A DNA stretch of 64,000 nucleotides from an uncultured Candidatus Saccharibacteria bacterium (GTDB taxonomy: Bacteria > Patescibacteriota > Saccharimonadia > CAZBQI01). Location of the stretch: positions 18,936-82,935 of the forward strand of contig CAZBQI010000002.1 of assembly GCA_964494105.1 (NCBI GenBank), in the 5' to 3' direction. How positions within the stretch are numbered: the first letter of the stretch is position 1; the number at the start of each line of letters is the position of its first letter. This document shows positions 1-64,000 of this stretch, one piece after another. The notes beneath the pieces are model-generated. The model did no database searches. It worked only from the letters and a program-made list of their open reading frames with translations, and had not been told where the DNA came from. The position numbers were made by a program, and so were the translations under genes.

Positions 1-237
1 CCTAGCGGCTCATACATCAGCAAAGTTTCGTTAACAGGCAACGAGAAGGAGCCAGTAGAATTGCTTATAAATGTAGACTCACCCGAAAAAGCGGGTGTTT
101 TACGTAACGCACTAAACGCCTCTGAGCGAATAAAGAGCGTCGATGTTCAAAGCGTCAGCAAAAACTCGGGCTCAACAGGCTATGTCGTGGAAATTGTTAT
201 TGCGTTTGAACCAGGTGCCATACGATGAAACCCAAAG
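1..237 (+). CDS. 3' end of a truncated upstream ORF, possibly a PilN-like pilus assembly protein
   Basis: Frame 1 reads through without a stop from the window edge to TGA at 235-237. Its stop overlaps the ATG of the next gene at 225. The PilN identity rests only on operon context with the PilO-like gene. Confidence 0.3.
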
Positions 238-779
238 TTTTAACATATATACTAATTCTTATTTTGGTGGCCATACTTGCTATTGGGTTTGGGGGGTTTG
301 TGTACGGACAAAGCATTCTAGATAAAAAGGTCCAAGATATTCAAAAAGTCAGCGCAGATATTAAACTGCAAACTCAAGAATTGGAGCATCTGGCTAAGCT
401 AGAAAAGAACTACCAACTAATTGCTCCGCTTGATAAAAAAGCTCAATCAGTCTTACCTGCACAAAAACAGCAAAGCGAAGTCATAGCCCAAATTTCAACA
501 CTGATTAGAAGAAACGGGATGAGCGTGGATGGTCTAACATTTGAAAAAACAGCAGGGCTGCCAAGTGAAAAAAGCCAGACTCAACCAGGACAGGTAGGCG
601 GAATTTTAGTGATGCCAGTAAAGTTCCAGGTCACAGCTACCTACGCTCAAATGATCGGACTACTAGCGAGTTTTGAGCAACAACAAAGATATATGCAAGT
701 AACAAGCCTCGACATTACTCGGCAGGAAGATCGATTACTGGTACTAAATATGAGTGTAAATGTGTTTTTAAAGCCATGA
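225..779 (+). CDS. PilO-like type IV pilus / competence pilus assembly protein
   Basis: 184 aa. N-terminal TM helix (LTYILILILVAILAIGFGGFVY), then a coiled-coil segment, then a C-terminal amphipathic domain, which is the usual PilO layout. Confidence 0.45.
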   Translation: MKPKVLTYILILILVAILAIGFGGFVYGQSILDKKVQDIQKVSADIKLQTQELEHLAKLEKNYQLIAPLDKKAQSVLPAQKQQSEVIAQISTLIRRNGMSVDGLTFEKTAGLPSEKSQTQPGQVGGILVMPVKFQVTATYAQMIGLLASFEQQQRYMQVTSLDITRQEDRLLVLNMSVNVFLKP

Positions 780-1048
780 TTAATAAGGTAATAAACATTA
801 TTATAAAATATAGAATAATTATTTTATGGTCATTTATATTGCTGGTTTTCGGTCTTACACTTTTGAAGTTTAGAGCGATAAGCAATCCAACCCCAGATGA
901 TGATTACCTTCAGTCCAAAGAGCAGAGCTACCAGACCGATAAGATTAAAATCAAAGACAGTGTGCGCAAAGAAATTGAGAAACTAGAAGACACTCAGATA
1001 AACACAGACCCCGGACAGGTTGGCACAACTGACCCGTTTAATCCCTAG
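776..1048 (+). CDS. small membrane protein, hypothetical, possibly a pilus operon component
   Basis: 90 aa with one TM helix. Its start overlaps the stop of the PilO-like gene by 4 bp. Confidence 0.3.
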   Translation: MINKVINIIIKYRIIILWSFILLVFGLTLLKFRAISNPTPDDDYLQSKEQSYQTDKIKIKDSVRKEIEKLEDTQINTDPGQVGTTDPFNP

Positions 1049-1089
1049 TTGAGAAATATTATATCGCAAATAAATATGCTTATTGGTCT

Positions 1090-1674
1090 TTAGGGTTTAT
1101 CGGTTGTCGTTTCGCTGTTGCTAGAAACAACTTCAGGGCTAGACGCATGAGAGAATTTCAGTGAGTGGCGCCGTTCTTCGAAGGCCTCTTTAGTACTTAT
1201 AATCTGATTACTGATGAAGCTTGGGTTTCTAGCTAATCGAAAAATAAAGTTTTGTTGCTCGCCGGCAGTTTCAACTGTAATTGTTCCGAAATTAAATAAG
1301 TTCGAAATAAACCCTGGCTGAGTTACAGTCACATCTTCTATATCATCTAGGCTTAATTGTGACACTTTGGTGGCAAATGGCGTTAATTGCAACCGTTGAA
1401 TTATGCTCTCTGTGGTCAGTGTAAGAGTGTTGTTTCGGTAAATACTTATTGCCAAATAGGTTATCGTATAAACCAAAATCAAGACGGCGGTTGCAGTTAA
1501 GATCAACATTGGCGTGCCAAACTGGCGAAACAACTCCGGATTAAAGCCTAACTGATATAGAAAGTAAACATAGCCCACAAATGCCGCCATCATAAAAATA
1601 AAATACGGTAGCATCCCGAAAACGGTTCGACGAACAATAAGCACAACTTCTTCATCAGGGTCAATCTGTAACAT
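1090..1674 (-). CDS. membrane protein with bacterial PH domain (bPH_2, YdbS/YdbT-like)
   Basis: Two N-terminal TM helices are followed by a roughly 80 aa soluble domain (TVTQPGFISNLFNFGTITVETAGEQQNFIFRLARNP) typical of bPH_2. Confidence 0.5.
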   Translation of the reverse strand: MLQIDPDEEVVLIVRRTVFGMLPYFIFMMAAFVGYVYFLYQLGFNPELFRQFGTPMLILTATAVLILVYTITYLAISIYRNNTLTLTTESIIQRLQLTPFATKVSQLSLDDIEDVTVTQPGFISNLFNFGTITVETAGEQQNFIFRLARNPSFISNQIISTKEAFEERRHSLKFSHASSPEVVSSNSETTTDKP

Positions 1675-1710
1675 TCAATTATTATACACTATTATTCTTA
1701 TATTTGCAAC

Positions 1711-2730
1711 CTAAAGTAGTCCTGGCTGTTTAGATGATTCATTCTTAAAACCTAAGTGGCGATATGCTTTTTTAGTTACCTTTCTGCCTCGCGGGGTTCT
1801 TTCGATTAAGCCAATTTGCATTAAATATGGCTCGTATACATCCTCAATGGTAGAACGCTCTTCAGCTACTAGGGCTGCAATCGTATCTACGCCAACCGGC
1901 CCGCCTTTATGTTTTTCGATGATAGACAACAACATACTCCTGTCGCCACTGTCTAGACCAAGCTCATCAATTTCCAAAAGTGCTAAGGCTTTTTTAGCAG
2001 CTTCATCGTCAACAGTGCCATTGCCTTCAACTTCTGCCATGTCTCTAACTCTTCGCAATAATCTATTGGCCACTCGGGGAGTAAGCCTCGCACGAGTTGA
2101 AATTAATTTTGCGGCAGACTGATTCATCTGCAAATCAAGAATTGAAGCGGATCGTTTAAGAATTTCTAAGATTTCACTATCTTCGTAAAAAGCCAAGCGG
2201 TGCACTATTCCAAATCGATCACGCAAAGGTGCCGAAAGTGTGCCCACTCGGGTAGTTGCGCCAATTATTGTAAATTTTGGCAAATCTAGGCGCAATGACC
2301 GTGCAGATGGTCCCTTGCCAAGCATTATATCTAGACGAAAATCCTCCATTGCCGGATAAAGTACTTCTTCGACCGTACGCGGAAGGCGGTGTATCTCGTC
2401 AATAAATAGAATGTCGCCATCTGAAAGATTGGTTAATAGAGAAGCTAAATCACCGGCACGCTCAATCGCCGGTCCACTGGTTACTTTAAGCTCTACGCCC
2501 ATCTCATGTGCAATTACACCAGCCAAAGTAGTTTTCCCAAGTCCAGGTGCACCATAAAGTAAAATATGATCTACTGGCTCACCTCGCTTTTTTGCTGCCA
2601 TAATTGCCAGCTTCAGATTTTTCTTGGTGGTTTCTTGTCCAATATAGCTAGCGAAATCTTTTGGCCTGAGCGTTACCTCTACCAGCTGATCCTCTGGCTC
2701 ATCGATGGTATCTATAATTCGTTCAATCAT
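1711..2730 (-). CDS. ruvB: Holliday junction branch migration helicase RuvB
   Basis: Walker [14 protein letters not shown], a DEIHRL sensor, and a winged-helix C-terminus. Full-length 339 aa. Confidence 0.95.
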
Positions 2731-3284
2731 TTGCCCAGCTCACGCAGTGCCCACTTAATTCGATCCTCGTCGCTATTAAGTTCGCTGGGCATTTTTGCTA
2801 TAACCTCATGAGACTGGACGGTAGAATAGCCAAGTTGCGTCAGCGCTTCGTATAATGACGTATTGGATTTACTGCTTAGAATATCGACATTGCTACCTAG
2901 CTTATTGCTTAAGTCGACAATAATGCGCTCAGCAACTCGCTTGCCAACACCGGATACGGTTTGAAGTGCTGCGATATTACCAGAGCGTATAACATCACTT
3001 AAATTTTCGACACCGGATACTATCGCTAGAGCTACTTTTGGCCCAACACCGTTTACGCTGAGTAGCTGCTCAAACATACCTTTGTTAGCTTTGTCGGTAA
3101 AACCATACAAATCATGCGTATCTTCACGTATATGTTCGTATATAAAGTAGTTTTTGGTCTCACCTAGCTTGAGGCCAGTAATCTCGCTAATGGGACAGAA
3201 TAATTCGTATCCAACCCCGTTAACATCAAGGACTAAACTTGATAAATCAATATTTGCAACTGTACCCGATAAGGTGGCTATCAT
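2727..3284 (-). CDS. ruvA: Holliday junction DNA-binding protein RuvA
   Basis: N-terminal OB fold (MIATLSGTV...[11 protein letters not shown]) and HhH motifs ([26 protein letters not shown]). Overlaps ruvB by 4 bp. Confidence 0.9.
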
Positions 3285-3292
3285 CTTTCACA

Positions 3293-3766
3293 TTATGAAG
3301 TGATTGTAGCGCCGTGACAAATGGCGATGGCAATCGCATCAGCTGCGTCATCAGGTTTTGGTATGCTTTTTAGGTTCAGGATTGTCTTTACCATTTCTTG
3401 TACCTGGCGTTTATCGGCCTTGCCATAGCCTGTTATGGCCTGCTTCACCTGTAGCGGCGTGTACTCTGCTAGTTCTAGCCCAAACTGAGCACCGAGTAAA
3501 AGGACAACACCGCGCGCATGACTAACAGACATCGCAGTAGTGACGTTCTTAGCGAAATATAACTGCTCGACTGCGATTTGGCTCGGCTTAAATTCTTGGA
3601 TTAGCGTATTGAGTTCGTTAAATATTGTTAGTAATCGTAAATCTAAGGCTTGTTTGGCTGGAGTACGTATAACACCTGCTCCCAGCAAAATGATTTCGCC
3701 CTTTTGTTGATCAATTACGCCAAAACCGGTTATAGCGGTGCCGGGGTCTATACCCAGAATTATCAT
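3293..3766 (-). CDS. ruvC: crossover junction endodeoxyribonuclease RuvC
   Basis: Begins ILGIDPGTAITGFGVID, the RNase H-like fold with the catalytic Asp. 157 aa. Confidence 0.9.
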   Translation of the reverse strand: MIILGIDPGTAITGFGVIDQQKGEIILLGAGVIRTPAKQALDLRLLTIFNELNTLIQEFKPSQIAVEQLYFAKNVTTAMSVSHARGVVLLLGAQFGLELAEYTPLQVKQAITGYGKADKRQVQEMVKTILNLKSIPKPDDAADAIAIAICHGATITS

Positions 3767-4504
3767 CTACATACTCTCGATAATTGAGGTATCGATATCG
3801 GCGTTATTTGTCGTATTCGATACATCATCGAGTTCTTCGAGAGCATCGATTAGATTTACAATTTTTTGGGCAGTCGATAATTCACCAATCGGCACTGTTG
3901 TATTAGGCACAAACGCCAGCTCAGCAGATTCTATTACTTCACCAAGATCTTCGAGTTTTGAGCGTATATTGTTTAGCTGATTGGCTGTTGTATACAGCGT
4001 TAGGGTGCCTTCATCCTCTTCGATATCATCAACACCCGCATCAATGGCGTTGAGCATGCTGGTATCTTTATCGCCAGGCTTAAGAACAACTATACCTTTT
4101 TTACTAAACTGAAAGGCCACTGCCCCACTTTCGGCCATATTGCCCCCGCCTTTATTAAAGGCGTTGCGTACATCTGAAAGAGTACGATTTTTATTATCAG
4201 TTGCGCACTCCACGATAACTGCAACACCGCCCGGCCCATAGCCTTCGTAGACGACTTCTTGAATCTGTGCGCCCCCTAGCTGGCCACTGCCACGCGCTAT
4301 AGATTTTTCTATATTTACATTTGGCATATTGGCAGCCTTGGCTTTATCTATAGCTAGCCGTAACTTAAAGTTCATTTCTGGGTCAGCACCATCCTTGGCG
4401 GCAATCGCGACAGCATTTGCTAGTCGAGTAAACTCAGCCCCACGCTTGGCATCGGCTGCGCCCTTTTTTCTTTTTATAGAATGCCACTTGGAATGACCAG
4501 ACAT
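3767..4504 (-). CDS. yebC: YebC/PmpR family DNA-binding transcriptional regulator
   Basis: Begins MSGHSKWHSIKRKKGAADAKRG, the conserved YebC N-terminus. 245 aa. Confidence 0.9.
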   Translation of the reverse strand: MSGHSKWHSIKRKKGAADAKRGAEFTRLANAVAIAAKDGADPEMNFKLRLAIDKAKAANMPNVNIEKSIARGSGQLGGAQIQEVVYEGYGPGGVAVIVECATDNKNRTLSDVRNAFNKGGGNMAESGAVAFQFSKKGIVVLKPGDKDTSMLNAIDAGVDDIEEDEGTLTLYTTANQLNNIRSKLEDLGEVIESAELAFVPNTTVPIGELSTAQKIVNLIDALEELDDVSNTTNNADIDTSIIESM

Positions 4505-4541
4505 CTGATTTACCTCTTATAGAGATTATAACAAATAGTAT

Positions 4542-5303
4542 TTAGTCGGTCTTGCTAGCAAACACTACGGTATTGGCTAAATATTCGCCCGTTGCGCGAT
4601 TGAATTGACCACCACATGTAATAAGCCTGAGCCCCGCATATTTAGTATTGCCATAGACTTGCTCTGTAGGAAAGTTATCTTGCTGAAACTGTTGCACTCC
4701 GTCTACTTTAAATTTCACTATACTTCCGTCGGCACGCGTTACTTCTATATTATCGCCGGCTTTTAATTCTTTGAGCCGATAAAAGATGGCGGGACCTTTG
4801 TAGTTATCAACATGCCCCACGATTATACTTGGTCCGGTTTGGCCAGGCGTTGGTGAATACTTATACCACCCAGCTACATCATATGCATCGGGCGTCTCTA
4901 ACGTGCCATCTGCTTCTGTACCTAGTGTTATTAGATTTGTACTAATTCCAACACCGGGAACGCGCAAGGAAACAGGCTCTGACCTTGAAAGCCCATTAGA
5001 CGATAAATTACTTGGCGCCTGAATAGCCTGCTTTGGCGCTGGCAAGGATCCGCTAGAGACCACTGGGCGTTGACTATAGAAGCCAAAATATACCGCTCCT
5101 AATATCCCAATAACTAGCAACACTGCCGTTAGAAAACTTTGGCTGCTAAACGGCAAAGCAATAGTTACTGGTATTGGTTTACTTTGGTTCTTTTTTTCTG
5201 GTAAATAGAAAAGCAGCAGCCAGCCAAAAGCCAGCTGCTGCCCGAAGAAGATAACATCATCAAATGTAAGCTGTAGGTGCAAACGCTTGATGGTTGTCTT
5301 CAT
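4542..5303 (-). CDS. sortase family transpeptidase
   Basis: N-terminal TM anchor. Catalytic His (IIVGHVDN), active-site Cys in LRLITCGG (the TLxTC motif) and a downstream Arg (NRATGEY). Confidence 0.75.
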   Translation of the reverse strand: MKTTIKRLHLQLTFDDVIFFGQQLAFGWLLLFYLPEKKNQSKPIPVTIALPFSSQSFLTAVLLVIGILGAVYFGFYSQRPVVSSGSLPAPKQAIQAPSNLSSNGLSRSEPVSLRVPGVGISTNLITLGTEADGTLETPDAYDVAGWYKYSPTPGQTGPSIIVGHVDNYKGPAIFYRLKELKAGDNIEVTRADGSIVKFKVDGVQQFQQDNFPTEQVYGNTKYAGLRLITCGGQFNRATGEYLANTVVFASKTD

Positions 5304-5317
5304 TCGCTTTGCTCCTC

Positions 5318-5857
5318 TTATCCGCGTCGTAAACGCATGCGGATCAGACCGTATCCAGCGCTAGCGATAGAACCGCTGAAGCCAAGTAGGCCAAATGCGT
5401 TAGCATCTGCAGCGCCACCAGCACCAGCCTTTACTCCACCTTTAGGTACAGCTGCGACTTGTGTAGCAGTAACCGCTGCAGCCTGAGTAACGTTAGTTAC
5501 GTTATTAACACTGCAGTCAGGGTTAAATGTAACGCTAGCAGATTGGTTGTTACTTTGGTTGTTGCTTTGGTTGTTGCTTTGGTCAACACTTGGTGAATTA
5601 TCACCTGCGCCATTTTCCTCACCATTGCTTTGACCCAGGTTTCCCCCAAGGTTTAACCCAATGTTACCAGCAGTCTGGTTTACGCTTGTAACAATTACAC
5701 CACTACAGTTCCCGTTGACACTATAGTTAGTTGTGCTAGACGAACTAGCAGATTGCGCAGCTACCGGAGCTACCAATCCCATGGCCACGATGGCCGTTGC
5801 ACCGGCTGAGCCAAGTGCGAGTTTAATTTTAGACATTTTGTCCTCCTCCCTTTTCAA
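5318..5857 (-). CDS. secreted low-complexity protein with a C-terminal hydrophobic segment and basic tail (putative sortase substrate)
   Basis: Signal peptide, SNNQ x3 repeats, Ser/Thr/Asn-rich. The C-terminus FGLLGFSGSIASAGYGLIRMRLRRG resembles a TM anchor plus positive tail but has no canonical LPxTG/LAxTG. Strong upstream RBS GGAGGAGG. Confidence 0.5.
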   Translation of the reverse strand: MKREEDKMSKIKLALGSAGATAIVAMGLVAPVAAQSASSSSTTNYSVNGNCSGVIVTSVNQTAGNIGLNLGGNLGQSNGEENGAGDNSPSVDQSNNQSNNQSNNQSASVTFNPDCSVNNVTNVTQAAAVTATQVAAVPKGGVKAGAGGAADANAFGLLGFSGSIASAGYGLIRMRLRRG

Positions 5858-5981
5858 GGGTTATTTATTAACAACCTCAATATAGGCTTAATAAAGAGGG
5901 GGTGTCAATGCGCTTTTCTTTTATGCTAATGCTTATTTTTAGCTAAGCACAGCCATTATTATCTGACTAATGAAATCTACT

Positions 5982-7454
5982 CTACACGAAGTCAAAATAA
6001 TTATTCTTTATGTTTTTATCAAATTTTACTTTTTTTACCTTGATATACATAATAATTTGAACTGAAAATATAATTCCGTACATTGTAATTAACTGCCAAG
6101 GCAATAAGACCAACTGCTGACTAGCCCAAGATATCTGCGACAATTTTTCAATGCTGAAGACATTAAAGTGTAGTAGCCAACGCGCCGGCCAACCAATCCA
6201 ACCTGAATATACCGGGAACAACATTCCACTAAGACCTGCTAGAAAAGTCAGCAACATCGCTAATGGCACAAGTGGCAAAACTATCAAATTAGCAACAAAG
6301 GAAATTATTGAAACACGACTAAAAATGAATAGGATGAGTGGAAGTGTCATAATTTGAGCACAAAATGTTTCTATCGTTAGTTGCCACAACGCCCCAGGGC
6401 TTTTCTTTGGAAATAGGCGTGCCGAAATAGTGGGCGCCAAAATTAACACCCCATAGAAAGCCAGAAACGATAGATACCAACCAATATCAAACCAAAGGTA
6501 GCTGGGATTTAATCCGGCTGTAATAACTGCAGATACTAAAAGCAGAATACTGGCTTTTATAGTTCGGCCATAATACCAGGCAAGCAAGGCAATGGTTGAT
6601 ACTATAGCTGCACGCATTACAGAGGGACTAAGACCTGTCACCGCCAAAAAACTAAAAATCAATGCAAAAGAAATTGCCGTGGCTAAATACTTTGAAGATC
6701 TAGAAAATACCCGACGTGCAAATCTTACTAAAATTGTCAGATTGTATCCAGACACCGCAACTATATGCATCAGGCCAGTGATAACTAGTGCATCTTCGAG
6801 GCTACTTGGTAATAATGACCTGGTGCCAACTAGCAGACCCAGACCAAGCGAAGCCTGAACTTCGGGCAGAGCATTATATGTTCCAGCTATAAATTTGCTC
6901 CTTAATCTCTCAATATATGATTGGTTTCTGGCAACTAGCGAAATTTGCGCATAGTAAATTTGGCCTTGTTGATTGCCAAGTGAGGGTCGCAATCTGCCTT
7001 CTACCCTTATTACATCATTGCGATTTATTTTTGTCTTGGGGAAACCGCGCACCTTAATACGTCCCCCGCTGGGCACTTGTTCATTGGGTTTAGAAATATA
7101 TAAATTAGTTACCCGAAATTCGATTTGCTTTCTATCCGTTATGCTTGCATCTTCGGCAACCGTGCCGACAATCACTACTTTCTTGTTTAACTCACTCATG
7201 AGCGGAATGTAAGAAGATACTACACTTTGTCCTCTAGCTAGTCCGATATTTAAGAAAAACAAGGCCAAAACCAGAAAGAGAACCTTTTTGTTCTTAAGGA
7301 CCGCAATTAATACTATGAAGTTAGCCACTATTAGCTGCCAATTGGTTGCAACCCCGAAGCGTGACGCCCATAGTCCAAGCAGAAAAGTAGCGCAAGCCAA
7401 TCCTACTAGTCGAGATCTTGTCCAGTTAAATCTTGCAAACGGTGGTTTCATCAA
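5982..7454 (-). CDS. comEC: ComEC/Rec2 family DNA internalization channel (no beta-lactamase domain)
   Basis: N-terminal OB/DUF4131-like region, then a polytopic competence domain (HIVAVSGYNLTIL, FCAQIMTLPLILFIF). 490 aa. Confidence 0.8.
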   Translation of the reverse strand: MMKPPFARFNWTRSRLVGLACATFLLGLWASRFGVATNWQLIVANFIVLIAVLKNKKVLFLVLALFFLNIGLARGQSVVSSYIPLMSELNKKVVIVGTVAEDASITDRKQIEFRVTNLYISKPNEQVPSGGRIKVRGFPKTKINRNDVIRVEGRLRPSLGNQQGQIYYAQISLVARNQSYIERLRSKFIAGTYNALPEVQASLGLGLLVGTRSLLPSSLEDALVITGLMHIVAVSGYNLTILVRFARRVFSRSSKYLATAISFALIFSFLAVTGLSPSVMRAAIVSTIALLAWYYGRTIKASILLLVSAVITAGLNPSYLWFDIGWYLSFLAFYGVLILAPTISARLFPKKSPGALWQLTIETFCAQIMTLPLILFIFSRVSIISFVANLIVLPLVPLAMLLTFLAGLSGMLFPVYSGWIGWPARWLLHFNVFSIEKLSQISWASQQLVLLPWQLITMYGIIFSVQIIMYIKVKKVKFDKNIKNNYFDFV

Positions 7455-7540
7455 AACTATTTTATCGCTGAGTACAAACTTGGAAAAGCCGATTTCTAGC
7501 TATTCTATATGATGCGATAAGCTTTTATATATTTGTAATT

Positions 7541-7620
7541 GAGATGTATTGAGATGTATTGAGATGTATTTAGATGTATTTAGATGTATTTAGATGTATT
7601 TAGATGTATTTAGATGTATT
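7541..7620. repeat. 8 tandem copies of a 10-bp unit (3x GAGATGTATT, then 5x TAGATGTATT)
   Basis: Read directly from the sequence. It sits in the intergenic region between the comEC start and the racemase stop. Confidence 0.9.
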
Positions 7621-7706
7621 GGCATTTATGGATGCTAGCAACTCTAGTGGATAAGCAATCAGTAAATACAAGTTTACAATAAACCTGCTATAGCAATTTT
7701 TTACGC

Positions 7707-8399
7707 TCATGGGCTGTAGCAATAATTTGTGATGCCTTCAGCTAGAATTTCTTCAGAACTTAATACTCTCTTTCCAAGTACCTCGTAATCTAGTGCTAGT
7801 GGCAATTCAGTACAACCCAGAATTATTGCATCTGCTTTTTGGTCAAACATTGAAGACAAAACTTCCACATACTCTTTGCGTGCAGGTATTTCTTTGATGC
7901 CCGCAATGACACTTCTTATGACGATGTCACACGTTTCAATTTGGGCTGCATTTGGCTTTATCAGTTCTATACCGCGTTTTTCAAGAGCACTTTCATAAAT
8001 GCCGGAAGCAAGTAAAACAGGGGTGCCCAGCAGGGCAACTTTTGAATATCCAAGTAGTTTGCATCTTTCTGCAACTAGCTCAACCATCGATAGAAATAGA
8101 ATAGATACTTCTTTTTCTAGGTCTTGTAATAGAATATGTACCGTATTGCTTCCAATACACATTGCTTTGCATCCGGCACGTTCGAGTCCCTTAGCTGCTT
8201 CGATTAGCATTTGTCTCGCTTCTTCTAAATGCTTCTTGCTGGAAATAAAATCAGGCACAGGCACAGAAGCTATCAGCATGTCCGGATAGTCTTCGTTATT
8301 AACTGCACCGTGATTCGTTTGAGCCGAAGTTACTATCTTTTGATATAGAAAGGCCGTTGCTTGAGGGCCGACTCCACCGATTATTCCAATTCTTTTCAT
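7707..8399 (-). CDS. aspartate/glutamate racemase family protein
   Basis: Begins MKRIGIIGGVGPQATAFLYQKIV. Two conserved Cys regions (CIGSNTVH, ILGCTELP). Confidence 0.8.
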   Translation of the reverse strand: MKRIGIIGGVGPQATAFLYQKIVTSAQTNHGAVNNEDYPDMLIASVPVPDFISSKKHLEEARQMLIEAAKGLERAGCKAMCIGSNTVHILLQDLEKEVSILFLSMVELVAERCKLLGYSKVALLGTPVLLASGIYESALEKRGIELIKPNAAQIETCDIVIRSVIAGIKEIPARKEYVEVLSSMFDQKADAIILGCTELPLALDYEVLGKRVLSSEEILAEGITNYCYSP

Positions 8400-8643
8400 G
8401 TGTTAATTGTATCAAGAAAACAGAGGATAATTAGCTCGATTTTTTGTATAAGTCATTGAAGTGCCCCGCCTGTCTGGCGGACAGGTCGGGCAGACTGGTG
8501 GGATAAACGCTTCGCTACTCGCAATGATCGCATGCTCGAAGTAAACTTCTGCGCGTGCTCCCTGTGATCGAACCCGCCCTAGCTGGCGCTGGGTTCTCAT
8601 CATGTCATTCCAATTCTTTACTCACCTATGGTGAACAAAGAAT

Positions 8644-8720
8644 TGGAGGGCCTGGTGGGATTCGAACCCACGACACGCGGCTTAAAAGGCCGCTGCTCTA
8701 ACCAACTGAGCTACAGGCCC
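8644..8720 (-). tRNA. tRNA-Lys (anticodon TTT)
   Basis: Manual fold: acceptor GGGCCTG/CAGGCCC, D-arm GCTC..GAGC, anticodon stem GCGGC/GCCGC with loop CTTTTAA, T-arm GTGGG-TTCGAAT-CCCAC, CCA encoded. 77 nt. Confidence 0.85.
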
Positions 8721-8764
8721 GTGTCAATATAACAACACTACTATAACAGAGGTAGTTTGGCAAT

Positions 8765-9280
8765 TTATTTCTTACCCTTAAACTTGTCTGCGTTTGCGGC
8801 TTTTTTGTGCGCAAAACTATCGATAATAATTACAATGGCCATCGCGACCAATAACCAAACCCGGTAATAGTAGAGTTGCAGAGCAATAAACGAACGTTCT
8901 ATTAAATATTGCCGCCATTCATCGGGAATGTAGGCAAGAATGTTTGCAAGTAATGAAAGTGTAACAGTAGATACATATGCTACGAATTTGACAGGATTCA
9001 TCCGCCGCTTATCTGGCGTGTGGTTAATACCAAGAATAATTGTGGGGATTAGTAAAAGTGCGAGCTGCATAAAATTCACAGCATTTAAGCTATTAAACCA
9101 TTCAAACTTTGGAGCCAAAAATTCGTATAAAGGGGTAGCGACCGTTTGTGCTAACACCAAGCCAACAAACTGGCCAAGGCCAATATATTTTACATGGCTA
9201 TTCCAGTGCAAAATCAACGCAACCACGCCCATTGTAGAGAGAGTAATAATTATATCGATACTTATTTCAGGAATGCTCAT
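8765..9280 (-). CDS. polytopic membrane protein, hypothetical
   Basis: 171 aa with about 4-5 TM helices and a lysine-rich C-terminus. Confidence 0.45.
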   Translation of the reverse strand: MSIPEISIDIIITLSTMGVVALILHWNSHVKYIGLGQFVGLVLAQTVATPLYEFLAPKFEWFNSLNAVNFMQLALLLIPTIILGINHTPDKRRMNPVKFVAYVSTVTLSLLANILAYIPDEWRQYLIERSFIALQLYYYRVWLLVAMAIVIIIDSFAHKKAANADKFKGKK

Positions 9281-9331
9281 GTAAATACTTTCGCCTTATC
9301 TATTTGCTTATGTTTTATTATAGTGTAGCTT

Positions 9332-9832
9332 CTACTGAAAGCGTAGCATTGAGCCAATGCGTATCTTGTGTGTATCGATATAACCGGCAGGCAATTCGAC
9401 CACTGAATTTACCGGTATAGAAGAATAGTATACGTTCGGATAAGACGAAGGGCTGATGTTCCTTACCAAACCAACGACTTTTCCGTCTGCAGTAACCCAT
9501 AATACATCTATCGGAAATCTCATATCTTTCATCCAAATGCCACCGGGAGTTTTCTTCTGAAAACTAAGAATAAACGCTTGCCCGTCAGCTAGGCTATTTC
9601 GATCACTTAATCCTTTGGTGCGTTCTTGTTCGTCGTCTGCAATCTGGGCCTGCAGTACCCGACCATCCAACGTTACATTTCTAGTGGGCAGTTGTTGTCT
9701 GCGATCTAGCTTACCAAACAGCTGACTTATGGTTAGTACGGCAAAAAATATAATCGTGCAGGCGACAAACAGCCAAACCTGATTGCGTTTATTAGGCGCC
9801 AATGCGATCTTGTTTTTGCTTGCGTGAGGCAT
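9332..9832 (-). CDS. DUF192 (COG1430) domain protein
   Basis: N-terminal TM, then GLSDRNSLADGQAFILSF...GIWMKDMRFPIDVLWVTADGKVVG, which matches the DUF192 core motif pattern. Confidence 0.6.
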   Translation of the reverse strand: MPHASKNKIALAPNKRNQVWLFVACTIIFFAVLTISQLFGKLDRRQQLPTRNVTLDGRVLQAQIADDEQERTKGLSDRNSLADGQAFILSFQKKTPGGIWMKDMRFPIDVLWVTADGKVVGLVRNISPSSYPNVYYSSIPVNSVVELPAGYIDTHKIRIGSMLRFQ

Positions 9833-10697
9833 TTTGTTCTACATGCTTAATGATCTTACTTGCCACATCTTTGCCAGTAGCTTTCTCGATGCCTTCCAGG
9901 CTAGGGCTAGAATTTACTTCTATCACCAATGGACCACGCTTAGAACGCAGCATATCCACTCCGGCTATATCAAGACCTAATTTCTTTGCCGCCTTTAGTG
10001 CTACCCTCTTTTCGTCATCAGTTAGTACGGCCGATTCGCCCGTACCACCCTGATGTATATTGGCTCTAAAGTCATCATCCAGTCCTTGGCGTTTCATGGC
10101 TGCGATTACACGACCACCAACTACAAATGCTCGAATATCAGCACCACCGGCTTCTTCTATGAATTCTTGAATTAAAATCGGCGCCCCTATGCTAAAGAAC
10201 GCTTGGATCACTGATTTTGCGGCTTTTTTAGTTTCGGCAATAACAACACCCTGGCCATGAGTACTTTTTACCAGTTTTACAATTAGCGGTGCACCACCAA
10301 CTTGCTCTATAAGATCCTCTACATCGCGAGGCTCACTGGCAAACGCGCTTTTCGGTATATCGATATCATCGCGTGCCAATAGTTGCAAGCTTCGGAGCTT
10401 ATCTCGAGAACGTACAATGGCAATCGATTTTGCAGTGGTATATGTATGTCCCATCTCAAACTGACGAACCAATGCACTTCCATAGCTAGTATAGCTGGCA
10501 GCAATTCGCGGAATAATCGCATCGACACCAGATACAACTTGGCCATTATAATGAACTTGTGGTTTGTTTTGCTCGATTTCCATGTAGCACTGCGAATAGT
10601 CCAATACGAGAGCATCATGGCCGGCCTCCTTGGCTGCGTCCCTTAACCGCTGAGTGGAATAGTTGTTTTTTCCTTTTGATAAGATAGCTATTCTCAT
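9792..10697 (-). CDS. rimK: RimK family alpha-L-glutamate ligase (ATP-grasp)
   Basis: MRIAILSK..., ATP-grasp motifs (PLIVKLVKSTHGQGV, ILIQEFI, DIRAFVVGGRV, GLDIAGVDMLRS). 301 aa. Confidence 0.85.
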   Translation of the reverse strand: MRIAILSKGKNNYSTQRLRDAAKEAGHDALVLDYSQCYMEIEQNKPQVHYNGQVVSGVDAIIPRIAASYTSYGSALVRQFEMGHTYTTAKSIAIVRSRDKLRSLQLLARDDIDIPKSAFASEPRDVEDLIEQVGGAPLIVKLVKSTHGQGVVIAETKKAAKSVIQAFFSIGAPILIQEFIEEAGGADIRAFVVGGRVIAAMKRQGLDDDFRANIHQGGTGESAVLTDDEKRVALKAAKKLGLDIAGVDMLRSKRGPLVIEVNSSPSLEGIEKATGKDVASKIIKHVEQNASRKQKQDRIGA

Positions 10698-11134
10698 GTT
10701 TCGTTCTCCCTTCTTGGTTGATGATCCAAATCGATAATAAAATGTTTGCGCAGAAAGTGCCTTCCTAGTAACACCGGATTACGCATTTTCGAGCGATCTG
10801 CCAGAGAAATATGTACCGAATGAATCTCTCCTAGTAATTTTACCTTAGTTTTAATCACAAAGCGCCATTGCAAATGTCCGCTTGAGCTACGAACCTGTAT
10901 GCGTTCAAATTTGCGTTTTATAATCTTTTTACCTTTATAGCCGGCAAATCTTGGTGCCAGCGGTACAAAGTGCAGTTCAAGCAATTCGCCACGCTCAACC
11001 AGCTCTATCGAGTCACAATGAATAGAACAGTGATATGCGCCGGTATCAACTTTTGCCGGAATATTTGCAAGATCAAACTCAAGCAGGTCTATTGGTGCCG
11101 AGCGACCGATAGTTTTTTTCACTTGACTGGACAT
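10694..11134 (-). CDS. retropepsin-like aspartic peptidase (PF05618 putative ATP-dependent zinc protease, RimB-like)
   Basis: 146 aa. DTGA catalytic motif (KVDTGAYHCSIH) and a C-terminal LLGRHFL. Its start and stop both overlap the flanking ATP-grasp genes. Confidence 0.7.
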   Translation of the reverse strand: MSSQVKKTIGRSAPIDLLEFDLANIPAKVDTGAYHCSIHCDSIELVERGELLELHFVPLAPRFAGYKGKKIIKRKFERIQVRSSSGHLQWRFVIKTKVKLLGEIHSVHISLADRSKMRNPVLLGRHFLRKHFIIDLDHQPRRENET

Positions 11135-12054
11135 TATTGTGTTTGCTCCTTTAGTTTATTAACTATTAATTTATGTAGAGCGTCAGTCTTCTCGTCAGTG
11201 CCCACCTTGCTCACAATATCGGGGGCAGCATTCACTTCTAGAATATAGTGTTTACCACTATTTTTATCAATTATTACATCTACACCACTAAACTCGCGCC
11301 GGTGTAGTTTGCCCGCTCTTATTACATCGTTTCTTATTTGTGCCGAAAAATCTTTAGCATCAACAATTTTTCCCTCGGCACCTGCAGAAGTATTGTTAAG
11401 GTGCGTTGAATCATCAAGCCGCGTGCGCTTAATTACCAAAGCGATTTCGCTACCGGCAACCAGAAAACGATAATCACAATCGTTAGCGATATATCCCTGT
11501 AGAACGAAGTCTATTTCTGGTCTGGAATTTACAATTTCTGAAGCGCGCTTAGCATTGTTAGCAAGAAAGTTATTGCTACCACGAGTTCCGTTTATGTCTT
11601 TAACTACCATGGGGAAGCCAAAATTCTTATCGCTATTGATAAATTTGATCATGTGTTTTGGTGTGGAATAATAAGTATTAGGAACGGGGATGCCAGCTAC
11701 TGCTAGCTTCACTAAGTCAGTCAGTTTTGTCATTGAGCGCTTGGAGTGTACTTCACTATCAAAAAACTTATTGCCCTTGTACTTTAAATAAAGTGCAGCT
11801 GCTGTAGCACGCTCATACTGCCGTTGCCACAGTCGAAAGAACACCAAATCGTAATCTGAAATGTCGCGTTTATTGAGGGGATCGTAAATTGTGAGTATAT
11901 TATTTCTGATTAAGAATTCAAGTTCCTTGATAGCGCCCTTATAGGCACGATACCCGTGCGTAGAAGATTTTTTACCTACCTGCTCCATTAAATCGTCGTA
12001 GTTGGGGCGCAGACGGTTTTTGGCATAACTGAATAAAAATAAGACGTCTTTCAT
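11134..12054 (-). CDS. second ATP-grasp domain ligase (RimK/GshB-like paralog)
   Basis: 306 aa. PMVVKDINGTRGSNNFLANN, CDYRFLVAGSEI, and a C-terminal GVDVIIDKNSGKHYILEVNAAP. Diverged from the rimK downstream. Confidence 0.65.
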   Translation of the reverse strand: MKDVLFLFSYAKNRLRPNYDDLMEQVGKKSSTHGYRAYKGAIKELEFLIRNNILTIYDPLNKRDISDYDLVFFRLWQRQYERATAAALYLKYKGNKFFDSEVHSKRSMTKLTDLVKLAVAGIPVPNTYYSTPKHMIKFINSDKNFGFPMVVKDINGTRGSNNFLANNAKRASEIVNSRPEIDFVLQGYIANDCDYRFLVAGSEIALVIKRTRLDDSTHLNNTSAGAEGKIVDAKDFSAQIRNDVIRAGKLHRREFSGVDVIIDKNSGKHYILEVNAAPDIVSKVGTDEKTDALHKLIVNKLKEQTQ

Positions 12055-12135
12055 AGCTCTCCTTGCCGTACATAGTAACAGACAGCTAAGTAATTAAGTT
12101 TACAATACCATATTATTTAACTTATGTCTACTTAG

Positions 12136-13230
12136 CTAGCGAGCCCAAAAGCTTTTTTTAGTATTCTTTGAAAACTCTTCTAGTAACTCTTTTTGTTTCT
12201 GAGTTAGTTTCTTGGGTATTTTCACTTCTGCTGTAACCAAGTGATCGCCTCGACGACCACCGTGCTGGACTCCATGCCCCGTGAGCTTAAAGACTTGTCC
12301 GCTTTGAGTACCGGCGGGAATCTTCATCTTAATGGGCCCGTCGACGGTATCAACCTCAACTTCAGTTCCAAGAACTGCCTCAACCATCTCTACATCAAGA
12401 TTCGAACATATATTAAAGCCATCGCGGGTAAATTTTGATGATCCACGTACATGCAAATGTATATACAAATCGCCGGTTGCACCTTTGCGAGTCTGTTCGC
12501 CTTCGCCACGCAATCGAATAGTATTGCCGTCACTCACACCAGCTGGAACTTGGACATTGATTTCACGGCGGTTTTTTTCGATACCACTACCACCACACTG
12601 ACTGCAAGGCGTCTCCGGCACGACCCCTTCTCCGCCACAGGTTGTGCATATAGCTGTTTGCTGTATGTTGCCAAGTACTGTTCGCTGAGTTTTTGTGACC
12701 GTCCCTCTTCCGTTACAAGTATCACATGCCTTCAATTCACTATCAGGCTCTTTGCGTAAACCCTGGCAACGACTACACGCTTGCTGTAGTTCTAAACTAA
12801 TTTTCTTTTCGGTCCCAAAAACCGCCTCTTCAAAGCTTAGATTAATGCTGGTTTCTACGTCACGTGGCCTAGTTGCCTGGGCTGTCCTGGAGCCAGCTGC
12901 TCCACCAAAGAAACTACCAAATACATCGCCGAGATCACCAAGGTCAAACTCCATACCACCGGCATTAAAGCCACCGAATCCTTCGTAGCCAGCACCAGAA
13001 CTACTACCTGCTGCTCCACCAAAAGGATTGTGACCAAATTGATCGTACTGCTGTTTCTTGGCGGGATCCTTTAAGGTTTCATATGCTTCGTTAGCTTCTT
13101 TAAATTTCTCGCTGTCTCCACCTTTGTCGGGGTGGTGCTCGAGGGCGAGTTTGCGATAGGCTTTTTTGATATCATCGGCTGAAGCAGATTTATCAACACC
13201 AAGTATTTCGTAGTAGTCTCGCTTAGACAT
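12136..13230 (-). CDS. dnaJ: molecular chaperone DnaJ
   Basis: J domain with HPD ([14 protein letters not shown]), a G/F-rich linker, and four CxxCxGxG zinc-finger repeats. Confidence 0.95.
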
Positions 13231-13233
13231 CGC

Positions 13234-13839
13234 TTAAACCACCAATGTCTTAAAGTAATCAATAAAGCGCAAAACAATAAGTGCCATGACTAATACATAC
13301 CAACCAATTAGAAAATCCAGGTGATGTTTTTGAACAAATTCGAATAGCTTATTACCTTGTTTTACGTGCAAGTTCTTATGGCGATAATTGTACAAACTGG
13401 TATGTAAAAACAATGCAGACACCACTATCCATGCCAATATACAGTACAAACAAAGTGAACCTAAAACATACAGGCTCTGGCCAATTAGCCACAGCACAAA
13501 CACCATTCCCAGCGTTGTTCCTAGCTGCAAACCTAGCCAGAACCAGCGTTTAAATGTTGCTCCGGCTAGAATGGCTACACCAATTGTAATAAGCACACTA
13601 AAAGCAGCAATACCTATAAGTGGGTTAGGAAAGCCAAAAGCACTGGCTTGATCTGAATTTATAATGGGACCACAACTTAAGATCGGATTGAGGCTACAGC
13701 TTAGCTGATGAGCAGGATCTTTGAGTAAGGCTATTTTCTCGAGCGTAAGCGTGAAGCTGGCAAATAAGCCAAGCGCTCCACCGACAATTAATGTCCACGG
13801 TAATACTTTATCTAGTTTGCTTATCTTGTTTATTATCAT
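13234..13839 (-). CDS. vitamin K epoxide reductase (VKOR) family membrane protein
   Basis: Polytopic. Loop cysteines SCSLNPILSCG and an active-site CxxC in a TM helix (SLCLYCILAW). Confidence 0.7.
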   Translation of the reverse strand: MIINKISKLDKVLPWTLIVGGALGLFASFTLTLEKIALLKDPAHQLSCSLNPILSCGPIINSDQASAFGFPNPLIGIAAFSVLITIGVAILAGATFKRWFWLGLQLGTTLGMVFVLWLIGQSLYVLGSLCLYCILAWIVVSALFLHTSLYNYRHKNLHVKQGNKLFEFVQKHHLDFLIGWYVLVMALIVLRFIDYFKTLVV

Positions 13840-13848
13840 ATTAATATT

Positions 13849-14199
13849 CTAGACTAAATATAGCTTTTCGTTTAAGTTTGGATAGGGTGGCATCGCTCTA
13901 GCCAAAATCATATCTCTAAGCTGGCAATAAAAATTATCTGCCTCATCTGAACTTATTGTATCGTTGTGATTATTCTTAGATGAAACGATCGCGTTAAAGA
14001 ACCATTCACAACTGTACCTGTCATCCGACCGACCATAGCGGTATATGGTAGATGCTAGTTGGGCTAACATTTTTCTATCTGTCAAACTTGGCATCGAAGC
14101 ATTAACAGTATTCCGCCATGCCAAAAAAGCATTATAAATAACAGAGTTTGCTTGGCTCATTTTTTCATTTTTCCTTTTCATTTTTAGAAGTCTGGTCAT
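13849..14199 (-). CDS. hypothetical protein
   Basis: 116 aa ORF with no recognisable motif. The true start may be the internal MSQANSV. Confidence 0.3.
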   Translation of the reverse strand: MTRLLKMKRKNEKMSQANSVIYNAFLAWRNTVNASMPSLTDRKMLAQLASTIYRYGRSDDRYSCEWFFNAIVSSKNNHNDTISSDEADNFYCQLRDMILARAMPPYPNLNEKLYLV

Positions 14200-14443
14200 T
14201 GCTTTTTCTCCTTAGAAGCAAGCCACTTACAGTCCCGCCCGCCAGACCAGCGAGAATAGGTATTACTAACAGAGGAACTATTAACCAAACCCAGCTCAAA
14301 CCTATAAATGTTATAAAAACTGCAGTAAGAAGCGCACTCCAATTTAATAGTTTATTGAGGACATCCTTTCGGTTATCAAATATGGCCATTACGGCCAGTT
14401 GACCTAGCCATAGAAATGTAAAAAATACTAAGTTTGATACCAT
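14165..14443 (-). CDS. small membrane protein, hypothetical
   Basis: 92 aa with three hydrophobic helices, immediately downstream of dnaK. Confidence 0.35.
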   Translation of the reverse strand: MVSNLVFFTFLWLGQLAVMAIFDNRKDVLNKLLNWSALLTAVFITFIGLSWVWLIVPLLVIPILAGLAGGTVSGLLLRRKSNDQTSKNEKEK

Positions 14444-14448
14444 ATTGA

Positions 14449-16371
14449 CTATTCTTTCTTATCTTCGTCCTTTTTATCATCCACGACTTCGCCTTCAACC
14501 GGCTCAGCTTTTTTATCGGCTCCTTCGACTTCAGTATCAGCTTTTGCGGCTTCAGCTTCAGCTTCTTTTTGGACATTCTCGTGCAACTTAGTGCCAACCG
14601 GTTGAACTTTTTCTAGCAGTTCCTTGGCAGCAGATTCGAGCTCTTCTTTGCTATCACTTTCAATTTTATCCTTGGCAGCTTTTACCGCCTCTTCAACGGT
14701 TTTCTTGTCTTCTTCCGAGATCTTCTTGTCGTTTTCTTTAAGCATTTTTTCTGAAGTGTAAATAGCACTGTCAAGCGCATTCCGACTTTCTACCAGTTCA
14801 CGCTTTTTGCGATCTTCATCAGCGTGTGCTTCGGCTTCTTTTTGCATCTTTTCAACTTCTTCTTTATCTAAGTTTCCGCTGTTCTGAATAGTTATAGATT
14901 GCTCCTTGCCACTAGCTTTGTCTTTGGCGCTAACGTTCAGTATTCCATTAGCATCTAGGTTGAAAGTAACTTCTACCTGTGGAATACCACGTGGAGCCGG
15001 AGGAATACCATCTAGTATAAAGCGACCTAAGCTTTTGTTATCGACAGCCATTTCGCGCTCACCTTGCAAGACATTAATTTCAACACTAGGCTGGTTGTCG
15101 CTAGCTGTAGAAAAGATTTGATTCTTGCTAGTTGGAACGGTGGTGTTTTTGTCTACTAACTTCGTAGCAATTCCACCCTCAGTTTCAAGCCCTAGACTCA
15201 GTGGCGTCACGTCTAGCAACAAAACATCTTTTACGTCACCGGCCAGTACTCCACCCTGAATAGCAGCACCCACGGCCACTACTTCGTCTGGGTTGACTCC
15301 CTTCATCGGCTCTTTGCCAAAAATCTCTTTTACCTTGGCTTGAACAGCTGGCATGCGGGTCATGCCACCGACTAAAATAACTTCGTTTATGTCTTTGGTT
15401 TCAAGCTTGGCGTCTTTAAGAGCTTCTCGGCATGGACGTTCGGTTTTTGCGATTATTTCACCTACCAAGTCTTCGAGCTTGGCGCGTGTCAATTTGTACT
15501 CGAAGTGCTTTGGCCCTTCGGCGTCAGCAGTAATAAACGGTAAGTTAATATCTGTTTCAGTAGTAGTAGAGAGCTCAACCTTGGCTTTCTCGGCAGCTTC
15601 TTTTAGGCGTTGCAAGGCAGCTTTATCTTTGGTTAAGTCAATGCCTTGTTCTTTTTTAAATTCTTCTACTAGATGATTCACAATCACCATGTCAAAATCT
15701 TCCCCGCCAAGGTGAGTGTCGCCATTGGTACTTTTTACTTCAAACACACCATCGCCAAGTTCTAGAATGGAAACATCAAATGTACCGCCACCAAGGTCAA
15801 AAACCGCAATCTTTTCCTCTTTCTTTTTGTCTAATCCATAGGCGAGGGCAGCAGCAGTTGGCTCGTTGATAATTCGTTTTACTTCTAAGCCAGCAATTTT
15901 GCCAGCGTCTTTAGTAGCCTGGCGCTGAGAATCATCAAAGTAGGCAGGTACGGTAATGACTGCTTCGGTAATCTTCTCGTTCAAATACTTTTCAGCATCG
16001 GCTTTGAGCTTGGAAAGAATCATGGCGCTAATTTCCTCTGGACTATGCTCTTTATCAGCCATTGCTACTTTTACACCAGTTCCAGCTTCGACAATTTTAT
16101 ATGGCATCAGGTCGATATCTCGCTGAACTTCTTTATCCTTAAACTTACGACCAATCAAGCGCTTAACACCAAAGATTGTGTTGACGCCATTAACAACGGC
16201 TTGACGCTTGGCAACCTGACCAACCAGTCTTTCGCCGTTTTTATTAACAGCAACCACGCTAGGTGTAGTACGCCCACCTTCTTCATTTGTAATTATTGTG
16301 CCTTGCCCACCTTCCATTACAGCCATTGCTGAGTTGGTTGTTCCAAGATCGATTCCTAAGATTTTACCCAT
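14449..16371 (-). CDS. dnaK: molecular chaperone DnaK (Hsp70)
   Basis: Begins GIDLGTTNS; DLGGGTFD; [11 protein letters not shown]; C-terminal lid and an acidic tail. 640 aa. Confidence 0.97.
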
Positions 16372-16373
16372 TG

Positions 16374-16865
16374 TTATTTCTCCTTCTTTACTTTAACTAT
16401 TGAATGTCTTATTACTCTATTTCCTAGTTTGTAGCCTGCTTGTAACTCTTCGGCTACAATTTCTTCGCCCGCTGACGAATCGCCTTCACCATCTTCGTAG
16501 CCAACTGCCTCATGTAGCTCTGGGTCAAACGACTCGCCAACAGCATTAATCTTACTTAAACCAAGCTCTGCCAAGATGCCATCTACCTGCTTAGCAACTT
16601 GTTCTACTCCATTGGCCCAATCGTTATCTTTCAAATCCTCTGGGCGGTGATGTAAGGCACGTTCGATATTATCGATAAGTGGCAAGATATGCAGAATTAC
16701 CGTTTCTTTGGCCATTTCCATAATGCCAGATTTTTCTTCGTCACTGCGACGCTTAAAATTCACAAAATCGGCATGGACCCGCTGTAAATCGGCAGTAAGT
16801 TCGCCAACTTGGTTTTCTAGTCTATCTAGCTTCTTTTCGGTTTTTGCTGGTTTGTCTTTAGGCAT
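16374..16865 (-). CDS. grpE: nucleotide exchange factor GrpE
   Basis: Coiled-coil N-terminus ([27 protein letters not shown]), GrpE C-terminal domain, 163 aa, in operon with dnaK. Confidence 0.9.
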
Positions 16866-17577
16866 TTAGAACCTCCTCTAATCTACTACCTACGTGCTCA
16901 ACTAAGTTCATTACTTTCGGGTAGCTTTGGCGGGTTGGGCCAACTACGCCGACATAGCTGTAGTCACTATACGGTGAGGCAAAGCGGGAAATTATTAACG
17001 CACAACCACTAGCCTTACCCATTGGGTTTTCGTTACCAATGTAAACATTGACGCGTCCACTTGGGCTTATTTCGCGCAACCACGGCTCTAGGTTATCGAG
17101 TAAACTCGCTACTTCTTGAATTCGGCGCTGATTCTCGAATTCAGGCTGGGCGAATAAATGTGCCAGCCCACTCATATATAAGCTGTTGCCAATTGTGCCT
17201 ACCGCCAAATTATTGGTAACTTCTACCAGGGTATCTACCGCTGATTTGACAGCTTGTGCCGGTTCGCCCGCGGCGTCAATTCGACTATCTATAGCTCTTG
17301 ATTGGCGTGAAGCTTTTACCGCCTGTAATTTGGCACGCGTTTCTTGCTTGATGTGATCGACATACCAGCGATAACCTTTATCTGTAGGAATTCTCCCGGC
17401 ACTAGTGTGCGGCTGCCCAATAAAACCAAAATGCTCAAGCGTAGCCATCTCGGCTCGAATTGTTGCCGGCGAATAATCAAATTCTTGACTCAAGCCAAGC
17501 GAACCAACCGGATTGGCCGTCTGCACATAGCTATCAACTATAGCGTGTAGTATTTCTGCTTGGCGTGGAGACATCAT
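16858..17577 (-). CDS. hrcA: heat-inducible transcriptional repressor HrcA (short form)
   Basis: N-terminal wHTH (RQAEILHAIVDSYVQTANPVGS). 239 aa, which is shorter than typical HrcA. A CIRCE element lies upstream. Confidence 0.8.
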   Translation of the reverse strand: MMSPRQAEILHAIVDSYVQTANPVGSLGLSQEFDYSPATIRAEMATLEHFGFIGQPHTSAGRIPTDKGYRWYVDHIKQETRAKLQAVKASRQSRAIDSRIDAAGEPAQAVKSAVDTLVEVTNNLAVGTIGNSLYMSGLAHLFAQPEFENQRRIQEVASLLDNLEPWLREISPSGRVNVYIGNENPMGKASGCALIISRFASPYSDYSYVGVVGPTRQSYPKVMNLVEHVGSRLEEVLNA

Positions 17578-17639
17578 ACCTCTTTAAGCGCTGGCACTCT
17601 TAGCTATTTATTGCCAACGTATGAGCTTATGATAAATAA

Positions 17640-17666
17640 TTAGCACTCTCGTGTCAAGAGTGCTAA
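17640..17666. promoter_or_regulatory. CIRCE operator (TTAGCACTC-N9-GAGTGCTAA), HrcA binding site
   Basis: Perfect consensus inverted repeat read directly. It lies 63 bp upstream of the hrcA start, in the divergent region shared with the ABC transporter. Confidence 0.85.
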
Positions 17667-17708
17667 CATTACATCTCCCTCTGTTATCTGTTAAAATATT
17701 AAAAATCT

Positions 17709-18629
17709 ATGAGCACACCAAGTTTAGAAGTAAAAAAGCTAGCTAAAGAATACTCCAAATATCGAGCCGTCGATGGCATTAGCTTTCAAGTACAACCCGG
17801 CGAAGTGCTAGGGCTTTTGGGTCCAAACGGAGCCGGCAAAAGTACCACGATCCAGATGCTCTTGGGTATCACCACGCCTACTTCAGGTGTGATTAGCTAT
17901 TTTGGATACGACATGAGAACCAATCGTCAGGCTTGCCTACAACGAATTAATTACGTATCAGCGTACAATACACTGCAATACCGCATTACTGTGTGGGAAA
18001 ACCTAAGTGTATTTGCCGGGCTTTATTCTGTTATCAAGCCAAAAGATAAAATAAATGATTTGCTCAAGACTTTTAATATTGAGCACTTAAGAGATCAGAA
18101 ATACATTAACCTTTCTTCGGGTGAGCGAACAAGGGTAAACCTAGCCAAAGCCCTAATAAACGATCCGGAGATAATTCTAATGGATGAACCAACAGCTTCT
18201 CTTGATCCTGACATAGCCGACAAAACCCTGAGTATTATCGAAGACCTGCGCACCAATCGAAACACTTCGATTCTTTTTACGAGCCACAATATGGACGAAG
18301 TAACTCGCATTTGCGACAAAGTGATTATTTTGGACCACGGCAAGATCGTCAAGCAAGATGATCCACTCACCCTAACCAAAGAACTGGGTACTGCAAATTT
18401 GCATTTAGTTTTTGAAGGCGACAAAGATAAACTAATTGGCTTTCTAAAATCAAAAAGTAAAAAGCCGACCTTTACTCACGACTATAGCGTTACTTTTCCG
18501 GTTCGCGAGCGTGAAGCAGCCGTATATATCCAGGCAATCTCGTCTCTCGGCATCAAAATTCTTGATTTGGATCTTAAAAAGCCGGATCTAGAAGACGTTT
18601 TTCTAAATATTGCCAGGAGGCAAAAATGA
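17709..18629 (+). CDS. ABC transporter ATP-binding protein
   Basis: Walker A GPNGAGKST, signature LSSGERTR, Walker B ILMDEPT, and the H-loop. Confidence 0.9.
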   Translation: MSTPSLEVKKLAKEYSKYRAVDGISFQVQPGEVLGLLGPNGAGKSTTIQMLLGITTPTSGVISYFGYDMRTNRQACLQRINYVSAYNTLQYRITVWENLSVFAGLYSVIKPKDKINDLLKTFNIEHLRDQKYINLSSGERTRVNLAKALINDPEIILMDEPTASLDPDIADKTLSIIEDLRTNRNTSILFTSHNMDEVTRICDKVIILDHGKIVKQDDPLTLTKELGTANLHLVFEGDKDKLIGFLKSKSKKPTFTHDYSVTFPVREREAAVYIQAISSLGIKILDLDLKKPDLEDVFLNIARRQK

Positions 18630-19414
18630 GTCCTCGACGCATGTGGTCTGTTTTCAAGCAAGAGGTTTTTATCTCGAAGCGGTCGCTTGAAGTAGTGATG
18701 GATCTGCTGTTTTATTCGCTCTTTTCCCTACTACTTTTTGGCTTTATATCGCTATTTTTAGCTGGTCAATCAGACGGTGCTGTTGCCAAAGTAGTAATCC
18801 TAGGATTACTACTTTGGGAGGTAATTCGACTAACCCAATACACGGTTAGCGTTGGCAGTATGTGGAATGTGTGGTCGCGCAACCTGACCAATATGTTTGT
18901 GGCACCAGTTTCAACGCCGGAATACATGGGTGCACAAATGATTTCGGCAGCCGTGAAGACAGCCTTTATCTTTACTTTTTTGAGCATAATTGCGAATTAC
19001 GCCTTTAACTTTAACATCCTGAGCATTGGCTTTCTTAATCTCACAATTATCTTTGTAAATATGATTGTGTTTGCTTGGGCTCTCGGCCTCGTTCTGCTTG
19101 GCTTTGTGTTCCGCTATGGTACGCGCATTCAAGCACTTGCCTGGGGTACTGTCTTTTTGTTTCAGCCACTTTGCGCGGCTTTTTTTCCGGTTTCGGTACT
19201 TCCCATTGGCATAAGGCAAATTGCATACAGCATACCGGCAACCTATTTTTTTGAGCTCGGACGATGGGGCCTTGCTTACCACACTACCAACTGGACACTT
19301 GTTGGCATTGGAGTAGTTTTGAATATCGTATTTTTTGCCATGGCGATTTTTGTTTTTGGTAAATTATTTGCAAAATCACGCGCAACGGGGCAATTCGCCC
19401 GTAACGACACCTAA
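18626..19414 (+). CDS. ABC-2 type transporter permease
   Basis: Six predicted TM helices, overlaps the ATPase stop by 4 bp. 262 aa. Confidence 0.7.
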   Translation: MSPRRMWSVFKQEVFISKRSLEVVMDLLFYSLFSLLLFGFISLFLAGQSDGAVAKVVILGLLLWEVIRLTQYTVSVGSMWNVWSRNLTNMFVAPVSTPEYMGAQMISAAVKTAFIFTFLSIIANYAFNFNILSIGFLNLTIIFVNMIVFAWALGLVLLGFVFRYGTRIQALAWGTVFLFQPLCAAFFPVSVLPIGIRQIAYSIPATYFFELGRWGLAYHTTNWTLVGIGVVLNIVFFAMAIFVFGKLFAKSRATGQFARNDT

Positions 19415-19432
19415 AACCTAATAGCCTTCCTC

Positions 19433-20152
19433 TTAATTTAGTCGGCTTAGTAGAGCTTTGGCCACTTCTATGCCCATTTTTTGGTGCTTTTCGCTGCGCT
19501 CGCCACCGCTTGCAATTTTATCAACTGCCTTAACGGCGCTCTCTAGGTCATCATTAATGACAAACTGGTAATAATCCTTTTTTAACGCTGTATCAATTTC
19601 CATGGCTGCACTTTGGTATCTATTAGTTAATTCATCTGCGTGCAATCGTCCACGATCGTTTAGTCTGCGTTCCCATTCTTCAAAACTTGGAGGTAGCACA
19701 AAAACTGGAGTGGTATTGGGCTTGAGCACCATATACTCTTCCACCCCTTGGACCTCAATGTCTGTAGTAGCGATTTTATTCTCAGCAGAGGCTTTCATAA
19801 TTTCTTTTACACTCGTACCCGAAAACTGCTGATTATGGATAAATTTGCACTCTACAAATTCACCGTTCTTCAGCATGCGCAGCAAGTTTTCGTTCGTAAT
19901 GAAAAAGTATTCAACCCCATTTTGTTCGGGCATACCATTATTGGCTCTCGGTGGGCGCGTAGTATGAGAAACAATAAAGTAATACTTGTTTGTCTTGAGT
20001 AGTTCTTGAATTATTCTTTGCTTGCCAGCACCCGTCATTCCAACTAGTAACAGCACTTGTGCCTTGGCTAAAATATCACGCGTTTCATCACTTGGATGAT
20101 ACTTATCCAGTACATCTTTAATTTCTGCAACTAATTGTTCGTCGTCCATCAT
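19433..20152 (-). CDS. gmk: guanylate kinase family protein
   Basis: P-loop GMTGAGKQ, SHTTRPPR motif and E..GVEYFFI. There is an N-terminal extension of about 30 aa. Confidence 0.6.
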   Translation of the reverse strand: MMDDEQLVAEIKDVLDKYHPSDETRDILAKAQVLLLVGMTGAGKQRIIQELLKTNKYYFIVSHTTRPPRANNGMPEQNGVEYFFITNENLLRMLKNGEFVECKFIHNQQFSGTSVKEIMKASAENKIATTDIEVQGVEEYMVLKPNTTPVFVLPPSFEEWERRLNDRGRLHADELTNRYQSAAMEIDTALKKDYYQFVINDDLESAVKAVDKIASGGERSEKHQKMGIEVAKALLSRLN

Positions 20153-20170
20153 CTGATTATGCCCTATATG

Positions 20171-21958
20171 CTAGTCCTTTTTCAAAAGCACCATGAATGC
20201 TTCTGGCGGAATCTCTACTTTGCCAATTTTCTTTAATCGCTTCTTGCCCTTTTTTTGCTTATCGAGTAGCTTATTTTTACGAGATACGTCACCGCCATAT
20301 AATTTAGCTGTTACGTTTTTGCCAAGTGCACGAATATCCTCTCGGGCAATAATTTTGCCACCAATCGCCGCCTGTAAGCTTACTTCGTATAGCTGTCGCG
20401 GAATAACATCCTTAAGCTTTGTGAGCGTCGCCCGACCCCGGCGCTCGGCTTCCGTCCGATGAATAATCTGACTAAGGCTATCGACAACCTCACCACCAAC
20501 CAGTATGTCTAGCCTGATCAAGTTTTCGGCACGATAGCCACTAATGTCGTAGCTAAAGGAGCCATACCCGCTAGTAGAGCTCTTTAAGTTATCATAAAAA
20601 TCTGTCAAAACATTGGCCAGCGGTGCTTCGAAAGAAATTAGTGCAGTAGACTCATCAAGATAGCTCAAATTATTTTGATGTCCACGTACATCATTTATTA
20701 GTCCTAGCACATTTCCGCTAAATTCCTTCGGCACGATTATTTCGCCTTTTATCCAGGGTTCTTTGATCTCAGTTATACGACTAACATCCGGCAACTCACT
20801 GGCTGCGCGAATGTCTAGCTGTCCACCATTGCTAACCAAAACCTTATAGTCTGTCGAAGGATTAGTAACAATAAGCTCAAGACCAAATTCACGCTCTAAG
20901 CGCTCTTTGACTATGTCGAGGTGCAATAGTCCTAAGAATCCAATCCTGAAGCCAAAACCGAGTACAGATGAGCTTTCCGGCGAATATTGCAATGAGGCAT
21001 CATTAAGCTTTAGCTTTTCTATAGCTTCTTTAAGCTGTTGGTGTTGCTCGCCGGTACTGGGGAAGAACCCGGCATATACGAATGGATGAATCGCGCTATA
21101 ACCCGGCAAGGGCATCGTCGCCGGACTAGAACGTAGCGTAAGTGTATCTCCGACTCTAGCCTCTGTAACGGACTTAAAATTGCTGACTACATACCCAATT
21201 TCCCCTGTCAAAAGTTCCTTTTCTGCAATTTGCTGAGGGTGAAAAATTCCTACTTCAATCGCCTCGCCAGTTGTTTTTGCGCCCATCATGGTAACGGAGT
21301 TCGCTGTACTTAACTTTCCATCCACGATGCGTACGTATAAAATCACTCCTCGGTATTCGTCGTAGATAGAATCAAACACCAGTGCTCGCAAGTTACTGTT
21401 TTGCTCACCTTTTGGTTGCGGGATATCTGCGATAAGCCGCTTCAAAATTTCCTCAACCCCTTGACCGGTCTTGGCAGAAATCGCTATTACCTCCTCTGTC
21501 TTGCAGCCAAGTAGGTTTACTAAATCTGCAGTTACCCGCTCAGGCTCAGCCGCAGGTAGGTCGATCTTATTGATGACAGGTATAATTTCCAAACCCGCCT
21601 CAATAGCCAAGTATACGTTGGCTAGTGTTTGCGCCTGTATTCCTTGAGCAGCGTCAACTACCAAAATCGCCCCTTCGCAAGCTGCCAACGAACGCGAAAC
21701 CTCGTAGCTAAAATCTACATGCCCAGGTGTATCAATTAAGTTAAGTTGGTAACCGTGCCAAAACATGCGAACCGGCTGAAGCTTTATCGTAATTCCGCGC
21801 TCTCTCTCTAGATCCATCGAATCCAATAGTTGGGCTTTCATTTCACGCTTACTTACCGTGCCGGTAGTCTCTAGTAAGCGATCAGCTAGCGTTGATTTGC
21901 CATGATCTATATGGGCTATTATGCAAAAATTGCGAATTTTATTTAATGAATCAGACAT
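20171..21958 (-). CDS. lepA: elongation factor 4 (LepA)
   Basis: N-terminal IRNFCIIAHIDHGKSTLADRL, DTPGHVDF, NKIDL, and the LepA-specific C-terminal domain. 595 aa. Confidence 0.95.
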   Translation of the reverse strand: MSDSLNKIRNFCIIAHIDHGKSTLADRLLETTGTVSKREMKAQLLDSMDLERERGITIKLQPVRMFWHGYQLNLIDTPGHVDFSYEVSRSLAACEGAILVVDAAQGIQAQTLANVYLAIEAGLEIIPVINKIDLPAAEPERVTADLVNLLGCKTEEVIAISAKTGQGVEEILKRLIADIPQPKGEQNSNLRALVFDSIYDEYRGVILYVRIVDGKLSTANSVTMMGAKTTGEAIEVGIFHPQQIAEKELLTGEIGYVVSNFKSVTEARVGDTLTLRSSPATMPLPGYSAIHPFVYAGFFPSTGEQHQQLKEAIEKLKLNDASLQYSPESSSVLGFGFRIGFLGLLHLDIVKERLEREFGLELIVTNPSTDYKVLVSNGGQLDIRAASELPDVSRITEIKEPWIKGEIIVPKEFSGNVLGLINDVRGHQNNLSYLDESTALISFEAPLANVLTDFYDNLKSSTSGYGSFSYDISGYRAENLIRLDILVGGEVVDSLSQIIHRTEAERRGRATLTKLKDVIPRQLYEVSLQAAIGGKIIAREDIRALGKNVTAKLYGGDVSRKNKLLDKQKKGKKRLKKIGKVEIPPEAFMVLLKKD

Positions 21959-21963
21959 AACAG

Positions 21964-23538
21964 CTAAAATTTATCAGCACGAAATATAGCTTTGTGCACT
22001 TTGTCGGTAACCATTCGTGCCTCCGGCAGCTTAAGGACTATACTTATTCCCAAGTATGAAATTCCGGCAATCAAACATACGGTGAGGAATTTTGGTGCCA
22101 ATATCCAGAATCCTTGATCGCCAGCAAACAGCGGTAAAATACGCGACACCCCTACGTATGTAACTGCTGTCATAAAAACGGTCCCCAAGATAATTTTTAC
22201 GATATGGATAAACAGCTTCTTGTTAATAAAAAACGCATTATATTTGCGCAGCAAAACTAATAATGCGATAGCTTCAAAGGCTGCGACCGCGCTTTGTGCC
22301 ATTGCCAAGCCTTCTACCTGGAAACGTCGGACTAGAACGATAGCCAAAATAACATTAAGAGTAATTGTTGCCAGACTAACGAGAAGTGGAGTCTTTGTGT
22401 CCTGATAAGCATAGAATACCCTAGAGACAGACCGAATTAGCGACTGAAAGATAATTGCGACAGCAAACCAACCTAGCACCGCAGCGGTGGTAGGATCTCC
22501 AAATCCCAGTACTAAACGTACAATGTAGCCCCGCAAAATTAAGGTTAGCGCAGCTACAGGTATTACCATCCAAAGCAGCGCCTCGACTGTCTTGCGCATC
22601 TGAGATTTGAGTCCACTGGTATTGGAACTTGCCGCTTGGTGAGAAATTGTTGGGAACACTGCCGTTGCTATGGCCGTGCCAATTAGTGCGATTGGTACAT
22701 TTTTTATGTTAAAGCCATACTGATAGGCGGTTATGCTGCCAACAGCTAAGCCAGAGGCAATCGCTCGCTCAATAACTGCAGTCAAATAAATAATTCCTTC
22801 GTTTAGAGAACGCGGAACTATTAAAACTAAAACTTTGCGAAACCCTTTATTCTTCCAAAATATCTTTGGTTCATACTTAAATCCTAAGCCAACCAGCCCT
22901 AGGCTCTGAACAATCAACTGCAAACCAGCACCCGCCAATACGCCAACGGCCACACCAGTTATGCCATAGATAGGGGTCAACACAACAATGCCAAAAATTA
23001 TTCCAAGGTTATAGATTACCGGTGCCAACGCATAGAAAAAGAATCGGCCAAAGGTTTGCTGCATACTGGCAAAAACAGTTGAAAGCGAAAATAGAAACGG
23101 ATTCAGCGCAATAATTCGCGTGAGCTCAACGGCAGTATCATGACGAGCAGCATCGAATGCTGGTGCGACCACGTAAATTAATTGATCCGCAAATACAAAA
23201 ATTAGAACACTGCCAATAAGTGTAATTATCCCCAAAAAATTAAAGATGCTAGAGGCCAGTTCCCAAGCGGACTTTTTATTGTGATGAACTAACCGCTCGG
23301 TAAAAACCGGGATAAAAGTAACACTCAGAGCTCCAGAAACAAGCAAGTAAAACATAAGGTCCGGCATAGAAAAAGCAGCAAAGTAAGCATCTAGAGTACC
23401 ACCAATACCAAATTGGGCAGCCAGCAGTCGATCCCTTAGTAAGCCGAGTATAGCGCTGGCAAAATATGATGCCGCCAATAGCGCCGCAGCGTTGCCAACT
23501 GTTATTTTGGCATTGGCTCGGGTGATAATGTTTTTCAT
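21964..23538 (-). CDS. murJ: lipid II flippase MurJ
   Basis: About 14 TM helices. The start was trimmed to the internal ATG (MKNIITRAN...LLAASYFASAILGLLRDRLLAAQFG), because the listed 560 aa ORF has an unlikely N-terminal extension. Confidence 0.85.
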   Translation of the reverse strand: MKNIITRANAKITVGNAAALLAASYFASAILGLLRDRLLAAQFGIGGTLDAYFAAFSMPDLMFYLLVSGALSVTFIPVFTERLVHHNKKSAWELASSIFNFLGIITLIGSVLIFVFADQLIYVVAPAFDAARHDTAVELTRIIALNPFLFSLSTVFASMQQTFGRFFFYALAPVIYNLGIIFGIVVLTPIYGITGVAVGVLAGAGLQLIVQSLGLVGLGFKYEPKIFWKNKGFRKVLVLIVPRSLNEGIIYLTAVIERAIASGLAVGSITAYQYGFNIKNVPIALIGTAIATAVFPTISHQAASSNTSGLKSQMRKTVEALLWMVIPVAALTLILRGYIVRLVLGFGDPTTAAVLGWFAVAIIFQSLIRSVSRVFYAYQDTKTPLLVSLATITLNVILAIVLVRRFQVEGLAMAQSAVAAFEAIALLVLLRKYNAFFINKKLFIHIVKIILGTVFMTAVTYVGVSRILPLFAGDQGFWILAPKFLTVCLIAGISYLGISIVLKLPEARMVTDKVHKAIFRADKF

Positions 23539-23586
23539 CTTATAGGTATTATACAGAGACTGCACTCGGGGTGATACTATAAAAGT

Positions 23587-24108
23587 ATGATTACTCATCA
23601 AGGATTCAGGCTTAACTACTGTCCAAGCTGTAAGGCTAAGCTTCAATTAGGACCTATTCGCGATAGTGTCGAATGCCCAATCGAAAATAAAATACTTTTT
23701 ATCAACCCTGCGCCATGCATCAATGTATACATAATGAAGAATAAGCATGTTTTGCTTGGGAAAAGGGCTATCGACCCGTTTAAAGGCTCTATTGATGTTA
23801 TTGGTGGCTTTGTTGACAGAAATGAAAGCGTAGAAGAGACTGTTAGGCGCGAAGCCCTAGAAGAAACCGGTTTAAGCATAGAAATCACAAAATACCTGGG
23901 TAGTGCTTACGATACCTATGGTCAAGCTGATAAACCGCTTGTTTGCATGGCGTTTGTGGCTAGGGTGTTAAATGCCAGCGAAGAACCCAAGGCAAACGAT
24001 GATGTTGCGGATCTTTTCTGGCATCCTCTTAAGGCAGAAATGCCAAAGTTTGAATTTACCAGCGCCAAATTTTTTTACAAATTGCTACAGGCAGAATTAG
24101 CTAGCTGA
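23587..24108 (+). CDS. NUDIX hydrolase with N-terminal zinc ribbon (NudC-like)
   Basis: Nudix box GGFVDRNESVEETVRREALEETGL. N-terminal CPSC...C cysteines. Confidence 0.6.
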   Translation: MITHQGFRLNYCPSCKAKLQLGPIRDSVECPIENKILFINPAPCINVYIMKNKHVLLGKRAIDPFKGSIDVIGGFVDRNESVEETVRREALEETGLSIEITKYLGSAYDTYGQADKPLVCMAFVARVLNASEEPKANDDVADLFWHPLKAEMPKFEFTSAKFFYKLLQAELAS

Positions 24109-25947
24109 TAAACTTGGTGCTTTGCCACTCTTTAAAATAACCTTAATTTCGTCTTCGTCTAGTGTTTCTTTCTTGAGTAGTTCTTTAGCTAGTTTATCAA
24201 GCAATTTTCGATTGGTGCGAATAACTTCTTCGGCTCGTCTAGCGGCCTCTTTTAATAATTTGGCAATTTCCGCATCTATAGTTTCAGCGGTTCGCTCCGA
24301 ATAATCTTTGGTGGCGGCAAATTCCCGATCTATTAAAAACGAGTGCTGGTCATTGCTTAAGAACTGATTTGGTAGTGCACTACTCATACCATATTTTACT
24401 ATCATGTCGCGAGCCAGCTCGGTTGCCTTTTGTAAGTCGTTACTAGCGCCGGTAGTTACGTTGTCTGCGCCATAGACAACTTGCTCGGCCATGCGCCCTC
24501 CAAGTGCTCGTGCCAGCGTGTCTTTAAACTCCAGCACTGAATGGTAATTGCGATCTTCGGTTGGTAGATTCCAAGTCACTCCACCAGTAGCGCCACGGGT
24601 GACAATTGTTACTTTATGTACGGGATCGGAATGAGGCAAAATATGCCCAACAATTGTATGGCCACCTTCATGGTAGGCCGTTAGCTCCTTTTCCTTTTCG
24701 CTCATCACCTTGCTTTTGCGTTCAGGGCCTATCGCTACTTTCTCAAACGCGTCGTCTAAATCTTGATTATTGATTATTTTTCGGTTTCGCCGAGCCGCTA
24801 GAATTGCCGCCTCATTGGTTACATTTGCCAAATCAGCTCCACTCATTCCGGCTGTTTTTGCAGCTAAGGAATCGAGCTTTACATTTTCGCTAACCGGCTT
24901 GTTCTCTAAATGAACCTTAAGTATTGCAAGTCGGTCTTGGCGATCCGGCAAATCTAGTGTTACTTGGCGATCAAATCGTCCTGGCCGTAGTAACGCCGGG
25001 TCAAGCACATCGGCTCGGTTAGTAGCGGCCATTACAATTACATTTGTGCCTTGCTCGAACCCATCCATCTCTACCAGAATTTGGTTAAGAGTTTGCTCGC
25101 GCTCGTCATGCCCACCGCCCATTCCACTACCTCGACGTCGGCCCACTGCATCAATTTCGTCTATGAATATTATGCATGGGGCATTTTTTTTCGCTTTCAT
25201 AAACAAATCACGCACTCGAGAGGCTCCAACCCCAACAAACATTTCCACAAATTCCGACCCTGAAATATTAAAGAATGGCACTCCTGCCTCACCGGCAACC
25301 GCTCGCGCTAGCATAGTCTTTCCCGTTCCGGGAGGGCCAACCATTAGTACTCCTTTTGGAATACGTGCGCCTACGCTTTGAAATTTCTTTGGGTATTTCA
25401 GAAACTCAACAATTTCCTGCAACTCTTCTTTTGGCTCGATTGCCCCGGCAACATCTTTAAACTTAATTTTTTCTTTCTCGTTACCAAATACACGGGCTTT
25501 GCTTTTACCAAAACCCATAGCTTGATTATTACTACCTTGAGCCTGACGCATCATAAAGTAAAAGAAACCCATTATTAAGAAGATCGGCAAAAGCGACACA
25601 AAGAAGATGTCTGTCCAGCGACCGTTTGAATCGCTCGGGTTTTTGGTAACAACACTAACCTTAGTAGGATCAATTCCATATTCGGTTAAGCTCACGGCCG
25701 GGTCTTCTTTATAAGAAACCAGTTTCTCGGAATTTGGTTCTTTGAGAGTAACTGTCAGTTTATTGCCGGAAACCTCAATCTGCTCGACTTGCCCAGCCTT
25801 TGATTTATTCACAACTTCACTCAAAGAGACTTCTTTGGACTTGTCTTGTGGCATCGAAAGGGCAAGGACTATCAGCACGAAAACAATACTGACAATGATA
25901 AAACTAATATTGCGACTTGGTCGCTTCTTGATAAACTTACTATCCAT
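24097..25947 (-). CDS. ftsH: ATP-dependent zinc metalloprotease FtsH
   Basis: Two TM helices; AAA Walker A GPPGTGKT; SRH; HEGGH zinc site. 616 aa. Confidence 0.95.
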
Positions 25948-25967
25948 TTAGAGTAGTATAAAACAAA

Positions 25968-26897
25968 TTAGTTCAAACGCCCATCTTTAGACAAAATAAT
26001 TTCACTGCGTTTCGCTCTTGCATATAGCTTGCCACTAACAGGACATAGCGCATCTAACTTGGCAGTTTTACAAAAATGCGACAAACGCCGTAGTTGCGGT
26101 TTTTGAATTTCAGCGCCGGCGTCCAGCTTGCGTAAACAGTGGTAAAGGAATTCATTTAACAGATCTAAATTCATACTAATAAGTGCATTGCGATCAAGTT
26201 TGATTTGATTACTATCAATAACTCCAATGGCATCAAAGCGCTTTTCTAGTAAGATTTCGATTCTATTACTATCAGCTTCGAGCTCAACCAGTAGCTTTGC
26301 AAATTCAGTCTTAAAGCTAGGCCTGGCTTTCTCAATTTTAGGGATAGTCTTGCGCCGAATGGCATTACGAGCGTAGTTTAAATTACTATTGGTTTGATCT
26401 TCGACCCATTGAAGTTTGTTTTTTTTAGCATATGCCACTATTTCGTCTTTGTAGACATCCCTTAAGGGCCTTAGTAGGTCAGTGTCTTTACTAAACGGAA
26501 TCATCCCTACTCGCCCGGTTCCGCGCTGGATGTTGAACAGAGCCGTTTCGATTCGGTCATCCAGGTGATGAGCCGTAATTATCTTATCTGCCTTATATTT
26601 TTTGCGCATTTGCCGCAAAAATTTATAGCGAGCAACGCGCGCCTTATCCTCGCTGGTTTTCTCTCCCAGTTTGCCTTGAGCGGAAACAAATTCTAGACCA
26701 TAGTTATCTGCTAAACTTTTTACAAGATCTTCGTCCTTACTGGAATCGTCACGAATGCCGTGGTTAAAATGCGCAACAATCAGTTTCCAAGGCCCGGCCT
26801 TGGAAACAAGCAAATCAAGCAGAACTACGGAATCCACACCACCGGAGACCGCCAAAATATACTTACCAGCTACTGGCCAAATTACTTTATTTAACAT
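25968..26897 (-). CDS. tilS: tRNA(Ile)-lysidine synthetase TilS
   Basis: PP-loop SGGVDSVVLLDLL and an N-type ATP pyrophosphatase domain. 309 aa. Confidence 0.9.
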   Translation of the reverse strand: MLNKVIWPVAGKYILAVSGGVDSVVLLDLLVSKAGPWKLIVAHFNHGIRDDSSKDEDLVKSLADNYGLEFVSAQGKLGEKTSEDKARVARYKFLRQMRKKYKADKIITAHHLDDRIETALFNIQRGTGRVGMIPFSKDTDLLRPLRDVYKDEIVAYAKKNKLQWVEDQTNSNLNYARNAIRRKTIPKIEKARPSFKTEFAKLLVELEADSNRIEILLEKRFDAIGVIDSNQIKLDRNALISMNLDLLNEFLYHCLRKLDAGAEIQKPQLRRLSHFCKTAKLDALCPVSGKLYARAKRSEIILSKDGRLN

Positions 26898-27084
26898 TCT
26901 TTTATTATCGTCTATCTGTTTGCTATAAGAAAATGCTCAAGTTTGATCTGGATTCAAAAGACAAAATTTATAGCTAACACATAGTCTGTTTGAAATTTTG
27001 AAAGGAGGGGTGGCGAAAAGTTGATATAATTCTTGTTAATGTAACTCAGCAAGAATAGTGAAAACTATTTGTATATTCCGACTT

Positions 27085-27159
27085 GGTGGCAGTGGGTGGA
27101 TTTGAACCACCGACCAACAGCTTATGAGTCTGCTGCTCTACCGCTGAGCTACACTGCCC
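27085..27159 (-). tRNA. tRNA with CAT anticodon (elongator Met or Ile2/lysidine type)
   Basis: Manual fold: acceptor GGCAGTG/CACTGCC, D-arm GCTC-AGCGGTA-GAGC, anticodon loop CTCATAA, T-arm GGTGG-TTCAAAT-CCACC, CCA encoded. There are no three G-C pairs in the anticodon stem, so it is not an initiator. It lies 187 bp from tilS. Confidence 0.8.
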
Positions 27160-27198
27160 CAACAGCTTAGAATTATAGCAAAGATCGGGTAATATGAA

Positions 27199-27654
27199 TT
27201 ACTGCCCCACACCTTGCAAATTAAAAAACCCATTTACATTAGCACTTGGGTCTAAGTTATTCTCTAAATCTGCTGCAAGAGTATAGCTTTGCCCGTCTGA
27301 CGAATACGTATAGGCTGTTCCTTTTGGATCATTCGGAATCGTGCTCTGATAAGTAGGCACCAGCATAATCAATCCCTCTTCGCTGGTTGGATACCTATTC
27401 TTATCAGACCGATAAGTCTCAAGAGACGTCTTTAAATTTCTAAGATCATTTTTTCGCACATTATCACGTGCACGAGCCTGCGAAGCAAATAGGTTTGGCA
27501 GTGTTAACGCTATCAGGATTGCGATAACCACAATTACGACAATTAATTCAATGATTGTAAACCCCGTATAAGAATTGTGTAAACTTTTTCTTTTTGCAGG
27601 TTTTCGCTTGTTCCCTAACGGTGTAGATCCTTTTTGATTTGTATTCGTTTTCAT
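27199..27654 (-). CDS. type IV pilin/pseudopilin with prepilin-type cleavage/methylation motif and an unusually long basic leader
   Basis: G|FTIIELIVVIVVIAIL is the class III signal with Glu at +5. It is preceded by about 31 aa (MKTNTNQKGSTPLGNKRKPAKRKSLHNSYTG) with no closer in-frame start codon. Confidence 0.65.
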   Translation of the reverse strand: MKTNTNQKGSTPLGNKRKPAKRKSLHNSYTGFTIIELIVVIVVIAILIALTLPNLFASQARARDNVRKNDLRNLKTSLETYRSDKNRYPTSEEGLIMLVPTYQSTIPNDPKGTAYTYSSDGQSYTLAADLENNLDPSANVNGFFNLQGVGQ

Positions 27655-27685
27655 ATACTTACCTTAAGTTGTAATTATAACTAAT

Positions 27686-27846
27686 CAGTCTGACAGTTTA
27701 TACATAAGCCACAAACCAGCTATTCCACCAAGCATACTACCAACGATGCTCCAGGCAGAAAAATAGCTAATACCAAAAAGTCCAGGTATATAGCCGCCAA
27801 TCAAACCACCAGCACCAACACCAAGCAAGAGTAGTCGCTTATTCAT
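27686..27846 (-). CDS. small Gly-rich membrane protein (GlsB/YeaQ/YmgE-like), below the ORF-track size cutoff
   Basis: Translated by hand: MNKRLLLLGVGAGGLIGGYIPGLFGISYFSAWSIVGSMLGGIAGLWLMYKLSD (53 aa), ATG at 27844-27846. Confidence 0.3.
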
Positions 27847-27864
27847 GTCGCAATTTTCGAACGG

Positions 27865-29631
27865 TCACCAGCTACCACCACCGCCGCCACCGCCGCCACC
27901 ACCAGAGAAGCCACCTCCACCACCACCCGAAGATGAACTTTGTGAGGGGGGTGAAAAGTTGCTAGCAACAGCACCGCTAAAATCGCTCGATAAACTCGAA
28001 GCTAGGTAATAGGCACTAAAGTTATGTGTTGGCGAGCCATACCAACTAGTAGCCTCTTCTAGATCCATGCCTTCGAACTGCTTGGCCCACTCTTTTTCTA
28101 CGCCCAAGGCAATAGCGTAGGGCAATAATTTGTTAAACAAATTTGGTGTTTTCTTCGGAGCGTTATGAAATGCCATTCTGTCTTTTTCGGTAACACTTAA
28201 AAACAGTTTTAAGCCCTCAATTTTTGCCCATTCTTGGTAACCGCTTTGGCTATAGGCTGTATAACGCGCCAGAGCAGAACCAAAAATTAAACCGAGAAAA
28301 CCAACAATAAATGACCAAACTACATACCCGCCTTGTACCCCCGCCCCTAATGCAATTACATTAAGTATGCAAAATATTAAAGCCAGCCCTAGCGATAACC
28401 CAATCAACCCCTTTGGCCGTTCTTTTGCGGGTATTTCGGCCGGATAGTATTTTTGAGCTTCGAGATTTTTTTTAAAGGCCACTTTGGCTTGATTGATGGC
28501 GCTCGGGACTTTGGTTTTTGATACGTCCTTAAGCTTGATTTCAGCTTTGCCGTCAAAAATTGCCTCTAGAAGCTTTGTTTCATAATCTACCAAATCCTGC
28601 TTTCCGCTTAAGCGGTAAAAAGTATACTCTGCCTTTTTTATTATTCCGCGTGGCTTTGATTGTTCGATTCTAATATGTCCGCGCCGAGCCAAATCGATCA
28701 GGGTGGCGGTTATCTCTACCATGCTTGAAGAATTATCAATCAAATGGCCAACTTCGCCCGGACTGAGCCCATCCGGAGCATCATATTGAGGAATTATGGT
28801 CTGGGATTTTTTTGCCTGATTGTGGGTATAACTCTTTCGAAGACGGCGACTCAAACCGAATATCAGAGCACCCACCCCCACCACGTAGCCAACAAGTGGA
28901 AAATACTCTTGTGTGGGGCGATTGTTGATAAATAAATAGTTGCTGTACTGGGTAGTGGTGTCATCGGCATAAACTGTTATGCCGGCGTTTGCCGGTAGTT
29001 CTTTCGTGGTCCTCGCCTCGATGGTATTTTGGTCAGACTTTACTTGGCAATTCTGTTGCTGAGTTCCACTTTTCCCGGCATAACACCGCGTTGAATTAAT
29101 GCTTGCACCATCGGGAAACGAAATTTTGCTCTTAGCTTCTCTGATAGGCACCCGCCACTGATCCCCGACAACGTCCCAAATAAAGACGGCTTTATTTTCG
29201 GCCTTTTCCATTACCGGCTCAATGCGATAGGTTATTTGATAGTTGTGAGCACCAGTGATTGTTTTATCAGGGTCCCCTATCCGTAAGTAAAAATAGTTGC
29301 CAGCTCTTTGCTTTTTTACATTCGTAGCTTGGCCATCAACCTTTACATCAATAAGTTCTGCCTTGTAGTAGTAATACCCGCGCCCATCGGCATCGGCAGT
29401 TTTTATCGGAACATACCTTTCTATTCCGTGCCTGGGGAATGAGCCAAAGTTATAAGTTATGTTTTCAGTAATAAGAGCACTCGAGTCAGTAGCTATTTCG
29501 ATTTTGGCATCGTAGCTATCTATGCGCTCAGAATAGTCAGGTATCTCATAGGCTGTCTGCGCATATGCACTGCTGGTAAGTAGACCGCACAAGAGTATGA
29601 CGCTAAAAACTAGCTGCGCAAATCTTCTCAT
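27865..29631 (-). CDS. DUF2207 domain membrane protein with C-terminal poly-Gly tail
   Basis: Signal peptide, a large extracellular domain, TM helices near residues 240 and 400-450, and a C-terminal GGGGGGFSGGGGGGGGGGSW tail, which is characteristic of DUF2207. Confidence 0.7.
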   Translation of the reverse strand: MRRFAQLVFSVILLCGLLTSSAYAQTAYEIPDYSERIDSYDAKIEIATDSSALITENITYNFGSFPRHGIERYVPIKTADADGRGYYYYKAELIDVKVDGQATNVKKQRAGNYFYLRIGDPDKTITGAHNYQITYRIEPVMEKAENKAVFIWDVVGDQWRVPIREAKSKISFPDGASINSTRCYAGKSGTQQQNCQVKSDQNTIEARTTKELPANAGITVYADDTTTQYSNYLFINNRPTQEYFPLVGYVVGVGALIFGLSRRLRKSYTHNQAKKSQTIIPQYDAPDGLSPGEVGHLIDNSSSMVEITATLIDLARRGHIRIEQSKPRGIIKKAEYTFYRLSGKQDLVDYETKLLEAIFDGKAEIKLKDVSKTKVPSAINQAKVAFKKNLEAQKYYPAEIPAKERPKGLIGLSLGLALIFCILNVIALGAGVQGGYVVWSFIVGFLGLIFGSALARYTAYSQSGYQEWAKIEGLKLFLSVTEKDRMAFHNAPKKTPNLFNKLLPYAIALGVEKEWAKQFEGMDLEEATSWYGSPTHNFSAYYLASSLSSDFSGAVASNFSPPSQSSSSGGGGGGFSGGGGGGGGGGSW

Positions 29632-29651
29632 AAGCTTTATTATAGCTTAAA

Positions 29652-30410
29652 CTACGGCCGCAGAGTTCCGGCAAATACTTGCCAGGCCAGCGCACTTTTT
29701 GCTACCAAACTCAATATAATGTACGCCCGCTCGCCATATAGGTAATCCTTCCATTTGCCAACTTTTTTGTATTGCAAAACCATATTGATAGCAAAACAGT
29801 TAAAGAATGCGAAAATCGAAACAAATATCCAGTAAACAAATGTCGGAGGAGCACTACCCTCTTGCGCACTAAAGAAGAAGTAAAGTGCTATTAGAATCCA
29901 TGGCACAATACCAGCAAGACAACCTACCCAGTAGCTGAGCCAATTTGTCTTTGTTGTTGTTTGATTATGCACTTCCATAATTAGTCCACATAGATTCATT
30001 ACAGCAACTAAAGCAAATACGGCAATTAGACTACCAAGATCGTATACACCAACAAGCATAGATATCGCCACCATCATGACAGACGCAGAAATACTGTATT
30101 CAATCCATCGCGCCTTATTAATACCTTTTTGCAAATTTGCTTCGTAGGTTTTTCTATACTTGGTGGCTATCAGCAAATGCGCTGCCGAGGAGAGAAATAG
30201 AAAACCGGCCACCAAAAAAGCTAGTGGAACGGTAAATAACTCTTTAGAAACCGGAACCAAGCTTTGAGTGGCAGTATCAAAATTAAGGTAGCTCGCCGTT
30301 ACTGGCAAACTAAAGTCGGTACTAAGCAGTAGTATCGCCAGTCCTTGCACAAAGTGTAGTGCGGACATTATTAAGTTAAATCTATTGAGTTTGTTTAGTT
30401 TTTCTTGCAT
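29652..30410 (-). CDS. heliorhodopsin
   Basis: From the internal Met (RBS AGGAAG upstream). Near-identical blocks to heliorhodopsin 48C12 as I recall it: RWIEYSISASVMM, GCLAGIVPWILIALYF, and YLYGERAYIILSLVAKSALAWQVFAGTL, the last containing the retinal Schiff-base Lys in helix 7. Confidence 0.85.
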   Translation of the reverse strand: MQEKLNKLNRFNLIMSALHFVQGLAILLLSTDFSLPVTASYLNFDTATQSLVPVSKELFTVPLAFLVAGFLFLSSAAHLLIATKYRKTYEANLQKGINKARWIEYSISASVMMVAISMLVGVYDLGSLIAVFALVAVMNLCGLIMEVHNQTTTKTNWLSYWVGCLAGIVPWILIALYFFFSAQEGSAPPTFVYWIFVSIFAFFNCFAINMVLQYKKVGKWKDYLYGERAYIILSLVAKSALAWQVFAGTLRP

Positions 30411-30465
30411 TATTGTCTTCCTCTTATGCCTATAAATTACAGCCCGCTGAAGCATTTTGCAATCA

Positions 30466-30927
30466 TCAAACAGTAATCTCGCGCACCTCGCAAAAGTCGG
30501 GCACCAGCGTATTAATGACAACACCCAGTTCGTGGCACAAAGCTGCAATCAGCATGCCATGAGTAAACCAAATTGATTCGGTTGGCGGACTCGCAATTAG
30601 CTTCTTGGCAGCTGCGAGTGCTTCCGGGGCAATAATACCCTTAGTTAGGTTTTTGATAGTTTCCGGCGGATTTGGTGTGTTTATTTCATTAAGATCCGGA
30701 CAAACAACCATATTTGAAAACCCGGCCAGCTCGGCAGTTTGATGTGTACGTAGAAGCTCGGATACCGCAACCGGCAGGTTAAAATCTACGCCTATTTTAA
30801 CCAGTTCAAAATGTAATTCCTTGGCTTGCTTCGTGCCGACTTCGCTAAGCGAAGCACCTTGTTTACCAAACAAGTCTCGATTAAGCCGAGTACCCTCGCT
30901 TTTGCCGTGCCGTATAACCAGTCTCAT
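30466..30927 (-). CDS. histidine phosphatase family protein (PGAM/SixA-like)
   Basis: RHG catalytic motif at the N-terminus (VIRHGKSEG) and a C-terminal TH(G) (WFTHGMLIAAL). 153 aa. Confidence 0.65.
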   Translation of the reverse strand: MRLVIRHGKSEGTRLNRDLFGKQGASLSEVGTKQAKELHFELVKIGVDFNLPVAVSELLRTHQTAELAGFSNMVVCPDLNEINTPNPPETIKNLTKGIIAPEALAAAKKLIASPPTESIWFTHGMLIAALCHELGVVINTLVPDFCEVREITV

Positions 30928-30934
30928 AGCCTAA

Positions 30935-31438
30935 TTATAGTTGATGGTTAATCTCATGAGCTGCTACAGCGTGATATGCTGCATCAGGGTCAGCCACAGA
31001 CGGGTTGCTTCTTGTGATTAGATCAACGGTCTCTGCGCACCTTTGCATATAATCTACTTGTTCCTTGAATGCCATCGGCATATCCTCTGGGAACTTTATT
31101 CTGCCATCAGCGCAACTTATCAAAGCCCTTCTCCTTTTAACTAAATCGTCATTTGTTGCACTTGACTCAACAAGTTTGCCATACAGTGTGTATTCCGTGG
31201 CTCGGGAGTTATCTGCTCGATGAATCAAACCTTGATGTAACCATGCTTCTACTTGCGCACCTTGTGTGTCCTCGTAAGTAGCATGAGGTGAGTTCCACAA
31301 AGGGGAATTCCTGTGATCAAATGGAACTGCAACTCTCAGCGCTTCCGCCAAAACACCCGACAGGTTTCGATGCTGTTCTATAAGCTCAGTGGATATACCT
31401 TCAAGTGGATCACGAAAATCCTCAGCACCAATTGGCAT
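30935..31438 (-). CDS. hypothetical protein (HExxH at the extreme C-terminus)
   Basis: 167 aa with no family recognised. Ends ...AAHEINHQL. GC is visibly higher than in neighbouring genes. Confidence 0.4.
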   Translation of the reverse strand: MPIGAEDFRDPLEGISTELIEQHRNLSGVLAEALRVAVPFDHRNSPLWNSPHATYEDTQGAQVEAWLHQGLIHRADNSRATEYTLYGKLVESSATNDDLVKRRRALISCADGRIKFPEDMPMAFKEQVDYMQRCAETVDLITRSNPSVADPDAAYHAVAAHEINHQL

Positions 31439-31591
31439 CTAATTACTCCTATTATCAAATAGTATTATATCATATTTTATATTTATTGCAATTATCTTCA
31501 GCTTAGACATAGATTGCATGGTGATTCTTGCTCACTACGCCGAATCTTCCGCTTCGCTCTACAGTTCGAATCCGGGCACCAGCGTGCTCTT

Positions 31592-31621
31592 AAGAAATAC
31601 AAAAACGCCCCAGTCGGGGCG
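31592..31621 (-). terminator. rho-independent terminator (CGCCCCGACTGGGGCG + TTTTTGTATTTC on minus strand)
   Basis: GC hairpin followed by a T-tract in minus-strand sense, downstream of the 31748..32521 gene. Confidence 0.6.
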
Positions 31622-31639
31622 CTTGTGATTTTCTTGGTA

Positions 31640-31745
31640 GCCCAAGTACATTCGAATTGGAACGTTATCTTATCTGAATTAGCGAGGTGGAAAGAGGTGT
31701 TATCTGTTACAGCAGGGGCTGTTTACTCTACCGAGTAGGAGTGGA
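31640..31745 (-). pseudogene. degenerate tRNA-fMet-like remnant (pseudo-tRNA)
   Basis: The minus-sense sequence keeps GGTAGAG (D-arm), TTCGAAT (T-loop) and a GCTACCA 3' end in the same order and spacing class as the intact tRNA-fMet at 32788..32862, but cannot be folded into a cloverleaf. Confidence 0.4.
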
Positions 31746-31747
31746 AC

Positions 31748-32521
31748 TTATATATCTTTCCTTTTAGCATGGGTCATGTTAACACCTTCTTTTGTAAAGA
31801 CTCCCCAATAAAGCTGTGAATTACCTTTTTGAGGATTAACTAAGCCACGCACTTCATAGGCAGGGTCTTCTGCTGCGGCAACAGCTATTGCTCGTCTGAC
31901 TAAAAGATTAAACGGATTTACACCATTGGTTGCTTCAAACTCTGCGTTTCGTTTTACTCCGCCAGGCGTTCCCTGGACATTTACAATAGACATAACACTA
32001 GCATCATCTTCAAAATGTAAGTTAAACCCCACTCTTGCAAGATAACCGTCAGGTACATGGAGCTGTATCTGAAAGAGCGCCTCAGGACATGGAGTTACAT
32101 CCTGCCTTGGTTGCGTAGGGTCATTTGTTAGGCGGTCGGTTAGTGAAAGTCGCATATCAAATGGTTCATAGCCATGGTCGCTCAGTGTAAAACGGTCAAT
32201 AACGTCGCCAATGTGGACAAGATTATCAAGTGCTCTCTCAAGCTGAAGACTGTTTTCTGGGTTAACTGTAGTAACAAATCCGCTGCGATAGCTTGTAGTC
32301 TCAGAAAGATAGGTAGCACCCCATGCGTTTGCAAAGTTCATACGCCCAAACCCGATTCCATTTTTCGCACCAGTATAGCGTGCTAAGAAAGACCATCGAG
32401 GGTCTTGGTCATCAGGTAAGAAACCGTAAAGTCCAAATGCAGTATCTACTACCTCGGTAGGTTTTTGCATAAATGGAGCATCTAAAGCAGGCGGTGCATC
32501 TACAATTAACGGACTAGGCAT
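31748..32521 (-). CDS. hypothetical protein
   Basis: 257 aa with no recognisable motif. It sits between the two tRNA-fMet-related modules. Confidence 0.45.
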   Translation of the reverse strand: MPSPLIVDAPPALDAPFMQKPTEVVDTAFGLYGFLPDDQDPRWSFLARYTGAKNGIGFGRMNFANAWGATYLSETTSYRSGFVTTVNPENSLQLERALDNLVHIGDVIDRFTLSDHGYEPFDMRLSLTDRLTNDPTQPRQDVTPCPEALFQIQLHVPDGYLARVGFNLHFEDDASVMSIVNVQGTPGGVKRNAEFEATNGVNPFNLLVRRAIAVAAAEDPAYEVRGLVNPQKGNSQLYWGVFTKEGVNMTHAKRKDI

Positions 32522-32620
32522 TATATTATTATATAATAAAATACTTATATTATCAATATATTGATGCTGCTGCTTGTGTTTATAAAACTCTATTAAAAAT
32601 AACAGAGGTCAAAATGCTTA

Positions 32621-32636
32621 TGGTAGCGGGGGCAGG
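32621..32636. repeat. 16-bp exact direct repeat of the tRNA-fMet 3' end (TGGTAGCGGGGGCAGG), a putative att remnant
   Basis: Identical to 32788-32803 (the T-stem 3' half, acceptor and CCA of the tRNA). Read directly. Confidence 0.8.
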
Positions 32637-32747
32637 TTATGGCTAATTCTGCATACGTCCTCGGAACAAGTTCCTGCGGGCGGACTTGAATTAACGAACC
32701 TGCCCTTCGGGCTATCAGGTTCTAATCCAGTGCTTCGCACTGTTCAA

Positions 32748-32775
32748 TGAAATACAAAACACCCCTTACGGGGTG
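32748..32775 (-). terminator. rho-independent terminator after tRNA-fMet (CACCCCGTAAGGGGTG + TTTTGTATTTC, minus strand)
   Basis: Hairpin followed by a T-tract in minus-strand sense, 13 nt after the tRNA 3' end. Confidence 0.65.
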
Positions 32776-32787
32776 CTTAGATTTCAT

Positions 32788-32862
32788 TGGTAGCGGGGGC
32801 AGGATTCGAACCTGCGACCTCCGGGTTATGAGCCCGACGAGCTGCCACTGCTCTACCCCGCG
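32788..32862 (-). tRNA. initiator tRNA-fMet (anticodon CAT)
   Basis: Manual fold: 1:72 mismatch (C·U). Three consecutive G-C pairs at the bottom of the anticodon stem (TCGGG/CCCGG), loop CTCATAA, T-arm GCAGG-TTCGAAT-CCTGC, CCA encoded. These are initiator hallmarks. Confidence 0.85.
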
Positions 32863-32915
32863 CTAAAGATAGGAGTTTTTCTTTTTTACTATATTAACAG
32901 ATACAAGCTACTATA

Positions 32916-33332
32916 TCAATTTGGTTCTTTGCGAAATAGAAAGAACATCCATTGCTCTAAATTGCTTTTACTGCGCTGAGAAAAGTTTTGCTCCTCAGCA
33001 ATTTGCTCTGGTGTTTTTGGCGTTTCCAGTTCACGCGGAATTCTATCGGGAAAAATAACTACCTGTTCCCCGGGTGCTTGCAACCCGAGCTTATCTCTAG
33101 CTTCCCTATCTGCAAATGCGTCTGTTTTGTAGTAGGCAATACTATACTCTAGCTGTTTATTCTGCAATTCTAGCAGTTCTACTTCTGAGTTTAACTTGTC
33201 GATATCTTGCTGCAGTTTGTAGTTATAGCCAATCACCTGAATCGTTGAGTACGATCCGTATAGAATAAATGCAATTGCAACGGCGCTAACAATGTGGCGG
33301 GTGGTTAGTATCTGCTTTAATTTATCTGACAT
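32916..33332 (-). CDS. septum formation initiator family protein (FtsB/DivIC-like)
   Basis: N-terminal TM, then a coiled coil (LQQDIDKLNSEVELLELQNKQLEYSIAYY), then ...DREARDKLGL. 138 aa. Confidence 0.6.
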   Translation of the reverse strand: MSDKLKQILTTRHIVSAVAIAFILYGSYSTIQVIGYNYKLQQDIDKLNSEVELLELQNKQLEYSIAYYKTDAFADREARDKLGLQAPGEQVVIFPDRIPRELETPKTPEQIAEEQNFSQRSKSNLEQWMFFLFRKEPN

Positions 33333-33533
33333 ATTTGTTTTTCATCCTAATGTTCATATTATAGCCTGCAAAGTACACCCAGTCATCTGATATAATTTGT
33401 ATGTTCTTTGATTGAACCAATTTTGCAAACCAAGGAGCAAAGCTACTGTATGCAAAATTGAGATGAAGCGTAGCGAAAGACCGAAAATTTGTGAGTTTAC
33501 GAACAAATGTAGGTCGCCAGCATACGCTGACGA

Positions 33534-33609
33534 GGGGGTGTAGCTCACCGGTCAGAGCAGGTGGCTCATAACCACTTGGTAGATGGTTCGACTCCATCCA
33601 CCCCCACCA
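33534..33609 (+). tRNA. tRNA with CAT anticodon (elongator Met or Ile2/lysidine type)
   Basis: Manual fold: acceptor GGGGGTG/CACCCCC, D-arm GCTC-ACCGGTCA-GAGC, anticodon stem GGTGG/CCACT with loop CTCATAA, T-arm GATGG-TTCGACT-CCATC, CCA encoded. 76 nt. Confidence 0.85.
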
Positions 33610-33655
33610 ATAACCCATACTTGATTTTTATGCAATTTTAGGTTAAAATAACCTT

Positions 33656-34720
33656 ATGATTGATACCTTCACCCCTGCACAACAGATTGCAGCCGAAAGA
33701 CTTGCGGAACAAGGTGACATACCTATATCTCGAGTCCCGCACTCAGGTGCTGCAGAGTTTCATGCGCTAAAATATGCTATCACTCCGCCCGATAGTGCCT
33801 CGGCATTTATAGTAAAGGGTGCTTTGAAGACATACTTGGGTATAGATGATCTAACCGAAGAGCGCATAGATAACCCTACTCGCGAAGATAAAGAACGTAG
33901 GCAATGGTTTGCGCAAAATGCCAGCGCATATACTGGCCTTGAATCTGGCGCTATGTCCTATGGGATAGGATTACCGTTTTACTTAGAGCGCCTGGGCGAA
34001 GTCCGGCAACGTATTGGTAGCCATGAAGATCAAAAATCTTTACTCTTAGGTGCTTTGACTCCTGACACCATTAAAGAATACGAACTAGCCTTAGCCATGA
34101 CTCTACCCAAGTCGCGTGCTTATGTAACAGATATTGAAGGCGTCCTTACCCCCAAGCCAAACCAATTTGTTTATGGAAGTGGTGTTCAGTTACCATTTGC
34201 AGATAATTCGTTCGACACTATTCACACCAATTATCTCTTGCATGCATTTGAGGCAGAGGGGGTTGACGGATTAGCGGCATATCAGCAGTTAATAGATGAA
34301 ATCTATAGAGTCTTAAAACCTCGTGGCACAGCCATTCTAGTGGAGGGGCACTTGCCTAATTCGCTTGCCGAAAGAGGTTTGAAACCCAAACATGCAACCA
34401 GAAGGCTGTTTAAGCATACGCCCAGTAGTTCAGATGTTATTAGTTGGCTAGAAAAAGCATTTGGTAAGTATGACGCTAAGTTCTACGAAAGATTTCCTAC
34501 TTTTGTCGATAGAACAGCGCTATACGATTACATCCATATGACTAGGGGTGCGGATACTAATATTGAAATCTTGTACCGTATGGGTGATGTTGAAAACAAC
34601 ACAAATGGCGCCATAGGAATTCAAGCCACTAAGCCAATAGCCATAGAAGAAAGTCCAGGTGCTATTAGTAAAGTACCAATACCGCTTGGACCTATCCCAG
34701 ATCCTAAACCAGTAAGCTAG
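33656..34720 (+). CDS. class I SAM-dependent methyltransferase domain protein
   Basis: Methyltransf_11-like core (YGSGVQLPFADNSFDTIHTNYLLH ... VLKPRGTAILVEG) with an N-terminal extension of about 170 aa of unknown function. Confidence 0.65.
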   Translation: MIDTFTPAQQIAAERLAEQGDIPISRVPHSGAAEFHALKYAITPPDSASAFIVKGALKTYLGIDDLTEERIDNPTREDKERRQWFAQNASAYTGLESGAMSYGIGLPFYLERLGEVRQRIGSHEDQKSLLLGALTPDTIKEYELALAMTLPKSRAYVTDIEGVLTPKPNQFVYGSGVQLPFADNSFDTIHTNYLLHAFEAEGVDGLAAYQQLIDEIYRVLKPRGTAILVEGHLPNSLAERGLKPKHATRRLFKHTPSSSDVISWLEKAFGKYDAKFYERFPTFVDRTALYDYIHMTRGADTNIEILYRMGDVENNTNGAIGIQATKPIAIEESPGAISKVPIPLGPIPDPKPVS

Positions 34721-34800
34721 CTTTCTTTATCTTCAAAGCACTAGATATTTGATATTGTTCTACTAATCAAGTCATTAGTTGGTTCCAACTAGAATCTGAA

Positions 34801-35700
34801 CTAGGTGTTAACTTTCTCAGATTCCCAATTCAGCCAATCTTCAACAACCGCGGGCAATTCATTGCTTAACATTAAGGGTTTACCGCGAGAAGAACGCGCC
34901 AAACCAAGTTTCCAGACAACATTTCTAATATCCTCAACTATTACAAAAGCTGCAACAGCCCTTTCGTCATCTTGGCTGAAGTGTCGAACCGCACGATAGC
35001 CCTTAAGCCATGATTGAAATCTATCTTCTGACGCCCTTAGAACACCCCAAGGCTCGGCTGCCCGCCAAGATTCACCAGCACTATCGAAATCGAATACAGT
35101 GATTGCATTACCACTTTGGTGGATGTTATCGAGCGTCAAGTCGTTATGAATAATTCCATAATCTAGTTTAGGGTTGGAAGTAATCTTGCGCATTCGCTCG
35201 GTTAATTCATATACTCGATTCCATTCGCCTGTTTGCTGCAGTGTCATTTTCATTCGCTCGAGTTGATCGTCTAGGAGTTCGTGCATGTCGTATTTTTCTC
35301 GGGGTAAATCTGAAGTAAATGTATCGGCAGCTTGGTGAATTTGGGCTGCCGCATTGCCTAGTAACGCGTAGGTGCTGAGTTCGGGTTTTGGTTTCTTGCC
35401 TACCGCCCACTCGAATAGAATAGCGACACGTTTCTCGCCATCTACATCGAAAGCCTGCAAATACCCGCTTTTACCAGCAACCGGTTTGGCTACAGGTACG
35501 CCGTTCTTGGCAAGGTATAGCGTTAAGTCTAGCTCCCATTGAACATCTTGCTCTGTTCTAGAGGCTGCATTATAGAGTTTTAGCGCAAAGTGGCCATCAG
35601 AAGTTAATACCTCGTATGCATAGTTGGCCAAAGTGTTTAAGGCCTTGCAGGTTGGATTCTTCAATCCATACTTTTCTTTAAGCTGTTGTTCTACGCGCAT
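34801..35700 (-). CDS. phosphotransferase (APH/choline-kinase-like) family protein
   Basis: Brenner motif IHNDLTLDNI and DFDSAG (the Mg-binding DFG equivalent). The start was trimmed to the internal ATG at 35698-35700 so it does not overlap the divergent GT2 gene. Confidence 0.6.
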   Translation of the reverse strand: MRVEQQLKEKYGLKNPTCKALNTLANYAYEVLTSDGHFALKLYNAASRTEQDVQWELDLTLYLAKNGVPVAKPVAGKSGYLQAFDVDGEKRVAILFEWAVGKKPKPELSTYALLGNAAAQIHQAADTFTSDLPREKYDMHELLDDQLERMKMTLQQTGEWNRVYELTERMRKITSNPKLDYGIIHNDLTLDNIHQSGNAITVFDFDSAGESWRAAEPWGVLRASEDRFQSWLKGYRAVRHFSQDDERAVAAFVIVEDIRNVVWKLGLARSSRGKPLMLSNELPAVVEDWLNWESEKVNT

Positions 35701-35769
35701 GCGCTTATTATACAGTGGCAAGTTTGGTGCGTTTGTCGTTGCTAATTTGGGTTTTGCTATGCTAATTCT

Positions 35770-36606
35770 ATGAACCAGCCTCTTGTTTCTGTAATCACCC
35801 CTACCTACAACCGAGCCAAAGTAGTATTGAGTGCTATCAGGAGCGTTCAGGCTCAAACTTATAAAAACTGGGAGCACATTATTATCGATGACGGATCGAC
35901 TGATGATACTCGGCAATCTATAGAGGAGATTAAAGACTCACGGGCGTGCTACCTGTACAGAGAAAATGGTGGGCCTAGCAAAGCACGAAACTTCGGGATT
36001 AAAGCAGCCCATGGCAAATGGATAATGTACCTCGACAGCGACGACACGCTATTCCCAGGCTGCATTGCCACCATGGTGGAATGGCTAGAGAAGAACCCCG
36101 GCAAAGTCTTTGCCATCCCCCGGGCTAAACGCGTAAAGGAACTCTACGAAAACGGCAAACTAATAAAATCTATTGATGACTCTGGCGATACGCCCGCAAA
36201 CTTTACGATTCACGACATTTTTATGCGCAACGCTGGTTTTGCCTGTAATGGTTTTACGCACTTGCGCCAGTTGTTCGACGAAGGAATAAAGTGGGACGAG
36301 AACCTGCACAGCATGGAAGACTGGGAACTGCTAATGAGCATAGGCGAAAAATACCCAGATGGGTTTTTGTATGTGCCAATTGTGCTCTACGAATACCACC
36401 AACGCTTCGGTAGTGATAACCTAGTCAGCCAGGCTAGCTACGGCACTTGGGCTGATGCGTTTGAGTACATCTACAACAAGCACAAAGGCAGTCAATATTT
36501 AGATGGCCAGCTGTGGTACCCAAATAAAGCTGAAAAGTGGCGAAAACTGCAAGCAGAATTTGAGGCCGGCAAACGCCCAGCTTACAAATTCCTCTACTTC
36601 CAATAA
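35770..36606 (+). CDS. glycosyltransferase family 2
   Basis: VSVITPTYNRAKVVLSAIRSVQAQTY...IIIDDGSTDDT, and a DSDD (DxD) motif. 278 aa. Confidence 0.85.
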   Translation: MNQPLVSVITPTYNRAKVVLSAIRSVQAQTYKNWEHIIIDDGSTDDTRQSIEEIKDSRACYLYRENGGPSKARNFGIKAAHGKWIMYLDSDDTLFPGCIATMVEWLEKNPGKVFAIPRAKRVKELYENGKLIKSIDDSGDTPANFTIHDIFMRNAGFACNGFTHLRQLFDEGIKWDENLHSMEDWELLMSIGEKYPDGFLYVPIVLYEYHQRFGSDNLVSQASYGTWADAFEYIYNKHKGSQYLDGQLWYPNKAEKWRKLQAEFEAGKRPAYKFLYFQ

Positions 36607-36611
36607 CAAAG

Positions 36612-36650
36612 CCCCGCTCCCAGGGCTTGCCTGAAAACGGGGTTTGTATT
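36612..36650 (+). terminator. putative rho-independent terminator for the GT2 gene
   Basis: GC-rich stem (CCCCG...CGGGG) followed by TTTGTATT. The same GGGG-N-TTTTGTATT tail is seen at the other two terminators. Confidence 0.45.
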
Positions 36651-36664
36651 AAGTTTTCGCTATA

Positions 36665-36868
36665 TTAAGCAGATCGCTTGAGGGCTAGAAAACCGTTACG
36701 TGGATTCTCTACAACTTCCATACCAGCTGGCACTTCGTCGATAGATTCACCCGGTCGTTCTTCTTTAGCAAAGTAATAAATTCGCTGTTGACGTCCACCG
36801 CGGAGTGTTACGTCCTTGGCGTGTAAGTAATATGTTTGACCTTTCGAGTTTTGATGAGTGTATGCCAT
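36665..36868 (-). CDS. small hypothetical protein (67 aa)
   Basis: MAYTHQNSKGQTYYLHAKDVTLRGGRQQRIYYFAK... It looks like a conserved small domain but I cannot name the family. Confidence 0.4.
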   Translation of the reverse strand: MAYTHQNSKGQTYYLHAKDVTLRGGRQQRIYYFAKEERPGESIDEVPAGMEVVENPRNGFLALKRSA

Positions 36869-36966
36869 TTAAACAACTCCTTCTTTAATTAGTTTTAACT
36901 CAAGGTAAGCATAGTCCGACTTACAGCGGTTGTCAACTGTTCCATAGGTGTAAAGCCATAAGCATA

Positions 36967-36995
36967 TTGCCATGTACTTTGGTATCTTATATAAT
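36967..36995 (+). promoter_or_regulatory. sigma70-like promoter (TTGCCA-N17-TATAAT)
   Basis: Near-consensus -35/-10 with a 17-bp spacer, read directly. Downstream is AGGAGG, then a GTG at 37040. Confidence 0.45.
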
Positions 36996-37039
36996 GCGTG
37001 TTAACGACTAAGCCGTAACCAAATAATAGGAGGCTCTAG

Positions 37040-37189
37040 TGGCAGCAGCAAAAAACAATCATAATAATACAAAGCATCGAGTACCTACCTTTGGTGACCC
37101 ATCAACAGCCAGCAAAACCTTGGTTGTGCTGTTGATTGTTACAGCGGTTATTTTATTAGTACCGCTAACCAACATTTTAGTAAACTAAC
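37040..37189 (+). CDS. small hydrophobic peptide (about 49 aa, GTG start), hypothetical
   Basis: AGGAGG RBS 5 nt upstream of the GTG. Hand translation: VAAAKNNHNNTKHRVPTFGDPSTASKTLVVLLIVTAVILLVPLTNILVN. One C-terminal TM helix. Confidence 0.3.
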
Positions 37190-37208
37190 CAGAAAATATA
37201 ACACTTCT

Positions 37209-37748
37209 TTAGGATGATTGAGTTCTGAAAAGATTGTATATGTAGATAGCTATGGCCCCAAGGCCAAATAATACACATGCAACAAGACTAAAACCGGCTA
37301 TATCAGGAGTCCAATTAGGCGCCGCAAAAGAATAAATAAAACTGCTACGTTCTGGTAACACCACGGGCTGAGTGTTTGTGCCGGGACTTACCCTGGCGTC
37401 TAGGTACTGCTTGACGCATTGAGCCTGAGCAACCGAACCAATACCTTGGCGATCGCACTCAGCTTGGGCTTGCGCATATAGGTCACCGTTAATATCAACG
37501 TTGCCAGCCTTAGCCTTGGTTACGGCACGCTCATAACTCGCACTTAGCTCTACCTTTACCGAGCTGTTCATGTGCTTTATTACGAACTGCTGGAGTTTGG
37601 CAATATCTGTTTTTACATCAACTGACAGGGCATCTTTATTCTGAATCTGACTTGCCAATACCAACGCCTTTTTGTTGTTAAAGCGCAAAGCCACAATACT
37701 TGTAAGGGCAAAGATTAAAGCAATGATAAATATGTAGCGAGATTTCAT
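37209..37748 (-). CDS. hypothetical membrane-anchored protein
   Basis: 179 aa with N-terminal and C-terminal TM helices. The central domain has 4 Cys. Confidence 0.4.
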   Translation of the reverse strand: MKSRYIFIIALIFALTSIVALRFNNKKALVLASQIQNKDALSVDVKTDIAKLQQFVIKHMNSSVKVELSASYERAVTKAKAGNVDINGDLYAQAQAECDRQGIGSVAQAQCVKQYLDARVSPGTNTQPVVLPERSSFIYSFAAPNWTPDIAGFSLVACVLFGLGAIAIYIYNLFRTQSS

Positions 37749-37981
37749 TTCACCTATAAGGTTAGCCTATTGCTACGGCATCGGTCAAAACGCTGGCGTT
37801 TATTTTACAGAGGAAACAAAGACTCACATTGGGTACTTTATCTGGGCGATGAAGTAGAATTTGAGTTTTTAAAACATAACGCCTCTTAAGAATGATTCAG
37901 ATGGCACCGCACAGAGATATGTAAAGAAATGGTAAGAATAAAAACAAGCACCCAGATAAAAGTGATGGTAAGCTAAAACAA

Positions 37982-39247
37982 GTGAAGCATATATATTTTG
38001 TCGGTATAGGAGGAGCAGGCCTTTGTCCGCTCGCGCAACTAGCTAAGAATGCCGGATATTTAGTAACTGGTTCTGATGCCGAAGCATCAAGAAATACACA
38101 CATCCTCGAGACTTTAAACATTAATGTACAAATCGGCCAGTCAGGCAAAGAAATCGCCACCACACATAAAAAGCAACCTATTGACTGGATGGTTGTAAGC
38201 TCGTCAATCAAAAATGACCACCCGGAAATTGCCTTTGCTAAGGAACACGGAATTAAAATATCAAAGCGCGATGAACTAATTAACACTGTATTGAGAGACA
38301 AAAATCTAAAACTTATTGCCGTCAGTGGCACTCACGGCAAAACTACTACAACTGCCATGATTGCATGGTTGTTTTTGCAACTAGGTGAACCTGCTAGCTA
38401 TGTTGTGGGTACTAATCTAAGCTTTGGCCCAAGCGGTCATTATCAATCAAATTCTGATTACCTTGTTCTTGAGGCTGATGAATTCGATCGCCACATGCTT
38501 GCCTACCAGCCTTTCTGTTCAATCTTGCCATCAGTAGAATACGACCACCCCGACACGTACAAAACCGTTGATGACTATAAGATAGCTTTTTGCGACTTTG
38601 TCGCAAACTCGCAGCGTGTGTTTAGCTGGGAAGATGTAGGTAAGTATTTGTCCCTCACAAGCAAAAATCTGCATCTGTATAAATACGACGATTCCTTGAT
38701 TAAGAAGCTTAGTCTGCCAGGAATAACTACAAGGCAAAATGCTTTTTTGGCAGTGCAACTATTTCAATACTTATTCCCAAAAACAGACTTAGAAAAAATA
38801 ATTAGTGCTATAAATAGCTTCCCCGGCACCGAACGCCGAATGGAAAAGCTTGGAAATAACTTATACAGTGACTATGCCCACCACCCTACTGAAATTGCCG
38901 CTACCGTACAAACGGCCAAGGAAATTAACGACAAAATTGTTGTCTTCTATCAGCCTCACCAGAATATTCGTCAGCACGAAATTCAAAACAAATATGGTAA
39001 TTGTTTTCGCGGCGTAGAAAAAGTCTACTGGCTACCAACTTATTTGAGCCGTGAAGATCCGAAACTAAAAACTCTAAGCGCACATGAACTAATTAATCAG
39101 CTAAGTAATCCGCAAATTGCTGAATCGGCCGAAATGAATAGCGATTTAGTCCAGAAAGTTAACGAGCACAGAAAGAACGGTGAACTAGTAATAATTATGG
39201 GCGCCGGGTCTATTGACCCTTGGGCACGAAAGAATATTTTATCTTAG
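37982..39247 (+). CDS. murC: Mur ligase family, UDP-N-acetylmuramate--L-alanine ligase (MurC/Mpl-like)
   Basis: N-terminal Rossmann region IYFVGIGGAGLCPLAQLAKNAGYLVTGSD, and a P-loop AVSGTHGKTTTTAMIAWLF. 421 aa. Confidence 0.75.
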   Translation: MKHIYFVGIGGAGLCPLAQLAKNAGYLVTGSDAEASRNTHILETLNINVQIGQSGKEIATTHKKQPIDWMVVSSSIKNDHPEIAFAKEHGIKISKRDELINTVLRDKNLKLIAVSGTHGKTTTTAMIAWLFLQLGEPASYVVGTNLSFGPSGHYQSNSDYLVLEADEFDRHMLAYQPFCSILPSVEYDHPDTYKTVDDYKIAFCDFVANSQRVFSWEDVGKYLSLTSKNLHLYKYDDSLIKKLSLPGITTRQNAFLAVQLFQYLFPKTDLEKIISAINSFPGTERRMEKLGNNLYSDYAHHPTEIAATVQTAKEINDKIVVFYQPHQNIRQHEIQNKYGNCFRGVEKVYWLPTYLSREDPKLKTLSAHELINQLSNPQIAESAEMNSDLVQKVNEHRKNGELVIIMGAGSIDPWARKNILS

Positions 39248-39253
39248 ACCAAT

Positions 39254-40474
39254 ATGGATATACCCGAAGCAGACAATAGTCCAAAGCCAGAACTCAGCGT
39301 AAACGATCGCCTTGGTATTGCTACAGAATTTATAACTTCTCAAGGCGGGACAATTACCTATGAACAATTCATGGGTCTTAGCATGTATGGCGAGGGCCTG
39401 GCTTCAGACCTAGCAGATTCATTTGGGTACTACACTTCAGGCAGGGCAAGAATCCACGGTGGCGACTTTACAACAGCACCAGAGATGACATCACTCTTTG
39501 GAGTACTAACTACCAGGCGCTTGGCTAACATTTGGGATACACAGGGCAAGCCAGACAGATTTGATATAGTTGAGATGGGTGGCGGGAATGGTGTCTGGGC
39601 AAGAGATATACTGCAAGAGCTAGAATATCTGGACAGAGCTGGTACATTTCCAGGAATTGCTGACTCGATAAAATACAAACTAGTAGAAATCAGCCCGGCA
39701 CTAGCAGCTCGACAGCAGGTAACTCTTGAGGAAGCAGGATTAAGTTCTAAAGCAAGCTGGGTATATGGAAGTGCGCTAGATCTTCCTGATGATTTACAAG
39801 TAAGTGGCGCGTTTATTTCTAACGAACTTATTGATACCTTTCCAACCCACCGCGTGGCGAAACATGGTGGAAAGTTATTAGAAATTGTTGTTAAAACTCA
39901 AGGTGGAAAATTATTAGAAGATGTTCAGGAGCTAGAAAACCCTAGTATTGATAGCTATCTGGAGCAAGCTGATCAAGAAATACCAGAGGGCGGCACAGTA
40001 AACATTAACTTAAGGGCGCTCCAGTGGCTAGACGGAGTTGCCTTGCATCTAGAAAGCGGGCACGTATTAACCATAGACTACGGTAGTAATCGCCTACCTA
40101 GTGAGTTGCGTTTTTTCCCGGATCGAATACATGCGCCACAGTTGCAGTACAGCGAACCAGGGAGTTTTGATATTACCAGTGATGTCGATTTTAGCGCTCT
40201 AGCAAGCCAGGGCGTTGCCAGTGGTTTAGCAACTGTAAATTTTGCTGGTCAAGCAACTTATTTTAACTTGCCACGCACCGCAAACGGTGAAAATGCGTCC
40301 CGAATAGATAATTTGATAACAGGAGATCACTGGACTAAATCTGGTCCGCGTTCAATAAAAATTGGAATTAATAAGGCTGTAGAACTTGCCGGCTTAGATT
40401 GCTATGTGCTTGAGCAGAAGAAACAACTAGCGGTTGTCACCGCTACCGCCAATTTTACCGCGAGCTTTGCGTGA
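39254..40474 (+). CDS. MidA/NDUFAF7-type SAM-dependent methyltransferase (DUF185)
   Basis: FTTAPEMTSLFG motif, and EMGGGNGVWARD (a GxGxG SAM site). 406 aa. Confidence 0.65.
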   Translation: MDIPEADNSPKPELSVNDRLGIATEFITSQGGTITYEQFMGLSMYGEGLASDLADSFGYYTSGRARIHGGDFTTAPEMTSLFGVLTTRRLANIWDTQGKPDRFDIVEMGGGNGVWARDILQELEYLDRAGTFPGIADSIKYKLVEISPALAARQQVTLEEAGLSSKASWVYGSALDLPDDLQVSGAFISNELIDTFPTHRVAKHGGKLLEIVVKTQGGKLLEDVQELENPSIDSYLEQADQEIPEGGTVNINLRALQWLDGVALHLESGHVLTIDYGSNRLPSELRFFPDRIHAPQLQYSEPGSFDITSDVDFSALASQGVASGLATVNFAGQATYFNLPRTANGENASRIDNLITGDHWTKSGPRSIKIGINKAVELAGLDCYVLEQKKQLAVVTATANFTASFA

Positions 40475-40762
40475 GTGTAGTTTATCTAAATTAGCTTTGG
40501 CTACTTCCTCGAATGGTACGTCCAAATAATCAGCCAAAGCCTGCAAGTACCACAATACATCACCCATTTCTTTTACAATTTCCGTTTTTTCTTCGGCCGA
40601 GATTTTGCCCTCTTTGTCGCGAATGATCTTTTTCATCTTCTCGGCAACTTCACCTGCCTCACCAACGAGTCCCAGCGTACGGTAAACTGCTGAATACCAA
40701 AAATCTTTGTCGGTATGTAGTGCCGTCTGAATTGCTAATTTTTGATATTCGTTAAAGTTCAT
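40427..40762 (-). CDS. MazG-like nucleotide pyrophosphohydrolase
   Basis: GLVGEAGEVAEKMKK (the EExxE metal motif) and MGDVLWYLQALADYL. 111 aa. Confidence 0.75.
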   Translation of the reverse strand: MNFNEYQKLAIQTALHTDKDFWYSAVYRTLGLVGEAGEVAEKMKKIIRDKEGKISAEEKTEIVKEMGDVLWYLQALADYLDVPFEEVAKANLDKLHSRKARGKIGGSGDNR

Positions 40763-40773
40763 TTTTGACTGCT

Positions 40774-41145
40774 TTAGTCTTTCTTTTTATCAAGTTTGTC
40801 TAGTTTAAAGCCGTGAATAACAAAATAAATAACTGCAGCAGTTGCTAGTAATATTATTACGGAGTTCAGTACCGCTCCCCAGCCAATAATCAGGTCTTGC
40901 CCACCGCGCGTGAGGCCAGTGTGCCAAACTGTAGCCGAGAGATTAGTCCCGCCCAAGATAAAACCAACTATCGGGCTTATGAACCCGTCAACAATTGTTT
41001 TTACCGTCGCACCAGCGGCAGCACCGATAGCTAAACCAACGGCCAAACCAATAACACCTTGTTCACGAACAAAATCCATAAATCCCTTGGCATGGCTTCC
41101 GGCCTTGCCAGCTAGCTTCTTGCCGTTTTTCTTTGCTTTTTCCAT
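40774..41145 (-). CDS. mscL: large-conductance mechanosensitive channel MscL
   Basis: FMDFVREQGVIGLAVGLAIGAAAGATVKTIVDGFISPIVG. 123 aa. Confidence 0.85.
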   Translation of the reverse strand: MEKAKKNGKKLAGKAGSHAKGFMDFVREQGVIGLAVGLAIGAAAGATVKTIVDGFISPIVGFILGGTNLSATVWHTGLTRGGQDLIIGWGAVLNSVIILLATAAVIYFVIHGFKLDKLDKKKD

Positions 41146-41157
41146 ATGTAATATATG

Positions 41158-41709
41158 CTATCTCAGTTGCTTTGGTTTGTCATCAAGTAGTGAGATGATT
41201 CTAGATGGTCGACCCAATAATTCTCCGCCGTCTACATAAAAGTCTACTGTTTCGCCAAAATATGATCTGGCACTTTGTACATTGTATGCCGGCTTTTTAC
41301 CTTCGGGGTTAGCGCTTGGTGCAATCAGTGGACCCGTTCTTTCAAGAAGTTTCTGCAATTCAGAATGCTTAGGATTGCGAAAAGCTAACGAAGCCTTTCC
41401 GCGATGCAGATATTCCCACTTTCCAAGGCCCGGCCTTGGAAGCGGAAGAATTATGCTAAATGGACCTGGCCAGTAATCTTGGGCCGTAGTAACTTTTGTC
41501 GGGTCAAGATTAAATTGGCCTAAGTCTTTCAAGTTAGAAAACAGAATAATGCATGGCTTAGTAAAGTCTCGGCCTTTTAGGCTATATACCCGCTCTACGG
41601 CACGCTCATTTAAAGCAGATGCTACTAATCCATAAATAGTATCGGTCGGAATAACACCAACCTTTCCGGCTTTAAGCAAATCGGCAGCTTGTTTCCAATT
41701 AGTATCCAT
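41158..41709 (-). CDS. tsaC: L-threonylcarbamoyladenylate synthase (TsaC/YrdC/Sua5 family)
   Basis: GKVGVIPTDTIYGLVASALNERAVERVYSLKGR. 183 aa. Confidence 0.85.
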   Translation of the reverse strand: MDTNWKQAADLLKAGKVGVIPTDTIYGLVASALNERAVERVYSLKGRDFTKPCIILFSNLKDLGQFNLDPTKVTTAQDYWPGPFSIILPLPRPGLGKWEYLHRGKASLAFRNPKHSELQKLLERTGPLIAPSANPEGKKPAYNVQSARSYFGETVDFYVDGGELLGRPSRIISLLDDKPKQLR

Positions 41710-41748
41710 ACGTTTGTAATACTAGCAAAAACTGGCGATAATACAGCT

Positions 41749-42576
41749 ATGAACCTAGACGTATTGAATTGGCTACAAACCCATGCGCTTCCGATTATTC
41801 TAATAGTCTTTGGTGCATGGCTGATTAAAAGTCATGGACTCAAGCCACTCGAAGGTGTTATTCGCCGCTCAATTCAGCGCAAGCACTTTAAATCTGAAAT
41901 CGATTACAAACAACGCCAAGATACTCTGGTAGATATTAGTCGAAGTGTTTTCGGCATGTTGGTATGGGTTATTGCAATTGCGGCAATAATTACAGAGCTT
42001 GGCATTAACCTGGCTCCCCTCTTAACCGGTGCCGGCTTAATTGGCTTGGCATTAAGCTTTAGCGCACGAGATTTAATTATGGATTTTGCCAATGGCGTGT
42101 TTATTATCAGCGAAAACCAATACCGAGTTGGTGATGTTGTGCAATTAGGAAAAGTAAAAGGCCAAGTAACCGACATCAGCTTGCGTGCAACTACCCTGCG
42201 AGACCTAGACGGAACTGTACATCACGTTCCGAATGGTAGTTTTCAGGTAGCATCGAACGTATCCAAAGATTTCTCTAGTGTTAATCTAAATATGCCAATC
42301 AAATTTAGTGCAGACTTAGAAGCAGCCATCACAGCTATCAATAACGTCGGCAAAGAAATTAAGAAAGACAAAAAATGGGAAGCTAAAATTCGTAAAACAC
42401 CAAAATTCCTACGAGTTGAAAGCTTTGGCGACACCACCATTAAGTTAAAAATATATGGTGAAACCGTGCCTCTAGCCCAATGGGAAGTGTCCGGCGAATT
42501 GCGAAGACGCCTTATAGATACCTTCCATCAACAAAAGATTGAGCCGTATTACAAAGATATGTCATTACAAGAATAA
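41749..42576 (+). CDS. mechanosensitive ion channel MscS family
   Basis: Three TM helices followed by the MscS beta-domain (FANGVFIISENQYRVGDVVQLGKVKGQVTDISLRATTLRDLDGTVHHVPNG). The start was moved to the internal ATG so it does not overlap tsaC. Confidence 0.8.
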   Translation: MNLDVLNWLQTHALPIILIVFGAWLIKSHGLKPLEGVIRRSIQRKHFKSEIDYKQRQDTLVDISRSVFGMLVWVIAIAAIITELGINLAPLLTGAGLIGLALSFSARDLIMDFANGVFIISENQYRVGDVVQLGKVKGQVTDISLRATTLRDLDGTVHHVPNGSFQVASNVSKDFSSVNLNMPIKFSADLEAAITAINNVGKEIKKDKKWEAKIRKTPKFLRVESFGDTTIKLKIYGETVPLAQWEVSGELRRRLIDTFHQQKIEPYYKDMSLQE

Positions 42577-42616
42577 TGCTTGATATTTCAATTTTTCGTT
42601 GTAAAATAGGTTACTA

Positions 42617-43537
42617 ATGAGTCTTAAGAATAGAAGCCTGGTTAGTATCAACGATTACACTAAATCTGAATGGCTTCATATTTTAAAGGTCGCTAAGAAG
42701 TTCGAATCAAAGCCCCCAAAAAACCTACTGTCTGGCAAAGTAATTGCCAGTCTTTTTTTTGAACCGTCTACACGAACCAGGCTCAGTTTTGAAAGCGCCG
42801 TTCTTAAGCTAGGCGGTTCAATTATCAGTTTCGCCGATGCAAAAACCACCAGCACCAAAAAAGGCGAAACCCTGAAAGACACCGCGCGCATTGTAAGTAA
42901 ATATGCTGACTTATTAGTTATGCGTCATCCTGTCGAAGGCAGTGCTCGTTTAGCTAGCGAATATATAGAATCTCCTGTTGTTAATGCTGGTGACGGTGCC
43001 AATGAACATCCTACCCAAACACTGCTTGACCTCTATAGTATTCAGAAAACCCAAGGAAAACTAGATAACCTGACTGTCTCGTTTGTTGGCGACTTAAAAT
43101 ATGGACGAACAACGCGCTCACTAATGCTGGCTCTGTCTGAGTTTAAAAATATCAAATTCATTTTGGTTTCTCCGCCCGAACTTAAAATCACATCAGACTT
43201 GCGTTACGAACTCGAACAAAACAATGCCGATTTCGAAGAGATAAGATCTTTAAACGAAGCAATTGAAAAAAGTGACATAATCTATATGACCAGAATTCAA
43301 CAAGAACGGTTTTCTGATCCCCTTGACTACGAACGCGTAAAGGATAGCTATGTTCTGCATGCATCAATGCTTGATCGGGCAAAACCAAATGCCAAAGTCA
43401 TGCACCCGCTGCCAAGAGTACATGAAATTAATGAAGATGTTGACGACACAAAACATGCTTATTACTTTGAGCAAGCGGCCAATGGCATACCTGTTAGACA
43501 AGCTATCATTGCAGTAATTCTAGGAGCCGTAAAGTGA
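42617..43537 (+). CDS. pyrB: aspartate carbamoyltransferase catalytic subunit
   Basis: STRTRLSFE, HPTQ and HPLP motifs. 306 aa. Confidence 0.95.
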   Translation: MSLKNRSLVSINDYTKSEWLHILKVAKKFESKPPKNLLSGKVIASLFFEPSTRTRLSFESAVLKLGGSIISFADAKTTSTKKGETLKDTARIVSKYADLLVMRHPVEGSARLASEYIESPVVNAGDGANEHPTQTLLDLYSIQKTQGKLDNLTVSFVGDLKYGRTTRSLMLALSEFKNIKFILVSPPELKITSDLRYELEQNNADFEEIRSLNEAIEKSDIIYMTRIQQERFSDPLDYERVKDSYVLHASMLDRAKPNAKVMHPLPRVHEINEDVDDTKHAYYFEQAANGIPVRQAIIAVILGAVK

Positions 43538-43989
43538 AAGAACTTAGAATAAGCGCACTCCAAAACGGCACTGTTATCGATCACATACCGGTTGAAGACG
43601 TATTTAGAATTGTCGAAATACTAAAACTCCAAGATTTAAAGAAAGAGATCTCGATTGCTACCAATTTGCCTAGCAAGAAACTGGGGCGCAAAGGAATTAT
43701 AAAGGTAAGCAATGTTCAGCTTGATCAAACTGCAGTTGATGCGGTTGCACTTTTAGCAGCCGGGGCTAATATTGTCATAATTAAGAACTATAAGGTCGCA
43801 AGAAAAGTCGTTATAAAGATGCCAAATATAGTGAAGGGAATTGTACGTTGCTTTAACCCGAACTGCATCACCAACAAAGAAGAAGTCGTGACGGTATTCC
43901 GAGTATTAGCCTCCAGTCCACTAAAATTACAGTGTCATTTCTGTTCAAAAATTATGAGCGAAGATAATCTACGTTTTAAAAATAGTTAG
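43534..43989 (+). CDS. pyrI: aspartate carbamoyltransferase regulatory subunit
   Basis: Overlaps pyrB by 4 bp. C-terminal zinc domain with 4 Cys (CFNPNC...CHFC). Confidence 0.9.
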   Translation: MKELRISALQNGTVIDHIPVEDVFRIVEILKLQDLKKEISIATNLPSKKLGRKGIIKVSNVQLDQTAVDAVALLAAGANIVIIKNYKVARKVVIKMPNIVKGIVRCFNPNCITNKEEVVTVFRVLASSPLKLQCHFCSKIMSEDNLRFKNS

Positions 43990-44903
43990 TGCTGATGGTG
44001 ATGTGCATGCAGTCGTATTGGTAATCGAGCCTCAGTAACATATGTTCCTAAAAATACCAGAATTGCACCGATAAGAAATCCGGTTGTTGGTGATTCACTC
44101 AACAGCAATATCGATGCAACTACACCAAACACCGGTCTTAGATAATCCAATAGACCCGCTTCCTCGCCGCTTATTCCCTGCAGGCCATTGTTGAATAAAG
44201 AAGTAGCAGTAATTACAATACCCGTGCTAATTACTAAGGACGACCATCCAATGCCAGATATCGTGCTGAGCGGTTGGTATTCCTGGAATACGAAACTAAA
44301 TATCGTATACCCTACCCAGGCGCAAAGAATTCGAATAAATGTCTCCTGCTGTGGTGTAGCTCGATTGAGTGCAGGTTTCGCAAGCACCGTACCAATAGCT
44401 GCGAGAACACCACCAATAATAATCGCGGTAACACCCGTACGCGAGAAGCTCGTAAGAGTGTTGTTCGCTTCTACTGGTGAGAGAACCACAAGAAAGGCGC
44501 CTGCCGCAGCAAAGATTATGCCAAGCACATTTCGTGTAGTCGCTCGCTCCTTTAAAAACTCGGCTGAGAAGATAAATACTAGCAAGGGAGTTATTAACAT
44601 GATCACCGAACCAAGCAATCCACTAATCTTTGATAGTCCAAAATAATACAAAGCGTTCGCTGCAAATCCCAGTAGAAATCCACTGGAGATAACATATAGC
44701 CAGGTTCTTTTGCTAAGTCTTTTCCAGTGTCCTTTAAGCATAAAACTAACCACTACCAAAGCGACACTCATTTTAATCGCGCCGTAGAAAAATATTGGAA
44801 TCTCAGCAACACCAATTTTTACTATCGGCACATTTATGCCCCACAAAACGTTTGCCAATGCCACAAATGCTACTGAGCCTTTTGAGTGCTTGCGGATTTT
44901 CAT
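43986..44903 (-). CDS. EamA/DMT family transporter
   Basis: 10 TM helices arranged as two EamA repeats. 305 aa. Confidence 0.75.
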   Translation of the reverse strand: MKIRKHSKGSVAFVALANVLWGINVPIVKIGVAEIPIFFYGAIKMSVALVVVSFMLKGHWKRLSKRTWLYVISSGFLLGFAANALYYFGLSKISGLLGSVIMLITPLLVFIFSAEFLKERATTRNVLGIIFAAAGAFLVVLSPVEANNTLTSFSRTGVTAIIIGGVLAAIGTVLAKPALNRATPQQETFIRILCAWVGYTIFSFVFQEYQPLSTISGIGWSSLVISTGIVITATSLFNNGLQGISGEEAGLLDYLRPVFGVVASILLLSESPTTGFLIGAILVFLGTYVTEARLPIRLHAHHHQH

Positions 44904-44911
44904 ATTGATTA

Positions 44912-46213
44912 CTAGATGATTATTAAGTCTTTTCGACTTTCACCAACCCCCAAAAAACTAAGTTTTGCGCCGGGAATTGTGGTGGCTATAGTCTCGGCAT
45001 ATTTTTGGACACTGTCGGGCAAATCAACAAACTCTCGGATTGTCGAAAGGTCTTCGTTCCACCCGTCAAATACATCGGCTTTCGTGTAGAGTGCCCTGCT
45101 TGCAGAGAGCTCATCATTATCAACAAAAAAATCTTTTGTCGATTTGCCATTATGCTCATATGCTTTGCAGATTTTTAAATCGCCAACACCGGCTAAAGTA
45201 TCGAGTCGAGTAAGAGCGATGTCGGTAATTCCATTTATACGATTAATGTAACGCGCAGCTACCCCATCAAAAAATCCAACTCGACGCGGGCGACCGGTAG
45301 TAGTGCCATACTCGTGACCACGTTCGCGTATTAAGTCTCCTTGCTTATTTAGCAGTTCGGTGGGCATGCCACCGGCTCCAACTCTTGTCTGGTAGGCCTT
45401 AAAAATTCCTACCACTTTTGTTAGGTAGATTGGAGGCATGCCCGCACCTACCAATAGCCCCCCAACAGTAGAATTTGAAGAGCTGACCATCGGGTACGTA
45501 CCGTGATCAAGATCAAGTAAGCCCCCGTGAGCACCCTCAATAACAAACCGCTTTCCGGCTCTTAACTGGCTATCTACAATTTCTTCTGTGTCACGTATTT
45601 TGCCTCTTAACTGATCATGAGCTTTGTTGATTAATGGTTCGTAATAGCTGGGTTCAAATTCTTTGACACCCTTTAAGCCATAGCGAAGCTTTTTTTGCCT
45701 TAGCACTTTTGTAAGTTGCTCCATGCAAAGTTTTGGCCTGAGCAGTAAGCGCGCTTGCAAGCCAATTCTTTCGGCTTTATCCATATAGGTAGGTCCAATT
45801 CCTCGCTTAGTCGTTTCAATCTTTCTTACACCACGTTCTTCTTCTTGCATGCGATCGATGTACAGGTGGTAGTCGAAAGCTAAATGCGCCTTAGGACTAA
45901 TCACAAGATTCGACGTATCTATTCCGCGTTTATGCAAATTATCTAATTCCGTAAGCAAAGTTTGTGGGTTGAGCGCAGTACCCGGGCCAATAATATTTAT
46001 AGATTCTGAGTTGAATATACCTGCCGGTATCAGATGAAGAGCAAATTTTCCTCGGTCGTTAGAGACAGTATGACCTGCGTTATCTCCACCTTGCGCTCTA
46101 ATTACAACGTCAGCTTGTGATGCAAGATAGTCGACAATTTTGCCCTTACCTTCATCGCCCCACTGACCCCCGACAACCGCAATAACTTCTGGTTTGTTTT
46201 TATGTATTCTCAC
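44912..46213 (-). CDS. purA: adenylosuccinate synthetase
   Basis: P-loop GGQWGDEGKGK, and GTTKRGIGP. 433 aa. Confidence 0.95.
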   Translation of the reverse strand: MRIHKNKPEVIAVVGGQWGDEGKGKIVDYLASQADVVIRAQGGDNAGHTVSNDRGKFALHLIPAGIFNSESINIIGPGTALNPQTLLTELDNLHKRGIDTSNLVISPKAHLAFDYHLYIDRMQEEERGVRKIETTKRGIGPTYMDKAERIGLQARLLLRPKLCMEQLTKVLRQKKLRYGLKGVKEFEPSYYEPLINKAHDQLRGKIRDTEEIVDSQLRAGKRFVIEGAHGGLLDLDHGTYPMVSSSNSTVGGLLVGAGMPPIYLTKVVGIFKAYQTRVGAGGMPTELLNKQGDLIRERGHEYGTTTGRPRRVGFFDGVAARYINRINGITDIALTRLDTLAGVGDLKICKAYEHNGKSTKDFFVDNDELSASRALYTKADVFDGWNEDLSTIREFVDLPDSVQKYAETIATTIPGAKLSFLGVGESRKDLIII

Positions 46214-46268
46214 CGTGACTTACTATATGTCGATATGCATCCGCTAGTCAATGAAAGTGCGATATTTG

Positions 46269-46796
46269 TTAAGTAAGTTCGTCTTCTATTAGCTCTTCTA
46301 GATTCTTATGGTCTTTGATGTTAGCTTTCTCTTTTAGCTCATTGTCTTGTATTGGTGTAATACCTTGCTTCTTCATAATTGCATTTAGCATTTTCACAAT
46401 ATAGGTAACCTCCTCTTCGGCAATTACATTAATTTGCAGGTCGATTTCTTCGCGCAAGTCAGCAATTTTGGCTTCGCGGTTTTGAGATATCAACACAATA
46501 ATTGCCAAAAAAATGGCCTCGAGTGAAACCACCATTGTTAGCAATCCAAAAGGAAAAGGATCAAAAGGCTCAAGAATAGGAATCATACCAATGTTATGTA
46601 GTATCCATACTGAAAACCATATTGCGTTTATAATTAAAAAAGTAACGGTACCAAAGAACCCGGTTAGCCAATCAGCGAATATTTCTGCTTTTGTACGTCT
46701 TGCGTCTGCTTGAGCTTTGAAACTCCTGATAATCGTCGACCGCTTGGATTGACCAGAATTGTAATTATTATGCGATTCTCCTTTTGAATTTTCCAT
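46269..46796 (-). CDS. DUF1003 domain membrane protein
   Basis: Two TM helices plus PFDPFPFGLLTMVVSLEAIFLAIIVLISQNR, a pattern typical of DUF1003. Confidence 0.55.
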   Translation of the reverse strand: MENSKGESHNNYNSGQSKRSTIIRSFKAQADARRTKAEIFADWLTGFFGTVTFLIINAIWFSVWILHNIGMIPILEPFDPFPFGLLTMVVSLEAIFLAIIVLISQNREAKIADLREEIDLQINVIAEEEVTYIVKMLNAIMKKQGITPIQDNELKEKANIKDHKNLEELIEDELT

Positions 46797-46866
46797 ATTG
46801 CCCCTTATTTTCCTTCAATTTTAGTGCGCTTTAGTAAATAACGCAAAGTATGGGTAGTATATAAGT

Positions 46867-47535
46867 ATGGCCTTATTTGATTTAGAAGCATTAATAAAGA
46901 CTACTGGCTATGTCGGGATCACCGGCATTGTCTACGCTGAGTCAGGTTTATTGGTAGGTGCACTTTTACCGGGTGATAGCTTGCTCTTTACGGCCGGTTT
47001 TTTAGCCAGTCAAGGCTACCTGAATATTTGGTTACTTTGCTTATTGGTATTTATAGCTGCAGTTGCTGGTGATAATACCGGGTACGAGATAGGCAAACGT
47101 TTTGGTCCACGCGTATTTAAACATAAGGAATCGCTTTTCTTTCGAAAGGACTACGTTGAAAAGTCCGAACGGTTTTATAAAAAGCACGGCGGGAAGACAA
47201 TTATTCTTGCGCGTTTCACTCCTATAGTGCGGACCTTTGCCCCGCTTTTAGCCGGGGTTGGCAAAATGAAGCATTCCACTTTCTTTTTCTATAATGTGAT
47301 TGGTGCTTTCATCTGGGGAGTTGGCGTTAGTCTCCTCGGCTATTTTCTTGGCAAAGCCATACCAAATATTGATAGCTACCTACTGCCGATTATTGCTGTC
47401 ATTATCTTTATTTCGTTACTACCAACCGGCATACATATACTGCGCGACCCAGAGCATCGAAAAAGAATCATGCACCATGTAAAAAGACCCATACGTCACA
47501 TTAGAAGTCGAGGCAGAAATTCTAAATCAAAGTAG
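46867..47535 (+). CDS. DedA/SNARE-associated family membrane protein
   Basis: GYVGITGIVYAESGLLVGALLPGDSLLFTAG, and GKTIILARFTPIVRTFAPLLAG. 222 aa. Confidence 0.8.
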   Translation: MALFDLEALIKTTGYVGITGIVYAESGLLVGALLPGDSLLFTAGFLASQGYLNIWLLCLLVFIAAVAGDNTGYEIGKRFGPRVFKHKESLFFRKDYVEKSERFYKKHGGKTIILARFTPIVRTFAPLLAGVGKMKHSTFFFYNVIGAFIWGVGVSLLGYFLGKAIPNIDSYLLPIIAVIIFISLLPTGIHILRDPEHRKRIMHHVKRPIRHIRSRGRNSKSK

Positions 47536-47551
47536 CAAGATTTTCTTAGTT

Positions 47552-47938
47552 ATGTTAGTAAGTTTATTTAGCTTCATACCGAGTGCAGTTTTTGCAACCA
47601 GCAGCGAACTTTCCAGTACAGGCAGTAGCGCTAATAATGTAGTTGCTGTCATATTGGGTATAATGCTTGTTGTTTTATTCTTTTTGCTGATTTTGGGAGT
47701 TGTTATTGCTTCGCTTGTTTTCTGGATTATGATGCTCCTACACCTAACGAACAATGATGTTCCCGACAAAGAAGTCTGGTTAGTTATTCTGGTTGTTACC
47801 TTCTGTTTTAGCACCCCGCTGCTTGGAGCTATCGCCTACTATTTTGGTGTCAAACGAAACTACATGCCAGCGAAAACTCATTCGTCGCCAAAAAGCTCGA
47901 AATCACAAAAGAAGCAAAAGGCCTCTAAACTTCGCTAA
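47552..47938 (+). CDS. small membrane protein with PLDc_N-like motif
   Basis: Signal/TM at the N-terminus, and KEVWLVILVVTFCFSTPLLGAIAYYFGVKRN, which resembles the PLD-nuclease N-terminal domain. Lys/Ser-rich tail. Confidence 0.4.
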   Translation: MLVSLFSFIPSAVFATSSELSSTGSSANNVVAVILGIMLVVLFFLLILGVVIASLVFWIMMLLHLTNNDVPDKEVWLVILVVTFCFSTPLLGAIAYYFGVKRNYMPAKTHSSPKSSKSQKKQKASKLR

Positions 47939-49187
47939 GTATTTGTCTTGCTTCGGCCAGGAGTAAAAAGGAACCTGTAATTAGCCATACTTTGTTGGGA
48001 CTGTTTAGCGCTTCTACTATTGCCGGTTCTAGGCGGTCGCGTTTTTTTACAGCAATTGCTGAATTATTTCTGATTAATTCTTGGGTTAATTGTTCAGAAT
48101 TATAGGCGTCAGATGCAAAATCCTGGTTATTAACGGCCTCATATTGAGTTGCGATAATCTGAAATCGCTCTGGAATAATTGGCACATCTTTGGTGTTCTT
48201 CATGGCTAGAATCAAACCTATTTCTTTTTTCGGGTACAGTTTTTGGGTAGCTTTAATGAGGGCCGTTATTTTTTGCGAATTATGAGCTCCATCGAGAATA
48301 AATATTGTCTTGGCTTTTTCTATAACCTCGAAACGCCCAGGTATATGCATATTCTTTAATGTGGTCATTAGGTTTATGTGATCTAAATTCCAACTACTAC
48401 CAGTTGCCAAGTGGCGAGCAGTAACCAAAGCTAAGCTCAGGTTTTCTTGCTGGAATTCGGGTAGCGAGCTGATGAATTCTGATTTGTCATTAATTGACTC
48501 AGCTTTAGCGAAGCGAATACTCGCATGCACCGCTTTGGCTCGTTGCTCAAAAACACGATTAACGCTTGGCGCCTGCGATAAACAAAAACAATAATTTCCT
48601 GTTTGGATGATGCCTGCCTTTTGCTCGGCAATACTTTGTATTTGATTGCCCAATACATTTGTATGATCCCGTCCGATCCTTGTGATAATAGCCACTTTTT
48701 TTGGGTTTTTAATTGTATTTGTTGCGTCAAGCCTCCCGCCCATACCGGTCTCAATGACCGCATAATCAACTTTTTGCTCAATAAAATGCATCCAGGCCAT
48801 GGCTAGCAGTGTTTCGAAATATGAAACAGGGTCACCCGACTTTGCCATCTCATCAATTATCGGAATTATTTGCTCTAAGGTATTGGCAAAAGCTCTTTTT
48901 GAGATTTGCAAATTATTAACCTGACAACGCTCACGGATGTCGTACACATGAGGCGACAACGTAAGACCCACTTTTTGGTTAGCACTAACCAATAAGCTAC
49001 TGAGCATCATGGCAGTTGAGCCCTTACCTGAGGTACCAGCGATATGAACAGTTTGGATTTTCTCTTGAGGATTTCCCAATAGATTAAAGAATTTGATAGA
49101 ACGTCTAAGGCCGGCCTCGCCACTGAAGACACGCGCACTGCTACGATCCAAGTTGTTAATATAGTAAATCGCGTTTTGGTAGTTCAT
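47925..49187 (-). CDS. folC: bifunctional folylpolyglutamate synthase / dihydrofolate synthase
   Basis: Mur-ligase P-loop HIAGTSGKGST, and ETGMGGRLDATN. 420 aa. Confidence 0.85.
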   Translation of the reverse strand: MNYQNAIYYINNLDRSSARVFSGEAGLRRSIKFFNLLGNPQEKIQTVHIAGTSGKGSTAMMLSSLLVSANQKVGLTLSPHVYDIRERCQVNNLQISKRAFANTLEQIIPIIDEMAKSGDPVSYFETLLAMAWMHFIEQKVDYAVIETGMGGRLDATNTIKNPKKVAIITRIGRDHTNVLGNQIQSIAEQKAGIIQTGNYCFCLSQAPSVNRVFEQRAKAVHASIRFAKAESINDKSEFISSLPEFQQENLSLALVTARHLATGSSWNLDHINLMTTLKNMHIPGRFEVIEKAKTIFILDGAHNSQKITALIKATQKLYPKKEIGLILAMKNTKDVPIIPERFQIIATQYEAVNNQDFASDAYNSEQLTQELIRNNSAIAVKKRDRLEPAIVEALNSPNKVWLITGSFLLLAEARQILSEV

Positions 49188-49665
49188 TTCTATAGTATAG
49201 CTTGACGCCTTCTGACCTTACTTTATGCACTATTTTCCTTACCGGCTGTTTAAGCGATGGATGAATTAAATCTGGCGCAATCTCATTTAGAGGAACGAGC
49301 ACAAATGCACGTTCATGTAGATGTGGATGTGGTACCTCAAGCGTATCGCTGTTGATTATTAAATTATCATAGAACAATATGTCGATATCAATTTCTCGAG
49401 GACCCCATTTCTCGCGCTCAACTCGCCCTAATGTCTTTTCGATAGACTTCAACGCCGAAAGCAAATGGTTAGGACTAAGGCTAGTTTGAATTTCTAGGCA
49501 TTGATTCAAGAACTTATCTTGAAGCTCATTGCCCCAAGGATCAGTCTCGTAAATACTTGACTGCTTTATGAGTCTTGCATGTTTCTTGATTTCAGTTATT
49601 GCTCTTTTAAGTTGCTGTTGACGATCCCCGATATTACTGCCTAAACCGAGGAACACAGATGCCAT
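49156..49665 (-). CDS. folK: 2-amino-4-hydroxy-6-hydroxymethyldihydropteridine diphosphokinase
   Basis: VFLGLGSNIGDRQQQL, and DIDILFYDN. 169 aa. Confidence 0.85.
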   Translation of the reverse strand: MASVFLGLGSNIGDRQQQLKRAITEIKKHARLIKQSSIYETDPWGNELQDKFLNQCLEIQTSLSPNHLLSALKSIEKTLGRVEREKWGPREIDIDILFYDNLIINSDTLEVPHPHLHERAFVLVPLNEIAPDLIHPSLKQPVRKIVHKVRSEGVKLYYRNELPKRDLLY

Positions 49666-49667
49666 AT

Positions 49668-50990
49668 TTAAGGGCTTAACCTTTGCATATCACGCGGGAA
49701 AAGTGCAGCCTCTTTAACATTATCAAGCCCAATGAGTTTCTCTACCGTTCGTTCAAGACCCCAACCAAAACCACCGTGCGGAGGCATTCCGTAAAGGTAT
49801 GCACTAATCAGTGGGGCATAGCCAGGGTCTTTCGGGTCACCACCGCCGGACTTAAGTTGCTCAACTAGTTTTTCGTAGCGGTTTTCTCGCATACTTAGAG
49901 TAGATATTTCAACACCGCGAAATAGCAAATCTGCACGCTCAGCAAATTCTGGTGATTCCTCCGACGCTTTATGATAAAACTTAAAGGTTTTACTTTTTGC
50001 CGACCAGCCGGTAACGATAACGGCTTCCGATTTGTGAGTTTTTGCGCTCCACTCACAGATCCAGCGTTCTTCGGCCGGTGAAAGATCATCCTCGTCGCGG
50101 TAGTCTTTTTTCGTTGCCTTGAAAAACTGATCATGGATATCCTTAATCGAAACCCGCGGTATTTCGCTAGGCTTAGACGGCAGTATAAAATCCTTCGCTT
50201 GCCACCGGCTCAACTCTGAAGCGCAATCTGCTTGTACCGATTTGGCAACAAATATAAGAGCACCGCCGGCAAAGTTTAGTAGTTCATCGAGATTTATAAA
50301 GCCCATCTCTGCATCTATTGATATGTATTCAGTCATGTGCCGAGTTGTTGCACTCGGTTCAGCTCTGTACACCGGAGCAATTTCGTATACTCGCTCAAAT
50401 ACTCCAACCATTATTTGCTTGTAAAACTGAGGACTTTGCGCCAATGTCGCCTCTTTGCCAAAGTGATCAAGCTTGAATACTTCTGTGCCACCTTCGGTTG
50501 CTTCCGCTAAGAGCTTAGGTGTTTTAATCTCTATGAATTCATTTTTGGCAAAATACTCACGAAAGGCCTGGAGCACTTTAGCCTGCACCCTAAAAACTGC
50601 TTGCTCTTGCAGATTACGCAAGCCAATCGGTCGATAATCAAAAAGCGTATCAAGATTATCGCTTTTGTGACTTAGTGGTTTGTCAATTTCAATTGGTGGC
50701 TCGGCAGTCACCGGAACTTGTACATTTAGCTTTGGCTGATGAAGCTCTACCCCACCCGGAGCTCGTTCATCTTTTTCAGCCTTTCCCGTTACTTCTAGCA
50801 CCGTGCCGATTTGCATGCCTCGAAGTTTTTCCATTTCATCTTCTTGATCTACTAAAATCTGGGTTAGCCCGGTACGATCACGAAGCAACAAAAAATTAAG
50901 CCCACCAAGCTTGCGCTTCTTGTGAAGCCAGCCTTTAATTGTGACTTCTTTACCGACGGCGTCTGCCAGCTGTGATGATAGTGTTCGCAT
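49668..50990 (-). CDS. aspS: aspartate--tRNA ligase, archaeal/non-discriminating type (class IIb)
   Basis: OB anticodon-binding N-domain. Motif 2 FRVQAKVLQAFREYF, a QSPQ loop (LAQSPQFYKQ) typical of AspRS, and motif 3 GMPPHGGFGWGLERTV. 440 aa. Confidence 0.8.
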   Translation of the reverse strand: MRTLSSQLADAVGKEVTIKGWLHKKRKLGGLNFLLLRDRTGLTQILVDQEDEMEKLRGMQIGTVLEVTGKAEKDERAPGGVELHQPKLNVQVPVTAEPPIEIDKPLSHKSDNLDTLFDYRPIGLRNLQEQAVFRVQAKVLQAFREYFAKNEFIEIKTPKLLAEATEGGTEVFKLDHFGKEATLAQSPQFYKQIMVGVFERVYEIAPVYRAEPSATTRHMTEYISIDAEMGFINLDELLNFAGGALIFVAKSVQADCASELSRWQAKDFILPSKPSEIPRVSIKDIHDQFFKATKKDYRDEDDLSPAEERWICEWSAKTHKSEAVIVTGWSAKSKTFKFYHKASEESPEFAERADLLFRGVEISTLSMRENRYEKLVEQLKSGGGDPKDPGYAPLISAYLYGMPPHGGFGWGLERTVEKLIGLDNVKEAALFPRDMQRLSP

Positions 50991-51076
50991 ATATCATCTA
51001 TTGTACCCTGTCATCATCACTTGACTCAAACAGCGGTTATTTCTATCAACAGTAATTATTTGCTAGTATGTAGTTA

Positions 51077-51721
51077 ATGTCGAAAACTTTCTGGATAATT
51101 CTAGCTATACTAGTCGCCGGTTTAATAGGGATATTTGCAGTCGCAAATCGTAGTTCAGAAGCACCCAAAGAAGAAATCTCAAATCCAACGGCAATAAGAG
51201 AAAGTGATCATGTAGAAGGACCGGCAGACGCAAAAGTCACACTTGTTGAATATGGTGACTTCCAGTGCCCGGCTTGTGCGGCTTCATTCAAAATAGTTAA
51301 GGAACTCCGAACACAGTACCAAGATAAAGCCAGGTTTGTATTTCGCCACTTTCCGCTGAGTAATATTCATCCAAATGCTATGGCTGCCTCGCGCGCTGCT
51401 GAAGCCGCCGGTATGCAGGGCAAGTTTTTTGAAATGCATGACCTATTATATGAGAATCAGAAAGAATGGAGCACAAGCACTAATGCAGGTGAATTTTTTA
51501 ATCAATATGCACAAGAGATTGGTATAAACGTTGATCAATTCGAAAAAGATAGCAATTCCTCTGAGACAATTGACGCCATTAATCAAGATATCGCTATCAG
51601 CAAATCACTACAGATTAGCGCTACGCCAACATTTTACATCAACGATCAGAAATTAGAGTCGTTGCCCCGTTCACTGGCAGAATTTAAGGCAAAGTTAGAC
51701 GAGGCTCTTAATAAGCCTTAG
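51077..51721 (+). CDS. DsbA family thiol:disulfide oxidoreductase
   Basis: N-terminal TM anchor, then a thioredoxin fold with CPAC active site (GDFQCPACAASFKI), and cis-Pro context FRHFPL. Confidence 0.75.
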   Translation: MSKTFWIILAILVAGLIGIFAVANRSSEAPKEEISNPTAIRESDHVEGPADAKVTLVEYGDFQCPACAASFKIVKELRTQYQDKARFVFRHFPLSNIHPNAMAASRAAEAAGMQGKFFEMHDLLYENQKEWSTSTNAGEFFNQYAQEIGINVDQFEKDSNSSETIDAINQDIAISKSLQISATPTFYINDQKLESLPRSLAEFKAKLDEALNKP

Positions 51722-51728
51722 CTCTAGG

Positions 51729-52304
51729 CTATTTAACAAGCTTGGCTTCAATCACCTCTCGACCATCACTACTACCCGATAACGTACATGAATAAAGGGT
51801 TAAGCGAGACTCGCTAACGTTCTCGATTTCTGTTTGATTTGGTTTTACTTTGTAGATTTTTTCGATTCTGTATTTGTATTTTTTTCCATTCCAGTGAACT
51901 TCAATTTCATCTCCGGTTACAAGCTTATTGATATCGTAGAATACACTAGCTTCTTTTACCAAATTTGGGGTTTGCGCAAACTTAAACCGATGACCGGTTA
52001 ATATAAAATTTCCACCCATTTCCGGATCACCTCGTTCTGGATATCTGTGCCATACGCCTTTTTCTAAAACAGAATTATCACCTTCTAATATTTCGCGATT
52101 TACATTTATCTTCTTGATGATTACTCGATTTTCTTTAGCTACCTCGATATTCGATAGCTTTTTTGTAGGAATTAAGGTCGGCGCATTTAATAAAATCAAC
52201 AAATACAAACCGCCGGTAACTAAAATAGCGGAAAGCAAGGCCATGGCGAATATCACTTTTTTTGAACGAAAGCGCCCTGCTTTCGTCTGAGCTTTGTTGC
52301 TCAT
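51729..52304 (-). CDS. sortase family transpeptidase (likely class E, LAxTG-specific)
   Basis: N-terminal TM. His in ILTGHRF, TLxTC Cys (LTLYSCT) and an Arg downstream. It sits next to three LADTG proteins. Confidence 0.7.
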   Translation of the reverse strand: MSNKAQTKAGRFRSKKVIFAMALLSAILVTGGLYLLILLNAPTLIPTKKLSNIEVAKENRVIIKKINVNREILEGDNSVLEKGVWHRYPERGDPEMGGNFILTGHRFKFAQTPNLVKEASVFYDINKLVTGDEIEVHWNGKKYKYRIEKIYKVKPNQTEIENVSESRLTLYSCTLSGSSDGREVIEAKLVK

Positions 52305-52777
52305 CTTAAATTGTTAGTCGGCTGCTGATTTTGAGGTTTTTCTTCTATTTGAAACGCACCCACATTAACGATTAGTTTTCGCTCTGGACTGTAGATGTAA
52401 GCTTTTTTAGCATTGGCAAAAACCACAACTCTATCACCATTCTTGGCATCTTTGTAAAAATCTTTGTCCTTTAGTTGGTTTATATCTGTAATGGTTGCAA
52501 CCACAGGATCTTCATTTGTAGGCATAATAATTATTTGTCGCATTTCGCCTAGTAACTCTTGGGTTTGAGTCTTACTCAGTTCTTGCTGACCCTGAACAGT
52601 TGATAGTTTTTCAACTTCCTTTCTAGTTTCGGCATATTTTGTGTAAAGGAAAGCAACACCACCAGCAAGAGCGAGCAAAATTAGTAAAATTAAAAGCCAA
52701 AGTAACTTGCTTTTAACTGACTTCTTGGATTTCTTATTGTGATTCGAATTTGGTAATGTCGCTTCTAGATCTGCCAT
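52301..52777 (-). CDS. hypothetical membrane-anchored protein
   Basis: 158 aa: basic N-terminus, one TM helix, a coiled coil, then a small C-terminal domain. Overlaps the sortase stop by 4 bp. Confidence 0.4.
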   Translation of the reverse strand: MADLEATLPNSNHNKKSKKSVKSKLLWLLILLILLALAGGVAFLYTKYAETRKEVEKLSTVQGQQELSKTQTQELLGEMRQIIIMPTNEDPVVATITDINQLKDKDFYKDAKNGDRVVVFANAKKAYIYSPERKLIVNVGAFQIEEKPQNQQPTNNLR

Positions 52778-52794
52778 ATGAGTCTCCTGCTACG

Positions 52795-53670
52795 TTATTT
52801 CTTTATTCGGATACTATTAATTTTACCATGATTTAAGCCGTATATTCCGAATATTCCAGATGTAACTAAGGCAAATGCAACAAAAAGAATTAGTCGCGTA
52901 CTACCGCCGGTATCGGCCAAAACTGGCGTAGAACTAGACGCTTGATTTACTGTCGCATTGGCACAATTGGCATCATCATACGTAAGTGTAACCGAGGGTA
53001 GGGTCTCTGTAGTGTTGGCTTGTGAACCATTTGGCGGATCAAAAATTAAGCCCTCAATGATTTCGACGTTTGAGATAACAAACAAATTACTCAAATTCCC
53101 AAAGGTAGTGGCGTACGAGCCACCGGGATGAGTAAATACACTACCAACATTTGTATTACTGCTAACAGAAAGATAGGGAGTAGAAGGCCCCGATACATCA
53201 AAGAGTGCATGACTTGAATTATTTGAGGCCGGATTTGGAATGGTGCCGCTCATGGCAACTATGGTTGAAACAGACGGGCCAACAGCAACGGTCACCGGCG
53301 TTGAACTGGGGCAATTTGTGGCAGTTGACACTACCGCAAAAGCGCCGATTTCGTGCACGGTATTATCTGTTCCGGTGGCTAATGGCTGCGCGTTTAGGCC
53401 GGGGTTAAAGTTGGTGCTTGGTGCGTTTCGCAGTGAAAATGTTGTATCAGTGTTCGGCGCAGCCGAAGCATCGCCGCCGGCTTGAGCAATTGCCAATACA
53501 GTAGCGTTTGGTGCACCCCAGCCGGAGGGAGGAGTAACAACTTCATTTACAGTTGCAGCCTGTACCGAAGTAATGGGTAACAATGATGCCGGTAGCATCA
53601 GTGCCAATCCTAAAATTATGTTTAACAGCTTCTTGACCATTTTTATTTGCTCCACTAAGCGACAACTCAC
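52795..53670 (-). CDS. LADTG-anchored surface protein (paralog A)
   Basis: Signal peptide. The N-terminal domain is shared with 55221..56300 (VTP...LAIAQAG...NPGL...C.S.TPV.V). The C-terminal sorting signal is LADTG + TM + HGKINSIRIKK. Confidence 0.6.
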   Translation of the reverse strand: MSCRLVEQIKMVKKLLNIILGLALMLPASLLPITSVQAATVNEVVTPPSGWGAPNATVLAIAQAGGDASAAPNTDTTFSLRNAPSTNFNPGLNAQPLATGTDNTVHEIGAFAVVSTATNCPSSTPVTVAVGPSVSTIVAMSGTIPNPASNNSSHALFDVSGPSTPYLSVSSNTNVGSVFTHPGGSYATTFGNLSNLFVISNVEIIEGLIFDPPNGSQANTTETLPSVTLTYDDANCANATVNQASSSTPVLADTGGSTRLILFVAFALVTSGIFGIYGLNHGKINSIRIKK

Positions 53671-53728
53671 TTGTATAAACCTATTGTAACATAAAATGCT
53701 TACGGCAACAGCTTAGATGTACTAATTA

Positions 53729-55105
53729 TTACAACAGTATTTTATGCTGGCGCAGAACAAAAATGCCGGCTATGCCCGAGGCAATTAGGCTGAAGGCAAA
53801 GTAAATTGCAAGCTTGGAGCTATCGCCGGTGTCGGCAAGTTCCTCGCTGCTAGCGGCAGCTAGGGTAAAGCTAACAGAGGTGGTGGCAGTTTGGTTAGGG
53901 CCAAATGCAAACTGCCGCGGACTATCACCAACCGCAATTGTACCCGTAGTAACTAGAGTTGTCGGATTACGCACACTTATCTGATCTAGTCCTGCCTCCG
54001 ATACATACAGTTTTGAGAAATCACTAGTAAATGCAGGGAAATATGGTGTTGAGCCAGCTCCAGTATTTACGGTACTAGTTACAGTATTTGAGTTTGTATT
54101 GATAATTGAAATATTGTCGGATGTGGCATTTGCAACCAATAATAATGATTGGTCTTGGTTAAATGCGCTCCCAAGCGGTCCATCCCCAACACTAATAGCA
54201 CTGCCGGAAGTTTCCGTCTGGGTATTGTAAGGCGTTGCTGAGTCTCCACCATTAGAAATAGAGTAGCCGTGTATGTTGTCGGATTTAAGGGGTCCACCTC
54301 CACCAGACGAGGCAAAGGTGCTTAATTGTGTATTTGTAGCAATATTTATCACAGACATCGTACCGCTACCAACATTTGCAACATACACACGCGATGAATC
54401 AGAGCTCATAGCAGGGTAAGCTGGGAAATTTTGGTTATAGCCTGTTACGGCAGCCGAGATTGTAGGGTCAGCTGAGCTATAACGTGTCACAGTGCCACCG
54501 CTAAAATCCCCTGCCTCCGAACTAACATAAAAATAAGTGCCATCGGGCGTGTAATTCACTGCAATTGCATGGGCGCCCGCAGCTGTTAGGTTATGAGTAA
54601 TTACCGGCACCTCCGGGTTACTTAAACTCCAGACCTTTATTGCATTTGCGCCAAATCCAGAGACACTAACCATTTGTGTACCACTTGGGCTAACCACCAC
54701 GTTGTTTTGACTAACACTAGAGCTAATATCGGCACCAATCTTTTCATCGGTGACTGCGTTTATGACAGAGATTGTGGAATCTCCAGAATTTGGCACATAA
54801 GCATACTGCACACTCGCCGTCGCCTCAATTGTTTTAGCGCCTGCGCTCTGGCCCGTAACATTAAGGCTCCAGTTGCCCGAGTTGTCTGAAGTGGTGGTGC
54901 CAACGGCGGTGCCGTTGACCTTGACTGTAATGGCGCGCTTGGCGGTGGCAGTACCGGTAACGGTAAAACTTGTGCCGATGGCGGTAGAGCCATTGCTTGG
55001 CGAGGTAATCGCAACTGAAGTGGCAGCCGAGACAGCTAAAGGCATGAACGCCATTGTAGCAACCAGTAAAACTGCAGCTACAAATGAAGTGAGCCTTTTG
55101 AACAT
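53729..55105 (-). CDS. LADTG-anchored surface protein with YVTN-type beta-propeller repeats
   Basis: Signal peptide, Ig-like N-domain, and repeated motifs (YVPNSGDSTISVINAVTD, VYVANVGSGTMSVINIATN, LLVANATSDNISIINTNSN, LYVSEAGLDQISVRNPTT). C-terminus EELADTGDSSKLAIYFAFSLIASGIAGIFVLRQHKILL. Confidence 0.65.
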   Translation of the reverse strand: MFKRLTSFVAAVLLVATMAFMPLAVSAATSVAITSPSNGSTAIGTSFTVTGTATAKRAITVKVNGTAVGTTTSDNSGNWSLNVTGQSAGAKTIEATASVQYAYVPNSGDSTISVINAVTDEKIGADISSSVSQNNVVVSPSGTQMVSVSGFGANAIKVWSLSNPEVPVITHNLTAAGAHAIAVNYTPDGTYFYVSSEAGDFSGGTVTRYSSADPTISAAVTGYNQNFPAYPAMSSDSSRVYVANVGSGTMSVINIATNTQLSTFASSGGGGPLKSDNIHGYSISNGGDSATPYNTQTETSGSAISVGDGPLGSAFNQDQSLLLVANATSDNISIINTNSNTVTSTVNTGAGSTPYFPAFTSDFSKLYVSEAGLDQISVRNPTTLVTTGTIAVGDSPRQFAFGPNQTATTSVSFTLAAASSEELADTGDSSKLAIYFAFSLIASGIAGIFVLRQHKILL

Positions 55106-55220
55106 TGTTTGTTTCTCCTCAATTAACTTCTCTTAACTCTGTCACACATTTTAACACAAATCGCTTGTGGTTCACCAAGGCTAAGACTGCTCGTGGCGTT
55201 AAGGTTGCTTGAATCTGTTC

Positions 55221-56300
55221 TTACAGCAGTTTTTTGTGTCGACGTAGAACAAATGTCCCAGCTACGCCCGAGGCAACTAGGCTGAAGGCAAAGTAAAGTG
55301 CAAGCTTGGAGCTATCGCCGGTGTCGGCTAGAGTCGCCCCTGATTCAGTAACTGTAATTGTGACTGTTACGGTAGTGGTGCCACCATTACCGTCGCTAAC
55401 TTGTACCGTAAGTGTGTATTTTCCCGCTGGCACATTTGCCCTTGTGGTGGTGATGTTGCCGTTAGCCGAGTTAATAGCAAAGTAGCCGGCGCCATTACCA
55501 GCGGTTATGCTGTAAGCTAGAGTGTCGCCATTTGGATCTGTAGCACTATAGCTTGATCCGTTTACAATAACTGCTCCATTTGCAGTAGCTGAAGAAACAA
55601 TTGTTGTGGAGACACTCGCATTAGACACCACCGGAGCTAATGGGCAGGTAGCGTTGTCGTAACTGAGAGTGATTGTTGGTAAGCCTAACACGGCAGTACC
55701 TTGATAATGAGTACCGCCAGAAAATGTAACAGCCTCAAAGTTAACAAACGAAGCAATATTGGCTAAGTTTCCAGCGGTTGTGCTCATAGTCTGGCCACTC
55801 CCTGACGCACTGTACATTCCATTGGTATCACGAGAAGTCTGATTATAACCGGCAAGAGTAACTCCTCCGTTGATATCAACTAATGCACTCACAATTGTGT
55901 ATTCATCATTACCTGGTTGGGCATTTTGAAGTTCGCGGGTGTAGCTGCTAAACGTTACATCTACCGGCGTATTGCTCGAGCAGGTGCTAAGTACAGAAGG
56001 AATAGTAATCATAGAAAATTCATTACCCGACCCACCGGCTGGCTCCGGGCTATCTAGCCCCGGATTTATTACTGTACCCGGAGTGTTACGAGATGCAATT
56101 GTAACATTTGGAAGCGTTGTGCCGGCCTGTGCTATAGCAAGGAACCCCCCGCTACCGGGTTGCCAGGCTGTAGGGGTAACAGTTTCGGTAACCGCCAACG
56201 CATGAACAGACGTAGTTGATAAAAACATTGGCGCTATAGAACCAATTGTAAATACCACTAAGGTGATAATTAATTTTAGTTTATCTGCTAGGTTGCTCAT
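55221..56300 (-). CDS. LADTG-anchored surface protein with cadherin-like domain (paralog B)
   Basis: Signal peptide. Cadherin-repeat signature ATDPNGDTLAYSITAGNGAGYFAINSANGNITT...GKYTLTVQVSDGNGGTTTVTVTITV. C-terminus TLADTGDSSKLALYFAFSLVASGVAGTFVLRRHKKLL. Confidence 0.65.
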   Translation of the reverse strand: MSNLADKLKLIITLVVFTIGSIAPMFLSTTSVHALAVTETVTPTAWQPGSGGFLAIAQAGTTLPNVTIASRNTPGTVINPGLDSPEPAGGSGNEFSMITIPSVLSTCSSNTPVDVTFSSYTRELQNAQPGNDEYTIVSALVDINGGVTLAGYNQTSRDTNGMYSASGSGQTMSTTAGNLANIASFVNFEAVTFSGGTHYQGTAVLGLPTITLSYDNATCPLAPVVSNASVSTTIVSSATANGAVIVNGSSYSATDPNGDTLAYSITAGNGAGYFAINSANGNITTTRANVPAGKYTLTVQVSDGNGGTTTVTVTITVTESGATLADTGDSSKLALYFAFSLVASGVAGTFVLRRHKKLL

Positions 56301-56394
56301 AGTTTTCGTTTTCTTTTGTTGTTTTTTAAATTATTTATAACTATACACTAAATTTATCTAAATCAACAGATGAAGCTTATGTTAAAATTACAAA

Positions 56395-57612
56395 ATGACG
56401 AGAACAATAAAACTTCGTCGTAGCCTTACGCTTCCGCTTGTAACACTATACGGGCTTGGTAACATTTTAGGCGCCGGTATATATGTTTTAGTTGGCAAGG
56501 TAGCTGGCTTTGCCGGTGGTGGCACCACCATGTCATTCCTGCTTGCAATGATAATAGCCGGCATCACGGCCTTCTCGTACATGGAACTGGCCGGGCGGTT
56601 CCCGGTAAGCGCCAGCGTATCAGTATATCTACACAAAGCATTTGGTCGGCGATGGCTTTCGGTACTAATTGGGCTGATTATGGTTGGTGGCGGCATAACA
56701 TCGGCAGCAGTATTGTCGAAAGGCTTCGCCGGCTATTTGAGTGTATTTATTCCCCTGCCAACACTTATCGCCAGTACCGGCCTTTTGATTTTGCTCGGCT
56801 ACCTAGCATATAGAGGCATGGGAGAATCAGCAATAATCGCCAGCATCTTTACTGTCGCTGAAATTGCCGGATTAGCCTTAGTCATCAATAGCGGGAAGCA
56901 GTACTTGTCTCAAATCAACATAAGTGATGTTTTTCAGATAGATTCAGGTCTGGGCTTAGCCGGTATTATGATGGGTGCGTTTTTAGCTTTTTATGCGTTT
57001 ATTGGATTCGAAGATATGGTTAATGTCTCGGAAGAGGTAAAAAATCCACGTCGCACAATGCCGATAGCAATATTGCTATCCCTTATTCTTTCAACCATTT
57101 TATATTTGCTTGTGGTGATTATTTCACTAGCCGTTGTTAGTCCGGACGAACTAGCAGCCAGTAGTGCCCCGCTAAGTCTAGTATACGAAAGCGCCACATC
57201 GAACGCGCCGGTTTTTATTAGTGCTATTGGTATAGCTGCTGCTATAAATGGCGTTATTGTGCAAATAATAATGGGGTCGCGTATTTTATATGGCCTCGCT
57301 AAGCAAGGCTGGCTACACAAAGAACTAGCAAAACTGCATAAGGTGCGTCGCACCCCCGTATTAGCAACTGTTTTTGTGACTTCACTAATGATTATTGCCG
57401 GTCTGCTATTGCCTTTGGTGGCTTTGGCAGAACTTACCAGTTTCTTAGTATTAGTCGTATTTTGTCTGGTGAATGTATCTTTACTAAAAATAAAAAGTCA
57501 GCATAAAAATCACGGTGGGTTTATTACCGTACCAAAGATAGTCCCCATAATCGGAGCACTCAGTTGTCTGTTAATGATTGGTTATCAAATATTTACCCAG
57601 ATAAAGTACTAA
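56395..57612 (+). CDS. APC family amino acid permease
   Basis: 12 TM helices. GAGIYVLVGKVAGFAGGGTTMSFLLAMIIAGITAFSYMELAGRFP. Confidence 0.85.
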   Translation: MTRTIKLRRSLTLPLVTLYGLGNILGAGIYVLVGKVAGFAGGGTTMSFLLAMIIAGITAFSYMELAGRFPVSASVSVYLHKAFGRRWLSVLIGLIMVGGGITSAAVLSKGFAGYLSVFIPLPTLIASTGLLILLGYLAYRGMGESAIIASIFTVAEIAGLALVINSGKQYLSQINISDVFQIDSGLGLAGIMMGAFLAFYAFIGFEDMVNVSEEVKNPRRTMPIAILLSLILSTILYLLVVIISLAVVSPDELAASSAPLSLVYESATSNAPVFISAIGIAAAINGVIVQIIMGSRILYGLAKQGWLHKELAKLHKVRRTPVLATVFVTSLMIIAGLLLPLVALAELTSFLVLVVFCLVNVSLLKIKSQHKNHGGFITVPKIVPIIGALSCLLMIGYQIFTQIKY

Positions 57613-57701
57613 CTTAAAACGCCTTTATCGTAACTTTAGGGAAGATTTTTTATCTGATGTTCTTGCTCTCTCAAAAACCAACAATTAGTTTTGCGAAAAA
57701 C

Positions 57702-59384
57702 TCAGACTGACTCATTTAGCAGGTTATGAGTATGTTTTTCCTTGAGAGCATTGAATTCTCCCTGCTTAAAACCATGCCGATCGATAAGCTTGCTAACGCG
57801 TTCACTGCTAACATGGTGGGGCATCATAACGTAATTAGCTCCAGCCTCATAAAGCTCCAGTGCGTCTTCTGTATTGTCACTGCGAATGCTACCAATAATA
57901 ACAGCCTTTTTGTTTTGGTAGCGAACGTGATTAACAATTAAATTGTTAGTATTATGATCTGTTACGTTTACTACGACTAGCTTAGTTTTATCCAAATTAA
58001 GTTCGTCTAGAAATTCACTATCGTTAGCATCCCCATAACGACACGGAACTCCACGTGCCGTTAGCCAATCAATAGTTTCCGGGTCAAAATCTACAACCAA
58101 GTATCGATGACTGAGCTTTCTGAATGATTCTATAAATTTATGACTCCCCCCGCGATAGCCAAACAGCACACAATCGTAACTGTATCCACGAGCACGTTCA
58201 CTACGTAAGTTTTTTCGCTCAAACAAAGAGAGCAAAGGCGAAAATAACTTTAATAACTTATCGTCATAAATTATGAAATAGGTTGAAACCGCAATGGTAA
58301 TAGCGCTCACTTGAGTCAAAACACTTGCTACATTCTGGCCAACCTGACCCATTTGTACCCCAAGCAGAACCAGTACTATGGAGAATTCACTAATTTGAGA
58401 TAATGTCACTCCAGCCTTAAAACTCGTCTTCTTTGTATAGCCCAGTATGCCCATAAGTGCCATTATTATCAGTGGTTTAAAGACTAGTACAAATAGACTT
58501 ATTATTAGAGCAGGAATAAAAGTTGTAATTATATTGTTGAATGTCATTGTAGAGCCAAGGACAATAAAGAAAATAATAATAAAGAAATCCCTAAGCGGGC
58601 GCATACGTGAGCTTATTTCGTAACTATATGGGGTGGCTGCTAGTGCGACGCCAGCAGCTAAGGCGCCAATTTCTACCGAGAACCCTAAGGTCTGGCAAAG
58701 CGCCGCAACACCCAAGCCCCATCCAATTGCAAATAGAAACAGAAATTCTTGACTCTTTGCAAAAAAACCAGAGAGTTTTGGCATTACGTAAACCGCAATT
58801 AGCGTTGTGCCTAAAACGAATAAACCTCCCTTAACAAATGTGTTGAATGCGAGTGAACCCAGGCTATTTGAGTTATTTACGCCAGCAGCAGCTATTAGTA
58901 CCAAAGCCGCAACAACATCCTGCACAAGCAAAAAACCGGTAGCCACCTTGCCATGCAAACGACCCAGCTCCTTGCTATCGCTTAGCAATTTCAACACAAT
59001 AATCGTACTACTAAAGGCTGTTGCCACACCGATATATAGTGCGGACACCGTTCCAAAACCCAGTAGTCTACCCAGGGCAAAGCCAGCAACACTGGTAATA
59101 ATTATTTGGCTTATACCGCCAATTAGTGCGATCTTACCTACTTCACGCACAACTCGAGGGTTCAGACCGATACCAATAATAAAAAGCAGCAAAGCAATAC
59201 CTAGGTGGGAGAATAAATCAATTACATCATTCGACTGCACCAGGTTAAGAAATGTCGGACCAACTAACAAGCCGGTAAGTATGTAGCCAATTATTAGTGG
59301 CTGCCGAAGCAAGCGCATAACTGCCGCCACCCCAGTCGCAACCACCAAAATCAGACTTAATTCTACGAACACATCTGATTGCAT
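57702..59384 (-). CDS. cation:proton antiporter (CPA2/KefB-like) with C-terminal TrkA-N/RCK domain
   Basis: About 12 TM helices, then a Rossmann-like domain (YLVVDFDPETIDWLTARGVPCRYGDANDSEFL). 560 aa. Confidence 0.85.
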   Translation of the reverse strand: MQSDVFVELSLILVVATGVAAVMRLLRQPLIIGYILTGLLVGPTFLNLVQSNDVIDLFSHLGIALLLFIIGIGLNPRVVREVGKIALIGGISQIIITSVAGFALGRLLGFGTVSALYIGVATAFSSTIIVLKLLSDSKELGRLHGKVATGFLLVQDVVAALVLIAAAGVNNSNSLGSLAFNTFVKGGLFVLGTTLIAVYVMPKLSGFFAKSQEFLFLFAIGWGLGVAALCQTLGFSVEIGALAAGVALAATPYSYEISSRMRPLRDFFIIIFFIVLGSTMTFNNIITTFIPALIISLFVLVFKPLIIMALMGILGYTKKTSFKAGVTLSQISEFSIVLVLLGVQMGQVGQNVASVLTQVSAITIAVSTYFIIYDDKLLKLFSPLLSLFERKNLRSERARGYSYDCVLFGYRGGSHKFIESFRKLSHRYLVVDFDPETIDWLTARGVPCRYGDANDSEFLDELNLDKTKLVVVNVTDHNTNNLIVNHVRYQNKKAVIIGSIRSDNTEDALELYEAGANYVMMPHHVSSERVSKLIDRHGFKQGEFNALKEKHTHNLLNESV

Positions 59385-59617
59385 ACTTCTATAGTACTAA
59401 AAAGATCGTGTTAACTATACTTTTTGCGCAAGATTTACTTTTACTTGGTAAAGCTGCGGGCGATAGACTAGCTTAATAGCCATAATGCCTCTCCTTTTGT
59501 TTATTTTTAATGTTTTGTCGAGCTATTTTTTGCTCGTATTTTGTTTTTGTATGGAGAGTTTTTTGCTCTCTTTAACAATGTCTATATTATGGGGCTTATG
59601 TTTATATAATGTCAAGT

Positions 59618-60373
59618 TTAGTTTGCGCTAAACTTTAGGGTTTTTGTGACCATGGTTATAAACGTTTCGAGTTCATTCGGATAATTTTGCTCTTGTGCAT
59701 ATGAAGCTACGTATGTTCGATTATTGGTAAAGAATACGTACATGACGTTTTTTGTTCCCTTGTTGCGTAAGCCCTGCCCATTATCAACAAAACTTACTCT
59801 TGTGCCTTTAACTCCATTCAAAGCTACTGACTCTGTTTTGAAATCTTCTTGGAAACCCGGGTCGGCTGTTGTTATCTCCTTTACTTTATCACCTGCTGTT
59901 GACGCAATTGTAATTAGACTCGCCTTATCGGATTGACATATGGCTAGAGACTCCGTTGTTGGTGCGGTATGAAAGCCAATACTAGCTCCTTCACACTCAG
60001 TTAGGGTCGCCCAGGTTGGTGGATACTTCAAACTAAAACCTTGGGTTTTATCTTCATAGCTTTTCCAATCAGCTAATTCTTCGAGTTGTTCATTTGCGTT
60101 TTCTGCCGATGCTTTGTTTTGCAAAAGCTTAACCTGATTTTGTAATTGGGTAATTTGCTCTTGTTTCTTTGTAATCTGGTTATTTTGATAAGTCCAGGTC
60201 CCGGCAACACCGGCAAACATAAGTAGCACACCAATTACTACCAGTATTAAGCTTTTGACCAAGCCTTTCTTATCACTATTTGGCTGATATTTCTCACCAG
60301 GCTCCACCGGAGGCATATAAGAATTAGGGTGCTCTTCTTGCTTACTGGATTGATTATTCTGTTCTTGTTCCAT
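59618..60373 (-). CDS. hypothetical membrane-anchored protein
   Basis: 251 aa: Pro-rich N-terminus, one TM helix, a coiled coil (ITQLQNQVKLLQNKASAENANEQLEEL), and a C-terminal globular domain. Confidence 0.4.
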   Translation of the reverse strand: MEQEQNNQSSKQEEHPNSYMPPVEPGEKYQPNSDKKGLVKSLILVVIGVLLMFAGVAGTWTYQNNQITKKQEQITQLQNQVKLLQNKASAENANEQLEELADWKSYEDKTQGFSLKYPPTWATLTECEGASIGFHTAPTTESLAICQSDKASLITIASTAGDKVKEITTADPGFQEDFKTESVALNGVKGTRVSFVDNGQGLRNKGTKNVMYVFFTNNRTYVASYAQEQNYPNELETFITMVTKTLKFSAN

Positions 60374-60402
60374 TGCTATAAAGCCTATTATAACCTATGT
60401 GA

Positions 60403-61554
60403 CTACAAGTAGTTCTGGCCGGGGTCTGTAACTAAAATGTCATGCGGGTGGTTTTCATTCAAACTGGCTTGAGTAATTTGAGTGAATTTTGCTTTCTTCC
60501 ATAGCTCATTAATGTTTCTGGCCCCGACATAGAAAAATCCAGAGCGAATACCGCCCTCTAGTTGATCTACCACGTCTTGTAGAGTGCCACGATATGGCGT
60601 AAAGCCTTCAACTCCCTCCGCCACCAGCACCTTGCGCGAACTAAAGCTTTTGCCGTGAAATTCATCTTCGGCTTGAATGGATGCACCGTGCTTCATTGCC
60701 GGTAAGCTACCCATACCCCGGTATTGTTTAAACTTAAATTTATTAGTTTTGCCGTTCAATATGCTTTGAAAACGCCTCGGGACATTTTTGGCCTCTAACT
60801 CCACGACTCTGCCTGGGGCCTCCTTGGTACCGGCAAACATCGAGCCCATCATAACCGTACTTGCGCCGGCGGCTAGAGCTTTTACAATTTCGCCGGAGTG
60901 CTTGATGCCGCCATCTGCAATTACCGGTACGCCGTGTTTTTTGGCAACTGAAGCTGACTCTATAATGGCAGTTATTTGAGGTACGCCCATTCCGGAAATA
61001 ACTCGTGTTGTGCAAATACTGCCCGGCCCCATGCCCACACGCAGACCATCGGCACCGGCATCTATTAATGCTTTGGCAGCGTCAGCCGTAGCAATACTAC
61101 CCGCAATAACTTGTAGTTTCGGATAAGTTTTTTTTATGTACTTGAGCGCATCAATCACGAATTTCGTGTATCCGTGCGCCGTATCAATTACTACTACGTC
61201 TACCTTTGAGTCTACTAGCGCTCTGACGCGTTTTTCATAACCCTTCATAGTGCCTATTGCCGCACCGGCGATCTGCTTTTGTAGCTTAACTTTCTTGATT
61301 TCCACTACTTGGTTTTTAATGCTTAAACTACGATGGATAATACCAATACCGCCAATTTTAGCCAGCGAAATTGCTAGTTTGCTCTCGGTTACTGTGTCCA
61401 TAGGCGATGAAACCAGTGGAAAACTAAGTTTTATTTTTTTAGTCAGTTGTGTTGAAAGATCAATATCGGAGCGGGTAAAGTCGACGTATCCCGGCAACAG
61501 TAAAATGTCATCATACGTAAGGCCTTTTAGGAATTTTTGATCCTCTATACCCAT
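60403..61554 (-). CDS. guaB: IMP dehydrogenase / GMP reductase family protein (no CBS insert)
   Basis: Catalytic loop [29 protein letters not shown], and GIGIIHRS. 383 aa with no CBS pair. Confidence 0.8.
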
Positions 61555-61607
61555 AACTTATTCTAGAAAATCTAGCGACCCCTGTCAATCGCAAACGCAA
61601 GATCCGG

Positions 61608-62012
61608 CTATTCGTCTAGAGTTTCGGCCAGCTGTTTGAGCGGACCAACATAATACTCATCCCATCCATTACTAATATTCCTCGCTGCTTTATCGGGCAC
61701 TTTAGAATGGGTTAACTCTAATATCGTGTAGCCTTTTTCCGCCCGAAGCATGAAAACCACTTCAGATGCTTCTTCGAAATTATCTGACTCGCTATACCAA
61801 TCTTGCCTAAGCAACTTATTATTTACTACTTCCTTGTTTTCCCCATATATATCTCCATCCCATAGCTTAAACCTGGTACCAACTTGATCGTTCATAACTA
61901 CGCCCGGTCCACCGCCCCATGATTCTATAGACGCCGAATCTGTCAGTGCTTTCCATACAAGCTCTACAGGAGCATTGATTCTATATGACTTCTTTATTAT
62001 TTTCATAGCCAA
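61608..62012 (-). CDS. SRPBCC family protein (AHSA1/polyketide-cyclase-like)
   Basis: KKSYRINAPVELVWKALTDSASIESWGGG, which resembles the Activator-of-Hsp90-ATPase/SRPBCC fold. 134 aa. Confidence 0.55.
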   Translation of the reverse strand: MAMKIIKKSYRINAPVELVWKALTDSASIESWGGGPGVVMNDQVGTRFKLWDGDIYGENKEVVNNKLLRQDWYSESDNFEEASEVVFMLRAEKGYTILELTHSKVPDKAARNISNGWDEYYVGPLKQLAETLDE

Positions 62013-62109
62013 CCAGAAACTAGTTGCGCTAGTTCTACATTTCTGCCGTGAAATCCGTGATCTGCATCGTTTAGGATTTTATTAGTGAACTGAACCAACT
62101 TCAAATTAT

Positions 62110-62673
62110 TCATTGTTTTACACCTAGTAAGCCAGTTGCAAGTCCTGCTCTCAGAATTACCGAAATCGTTATTGACTCTATAATTGATTGGTTTTTTATC
62201 AACTTAATAACATCATTAAATGCGACAAATTCGCAATTAGTAATTCCCTCGTCCTCCTGCTCGGCTCCCGAAACTTCCTTCAGTTTGCGGGCTACAAAAA
62301 TGTCTCCACCTATCCTGGTAGCGCCGCTCATGACGTTTAGCTTACCAATATTCTCCCACTGCTCAGCGGCTAAACCAGTCTCTTCGCGTAGCTCTCTTTT
62401 TGCAGCAAAAAGTGGTTCCTGATGATCTGTAAATCCTCCGGGGACTTCTACCGATTTTTTATTATGAGGGTAACGATACTGCGTAACCATGCATATTTCG
62501 TTCTGATGATTAAGCGCAACTATCCATACTCCGGGACCCGGTGGTTGCTCAATAACACTATAAATTCCGGGGCGACCGTCGGGATGAACTACCTCGTCTT
62601 CAAGCACGCGTATCCATTCGCTCTCGTAAACAACTTTCGACGATTTTCGTTGATATGGCTGTAAATTACTCAT
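62110..62673 (-). CDS. NUDIX hydrolase (ADP-ribose pyrophosphatase-like)
   Basis: Nudix box GGFTDHQEPLFAAKRELREETGL. 187 aa. Confidence 0.75.
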   Translation of the reverse strand: MSNLQPYQRKSSKVVYESEWIRVLEDEVVHPDGRPGIYSVIEQPPGPGVWIVALNHQNEICMVTQYRYPHNKKSVEVPGGFTDHQEPLFAAKRELREETGLAAEQWENIGKLNVMSGATRIGGDIFVARKLKEVSGAEQEDEGITNCEFVAFNDVIKLIKNQSIIESITISVILRAGLATGLLGVKQ

Positions 62674-63479
62674 TACACTACCTGCTCAGGATTCCAGCAA
62701 GTTCGAAGGTCCTCATTTAGTGCGCCAATTAACTCCATATCAGCATCGCTAATACTAAAATCGAATACCTCAAAATTCTCTTTAATACGGGCCGGGTGCG
62801 AAGATTTTGGTATAACAATATTGCCTAGTTGTAGACTCCAGCGAATCATAATTTGGGCAGTTGTTTTTTTATATTTCTTAGACAGGCTAGTAATAGTTGA
62901 GTTTTCCTGCCTGCGACCATGCGCCAGTGGGCTGTATGCTTCAAGTGCAATATTCTTGCTCTGGCAGTATTTTAGCAAAACTTTCTGATATAAATACGGA
63001 TGGAACTCAACCTGATTTACTGCCGGAACAACATTGGAATTTTGAATTAATTCTTCTAGATGTCGGGCTGTAAAGTTACTGACACCAATCGCTTTTACTT
63101 TGCCTTTGGCTAACTCACCTTCCAAAATCTTCCAGGTTCGCAAACGTTCTTTAACTGGCCAGTGAATAAGATATAAATCTACATAGTCGGTGCCAAGTCG
63201 ACGCAAGCTATCGTCAAGGGCTTTGACTGGATCTCTGTGTTGAGTGTTAAAAATTTTGGTGGTAATAAATACATCTTCGCGTTTCATGCCACTTGCCGAA
63301 ATTGCCTTACCAACTCGACTCTCATTTCGATAAATCCTGGCAGTATCTATATGTCGATAACCAATTTCTAATGCCGACGTGACTGCATGCTCAGCTTTGG
63401 GTCCAATAATCATCCATGTGCCCAGTCCAAGTTGCGGAATATTTACGCCATTATTAAGGGTAACCATCGGTGAGTCCAT
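62673..63479 (-). CDS. aldo/keto reductase (DkgA-like)
   Basis: IGYRHIDTARIYRNE; YVDLYLIHWP; IGVSNF; IPKSSHPARI. 268 aa. Confidence 0.9.
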   Translation of the reverse strand: MDSPMVTLNNGVNIPQLGLGTWMIIGPKAEHAVTSALEIGYRHIDTARIYRNESRVGKAISASGMKREDVFITTKIFNTQHRDPVKALDDSLRRLGTDYVDLYLIHWPVKERLRTWKILEGELAKGKVKAIGVSNFTARHLEELIQNSNVVPAVNQVEFHPYLYQKVLLKYCQSKNIALEAYSPLAHGRRQENSTITSLSKKYKKTTAQIMIRWSLQLGNIVIPKSSHPARIKENFEVFDFSISDADMELIGALNEDLRTCWNPEQVV

Positions 63480-63488
63480 TGCTTTATT

Positions 63489-64000
63489 CTAACACCTGTA
63501 AATCTGGCTTTCGGTTATCACCTCATCTAGCTTTATGTCATGTGCTTGAGCCGGAATGCTATCGACTTTCTGTAATTCGAAAGCCAAACCAATTTTTTTG
63601 GCACCCTGGAAGTGTGAAAGCAACTTATCGTAAAAACCACCTCCATGCCCAAGTCGATTTCCGCTTACATCAAAAGCTACTAGTGGTAGTAGAAAGACAT
63701 TAATTTCATTATTCGGTTGCATTTCACGAACCGTAGGGAAAACTTGTGTATTGAAACTTACGACATTCGCGCTAGTTACCATGCGAGACTTATGGGCTTG
63801 ATTAGCAATCGGCATATATATACTCATCGTAGGATAAGACGATTCTAAATGCTTAATTATTGGCTGGGTTAACGGCTCTTTCAGTGTGTCGAGCGCTTCG
63901 TAAATGTGTACAGCTTGGTTTTCACTCAACACAAGGTGATTTCTTAATTGCTGGAGGATGAGACTGCTTTTTCTCGCAATCTCTGCTTCGGTAAGGTTTT
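63489..64000 (-). CDS. 5-formyltetrahydrofolate cyclo-ligase (N-terminus beyond window end)
   Basis: GHGGGFYDKLL motif. The listed start is a GTG, and the frame stays open upstream to the window edge, so the CDS is 5'-partial here. Confidence 0.7.
   Translation of the reverse strand, partial: NLTEAEIARKSSLILQQLRNHLVLSENQAVHIYEALDTLKEPLTQPIIKHLESSYPTMSIYMPIANQAHKSRMVTSANVVSFNTQVFPTVREMQPNNEINVFLLPLVAFDVSGNRLGHGGGFYDKLLSHFQGAKKIGLAFELQKVDSIPAQAHDIKLDEVITESQIYRC

Follow-up and report, generated by a model that had tools for sequence, protein, structure and literature searches.

The window, a 64,000-nucleotide stretch from an uncultured bacterium of the Saccharibacteria (TM7), carries a minus-strand operon in which the ORF listing and the sequence place the genes for an ATP-grasp ligase, a PF05618 peptidase, RimK, and a DUF192 protein one after another (Table 1). 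The 306-aa ATP-grasp gene is given the working name GRASP2 here. Consecutive genes overlap by 1, 4, and 41 nt, in gene order. Base 11134 is common to GRASP2 and the peptidase gene (TA[A]TG), the peptidase and rimK genes overlap in the ATGA at 10697..10694, and the DUF192 gene (ATG at 9832) begins within rimK, of which it covers the last 41 nt. Shine-Dalgarno-like AAGGAG or GGGAG motifs are located ahead of the GRASP2, peptidase, and rimK starts. The original prediction described three tightly coupled genes followed by an overlapping DUF192 gene, and the junctions are as it stated; domain profiles agree with the identities that it gave to the four proteins (ATP-grasp, PF05618 with a DTGA motif, canonical RimK, and DUF192).

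Table 1. Features of the GRASP2-peptidase-rimK-DUF192 locus in the window
Feature	Position	Strand	Evidence
GRASP2, 306-aa ATP-grasp ligase	11134..12054	-	PF08443 66.8 bits; AF2 model; Foldseek
RimB-like retropepsin-type aspartic endopeptidase, 146 aa	10694..11134	-	PF05618 61.8 bits
Canonical rimK (ribosomal protein S6--L-glutamate ligase / poly-alpha-L-glutamate synthetase), 301 aa	9792..10697	-	NF007764 366.4 bits
DUF192 (COG1430) protein, 166 aa, N-terminal transmembrane segment	9332..9832	-	PF02643 84.8 bits
dnaJ stop to GRASP2 start spacer, 81 nt	12055..12135	-	sequence; promoter/terminator scan

The cassette is located directly downstream of the hrcA-grpE-dnaK-dnaJ operon, which is under CIRCE/HrcA control, with a perfect CIRCE at 17640-17666. 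In the spacer between dnaJ and GRASP2 there are a ribosome-binding site, AAGGAG, and a single weak match to a -35/-10 pattern, TAGACA-17-TATTGT (12130..12102). The promoter/terminator scan found no terminator-like hairpin in this spacer; across the scanned 8.7-17.5 kb its counts were no different from those in shuffled sequences, that is, not above chance. The Rim module may be co-expressed with the hrcA-grpE-dnaK-dnaJ operon, presumably by co-transcription. A PADLOC scan of all four cassette proteins returned zero matches, and thus lends no support to a defence-system reading.

The RimB-like peptidase and RimK

The peptidase contains the motifs KVDTGAY, which includes the DTGA signature with D30, and LLGRHFL. 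Its AF2 model (pLDDT 93.1) has a confident retropepsin fold, which Foldseek matches to RloA2 (9g59, TM 0.76-0.79), 2pma, and HIV-1 protease. The best NCBIfam match is RimB (NF052261) at 49.4 bits, below the cutoff of 200, and the next is RloA3 at 44.8 bits. The protein has no signal peptide, and its N-terminus, MSSQVKKTIGRS, is without a hydrophobic leader. It therefore combines the features of a RimB-type enzyme: a retropepsin fold, a catalytic D-T-G, a C-terminal hhGR motif, a cytoplasmic location, and a rimK neighbour. D30 corresponds to D31 of RimB, which cleaves poly-Glu tails and stimulates RimK (PMC11957791), and by analogy the 146-aa peptidase may do both. The peptidase is strongly basic (net charge +10), which is compatible with acidic substrates. 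Among related peptidase domains, D[TS]G[AS] was found in 68 of 70.

The 301-aa RimK passes the equivalog cutoff of NF007764 (366.4 bits against 331) and contains the Rimk_N (PF18030, 124 bits) and RimK ATP-grasp (PF08443, 217 bits) domains. Residues 1-291 align without gaps with RimK of P. aeruginosa (7qyr, E 5e-103). The RimK of the window and the other members of a set of 20 Saccharibacterial RimKs share, without exception, R64, R96, R98, K100, R102, R189, R203, R211, N213, D248, E260, and N262. These include the residues of the poly-Glu “belt” and the catalytic site defined in PMC10375531 and PMC10092738 (R64, R96, R98, R102, R189, D248, E260, and N262); position 8 is occupied by lysine where arginine is expected. 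The mean net charge of Saccharibacterial RimK domains is +13.6. A tblastn search with the E. coli S6 sequence did not find rpsF in the window. The S6 tails of the lineage were surveyed among 21 close homologues of the S6 protein of related locus L020; 16 of them have a C-terminal -EE and 19 a C-terminal E.

The organization resembles that of the Pseudomonas (rimA)-rimB-rimK operon, where a retropepsin-like gene likewise directly precedes a canonical rimK and overlaps with it (PMC4741518, PMC7343187, PMC11957791). The two systems share the full set of RimK binding and catalytic residues, the position of the DTG aspartate, and the -EE terminus of S6 in the lineage. In contrast to Pseudomonas, the window locus has no RimA (EAL), contains the additional ligase GRASP2 upstream and coupled to the peptidase, and continues with DUF192 after rimK. 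Its peptidase is highly diverged, as the 49-bit score shows, and the module is placed behind dnaK-dnaJ in a reduced Patescibacterial genome.

GRASP2 belongs to the RimK/LysX clade

The scores of GRASP2 against family models are all below the respective cutoffs. It reaches 86 bits with the RimK subfamily model TIGR00768 (cutoff 143) and 49.8 bits with the RimK equivalog NF007764 (cutoff 331), and has no Rimk_N Pfam match. The values are 58 bits for LysX (cutoff 276), 18-24 bits for Ddl models (cutoffs ~245), and 19.1 bits for GSH-S_ATP (cutoff 23), and GshB models are missing from the NCBIfam match list. These scores rule out that GRASP2 is GshB, Ddl, or LysX. The original prediction of a second, diverged ATP-grasp ligase withstands this classification, since the protein is neither a glutathione synthetase nor a D-Ala-D-Ala ligase and its nearest relatives are RimK, then ArgX/LysX; it should not be annotated as RimK, GshB, or Ddl. 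The AF2 model (pLDDT 92.7, pTM 0.90) has RimK structures 5zct, 5zk6, and 4iwx as its best Foldseek matches, followed by ArgX/LysX, and the best sequence matches rank in the same order. The alignment with Saccharibacterial RimK by hhalign is full length, with a probability of 99.75, at an identity of only ~22%. GRASP2 belongs to a distinct family within the RimK/LysX clade.

GRASP2 has the three-domain ATP-grasp fold with the ATP-binding lysine, Mg ligands, and carboxylate-binding arginine. K152, D194, R196 (equivalent to RimK R189), R210, N221, D259, E273, and N275 are invariant across 128 domains of the family, and GRASP2 is predicted to be catalytically competent. The set of RimK-specific substrate residues (R96/R98/R102, R211, and H215) is not retained. 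L219 takes the place of RimK R211 and S223 that of H215, and both substitutions are essentially invariant in the family. The equivalents of R98 and R102, M108 and T112 in the window protein, are never basic. Among the belt and incoming-glutamate sites of the window GRASP2, only R74 (RimK R64) and R106 (RimK R96) are basic. The corresponding loop signatures are HLNNTSxG in GRASP2 and FRSNxHxGG in RimK. The net charge of the window protein is +11, whereas GRASP2 domains are on average near neutral (~-1.5). An arginine of the RimK R211 type is catalytically important in glutathione synthetase, and its replacement by L219 indicates that the chemistry of GRASP2 could differ; LysX sequences presumably also lack this arginine, as GRASP2 does.

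GRASP2 subclusters were defined by average-linkage clustering on p-distances, and represent clusters, not a rooted phylogeny. Position 74 is lysine or arginine in each subcluster that is adjacent or fused to the peptidase, including that of the window. One large subcluster has glutamate at this position, and therefore an acidic donor cannot apply to the whole family.

LysX and ArgX, members of the same ATP-grasp clade, couple an amino acid to a carboxylate at the acidic C-terminal end of the amino-group carrier protein LysW. In addition to the low LysX score, GRASP2 differs from them in its surroundings: there is no LysW-like carrier or lysine or arginine biosynthesis gene nearby, and a peptidase and RimK are found instead.

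Conservation and fusions in Saccharibacteria

The GRASP2 family is almost confined to Saccharibacteria, where it occurs in 196 species genomes and forms ~830 clusters at 50% identity. The conserved order is dnaK-dnaJ-GRASP2-peptidase-rimK(-DUF192). Of 74 loci, 73 have RimK downstream; dnaJ is found upstream in 62 of 65. This order recurs over 80 related loci, and the 1-nt and 4-nt overlaps are repeated in loci L030, L059, and L069, which argues against a chance juxtaposition. The module is a vertically inherited feature of the core genome between dnaJ and comEC, not an island. At least two GRASP2 copies plus RimK are present in 46 of the 80 loci, and many Saccharibacteria have two to four RimK-clade ligases and one or more peptidases in the fixed place behind dnaK-dnaJ. 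The presence of a second ATP-grasp ligase, which was described as unusual in the original prediction, is so only when E. coli and Pseudomonas serve as the reference. Saccharibacteria with GRASP2 have it as a rule, and the conservation of the arrangement in relatives, on which the prediction was staked, is strong.

Most relatives have a GRASP2 copy fused to the peptidase. The 59 fused proteins, which come from at least five GRASP2 subclusters, include both orders, with the peptidase C-terminal in 42 and N-terminal in 17. A peptidase-RimK fusion occurs in four of the 80 loci. The recurrent fusions show that GRASP2 and the peptidase form a specific partnership beside an otherwise canonical RimB-RimK pair. 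In the same loci, RimK remains 65% identical, whereas GRASP2 diverges to 34%. A comparable fusion is the RimBK hybrid DP2392 of Desulfotalea psychrophila, in which a peptidase is joined to a RimK-like ligase (PMC11957791) in the N-to-C order shared by the peptidase-GRASP2 and peptidase-RimK proteins of the relatives. In contrast to the hybrid, the window genes are separate, the dominant fusion in relatives has the ligase N-terminal, the fused ligase is usually of the GRASP2 type, and a separate canonical RimK adjoins in most loci.

Six loci without a retropepsin contain MATCAP/DUF1704-like putative carboxypeptidases between the ligase genes, and their presence in the peptidase slot fits a ligase/peptidase tail cycle. 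Southlakia epibionticum has kept the peptidase and RimK, both of which are non-essential in Tn-seq, and does not have GRASP2; GRASP2 is therefore accessory. Full-text literature searches that paired RimK or ATP-grasp with Saccharibacteria, Patescibacteria, or TM7 gave nothing relevant on the cassette. The only mention of these genes in the literature searched is in unannotated table rows in Cell 2023 supplements.

Proposed function of the module

We propose that the locus encodes a Saccharibacteria-type Rim module for the attachment and removal of acidic C-terminal peptide tails, in which an additional ligase is paired with the protease, and we give this reading about an even chance. The module would be a Pseudomonas-like RimB-RimK pair plus one more ligase. 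The most likely role of RimK is to extend the C-terminal -EE of S6 by alpha-linked glutamates or to produce free poly-alpha-Glu. The peptidase, which would be cytoplasmic and presumably a homodimer like RimB, most likely trims acidic tails and modulates the ligases. GRASP2 would be a second, fast-evolving RimK/LysX-clade ligase working with the peptidase. With its ATP/Mg site kept, R196 is expected to hold the C-terminal carboxylate for acyl-phosphate formation, and R74 would provide a basic residue at the incoming-glutamate site in this genome. Since these elements are retained but most of the belt is absent, the most likely activity of GRASP2 is to join an acidic amino acid to the C-terminal carboxylate of an acceptor unlike the growing poly-Glu chain of RimK; the difference may lie in the acceptor itself, the stage of tail growth, or the linkage. 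The RimBK hybrid of Desulfotalea failed to glutamylate RpsF in vitro (PMC11957791), and so S6 is not necessarily the target of a ligase linked to a peptidase. The two-step ligation and processing pathway suggested by the original prediction is a reasonable hypothesis.

If GRASP2 were instead a redundant RimK paralogue performing the same poly-alpha-glutamylation of S6, the operon would be a conventional rimB-rimK locus in which the ligase is duplicated. RimK is indeed the best sequence and fold match of GRASP2, and the window protein is basic and keeps R74, R106, and R196. Redundancy is nevertheless improbable given the low identity, the different invariant signatures, the R211-to-leucine and H215-to-serine replacements, and the lack of basic residues at the R98/R102 equivalents. 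Moreover, the two genes are kept side by side in 73 of 74 loci yet diverge unequally, which is a pattern of distinct functions. Another reading is that the module produces and recycles a free poly-amino-acid or oligopeptide, poly-alpha-Glu-like or mixed, that serves as an osmolyte, storage, or cell-surface compound. In this case, GRASP2 and RimK would act as polymerases, the retropepsin would depolymerize the product, and the membrane-anchored DUF192 protein, whose gene is translationally coupled to that of RimK, might be involved with a product that is exported. RimK can synthesize free poly-alpha-Glu, and RimB stimulates the synthesis (PMC11957791). The Pseudomonas RloA-RloB-RloC system likewise contains retropepsin-like peptidases, the secreted RloA, and a cytoplasmic, RimK-related (~24% identical) ATP-grasp protein, RloC, the loss of which suppresses the defects of protease mutants (PMC12239564); RloA2 and RloA are the solved structures closest to the window peptidase. 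However, the window peptidase has no signal peptide, the cassette contains no RloB-like 7TM protein with an inactive transglutaminase and no exporter, the RloC-type model TIGR02291 gives no match to GRASP2, roughly half of the loci lack DUF192, and S6 of the lineage carries the canonical -EE acceptor. We consider a free polymer distinctly unlikely as the product.

The RimK family also includes small-molecule ligases, and GRASP2 scores 51 bits against MptN. It might add an amino acid to a peptidoglycan precursor or, like MptN and CofF, to a cofactor tail; its place beside rimB-rimK would then reflect inherited synteny and no functional link. A MurL-like epimerase adjoins GRASP2 in seven related loci, and an amino-acid racemase is encoded 0.9 kb downstream in the window. 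In six of these seven loci, however, the MurL-like gene is encoded on the other strand, and none of the 80 loci contains a counterpart of the racemase. The repeated, independent fusions in both orders and the conserved stop/start overlaps argue for direct functional coupling of GRASP2 and the peptidase, and leave the small-molecule role with little probability. It is extremely improbable that the cassette is a graspetide-like RiPP or other secondary-metabolite system, in which the ATP-grasp protein would modify or cyclise a ribosomally made precursor peptide and the protease remove its leader. Foldseek does match GRASP2 to the graspetide ligases PsnB and PruB (E ~1e-13 to 1e-14), but they rank below RimK, ArgX, and LysX. 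No precursor gene adjoins the ligase, and the overlapping genes leave no room for one within the cassette; the vertical inheritance of the module and the lack of PADLOC matches also oppose this reading.

An extension of the proposed tail-writing module is considered unlikely. The GRASP2 ligases and their dedicated retropepsin or MATCAP-like peptidases may constitute a bacterial “C-terminal tail code”, in which paralogues add different residues to S6 or another protein and produce mixed, non-templated tails, with both writing and erasure under heat-shock control. The suggestion derives from the incoming-amino-acid site, which is lysine or arginine in peptidase-linked paralogues and glutamate in the first-position paralogue. 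Such a code would be a previously unrecognised prokaryotic analogue of tubulin tyrosination and glutamylation in ultra-small Patescibacteria. In the tubulin cycle, to which the comparison is by analogy only, TTL/TTLL ATP-grasp enzymes write and MATCAP/CCP carboxypeptidases erase C-terminal residues. Some related Saccharibacterial loci have MATCAP (PF08014)-like proteins beside the ligases, and the window has none. The bacterial ligases are of the RimK clade with marginal TTL matches, and the substrate is not tubulin.

To our knowledge, RimK/RimB is the only bacterial system for the dynamic addition and removal of a ribosomal-protein peptide tail that has been studied in depth. The RimK S6 ligase and the RimB-like protease are known elements; the third component, a RimK-related ligase that is conserved in the lineage and often fused to the protease, makes the operon a new version of a known system. 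That tiny Saccharibacterial genomes keep several such ligases and peptidases implies a function that repays its cost. The possibility of other targets for RimK- and RimB-like enzymes has been raised explicitly as a question (PMC11957791), and the unnamed, lineage-specific, protease-tied GRASP2 family offers a concrete set of enzymes for alternative substrates or specificities. The genetically tractable Southlakia, with its RimB-RimK core and no GRASP2, makes in vivo tests conceivable.

DUF192 and other neighbours

The racemase gene (7707-8399) was considered as a possible tie of GRASP2 to D-amino-acid and cell-wall chemistry, as in Aslfm/Racfm, and was rejected for its lack of counterparts in the related loci. 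A literature search on DUF192 found nothing useful. The DUF192 gene directly follows RimK, often with an overlap, in only 37 of 69 related loci, and is absent from Southlakia epibionticum; it is therefore a looser associate of the module.

Organization and regulatory context of the cassette

The most plausible reading of the locus is a Rim module in a form specific to Saccharibacteria: a canonical RimK and a diverged RimB-like retropepsin are accompanied by a second ligase, GRASP2, which belongs to a new family of the RimK/LysX clade and partners with the peptidase. The original prediction of an ATP-grasp ligase, an embedded retropepsin-like peptidase, and RimK, with two-step ligation and processing suggested, is broadly borne out as regards a Rim-type module with a second ligase and a peptidase. 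Its four-gene layout and junctions agree exactly with the ORF list and the sequence. The GRASP2 stop and peptidase start share base 11134 in the junction TA[A]TG, the peptidase gene and rimK overlap by four nucleotides (ATGA, 10697-10694), and the ATG of the DUF192 gene is positioned 41 nt within the 3' end of rimK. Ribosome-binding motifs AAGGAG or GGGAG precede the starts of GRASP2, the peptidase gene, and rimK. The GC content of the cassette (~0.42-0.43) is similar to that of the remainder of the window. A 171-residue multi-pass membrane protein without a family match is encoded 52 nt after the DUF192 gene; only the closest relative, L001, has a clear homologue of it in that place. The amino-acid racemase encoded 0.9 kb downstream of the cassette (TIGR00035, 140 bits, above the cutoff of 93; also CuyB-like) has no counterpart in the 80 related loci and is therefore not part of the module.

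Coordinates of features in the window and in related loci carrying the GRASP2 motif (L handles)
Feature	Location	Strand	Basis or remark
CIRCE	window 17640-17666	+/palindromic	
hrcA	window 17577..16858	-	
VKOR-family membrane protein and two small ORFs, dnaK-dnaJ interval	window 13234-13839, 13849-14199, 14165-14443	all -	VKOR: weak NCBIfam matches, CxxC-type motifs
GRASP2, 306 aa	window 12054..11134	-	ORF list and sequence
PF05618 peptidase, 146 aa	window 11134..10694	-	ORF list and sequence
rimK, 301 aa	window 10697..9792	-	ORF list and sequence
DUF192 gene, 166 aa	window 9832..9332	-	ORF list and sequence
Membrane protein, 171 aa	window 8765-9280	-	
Amino-acid racemase	window 7707-8399	-	
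rpsF-ssb	L020:1500-1835		
ATP-grasp-like ORFs upstream of GRASP2	L020:3986-5056, L002:4964-5998, L010:4940-5992, L017:1339-2385, L027:2563-4890, others		
Family of ~330-365 aa	L030:4669-5766 cluster		11 loci
Family of ~310 aa	L033:6768-7691 cluster	-	10 loci; opposite strand
Family of ~600 aa with HExxH	L005:2316-4073 cluster		6 loci
MurL-like protein	L035:4553-5878		homologues in L040, L041, L045, L064, L075, L078
MATCAP-like insertions	L040:6927-8460; L041:6909-9546; L045:6826-9346; L062:1046-3605; L064:6825-8225 and 9114-10418; L035:2161-3618; L063:3190-4719		

A perfect CIRCE element, TTAGCACTC-N9-GAGTGCTAA (full sequence TTAGCACTCTCGTGTCAAGAGTGCTAA; 0 mismatches, chance expectation 0.03), is located just upstream of hrcA. 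It heads a minus-strand run of hrcA, grpE, dnaK, three small or membrane ORFs, dnaJ, and then the cassette. The spacer between dnaJ and GRASP2 is 81 nt long, and a scan of it that lacked statistical power found no terminator-like hairpin. It is plausible that the cassette is co-expressed with the heat-shock operon. Homologues of the VKOR-family protein occupy the same position in six related loci.

RimK and the RimB-like peptidase

The 301-residue protein is a canonical RimK by sequence: it contains Rimk_N and RimK domains, scores 366 bits against NCBIfam NF007764 (cutoff 331), and its residues 1-291 align without gaps to Pseudomonas aeruginosa RimK (7qyr, E 5e-103). Residues R64, R96, R98, K100, R102, R189, R203, R211, N213, H215, D248, E260, and N262 are invariant in 20 aligned Saccharibacterial RimKs. 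Among them are the belt arginines and catalytic residues to which structural and molecular dynamics studies ascribe the binding of poly-Glu and of glutamate (PMC10092738, PMC10375531). The Saccharibacterial RimK domains are strongly basic, with a mean net charge of +13.6.

The peptidase matches PF05618 with 61.8 bits. Its best NCBIfam match is RimB, at 49 bits far below the cutoff of 200, with RloA3 a close second. D30 of its motif KVDTGAY is the counterpart of the proven catalytic D31 of RimB, and the protein carries a retropepsin-type LLGRHFL motif and no signal peptide. The AlphaFold2 model (pLDDT 93.1) matches the structures of the RloA2 and RloA peptidases and Legionella 2pma, followed by HIV-1 protease. 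We hold the RimK and RimB-like assignments of the window proteins to be highly probable.

GRASP2 is a diverged RimK homologue

Profile searches placed GRASP2 below all curated cutoffs: RimK, 86 bits (cutoff 143); LysX, 58 (276); MptN, 51 (350); Ddl models, ~20 (245); and GSH-S_ATP, 19 (23). Despite these scores, sequence profiles and the predicted structure identify it as a full-length RimK homologue. The AlphaFold2 model (pLDDT 92.7, pTM 0.90) is most similar in Foldseek to the RimKs of E. coli and Pseudomonas, and then to ArgX/LysX. The family profile matches the PDB sequences of RimK with an E of 2e-21 and LysX with 1e-15, and hhalign aligns GRASP2 to the Saccharibacterial RimK profile from residue 1 through the C-terminus with a probability of 99.75. 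The window GRASP2 is only 27% identical to the adjoining RimK over 180 residues.

The homologue search identified ~130 close relatives, labeled "ATP-grasp domain-containing protein" where named; the few with source names nearly all bore the label Saccharibacteria or Saccharimonadales, and two that of Nomurabacteria. A scan for the motif H[LV]NNTS[AQ]G[AG], with one genome per GTDB species, yielded 196 genomes, from which 80 loci were kept and listed. These are almost all Saccharibacterial; the few labeled otherwise, for example Nomurabacteria or Verrucomicrobiia, may be mis-binned. Searched exhaustively by HMM, a set of 1.84 billion representatives returned 830 proteins at E <= 1e-30.

The ATP-binding K152, the Mg ligands D259, E273, and N275, and residues R196, R210, K110, and N221 are essentially invariant in 128 GRASP2 domains, and GRASP2 should therefore be an active enzyme. 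R196 is equivalent to RimK R189, which holds the C-terminal carboxylate. The RimK loop FRSNxHxGG is replaced in these domains by HLNNTSxG (R211 to L, H215 to S), which is as fixed as the catalytic residues; N162 and N191 stand where RimK has V and E, and the belt positions R98 and R102 are never basic. The average net charge of the domain is ~-1.5, and the window copy is unusually basic at +11, with R74 and R106 at the positions of RimK R64 and R96. By molecular dynamics, the R64 position is where the gamma-carboxylate of the glutamate to be added binds. In the alignment, its equivalent is K or R in all peptidase-adjacent or fused subclusters, including that of the window; in the "first-position" subcluster of loci with three ligases, 31 of 35 members have E there. 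Such a switch of charge in the alignment suggests that GRASP2 paralogues may accept different amino acids.

Conservation of the module and fusions with peptidases

The ORFs of the 80 loci were searched by phmmer with the window proteins as queries. The neighborhood is conserved in relatives, with dnaJ upstream in 62 of the 65 loci with enough sequence, RimK downstream in 73/74, a PF05618 domain in 69/80, DUF192 directly after RimK in 37/69, and comEC farther downstream in 30. On these counts, the module is a fixed, inherited part of these genomes rather than an island. Identity across the loci is 65% for RimK and only 34% for GRASP2.

The separate GRASP2, peptidase, and RimK genes of the window type occur in 18 loci; in 34, GRASP2 is followed by a GRASP2-peptidase fusion and RimK. 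The remaining loci have peptidase-GRASP2 or peptidase-RimK fusions, or two GRASP2 genes. In the full set of collected proteins, the fused peptidase is C-terminal in 42 and N-terminal in 17, and at least five GRASP2 subclusters contain fusions. That fusion has happened repeatedly and independently, in either order, strongly indicates that GRASP2 and the peptidase work together.

In some relatives, pairs of putative MATCAP/DUF1704-like metallocarboxypeptidases (PF08014, QEGLA) with HExxxH motifs are inserted between two GRASP2 genes (PF08014, 28.8 bits, cutoff 27; weak TIGR02421 match). Six loci lack the retropepsin (L040, L041, L045, L062, L064, and L074). In five of them, MATCAP-like proteins are encoded between the ligases; L074, for which none is listed, has an uncharacterized gap between its two GRASP2 genes. 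That the peptidase type changes while the ligases stay is consistent with a cycle of writing and erasing C-terminal residues.

In several loci, GRASP2 is immediately preceded by additional, very diverged ATP-grasp-like ORFs, of ~350 residues with no or marginal Pfam matches and in one case a double ATP-grasp of 775 residues, so that some Saccharibacteria have at least four ligase genes in the region. Three further conserved families without Pfam or NCBIfam matches recur within the cassette or next to it in relatives.

Predicted substrates and alternative functions

We give about even odds to GRASP2 being a second tail-writing ligase that acts on a C-terminal carboxylate. For RimK, a canonical acceptor is available, since S6 of the lineage mostly ends in -EE (16/21 closest homologues; 19/21 end in E). 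The rpsF gene was not found in the 64-kb window; P0137, one of the 21 S6 homologues, and the GRASP2 homologue P0027 agree in sources and in the length of their longest contig, so they are probably on one contig. In the related L020, only ~3 kb separates rpsF-ssb from the cassette downstream of it, and S6 ends in ...SKKAKEE.

The rival readings see GRASP2 as redundant with RimK or as a ligase of small molecules or the cell wall, or the module as one of free-polymer metabolism or a RiPP system. The RimK and GRASP2 families share 22% identity, which speaks against redundancy. As to cell-wall chemistry, some loci encode a MurL-like protein between dnaJ and GRASP2, in most cases on the other strand (NF041275, the UDP-MurNAc-L-Ala-L-Glu epimerase model, 145 bits against a cutoff of 700); this protein could point to nearby terminal-Glu epimerization or simply be a cell-wall gene. 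Because the cassette genes overlap, no candidate precursor peptide fits inside the cassette. A PADLOC scan gave no support to a defense-system reading.

RimB stimulates poly-alpha-Glu synthesis by RimK, and cuts poly-Glu tails on RpsF, for which ~five contiguous Glu residues are needed; a RimBK hybrid had an active protease and left RpsF unglutamylated (PMC11957791). A second retropepsin/ATP-grasp pairing is RloA-RloC of Pseudomonas (PMC12239564). We found no discussion of RimK or ATP-grasp ligases in Saccharibacteria or Patescibacteria in the searchable literature. Southlakia epibionticum, a cultivated, genetically tractable Saccharibacterium (PMC10633639), has in strain ML1 the order dnaJ, DUF2339 protein, PF05618 peptidase, RimK, two hypothetical genes, tRNA-Lys, and comEC (SEML1_0777-0784), with a single PF08443 protein, no GRASP2, and no DUF192 (PMC10633639 supplements). 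It keeps the RimB-RimK core without GRASP2, which is thus an accessory layer. Its peptidase, mis-named "RimK/LysX family protein" in the tables, and its RimK are both non-essential by Tn-seq (PMC10633639 supplements).

Follow-up and report, generated by a model that had tools for sequence, protein, structure and literature searches.

A canonical heliorhodopsin gene in a Saccharimonadales genome, flanked by phosphatase and DUF2207 genes that are probably incidental neighbours

In the 64-kb stretch of DNA analysed here (the window), a Saccharimonadales (Patescibacteria/CPR) genome carries a heliorhodopsin gene that is canonical and maintained by selection. The reading we prefer, to which we give a probability of about 0.8, is that the product is a light sensor of the usual heliorhodopsin kind, which uses scavenged retinal and acts on one or more partners, and that the adjacent genes are incidental. 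The apoprotein would insert with its N-terminus inside the cell, and all-trans-retinal from other organisms would bind Lys238, with Glu104 as the counterion. The protein would then behave as a slow-cycling light sensor, as characterised heliorhodopsins do, without pumping ions. Once driven by light, it would alter the activity of its partner protein or proteins by direct contact. The phosphatase gene upstream and the DUF2207 gene downstream (Table 1) are most likely mere neighbours, and the heliorhodopsin and DUF2207 genes each appear to have a promoter of their own.

Table 1. Features of the heliorhodopsin locus and the window (positions are those of the window)
Feature	Position	Strand	Basis or remark
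DUF2207 membrane protein, 588 aa, Gly-rich C-terminal tail	27865..29631	-	Pfam
TATAAT box in the heliorhodopsin/DUF2207 spacer	29639..29644	-	7 nt before the DUF2207 ATG
Heliorhodopsin gene, 252 aa, complete	29652..30410	-	Pfam, NCBIfam and alignment to solved structures
Shine-Dalgarno-like AAGAGGAAG	30417..30425	-	Read from the sequence; 6 nt 5' of the ATG at 30410
GCATAAG 7-mer; recurs in heliorhodopsin genes, adjacent to the -10 box	30423..30429	-	
Promoter-like TTGCAA-N17-TAATTT in the phosphatase/heliorhodopsin spacer (55 nt)	30434..30462	-	Inferred from conservation
Minimal histidine phosphatase (branch 1), 153 aa	30466..30927	-	Pfam His_Phos_1
167-aa ORFan	30935..31438	-	Ends 7 nt before the phosphatase start
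Promoter-like TTGCAA-16-TATAAT with TG extension	31464..31491	-	Consensus scan, 10/12; predicted
GC-rich hairpin, then a T-run; resembles a terminator on either strand	31603..31624	-	9-bp stem, 6 GC pairs
Family-2 glycosyltransferase	35770..36606	+	Pfam scan of the window

The identity of the gene is clear: it encodes a heliorhodopsin and not a member of some other 7TM family. The enclosing open reading frame spans 29652..30548 on the minus strand, and an internal ATG at 30410 yields the 252-residue product that an earlier note on this DNA had proposed. This internal Met is likely to be the true start because the Shine-Dalgarno-like AAGAGGAAG precedes it; homologues are 251-254 residues long. 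Against Pfam PF18761 (cut-off 26.7 bits) the protein scores 344.2 bits (E 4e-103), with residues 8-250 covering profile positions 1-242 of 242, and against the NCBIfam HeR equivalog NF038020 (cut-off 100) it scores 350.9 bits. It aligns over its full length with the solved structures 6IS6, 6SU3 and 6UH3, the sole gap being one of 4 residues in the TM5-TM6 loop. The helix-7 stretch SLVAKSALAWQ, which the earlier note had also picked out, is present, and its Lys238 aligns with the Schiff-base lysine of 6IS6 and 6SU3. The other key residues are His19, His78, Glu104 (at the counterion position, within RWIEYS) and Ser234. All five are invariant across 29 relatives. A type-1 microbial rhodopsin, the alternative that the earlier note had named for a profile search, is rejected because helix 7 carries SLVAK and not DxxxK, and because the Pfam Bac_rhodopsin profile has no match in the protein at E up to 0.01. 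Lysine and arginine residues number 3 in the N-terminus, 6 in loop 84-102 and 5 in loop 215-228, a positive-inside pattern that fits a seven-helix heliorhodopsin with inverted, N-in topology. The frame is intact and 88/88 invariant columns of the family alignment are kept. Compared with the relatives L084, L089 and L090, identity is 83-85% for the heliorhodopsin, 71-74% for the phosphatase, 64-66% for DUF2207 and 57-60% for TilS.

The best solved match is TaHeR from Thermoplasmatales archaeon SG8-52-1 (PDB 6IS6 / 7CLJ), with a score of 290 bits and 242 aligned residues, 58% of them identical. The two proteins do not differ in their C-terminal 23 residues, YIILSLVAKSALAWQVFAGTLRP, and His19, His78, Glu104, Ser234 and Lys238 correspond to TaHeR His23, His82, Glu108, Ser234 and Lys238 (TaHeR numbering being the chain index minus a 6-residue N-terminal offset). 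There are also differences. The host of TaHeR is an archaeon whereas the present one is a CPR bacterium, and the TM5-TM6 loop is 4 residues longer in the window protein. A second reference is 48C12 (PDB 6SU3), the founding heliorhodopsin, from a freshwater actinobacterium. It has the family and the helix-7 motif LSLVAKSALAWQ in common with the window protein. However, TaHeR and not 48C12 is the closest solved relative, and the long near-identical blocks with 48C12 of the earlier note were an overstatement: a 48C12-like chain is 46% identical, with longest identical runs of 12, 7 and 6 residues.

Heliorhodopsin is already common in Saccharibacteria, and the window gene is a typical case. Its product shares 57-87% identity with hundreds of heliorhodopsins from Saccharibacteria. 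The nearest database relatives, at 83-87% identity, are on metagenome contigs, and the best relative in the JGI metagenomes is 72% identical. Heliorhodopsin patterns are matched in at least 587 GTDB species genomes, the best 80 of which are mostly Saccharibacteria. The closest relatives are prokaryotic, not viral. In Saccharimonadia, 80 heliorhodopsins with SLVAK motifs have been reported (PMC9166423). Those of freshwater CPR genomes (Chiriac et al., 2022; PMC9166423) share host class and SLVAK with the window protein, although the window lineage is distinct at the species level from the Saccharimonadia lineages of that study. The value of the present gene is therefore mainly one of cataloguing, since Saccharimonadia heliorhodopsins and the missing retinal synthesis are both already in print.

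What of the host and its supply of retinal? The closest named relatives of the window LepA are Saccharimonadales or Patescibacteria, which places the host as a reduced-genome Saccharimonadales (CPR) bacterium. Contigs of relatives measure 0.4-0.9 Mb, consistent with small genomes, so the reduced genome proposed earlier finds support. Sortases and LADTG-anchored proteins encoded in the window fit a monoderm envelope. A Pfam scan that took in every window ORF of at least 70 aa (LepA by way of precomputed Pfam matches) found no match to BCD/Blh, SQS_PSY, Amino_oxidase, lycopene cyclase or polyprenyl synthase, in agreement with the earlier remark that the window shows no retinal genes. Saccharibacteria with rhodopsins are reported to be without blh and to be probable scavengers of retinal, and both TaHeR and the type-1 rhodopsins of Saccharibacteria reportedly take up external retinal rapidly (PMC9296517). 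Retinal would be obtained from other organisms; the window is without blh or crt genes and the lineage is reported to be without them, although genes for retinal may lie in the part of the genome outside these 64 kb. The Pfam scan also placed a family-2 glycosyltransferase gene in the window (Table 1). Near the heliorhodopsin locus, Rfam gave nothing besides tRNAs.

The partner of the heliorhodopsin is a more difficult matter. Papers on glutamine synthetase, photolyase and an ABC transporter describe regulation of partner proteins by heliorhodopsins, and all of these functions were found by way of adjacent genes (PMC9529153, PMC9769723, PMC11109279). In the AbHeR-glutamine synthetase, TfHeR-photolyase and OcHeR-OmrDE ABC transporter cases, the flanking genes are co-oriented and the spacers short, as they are here. 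What if, in this lineage, the heliorhodopsin binds the 153-aa phosphatase or the DUF2207 protein and changes its activity in light? The earlier note had suggested such a light-sensing signalling module with the phosphatase. If true, this would add a new partner class beside glutamine synthetase, photolyase and the ABC transporter. We consider it unlikely for reasons that emerge from the arrangement of the genes, their neighbourhood in relatives, the nature of the phosphatase and the spacers.

The phosphatase gene does lie co-oriented and 55 nt upstream of the heliorhodopsin ATG, as had been stated, and the unknown ORF and the DUF2207 gene are on the same strand too. However, 57 of the 73 called window genes are on the minus strand, so co-orientation around the heliorhodopsin gene carries little weight. 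The 22-nt overlap of the DUF2207 and heliorhodopsin genes that had been claimed is absent. The heliorhodopsin gene ends with the TAG at 29654..29652, and DUF2207 can start no earlier than the ATG at 29631. This leaves a 20-nt spacer (29632..29651), and the overlap-based argument for co-transcription falls. DUF2207 scores 94.1 bits against PF09972 and 144.5 bits against DUF2207_C (PF20990), and so has both N- and C-terminal domains. The 167-aa ORFan has no Pfam or NCBIfam match, and a comparison with 1.84 billion representative proteins brought up nothing but the ORFan itself. L089 and L090 are without it; a Peptidase_M23 gene precedes the phosphatase there.

Three approaches probed conservation of the trio: tblastn, a family HMM run on 174 loci, and a Pfam census of 139 upstream and 148 downstream neighbours. 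Only three lineages, the window's own, L089 and L090, have the phosphatase-heliorhodopsin-DUF2207 order; in L175 the phosphatase-heliorhodopsin pair is followed by the end of the contig. That the order is kept in these lineages while flanking proteins have diverged to 57-66% identity speaks for a functional link. However, L084 is an equally close relative (heliorhodopsin 85%, LepA 92%) and has no adjacent phosphatase: a divergent Na/Ca exchanger gene lies upstream of its heliorhodopsin gene, and three genes, one of them on the other strand, lie between heliorhodopsin and DUF2207. L085 and L087 also lack the adjacent phosphatase, and relatives at 76-77% identity have neither neighbour. In 160 further heliorhodopsin loci the phosphatase-family HMM has 0 matches and DUF2207 has 1, on the opposite strand. 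The 139 upstream neighbours match 136 Pfam families, the commonest of them 5 times and His_Phos_1 twice, and the 148 downstream neighbours match 176. A conserved phosphatase-heliorhodopsin-DUF2207 operon is thus rejected outside a shallow clade, in contrast to the operons that join heliorhodopsins to their published partners. No general partner of Saccharimonadia heliorhodopsins came out of the census either, with NAD_binding_10 in 5/139 upstream and Clp-type AAA+ and ABC_tran in 8/148 downstream neighbours each.

Within the shallow clade, the relatives that carry the trio have also retained DivIC upstream and TilS downstream, and the order is no more than their background synteny. Nevertheless, some selective retention is possible because the order persists in three lineages with TilS only 57-60% identical. 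On balance, the adjacency looks like one inherited within a shallow clade and not like a light-signalling module.

The phosphatase itself offers little that points to signalling. It is assigned to branch 1 of the histidine phosphatase superfamily by profile and catalytic residues. It scores 50.7 bits against PF00300 His_Phos_1 (cut-off 21.7), although only positions 3-81 of 194 in the profile are covered, and its catalytic set (Arg6-His7-Gly8, Arg60, Glu81 and His123) is invariant in 10 homologues. Intact and conserved catalytic residues speak for the module, and the RHG...R...E...H core and small size are shared with SixA as well as with Thermus 2P6M / 1V37. However, SixA phosphohistidine phosphatase is rejected, with 14 bits against TIGR00249 (cut-off 74.5) and a weaker match to the SixA-like PDB entry 3F2I (E 9e-5) than to alpha-ribazole-phosphatase-like proteins (E 4e-8). 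Among solved structures the nearest in sequence is 2P6M, an alpha-ribazole-phosphate phosphatase-like protein of Thermus thermophilus, and the likeness is closest to small-molecule phosphatases. The protein is far below every NCBIfam equivalog cut-off (25.6 bits against 162.9 for cobC). An AF2 model of modest confidence (pLDDT 66.5), for which the best Foldseek matches are phosphatases of the phosphoglycerate-mutase family, did not discriminate subfamilies. The phosphatase belongs to a very small subfamily, of which a word-indexed database yielded 10 proteins. None of the orthologs at 37-47% identity adjoins a heliorhodopsin gene, and assembly CAYSJS01 has its phosphatase and heliorhodopsin genes on separate contigs (1 and 8, respectively). 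Pfam shows no histidine kinase, response regulator or HPt gene in the window. Neither the histidine phosphatase nor DUF2207 is among the ten published groups that recurrently flank heliorhodopsin genes, and a literature search returned no publication linking either to heliorhodopsin. The phosphatase is a poor first candidate for the function of CPR heliorhodopsins because it is not a recurrent neighbour.

Both spacers contain promoter-like elements that are conserved, and the heliorhodopsin and DUF2207 genes may for this reason each be transcribed alone. Between phosphatase and heliorhodopsin, the window, L089, L090 and L175 share TTGCxA-N17-TAAnnT, whereas the 17-nt spacer has diverged. The window version is not listed by a consensus scan because its -10 fits only 3/6 consensus positions. 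Between heliorhodopsin and DUF2207 there is a TATAAT box, and GGCTATAAT-N7-9-ATG precedes DUF2207 in L089 and L090 and also in L084, where DUF2207 does not follow heliorhodopsin. No Shine-Dalgarno sequence was seen before the DUF2207 ATG. The box is likely to be DUF2207's own promoter, giving a leaderless-type transcript. Further upstream, a promoter-like TTGCAA-16-TATAAT site is predicted 26 nt before the ORFan start, and the terminator-like hairpin separates an upstream 257-aa ORF from the ORFan-phosphatase-heliorhodopsin run. The predicted promoters of the locus are short, weak consensus matches. A scan of the window sequence found no strong terminator between the phosphatase and heliorhodopsin genes, so co-transcription of the two by read-through is possible.

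Another proposal is that the heliorhodopsin is an ion transporter, for instance a light-gated proton channel like viral V2HeR3, that aids the energetics of a fermentative CPR cell. This has some appeal, as CPR bacteria have few routes to a proton gradient (PMC9296517) and proton transport by viral heliorhodopsin is cited in passages of PMC11109279 and PMC12873467. However, the nearest relatives of the window protein are prokaryotic heliorhodopsins and not viral ones, its identity is 58% to TaHeR and 46% to 48C12, and its counterion and His residues are the same as in those two. Neither TaHeR nor 48C12 reportedly showed ion transport in the original reports. Ion transport is thus quite improbable. 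That the gene is a non-functional relic in a host unable to make retinal, as the lack of retinal biosynthesis genes in the window might suggest, is barely credible given the intact frame, the full set of invariant columns, a heliorhodopsin more conserved than its neighbours and the reported rapid uptake of external retinal by TaHeR and Saccharibacteria type-1 rhodopsins (PMC9296517).

The heliorhodopsin literature examined yielded no characterised CPR heliorhodopsin, and the window protein is a clean, typical candidate for expression. The control of its gene provides a further lead. In this group, heliorhodopsin genes appear to have promoters of their own along with a 7-mer, GCATAAG, that recurs, and this could help to find a regulator. 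The 7-mer is present in 17/137 heliorhodopsin upstream regions compared with 13/836 for non-heliorhodopsin genes of those loci (Fisher p = 3e-8). Conceivably, GCATAAG/CTTATGC serves as the operator for a regulator that is specific to heliorhodopsin genes. It occurs only 3 times in the window.

The earlier note's identification of this gene as a heliorhodopsin proves correct, since profile matches, functional residues and charge pattern all agree. The protein covers the whole Pfam Heliorhodopsin profile (344 bits) and scores 351 bits against the NCBIfam HeR equivalog (cut-off 100), whereas the search of both profile sets returned no type-1 rhodopsin match. The conserved lysine is present as Lys238, within SLVAK; together with Ser234, Glu104, His19 and His78 it aligns with functional residues of solved heliorhodopsins, and all are invariant across 29 aligned relatives. 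Lys/Arg residues concentrate at the N-terminus, in loop 84-102 and in loop 215-228, the pattern expected of the inverted N-in topology. The open reading frame extends upstream of the gene (see table). However, the true start is the ATG, which is preceded by AAGAGGAAG; the resulting length agrees with that of the homologues (251-254 aa).

The close likeness claimed to 48C12, the founding heliorhodopsin from a freshwater actinobacterium, holds as far as family membership but was overstated. The top solved-structure match is archaeal TaHeR (6IS6; 290 bits, 58% identity), with 48C12 behind it (212 bits, 46% identity). More generally, Saccharibacteria heliorhodopsins are nearer to those of Thermoplasmata/Methanomassiliicoccales archaea (57-63% identity) than to 48C12, a likeness that may point to transfer between archaea and the CPR.

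Features of the heliorhodopsin locus and of the surrounding window
Feature	Position	Strand	Remark
Sortase genes (two) and three adjacent surface proteins	51729..56300 and 4542..5303	-	sequence features
ATP-grasp cluster	9792..12054	-	
tRNA-Met (CAT) gene	27084..27158	-	
DUF2207 gene	27865..29631	-	begins 20 nt past heliorhodopsin stop
TATAAT box	29639..29644	-	in 20-nt spacer, 7 nt ahead of DUF2207 ATG
Heliorhodopsin gene	29652..30410	-	ATG at 30410; product 252 aa
Heliorhodopsin ORF, full extent	29652..30548	-	opens at TTG overlapping upstream gene
GCATAAG (arrangement two)	30423..30429	-	upstream of heliorhodopsin
Histidine phosphatase	30466..30927	-	stops 55 nt ahead of heliorhodopsin start
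167-aa ORF	30935..31438	-	ends 7 nt before phosphatase start
Promoter-like site	31464..31491		sequence prediction
Strong hairpin	31603..31624		sequence prediction
tRNA-Met (CAT) gene	32788..32862	-	
tRNA-Met (CAT) gene	33534..33609	+	

The locus encodes a Saccharimonadales heliorhodopsin that is typical and well conserved. We favor, with a probability of roughly 0.8, a reading in which it works with scavenged retinal as a light sensor and acts on a partner by contact. Retinal would most likely be taken up, without synthesis by the cell itself, and the regulation of a partner protein by contact is modelled on characterised heliorhodopsins (PMC9529153, PMC9769723, PMC11109279). A Pfam scan of every window ORF of at least 70 aa (LepA via its precomputed Pfam hits) bears out the reported absence of retinal biosynthesis genes from the window: it found no carotenoid or retinal enzyme, nor any type-1 rhodopsin, histidine kinase or response regulator. 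Such a gene in a reduced genome lacking retinal genes follows a pattern known from published surveys of Saccharimonadia, and the window adds one more case to it. Eighty heliorhodopsins have been described in this class, with SLVAK among the common motifs (Chiriac et al., 2022; PMC9166423). In Saccharibacteria that carry rhodopsin, blh has been shown to be missing, and retinal was proposed to come from other organisms (Jaffe et al., 2022; PMC9296517). Two heliorhodopsin peptide patterns find matches in at least 587 GTDB species genomes, and relatives with E < 1e-20 number thousands of proteins.

The host assignment is in keeping with these surveys. Proteins labelled as Candidatus Saccharimonadales or Patescibacteria share ~70% identity with window LepA, and the best heliorhodopsin relatives among GTDB genomes are mostly from Candidatus Saccharibacteria. 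The three adjacent surface proteins have Ig-like, PKD or beta-propeller domains; at their C-terminal ends LADTG (not LPXTG) is followed by a hydrophobic helix and a basic tail. With the two sortases they make up a wall-anchoring system of monoderm type, which fits a monoderm envelope, in agreement with the reported restriction of heliorhodopsins to monoderms.

The alternative is a clade-specific functional link of heliorhodopsin with the phosphatase or DUF2207, which we consider unlikely. The phosphatase does lie 55 nt upstream as described; the 22-nt overlap reported for DUF2207 was an error, the genes being separated by a 20-nt spacer instead. An identical heliorhodopsin in the same gene order occurs on three metagenome contigs. 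L089 and L090, relatives' loci with heliorhodopsins 83-85% identical, keep all three genes, and L175 keeps the phosphatase-heliorhodopsin pair up to the contig end. However, DivIC upstream and TilS downstream are likewise kept, so the trio is conserved no better than gene order in general, and shared orientation weighs little because 57 of the 73 called window genes lie on the minus strand. In L084, as close as these relatives (heliorhodopsin 85%, LepA 92%), a divergent Na/Ca exchanger gene replaces the phosphatase, and heliorhodopsin is separated from DUF2207 by three genes, of which one lies on the opposite strand. Neither neighbour is found in relatives at 76-77% identity. Across 160 further heliorhodopsin loci at 56-80% identity, half of them from GTDB species and half from metagenome contigs (80 each), an HMM built for the phosphatase subfamily had no match and DUF2207 appeared once, on the opposite strand. 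Immediate upstream neighbours (139 genes) fell into 136 Pfam families, the commonest seen 5 times; His_Phos_1 occurred twice, in L089 and L090. Heliorhodopsin gene contexts, including those of Patescibacteria, have been analysed (Bulzu et al., 2021; PMC8612252), and no paper in the literature searched links either the histidine phosphatase or the DUF2207 family to heliorhodopsin.

Among immediate downstream neighbours (148 genes, 176 families) even the commonest are rare: a Clp-type AAA+ ATPase in ~8 loci (convergent in L022, L031, L100, L122 and L158) and an ABC transporter ATPase in another 8.

The phosphatase itself bears no mark of a signalling enzyme. It retains Arg6-His7, Arg60, Glu81 and His123 and is therefore probably active. 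It scores far under the SixA (phosphohistidine phosphatase) cut-off; its nearest kin by sequence are enzymes like alpha-ribazole-phosphate phosphatase, which act on small molecules. An AF2 model of moderate confidence (pLDDT 66.5) resembles the phosphoglycerate-mutase family generally. The subfamily is small (10 proteins), members at 37-47% identity have no heliorhodopsin beside them, and in assembly CAYSJS01 the two genes are on separate contigs.

Are the genes transcribed together? The predicted hairpin and promoter-like site suggest a transcription unit beginning at the 167-aa ORF. This ORF, identical on three metagenome contigs, has no relatives among 1.84 billion representative proteins, which makes it an orphan gene or else non-coding. 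In the 55-nt spacer the window, L089, L090 and L175 share TTGCxA-N17-TAAnnT, even though the stretch separating its two hexamers differs among them. The 20-nt spacer holds the TATAAT box and no Shine-Dalgarno sequence before the DUF2207 ATG; the same box occurs in the L089 and L090 spacers and in L084 (~9913..9918), where the box precedes DUF2207 though this gene does not follow heliorhodopsin. In four related lineages DUF2207 has GGCTATAAT 7-9 nt ahead of its ATG, again with no Shine-Dalgarno sequence. This suggests a leaderless DUF2207 mRNA made from its own promoter. With promoter-like elements in both spacers, heliorhodopsin and DUF2207 probably each have a promoter of their own. Obligatory co-transcription thereby loses its main argument, although read-through may still occur. 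Of 137 surveyed heliorhodopsin genes, 35 (roughly a quarter) likewise carry an extended -10 box spaced for a leaderless mRNA.

Upstream of heliorhodopsin genes no 7-mer is more enriched than CTTATGC/GCATAAG, which is present in 17 of 137 upstream regions vs 13 of 836 intergenic upstream regions of other genes at the same loci (Fisher p = 3e-8). Carriers include the window, L084, L085, L089, L090, L096, L107, L043, L142, L009, L019, L039, L049, L152 and L174. It always adjoins the -10 box, in two arrangements. In one, GCTTATGC-TATAGT-N6-ATG, it sits just upstream of the -10 in a leaderless layout, fixed at -19. In the other, TATAAT-TAA-GCATAAG, it is inverted and just downstream. Shared descent of gene plus promoter may explain part of the enrichment; alternatively, the 7-mer could be an operator.

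Two further features of the window deserve mention. In the ATP-grasp cluster, two ATP-grasp proteins, one of them a RimK-type ligase, are grouped with a putative ATP-dependent zinc protease (PF05618), which is unusual for a reduced genome. A 6.5-kb stretch around the heliorhodopsin locus contains three tRNA-Met (CAT anticodon) genes, and because one adjoins tilS, at least one of them may be a lysidine-modified tRNA-Ile2.

Follow-up and report, generated by a model that had tools for sequence, protein, structure and literature searches.

The genomes of CPR bacteria, Saccharibacteria among them, measure about 1 Mb and contain few recognizable mobile elements, and how these bacteria gain genes is poorly understood. 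Several described systems resemble the locus reported here. Downstream of tyrT in E. coli there are 178-bp repeats, each with the last 19 nt of tRNA-Tyr, which are the source of rtT RNA. Integron attC sites and the attP(+) hairpin of the CTX phage are folded single-strand recombination sites. In islands integrated into tRNA or tmRNA genes (Islander-type islands), a displaced fragment of the target marks the island end (PMC4383910). The tandem ssrA islands of Dehalococcoides show 20-bp repeats, T-loop insertion and integrase-less members; they are kilobases long and gene-carrying, and 16 have an integration module with the serine recombinase DsiB (PMC3146451). CIMEs and accretion have also been defined (PMC5704250).

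The locus lies in a window of 64,000 nt (the whole stretch of DNA that was analysed, to which all positions refer) from a bacterium of the Saccharimonadales (CPR) with a tiny genome. Its island footprint is ordinary; the covarying unit behind the tRNA is the new part.

Organization of the tRNA-fMet locus

Read along the minus strand, on which all features of the locus placed below are found, the order is tRNA, terminator A, a 109-nt segment, a 16-nt tail, ORF257, element C, a short tail, terminator B with half a unit, ORF167 and backbone. This anatomy suggests that ORF257 and ORF167 are strain-specific cargo in an accreted, decayed and integrase-less array. The tRNA gene (32788..32862) is an intact initiator tRNA-fMet with anticodon CAT. 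Both the gene and the terminator behind it had been recognized in a previous sequence-only reading and are confirmed by ARAGORN, Rfam (tRNA, 64.6 bits) and a terminator scan. The hallmarks of an initiator, namely the C1xU72 mismatch and the three G-C pairs (GGG/CCC) of the anticodon stem, can be read from the sequence. Upstream there is a promoter-like site, TTGATA-17-TAATAT (32891..32919), which is a pattern match from a consensus scan, and a DivIC/FtsB-like gene (32916..33332; Pfam DivIC) that represents the backbone on the near side of the tRNA. Synteny of DivIC and tRNA-fMet is seen in six Saccharibacteria loci. The first conserved backbone gene past the variable region encodes a histidine phosphatase, HisPhos (30466..30927; Pfam His_Phos_1). 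It is syntenic with heliorhodopsin and DUF2207 genes in the related loci L134 and L135, while L136 shows only M23-HisPhos. The backbone common to close relatives is DivIC-tRNA-fMet-unit...HisPhos-heliorhodopsin.

Rfam at the gathering threshold found four tRNAs and nothing else in the whole window. The tyrosine-recombinase motif H-x-[LIVMFAC]-R-H-[TSAG] is absent from the 83 window ORFs of at least 120 aa (a motif test only), Pfam detected no integrase in any neighbouring ORF, and intI is not among the neighbours (DivIC, tRNA-Met and a methyltransferase, by Pfam). By motif search alone, neither the window nor the fetched Saccharibacteria loci contain an integrase or any other recombinase. Elsewhere in the window, at 5982..7454, there is a 490-aa membrane ORF, which is putatively ComEC-like as judged from its sequence alone.

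A structured unit closed by a copy of the tRNA end

Behind the tRNA come a spacer and intrinsic terminator A (32747..32787; stem 32778..32757, then a T-rich tail, by terminator scan and sequence), a structured segment of 109 nt (32637..32745; RNAalifold and covariation), and a 16-nt exact copy of the tRNA-fMet 3' end, CCTGCCCCCGCTACCA (32621..32636), which covers the T-stem 3' strand, the acceptor 3' strand and ACCA. Terminator, segment and copy make up tail unit A, which is ~165 nt long and contains no gene. In a pattern search the exact 16-mer TGGTAGCGGGGGCAGG occurs at 32621..32636 and 32788..32803. With at most 3 mismatches it has three matches in the window, the third at 43399 with 3 mismatches, and three were reached in 0 of 100 shuffles; the copy reported from the sequence-only reading is thus real. 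It ends unit A and is the left edge of a variable slot. The same repeat had also been taken for a boundary made together with the two ORFs, and here the earlier view fails: the perfect 16/16 copy bounds only a 151-bp unit, not ORF257 and ORF167, and the unit that it closes is kept in relatives that lack both ORFs (orthologues in L135, with 82% identity, L134 and L056).

The segment of unit A folds into hairpin H1 (GTGC-GAA-GCAC), a stem GAACC/GGTTC capped by H3 (GCCC-GAA-GGGC), and a long hairpin H4 with a CUUG loop. RNAalifold on 4 orthologues of the segment gave 34 pairs, 13 of them with compensatory changes. Across 8 members of the unit family 89.6% of cells are paired, against 27-40% when the alignment is slid, and double changes occur in 27 of 33 pairs; the observed values were reached in 0 of 500 shuffles. 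The fold includes G-U pairs on the tRNA-sense strand and the stable tetraloops CUUG, CUCG and GNRA. When 31400..32900 was searched against Rfam 15 at E up to 10, only the tRNA was credible and both the unit and element C were unmatched. SRP, 6S, tmRNA, hammerhead and rtT were considered as identities of the unit and had no Rfam match, and resemblances to tmRNA, SRP and hammerhead motifs suggested by manual comparison could not be sustained. Metagenome and viral contigs scanned for exact patterns of the unit also returned nothing. The conserved, covarying unit of ~125 nt is new and matches no described RNA family in Rfam.

A second member of the family (8496..8616, minus strand; 30.8 bits and E 9e-6 to 2.5e-8 with covariance model R1) is located directly downstream of tRNA-Lys (8644..8720). 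Its sequence closes with ATCCCACCAG, which copies the 3' strand of the tRNA-Lys T-stem and what follows. No hairpin-plus-T-run lies between tRNA-Lys and this unit, so that co-transcription is possible. The inner GGTTCG/GAACC stem was first read as copied from the cognate tRNA; on comparison of the fMet and Lys units, ordinary stem covariation fits equally well. In the Saccharibacteria units only the terminal tail copy is clearly tRNA-specific.

Units of this kind recur in other genomes. L056, from another Saccharibacterium, has three tandem units with unrelated segments and terminators and tails that match the tRNA end at 16/16, 15/16 and 16/16; its unit 2 is the homologue of unit A in the window. 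Each unit in L056, L134 and L135 is followed by its own terminator, and that of L134 is chimeric, with its junction at GGTTCG. The unit has been inherited vertically in the window genome, L135 and L134 (about 80% identity) and is therefore not recently mobile. In L085, L130, L134 and unit 2 of L056 the tail copy has decayed while the fold has been kept.

A simpler form of the unit is present in Planctomycetota, where it includes the tRNA end as a perfect 22-nt inverted copy and adjoins integrases, such as the Phage_integrase gene (Pfam, 7.5e-39) that comes after the analogous unit in L055. Unit 2 of the planctomycetotal L060 equals unit 1 of L027, which places the extra unit next to the tRNA, and other Planctomycetota loci contain 12-nt tail-plus-terminator repeats 0.7-3 kb downstream. 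The stretch of tRNA-fMet from T-arm to CCA was found at provirus ends or attP-like sites in 18 IMG/VR contigs. A direct tail copy lies at most 400 nt downstream in 6 of 101 loci; upstream copies occur in only 3 of 115 and are interpreted as tandem tRNA genes. In viral contigs, scans revealed neither the unit nor element C on an autonomous element: queries for element C, for the H4 core and for a generic unit pattern gave nothing but one chance match in a coding region of a high-GC (69%) viral contig.

The variable slot and its cargo

Homology with L135 spans DivIC, the tRNA and unit A and breaks off precisely at 32621, where the 16-nt copy has its last base. It is found again from element C (31748) on, and once more just ahead of HisPhos (30950). 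Between the copy and element C, L135 has an unrelated gene of 235 aa, and in L134 the slot is occupied by a third unrelated gene, of 242 aa. Element C (31658..31748) is a conserved non-coding element of ~90 nt right after the ORF257 stop, delimited by its homology to L135 and L136. It is 87% identical to L135 2451-2541 and 81% identical to L136 18-141, where it stands behind unrelated or unknown genes, and it is the right edge of the slot. It is weakly structured and contains three TTCCA repeats (P about 2e-4).

A second, short copy of the tRNA end was identified by sequence at 31635..31657. As the sequence-only reading had noted, it retains TTCGAAT (31656..31650) and GCTACCA (31641..31635), here 8 nt apart compared with 9 nt in the tRNA. 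Homology to L136 ends just past GCTACCAAG, and homology to the tRNA-proximal unit of L134 begins at the GCTACCA of this copy. What follows is module B (31541..31634; terminator scan and homology): first a spacer, then terminator B (31624..31603) and finally half a B-type unit, the 5' one, which reaches to GATTCGG. The module shares 86% identity with L134 23-121, a segment that in L134 directly follows the real tRNA-fMet.

ORF257 (31748..32521; 257 aa) was characterized by homologue search, AlphaFold and Foldseek. Its promoter, TTGATA-17-TATAAT (32528..32556; 11/12 in the promoter scan), has a -10 box that ends 6 nt ahead of the ATG, pointing to a leaderless mRNA; in homologues elsewhere, too, a TGnTATAAT box precedes the ATG by about 10 nt. 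Beyond itself there are 30 homologues with 46-66% identity, none with a Pfam domain, and they are scattered over non-syntenic sites in all five other contexts examined. A role as a tRNA-linked cassette gene was rejected on this account, given that the five contexts are unrelated sites without tRNA fragments or conserved flanks. The AlphaFold model (pLDDT 92.8) has GNAT acetyltransferases as its top Foldseek matches (weak E about 1e-2, probability about 1, roughly 110 alignment columns), and ORF257 is predicted, from the fold match only, to be an acyltransferase-like protein of GNAT fold that has a helical domain at its N terminus. It has no sequence match in the PDB.

ORF167 (30935..31438; 167 aa; protein searches) is preceded by the promoter TTGCAA-16-TG-TATAAT (31464..31491; promoter scan) and, ahead of the ATG, by an AGGAG Shine-Dalgarno sequence. 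A search of 5.8e9 clustered proteins and a full HMMER search of 1.84e9 representatives both retrieved only ORF167 itself, and it is a true ORFan. Its AlphaFold model has a pLDDT of 40.8 and is therefore uninformative, leaving the structure unusable. In relatives its place is taken by a Peptidase_M23 gene, and no repeat is found at the right edge of the ORF167 segment.

The two ORFs had been called unannotatable, and this holds: neither has a match in Pfam, PHROG, PADLOC or NCBIfam, or any phage or defence annotation. They had also been described as GC-richer than their neighbours, which is not borne out. Against 61 window genes at 0.432 +/- 0.028, GC is 0.441 for ORF257 (z +0.33) and 0.457 for ORF167 (z +0.92); codon log-likelihood z-scores of +0.42 and -0.07, respectively, indicate native codon usage, and there is no compositional sign of foreign origin. 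Both ORFs are missing between tRNA-fMet and HisPhos in L134, L135 and L136, which have other genes there, and the content of this interval differs in every relative. ORF257 and ORF167 are strain-specific cargo with native composition; with this pair of ORFs missing at the tRNA in relatives, the possibility that they are ancestral is rejected, which favours acquisition.

Loci of relatives were also sought through the DivIC protein in GTDB genomes, with no confirmed match. Assembly breaks were considered as evidence for strain polymorphism, as same-strain contigs from three samples all end inside the tRNA. This lead was dropped because the break positions fit k-1 arithmetic for the 75-nt tRNA, an exact repeat common to co-occurring genomes.

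Origin of the locus

The observations to be explained are the anatomy, the orthology of the units, the breakpoints exactly at tail copies, the unrelated genes in one slot, the covariation of the unit and the L055 integrase. The best explanation, whose chances we put at about even, is that the locus is an accreted, CIME-like array without an integrase, situated at a recombination hot spot on the 3' end of a tRNA gene in a Saccharimonadales bacterium. Entering DNA would recombine site-specifically in the T-loop/acceptor region and bring a replacement tRNA 3' end and a terminator, each insertion pushing the old tRNA 3' end distally. Repeated insertion would yield an array with a displaced tRNA tail at each junction. 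The junctions would have been made by a site-specific recombinase acting in trans, and the folded unit may work as RNA or as single-stranded DNA. The idea of an integration footprint at the tRNA 3' end with no integrase left, already put forward from the sequence, survives in its general form, in keeping with the exact breakpoints at tail copies; its details do not. The array has att-type repeats without integration or transfer genes (Pfam, pattern and motif searches), and tandem order differs between genomes (L056 and window A; L060 and L027; window B and L134), both of which are features of CIMEs.

Several points count against a hot spot. No recombinase was found by the motif searches above, the composition of the cargo is native, the unit is inherited vertically, the right edge lacks a repeat and the viral-contig scans revealed no carrier. 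On excision, an element of 165 bp would make a very small double-stranded circle, and exact breakpoints at conserved flanks are expected from plain homologous replacement too.

It is possible, if doubtful, that the tail unit is instead a small structured RNA gene or a tRNA 3'-trailer RNA, with a 3' end that mimics that of the tRNA, co-transcribed with the tRNA or made just after it. Arrays would then arise by tandem duplication and unequal crossing-over, like the tyrT repeats of E. coli, and neighbouring genes would be swapped by homologous recombination in naturally competent cells, with no site-specific recombinase involved. Such an RNA is favoured by the strong covariation, together with the stable tetraloops and the G-U pairs that form in the tRNA-sense strand. 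Double-stranded att arms would need neither the compensatory covariation nor the G-U pairs, which point to a function as single-stranded RNA or DNA. The separate terminator after each unit in L056, L134 and L135, the tRNA-Lys unit with no terminator-like hairpin before it, vertical conservation of the unit among relatives, the native cargo and the putative ComEC-like protein also fit. However, a strong terminator separates tRNA-fMet from unit A, and the promoter scan found no convincing promoter ahead of the unit; an Rfam family is absent as well. Where the tail has decayed and the fold has stayed (L085, L130, L134 and L056 unit 2), the tail does not look like an RNA part under selection. Duplication and drift would age all parts of a unit alike, yet in L056 segments and terminators are barely alignable while the tails are near-perfect. 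The inverted tRNA-end copies and adjoining integrases of the Planctomycetota versions are a further argument against this alternative.

A local segmental duplication, in which tRNA, terminator and downstream DNA were copied and the distal copy decayed into module B, is very improbable. The resemblance of the modules is genuine: local alignment of 32880..32600 with 31760..31440 scored 48, compared with 17.4 +/- 2.2 and a maximum of 27 in 300 shuffles (a z-score of about 14), which excludes chance, and the similarity extends over about 106 nt at about 70% identity. This and the T-loop and GCTACCA motifs of module B would suit a duplication. The diverged second module proposed from the sequence is real as far as the aligned block goes, from GCTACCA through the spacer and terminator B to about 45-50 nt further; roughly 100 nt had been said to align after the terminator, where only about 50 nt do. 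It has no decayed tRNA body. ARAGORN and Rfam (E up to 10) found no tRNA in 31635..31748, alignment of the supposed body was not significant, and the stretch is element C, which is not tRNA-like and is conserved behind unrelated genes; a tRNA pseudogene was rejected on these grounds. Each module is closer to an orthologue in another genome (A to L135, 82%; B to L134, 86%) than to its 70% paralogue, so that the split between A and B predates these lineages and the duplication is largely refuted. As the 3' part of module B is orthologous to the tRNA-attached unit of L134, the modules are old alleles brought together and not a recent local duplication.

That the repeats are chance matches and the ORFs ordinary ancestral genes agrees with the native ORF composition but has practically no probability left, given the exact 16-mer, a match count that shuffles never reach, the alignment z-score, the recurrence of the architecture in other genomes and the lack of both ORFs in syntenic relatives.

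Comparison with known systems

There is a further, tentative and rather unlikely reading: the tail units (125-170 nt) may be a new class of miniature, gene-less, structure-defined elements, either non-autonomous mobile elements or folded single-strand recombination sites, that dock at tRNA 3' ends (fMet, Lys). If so, ultra-small CPR genomes would have an integron-like platform that captures and swaps single genes behind the initiator tRNA, with a simpler palindromic form in Planctomycetota. The locus is in any case one concrete place of single strain-specific gene exchange on a conserved CPR backbone, with breakpoints at copies of the initiator-tRNA tail. Whether an undescribed tRNA-linked small RNA or the recombination site of an undescribed miniature element, the unit would add a new component to CPR genome biology.

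As in Islander-type islands, the target gene at one end of the locus is intact, a displaced 3'-end copy marks the junction, the cargo is missing from the relatives' site, and the repeat runs from the T-loop/T-stem boundary to CCA. Unlike them, the locus has neither an integrase nor a deviant composition. Its perfect repeat delimits just about 150 bp of gene-less sequence; the cargo is found further on, where a 7-nt tail copy and a conserved 90-nt element bound it. With the ssrA islands and CIMEs it shares the stacking of several elements behind a single small-RNA gene, with a short 3'-end repeat closing each element, as well as a probable insertion in the T-loop region, an integration module that is often absent, and its standing as the main site of strain variation. 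The units of 125-170 nt differ from ssrA islands in being non-coding and in having a structure conserved with covariation.

As in the tyrT repeats, the units follow a tRNA gene, end in a copy of its 3' end and are possibly released as small RNA; in contrast, they share neither sequence nor fold with those repeats and do not match rtT in Rfam, and the L056 units are unrelated segments with separate terminators rather than near-identical tandem copies. Similarities to attC and CTX attP(+) include an imperfect palindrome of 60-170 nt, conservation of structure rather than sequence, different genes in one slot, and an anchor-adjacent unit that appears to be the newest; the Planctomycetota units also pair inverted and direct target-site copies around a variable loop. 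The unit, known here from sequence only, differs from these sites in that no IntI/Xer-type recombinase is nearby and no R/L box motifs are apparent. Integron cassettes, which are promoterless and each closed by an attC palindrome with R/L boxes, differ from ORF257 and ORF167, which have their own promoters; the structure of element C, behind the slot genes, is weak, and each genome here has only one cassette-like slot.

The initiator tRNA and its tail copies

The window is low in GC (42.8%). Its genes and the relatives of its proteins assign the host to the Saccharimonadales (CPR/Patescibacteria), the taxonomic markers being the DivIC gene, heliorhodopsin, a DUF2207 protein whose tail is poly-Gly, and relatives of ORF257 that are named "Candidatus Saccharimonadales". 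An intact initiator tRNA (32862..32788, minus strand; ARAGORN; Rfam 64.6 bits) shows the C1xU72 mismatch and GGG/CCC anticodon stem that are hallmarks of initiators, and a terminator scan places a strong intrinsic terminator (A) on its 3' side (32778..32757, minus strand). The 16-mer CCTGCCCCCGCTACCA, which covers the 3' strands of the T-stem and the acceptor stem of tRNA-fMet together with ACCA, was found by pattern search in a second exact copy at 32636..32621 (minus strand), and the observed number of 16-mer matches was reached by no shuffle. A second block, composed of GCTACCA, a spacer, terminator B (31624..31603, minus strand) and ~50 nt, aligns with the first block at a local score of 48, as against 17.4 +/- 2.2 in shuffles. 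The footprint noticed in the sequence-only reading is real, and that reading had the gist right, an integration-type, decayed hot spot at the tRNA 3' end. The second tRNA is rejected: the segment taken for a decayed tRNA body (31748..31635) is tRNA-like neither by ARAGORN nor by Rfam at E values up to 10.

All three tRNAs with a CAT anticodon lie within 6.5 kb (27084-27158, 32788-32862 and 33534-33609); besides the initiator these are probably an elongator Met tRNA and Ile2. A TilS-like gene adjoins the one at 27084-27158, and the order is kept in a related Saccharibacteria contig, L135. A palindromic 25-27-nt sequence, TTTCCAAGGCCCGGCCTTGGAAA, has two copies of 96% identity separated by 14.6 kb (26780-26806 and 41417-41446), one of them inside or beside the TilS-like gene region. 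A direct repeat of 114 nt (86% identity, 1.5 kb apart) is found at 53726-53839 and 55218-55331.

A variable slot behind tRNA-fMet

Histidine phosphatase homologues (71-74% identity) led to close relatives; a genome scan for related loci based on DivIC gave no finds. L135 and the window have a common backbone of DivIC, tRNA-fMet and unit A (terminator A, structured segment and 16-nt tail copy), followed by histidine phosphatase, heliorhodopsin, DUF2207, tRNA-Met(CAT) and TilS. Blastn homology between the two runs from DivIC across the tRNA and unit A and ends at 32621, precisely on the final base of the tail copy. It is back for 90 nt at 31748..31658 (element C), and once more at 30950, just ahead of the histidine phosphatase gene. 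The place of ORF257 is occupied in L135 by an unrelated gene of 235 aa and in another relative, L134, by a third unrelated gene of 242 aa, the start of element C coming after each of these genes; in the relatives a Peptidase_M23 gene and others stand where the window has ORF167. The 16-bp repeat is an exact copy, as had been noticed, but is part of a conserved structured unit and not of the two-ORF island.

The L134 contig has its start within the tRNA, and the first unit behind it matches the distal module B of the window (GCTACCA, terminator B and a 5' half-unit) at 86% identity; at GGTTCG this unit passes into a 3' half of A type. Within the window, modules A and B are paralogues at 70%; since each has a closer orthologue in another genome, they are old alleles, which speaks against a recent local duplication. 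Contigs of the same strain all break inside the tRNA; this was rejected as evidence of polymorphism, because the tRNA is an exact repeat common to several genomes. The heliorhodopsin gene (29652-30548, minus strand; Pfam 8e-103) lies immediately downstream of the short histidine phosphatase gene (30466-30927, minus strand); their longest reading frames overlap, and the pair is syntenic in L134 and L135.

Element C (minus strand) is non-coding and begins directly past the ORF257 stop codon. It is located at window 31658-31748, L135 2451-2541, L136 18-141 and L134 1059-1087, and in three genomes it starts no more than 8 nt from the stop codon of a gene that is unrelated to the other two. The primary sequence is conserved and the structure weak; three TTCCA(C) repeats (P ~2e-4 for TTCCA repeats) would, speculatively, suit putative protein-binding sites.

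Proposed cargo genes

ORF257 (32521..31748, minus strand) and ORF167 (31438..30935, minus strand) each have their own promoter-like site, and no family annotation was obtained for either. They had been thought richer in GC than their neighbours, but at 0.441 and 0.457, against 0.432 +/- 0.028 for 61 window genes, and with native codon usage, they are not. ORF257 has 30 homologues (46-66% identity); in the five other contexts looked at, these occupy non-syntenic sites free of tRNA fragments, and each has a TGnTATAAT box of its own ~10 nt ahead of the ATG. AlphaFold models ORF257 with confidence (pLDDT 92.8), and the closest structural matches, though weak, are GNAT acetyltransferases. Among 1.84 billion representative proteins ORF167 had no relatives, and its AlphaFold model was unusable.

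An extended -10 box (TGnTATAAT) lies upstream of ORF257 (32521-32556) and of its homologues in L001, L003, L004 and L005, ending ~6-10 nt 5' of the ATG, and there is no Shine-Dalgarno sequence, a pattern that suggests leaderless mRNAs. In the Saccharibacterium L056, the first gene past three tail units (5879-6409) is a classical GNAT acetyltransferase-like ORF with the motif QGRKLAG; that a GNAT-like gene comes first behind the units both there and in the window may be coincidence.

Tail units in other genomes

Scanning GTDB genomes with the 54 3'-terminal nucleotides of tRNA-fMet yielded 120 loci in several phyla. A direct tail copy lies within 400 nt downstream at 6 of 101 loci; upstream copies (3 of 115) are taken to be tandem tRNA genes. 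L056 carries three tandem units behind the tRNA, in each of which a segment of 125-170 nt lies between a terminator and a tail copy (16/16, 15/16 and 16/16); the segments are mutually unrelated, as are the terminators, and unit 2 is a homologue of unit A. Single units occur in L085, L130 and L133, with the tail decayed in the first two.

Seven Planctomycetota loci (L010, L023, L027, L055, L060, L090, L101) have a simpler version, in which the tRNA end recurs behind the terminator, first as an inverted copy and then, past a variable hairpin, as a direct one. The second unit of L060 is the same as the first of L027, and therefore the extra L060 unit adjoins the tRNA. In L055 a genuine Phage_integrase gene (Pfam 7.5e-39) lies 3' of the unit, and other Planctomycetota loci have 12-nt tail-plus-terminator repeats 0.7-3 kb downstream. 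The arms in L023, the Engelhardtia mirabilis Pla133 chromosome, are perfect over 22 nt. Here, ~50-140 nt downstream of tRNA-fMet, and also in L010, L090 and L101, an 86-nt near-perfect palindrome directly behind the terminator has as its 22-nt arms the inverted and direct tRNA 3'-end copies (TGGTAGCGGGGGCAGGATTCGA...TCGAATCCTGCCCCCGCTACCA), in tandem in some; the inverted arm is complementary to the tRNA-fMet 3' end.

The stretch from T-arm to CCA of tRNA-fMet was found at provirus ends or attP-like sites in 18 IMG/VR contigs. Exact-pattern scans of metagenome and viral collections for the unit, element C and the core of H4, the long hairpin of unit A, gave no finds.

A covarying unit family

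For four A-type units RNAalifold predicted 34 pairs, and compensatory double changes occur in 13. The covariance model derived from the four units finds the remoter ones of L056 and L130 and a new member in the window (8616..8496, minus strand; 30.8 bits), directly downstream of tRNA-Lys(UUU) (8644-8720, minus strand). This unit has its inner core, CGCGCAGAAGTTTACTTCGAGCAT, in common with the fMet units of L134 and L135; it terminates in ATCCCACCAG, which repeats 10 nt of the T-stem 3' strand/acceptor of tRNA-Lys and not the fMet tail. A GC-rich hairpin comes after ATCCCACCAG. No variable genes adjoin the tRNA-Lys unit; it is followed by a 230-aa ORF that, by eye, looks racemase-like. Between this ORF and a 490-aa ComEC-like ORF, both labelled by reading the sequence, a 10-nt motif (ATTGAGATGT / ATTTAGATGT) is repeated in tandem ~eleven times at intergenic positions 7528-7637.

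In an alignment of eight members, 89.6% of cells pair, versus 27-40% with slid partners, a contrast somewhat inflated as the alignment was fitted to the model; double changes occur in 27 of 33 pairs, and the observed values were reached in 0 of 500 shuffles. The unit is accordingly read as a conserved single-strand structure. G-U pairs are much commoner than A-C, which points to the tRNA-sense strand as the probable folded strand, whether as RNA or single-stranded DNA. Loops are frequently CUUG, CUCG, GNRA or C-GNA-G. No Rfam family matches the unit, and this covarying family behind tRNA-fMet and tRNA-Lys is undescribed.

Origin of the array

We suggest, at about even chances, that the tRNA-fMet 3' end is a hot spot of site-specific recombination and that the window holds an accreted array devoid of an integrase. 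Each arriving piece would carry a new tRNA tail and terminator and push the old tail away; a tail would be functional tRNA sequence until displaced, and ORF257 and ORF167 would be strain-specific cargo. This reading would account for near-perfect tails around unrelated segments, for changes of unit order among genomes, for homology that breaks exactly at tail copies, for the integrase beside the simpler Planctomycetota version in L055 and for the tRNA-fMet stretch at provirus ends. Against this, a motif search revealed no recombinase in the window or the Saccharibacteria loci, the unit is tiny and inherited vertically, its covariation suggests a role as a single-stranded molecule, and the cargo is native in composition.

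The main rival, possible but more doubtful and not fully exclusive of the first, is that the unit represents a small RNA family of tRNA trailers and that the slot varies as a competent organism replaces what lies between conserved flanks by homologous recombination; a 490-aa membrane ORF at 5982..7454, ComEC-like on inspection of its sequence alone, would fit competence. It is unlikely that the unit serves as a site of recombination in folded single-stranded form, or as a miniature element that docks on the 3' ends of tRNAs; if true, this would give an integron-like capture platform.

Taken by itself the island is ordinary; the tail-unit family is the part worth pursuing. The pattern in the window follows the logic of Islander-type islands (PMC4383910) and matches the tandem ssrA islands and CIMEs of Dehalococcoides and streptococci (PMC3146451, PMC5704250).
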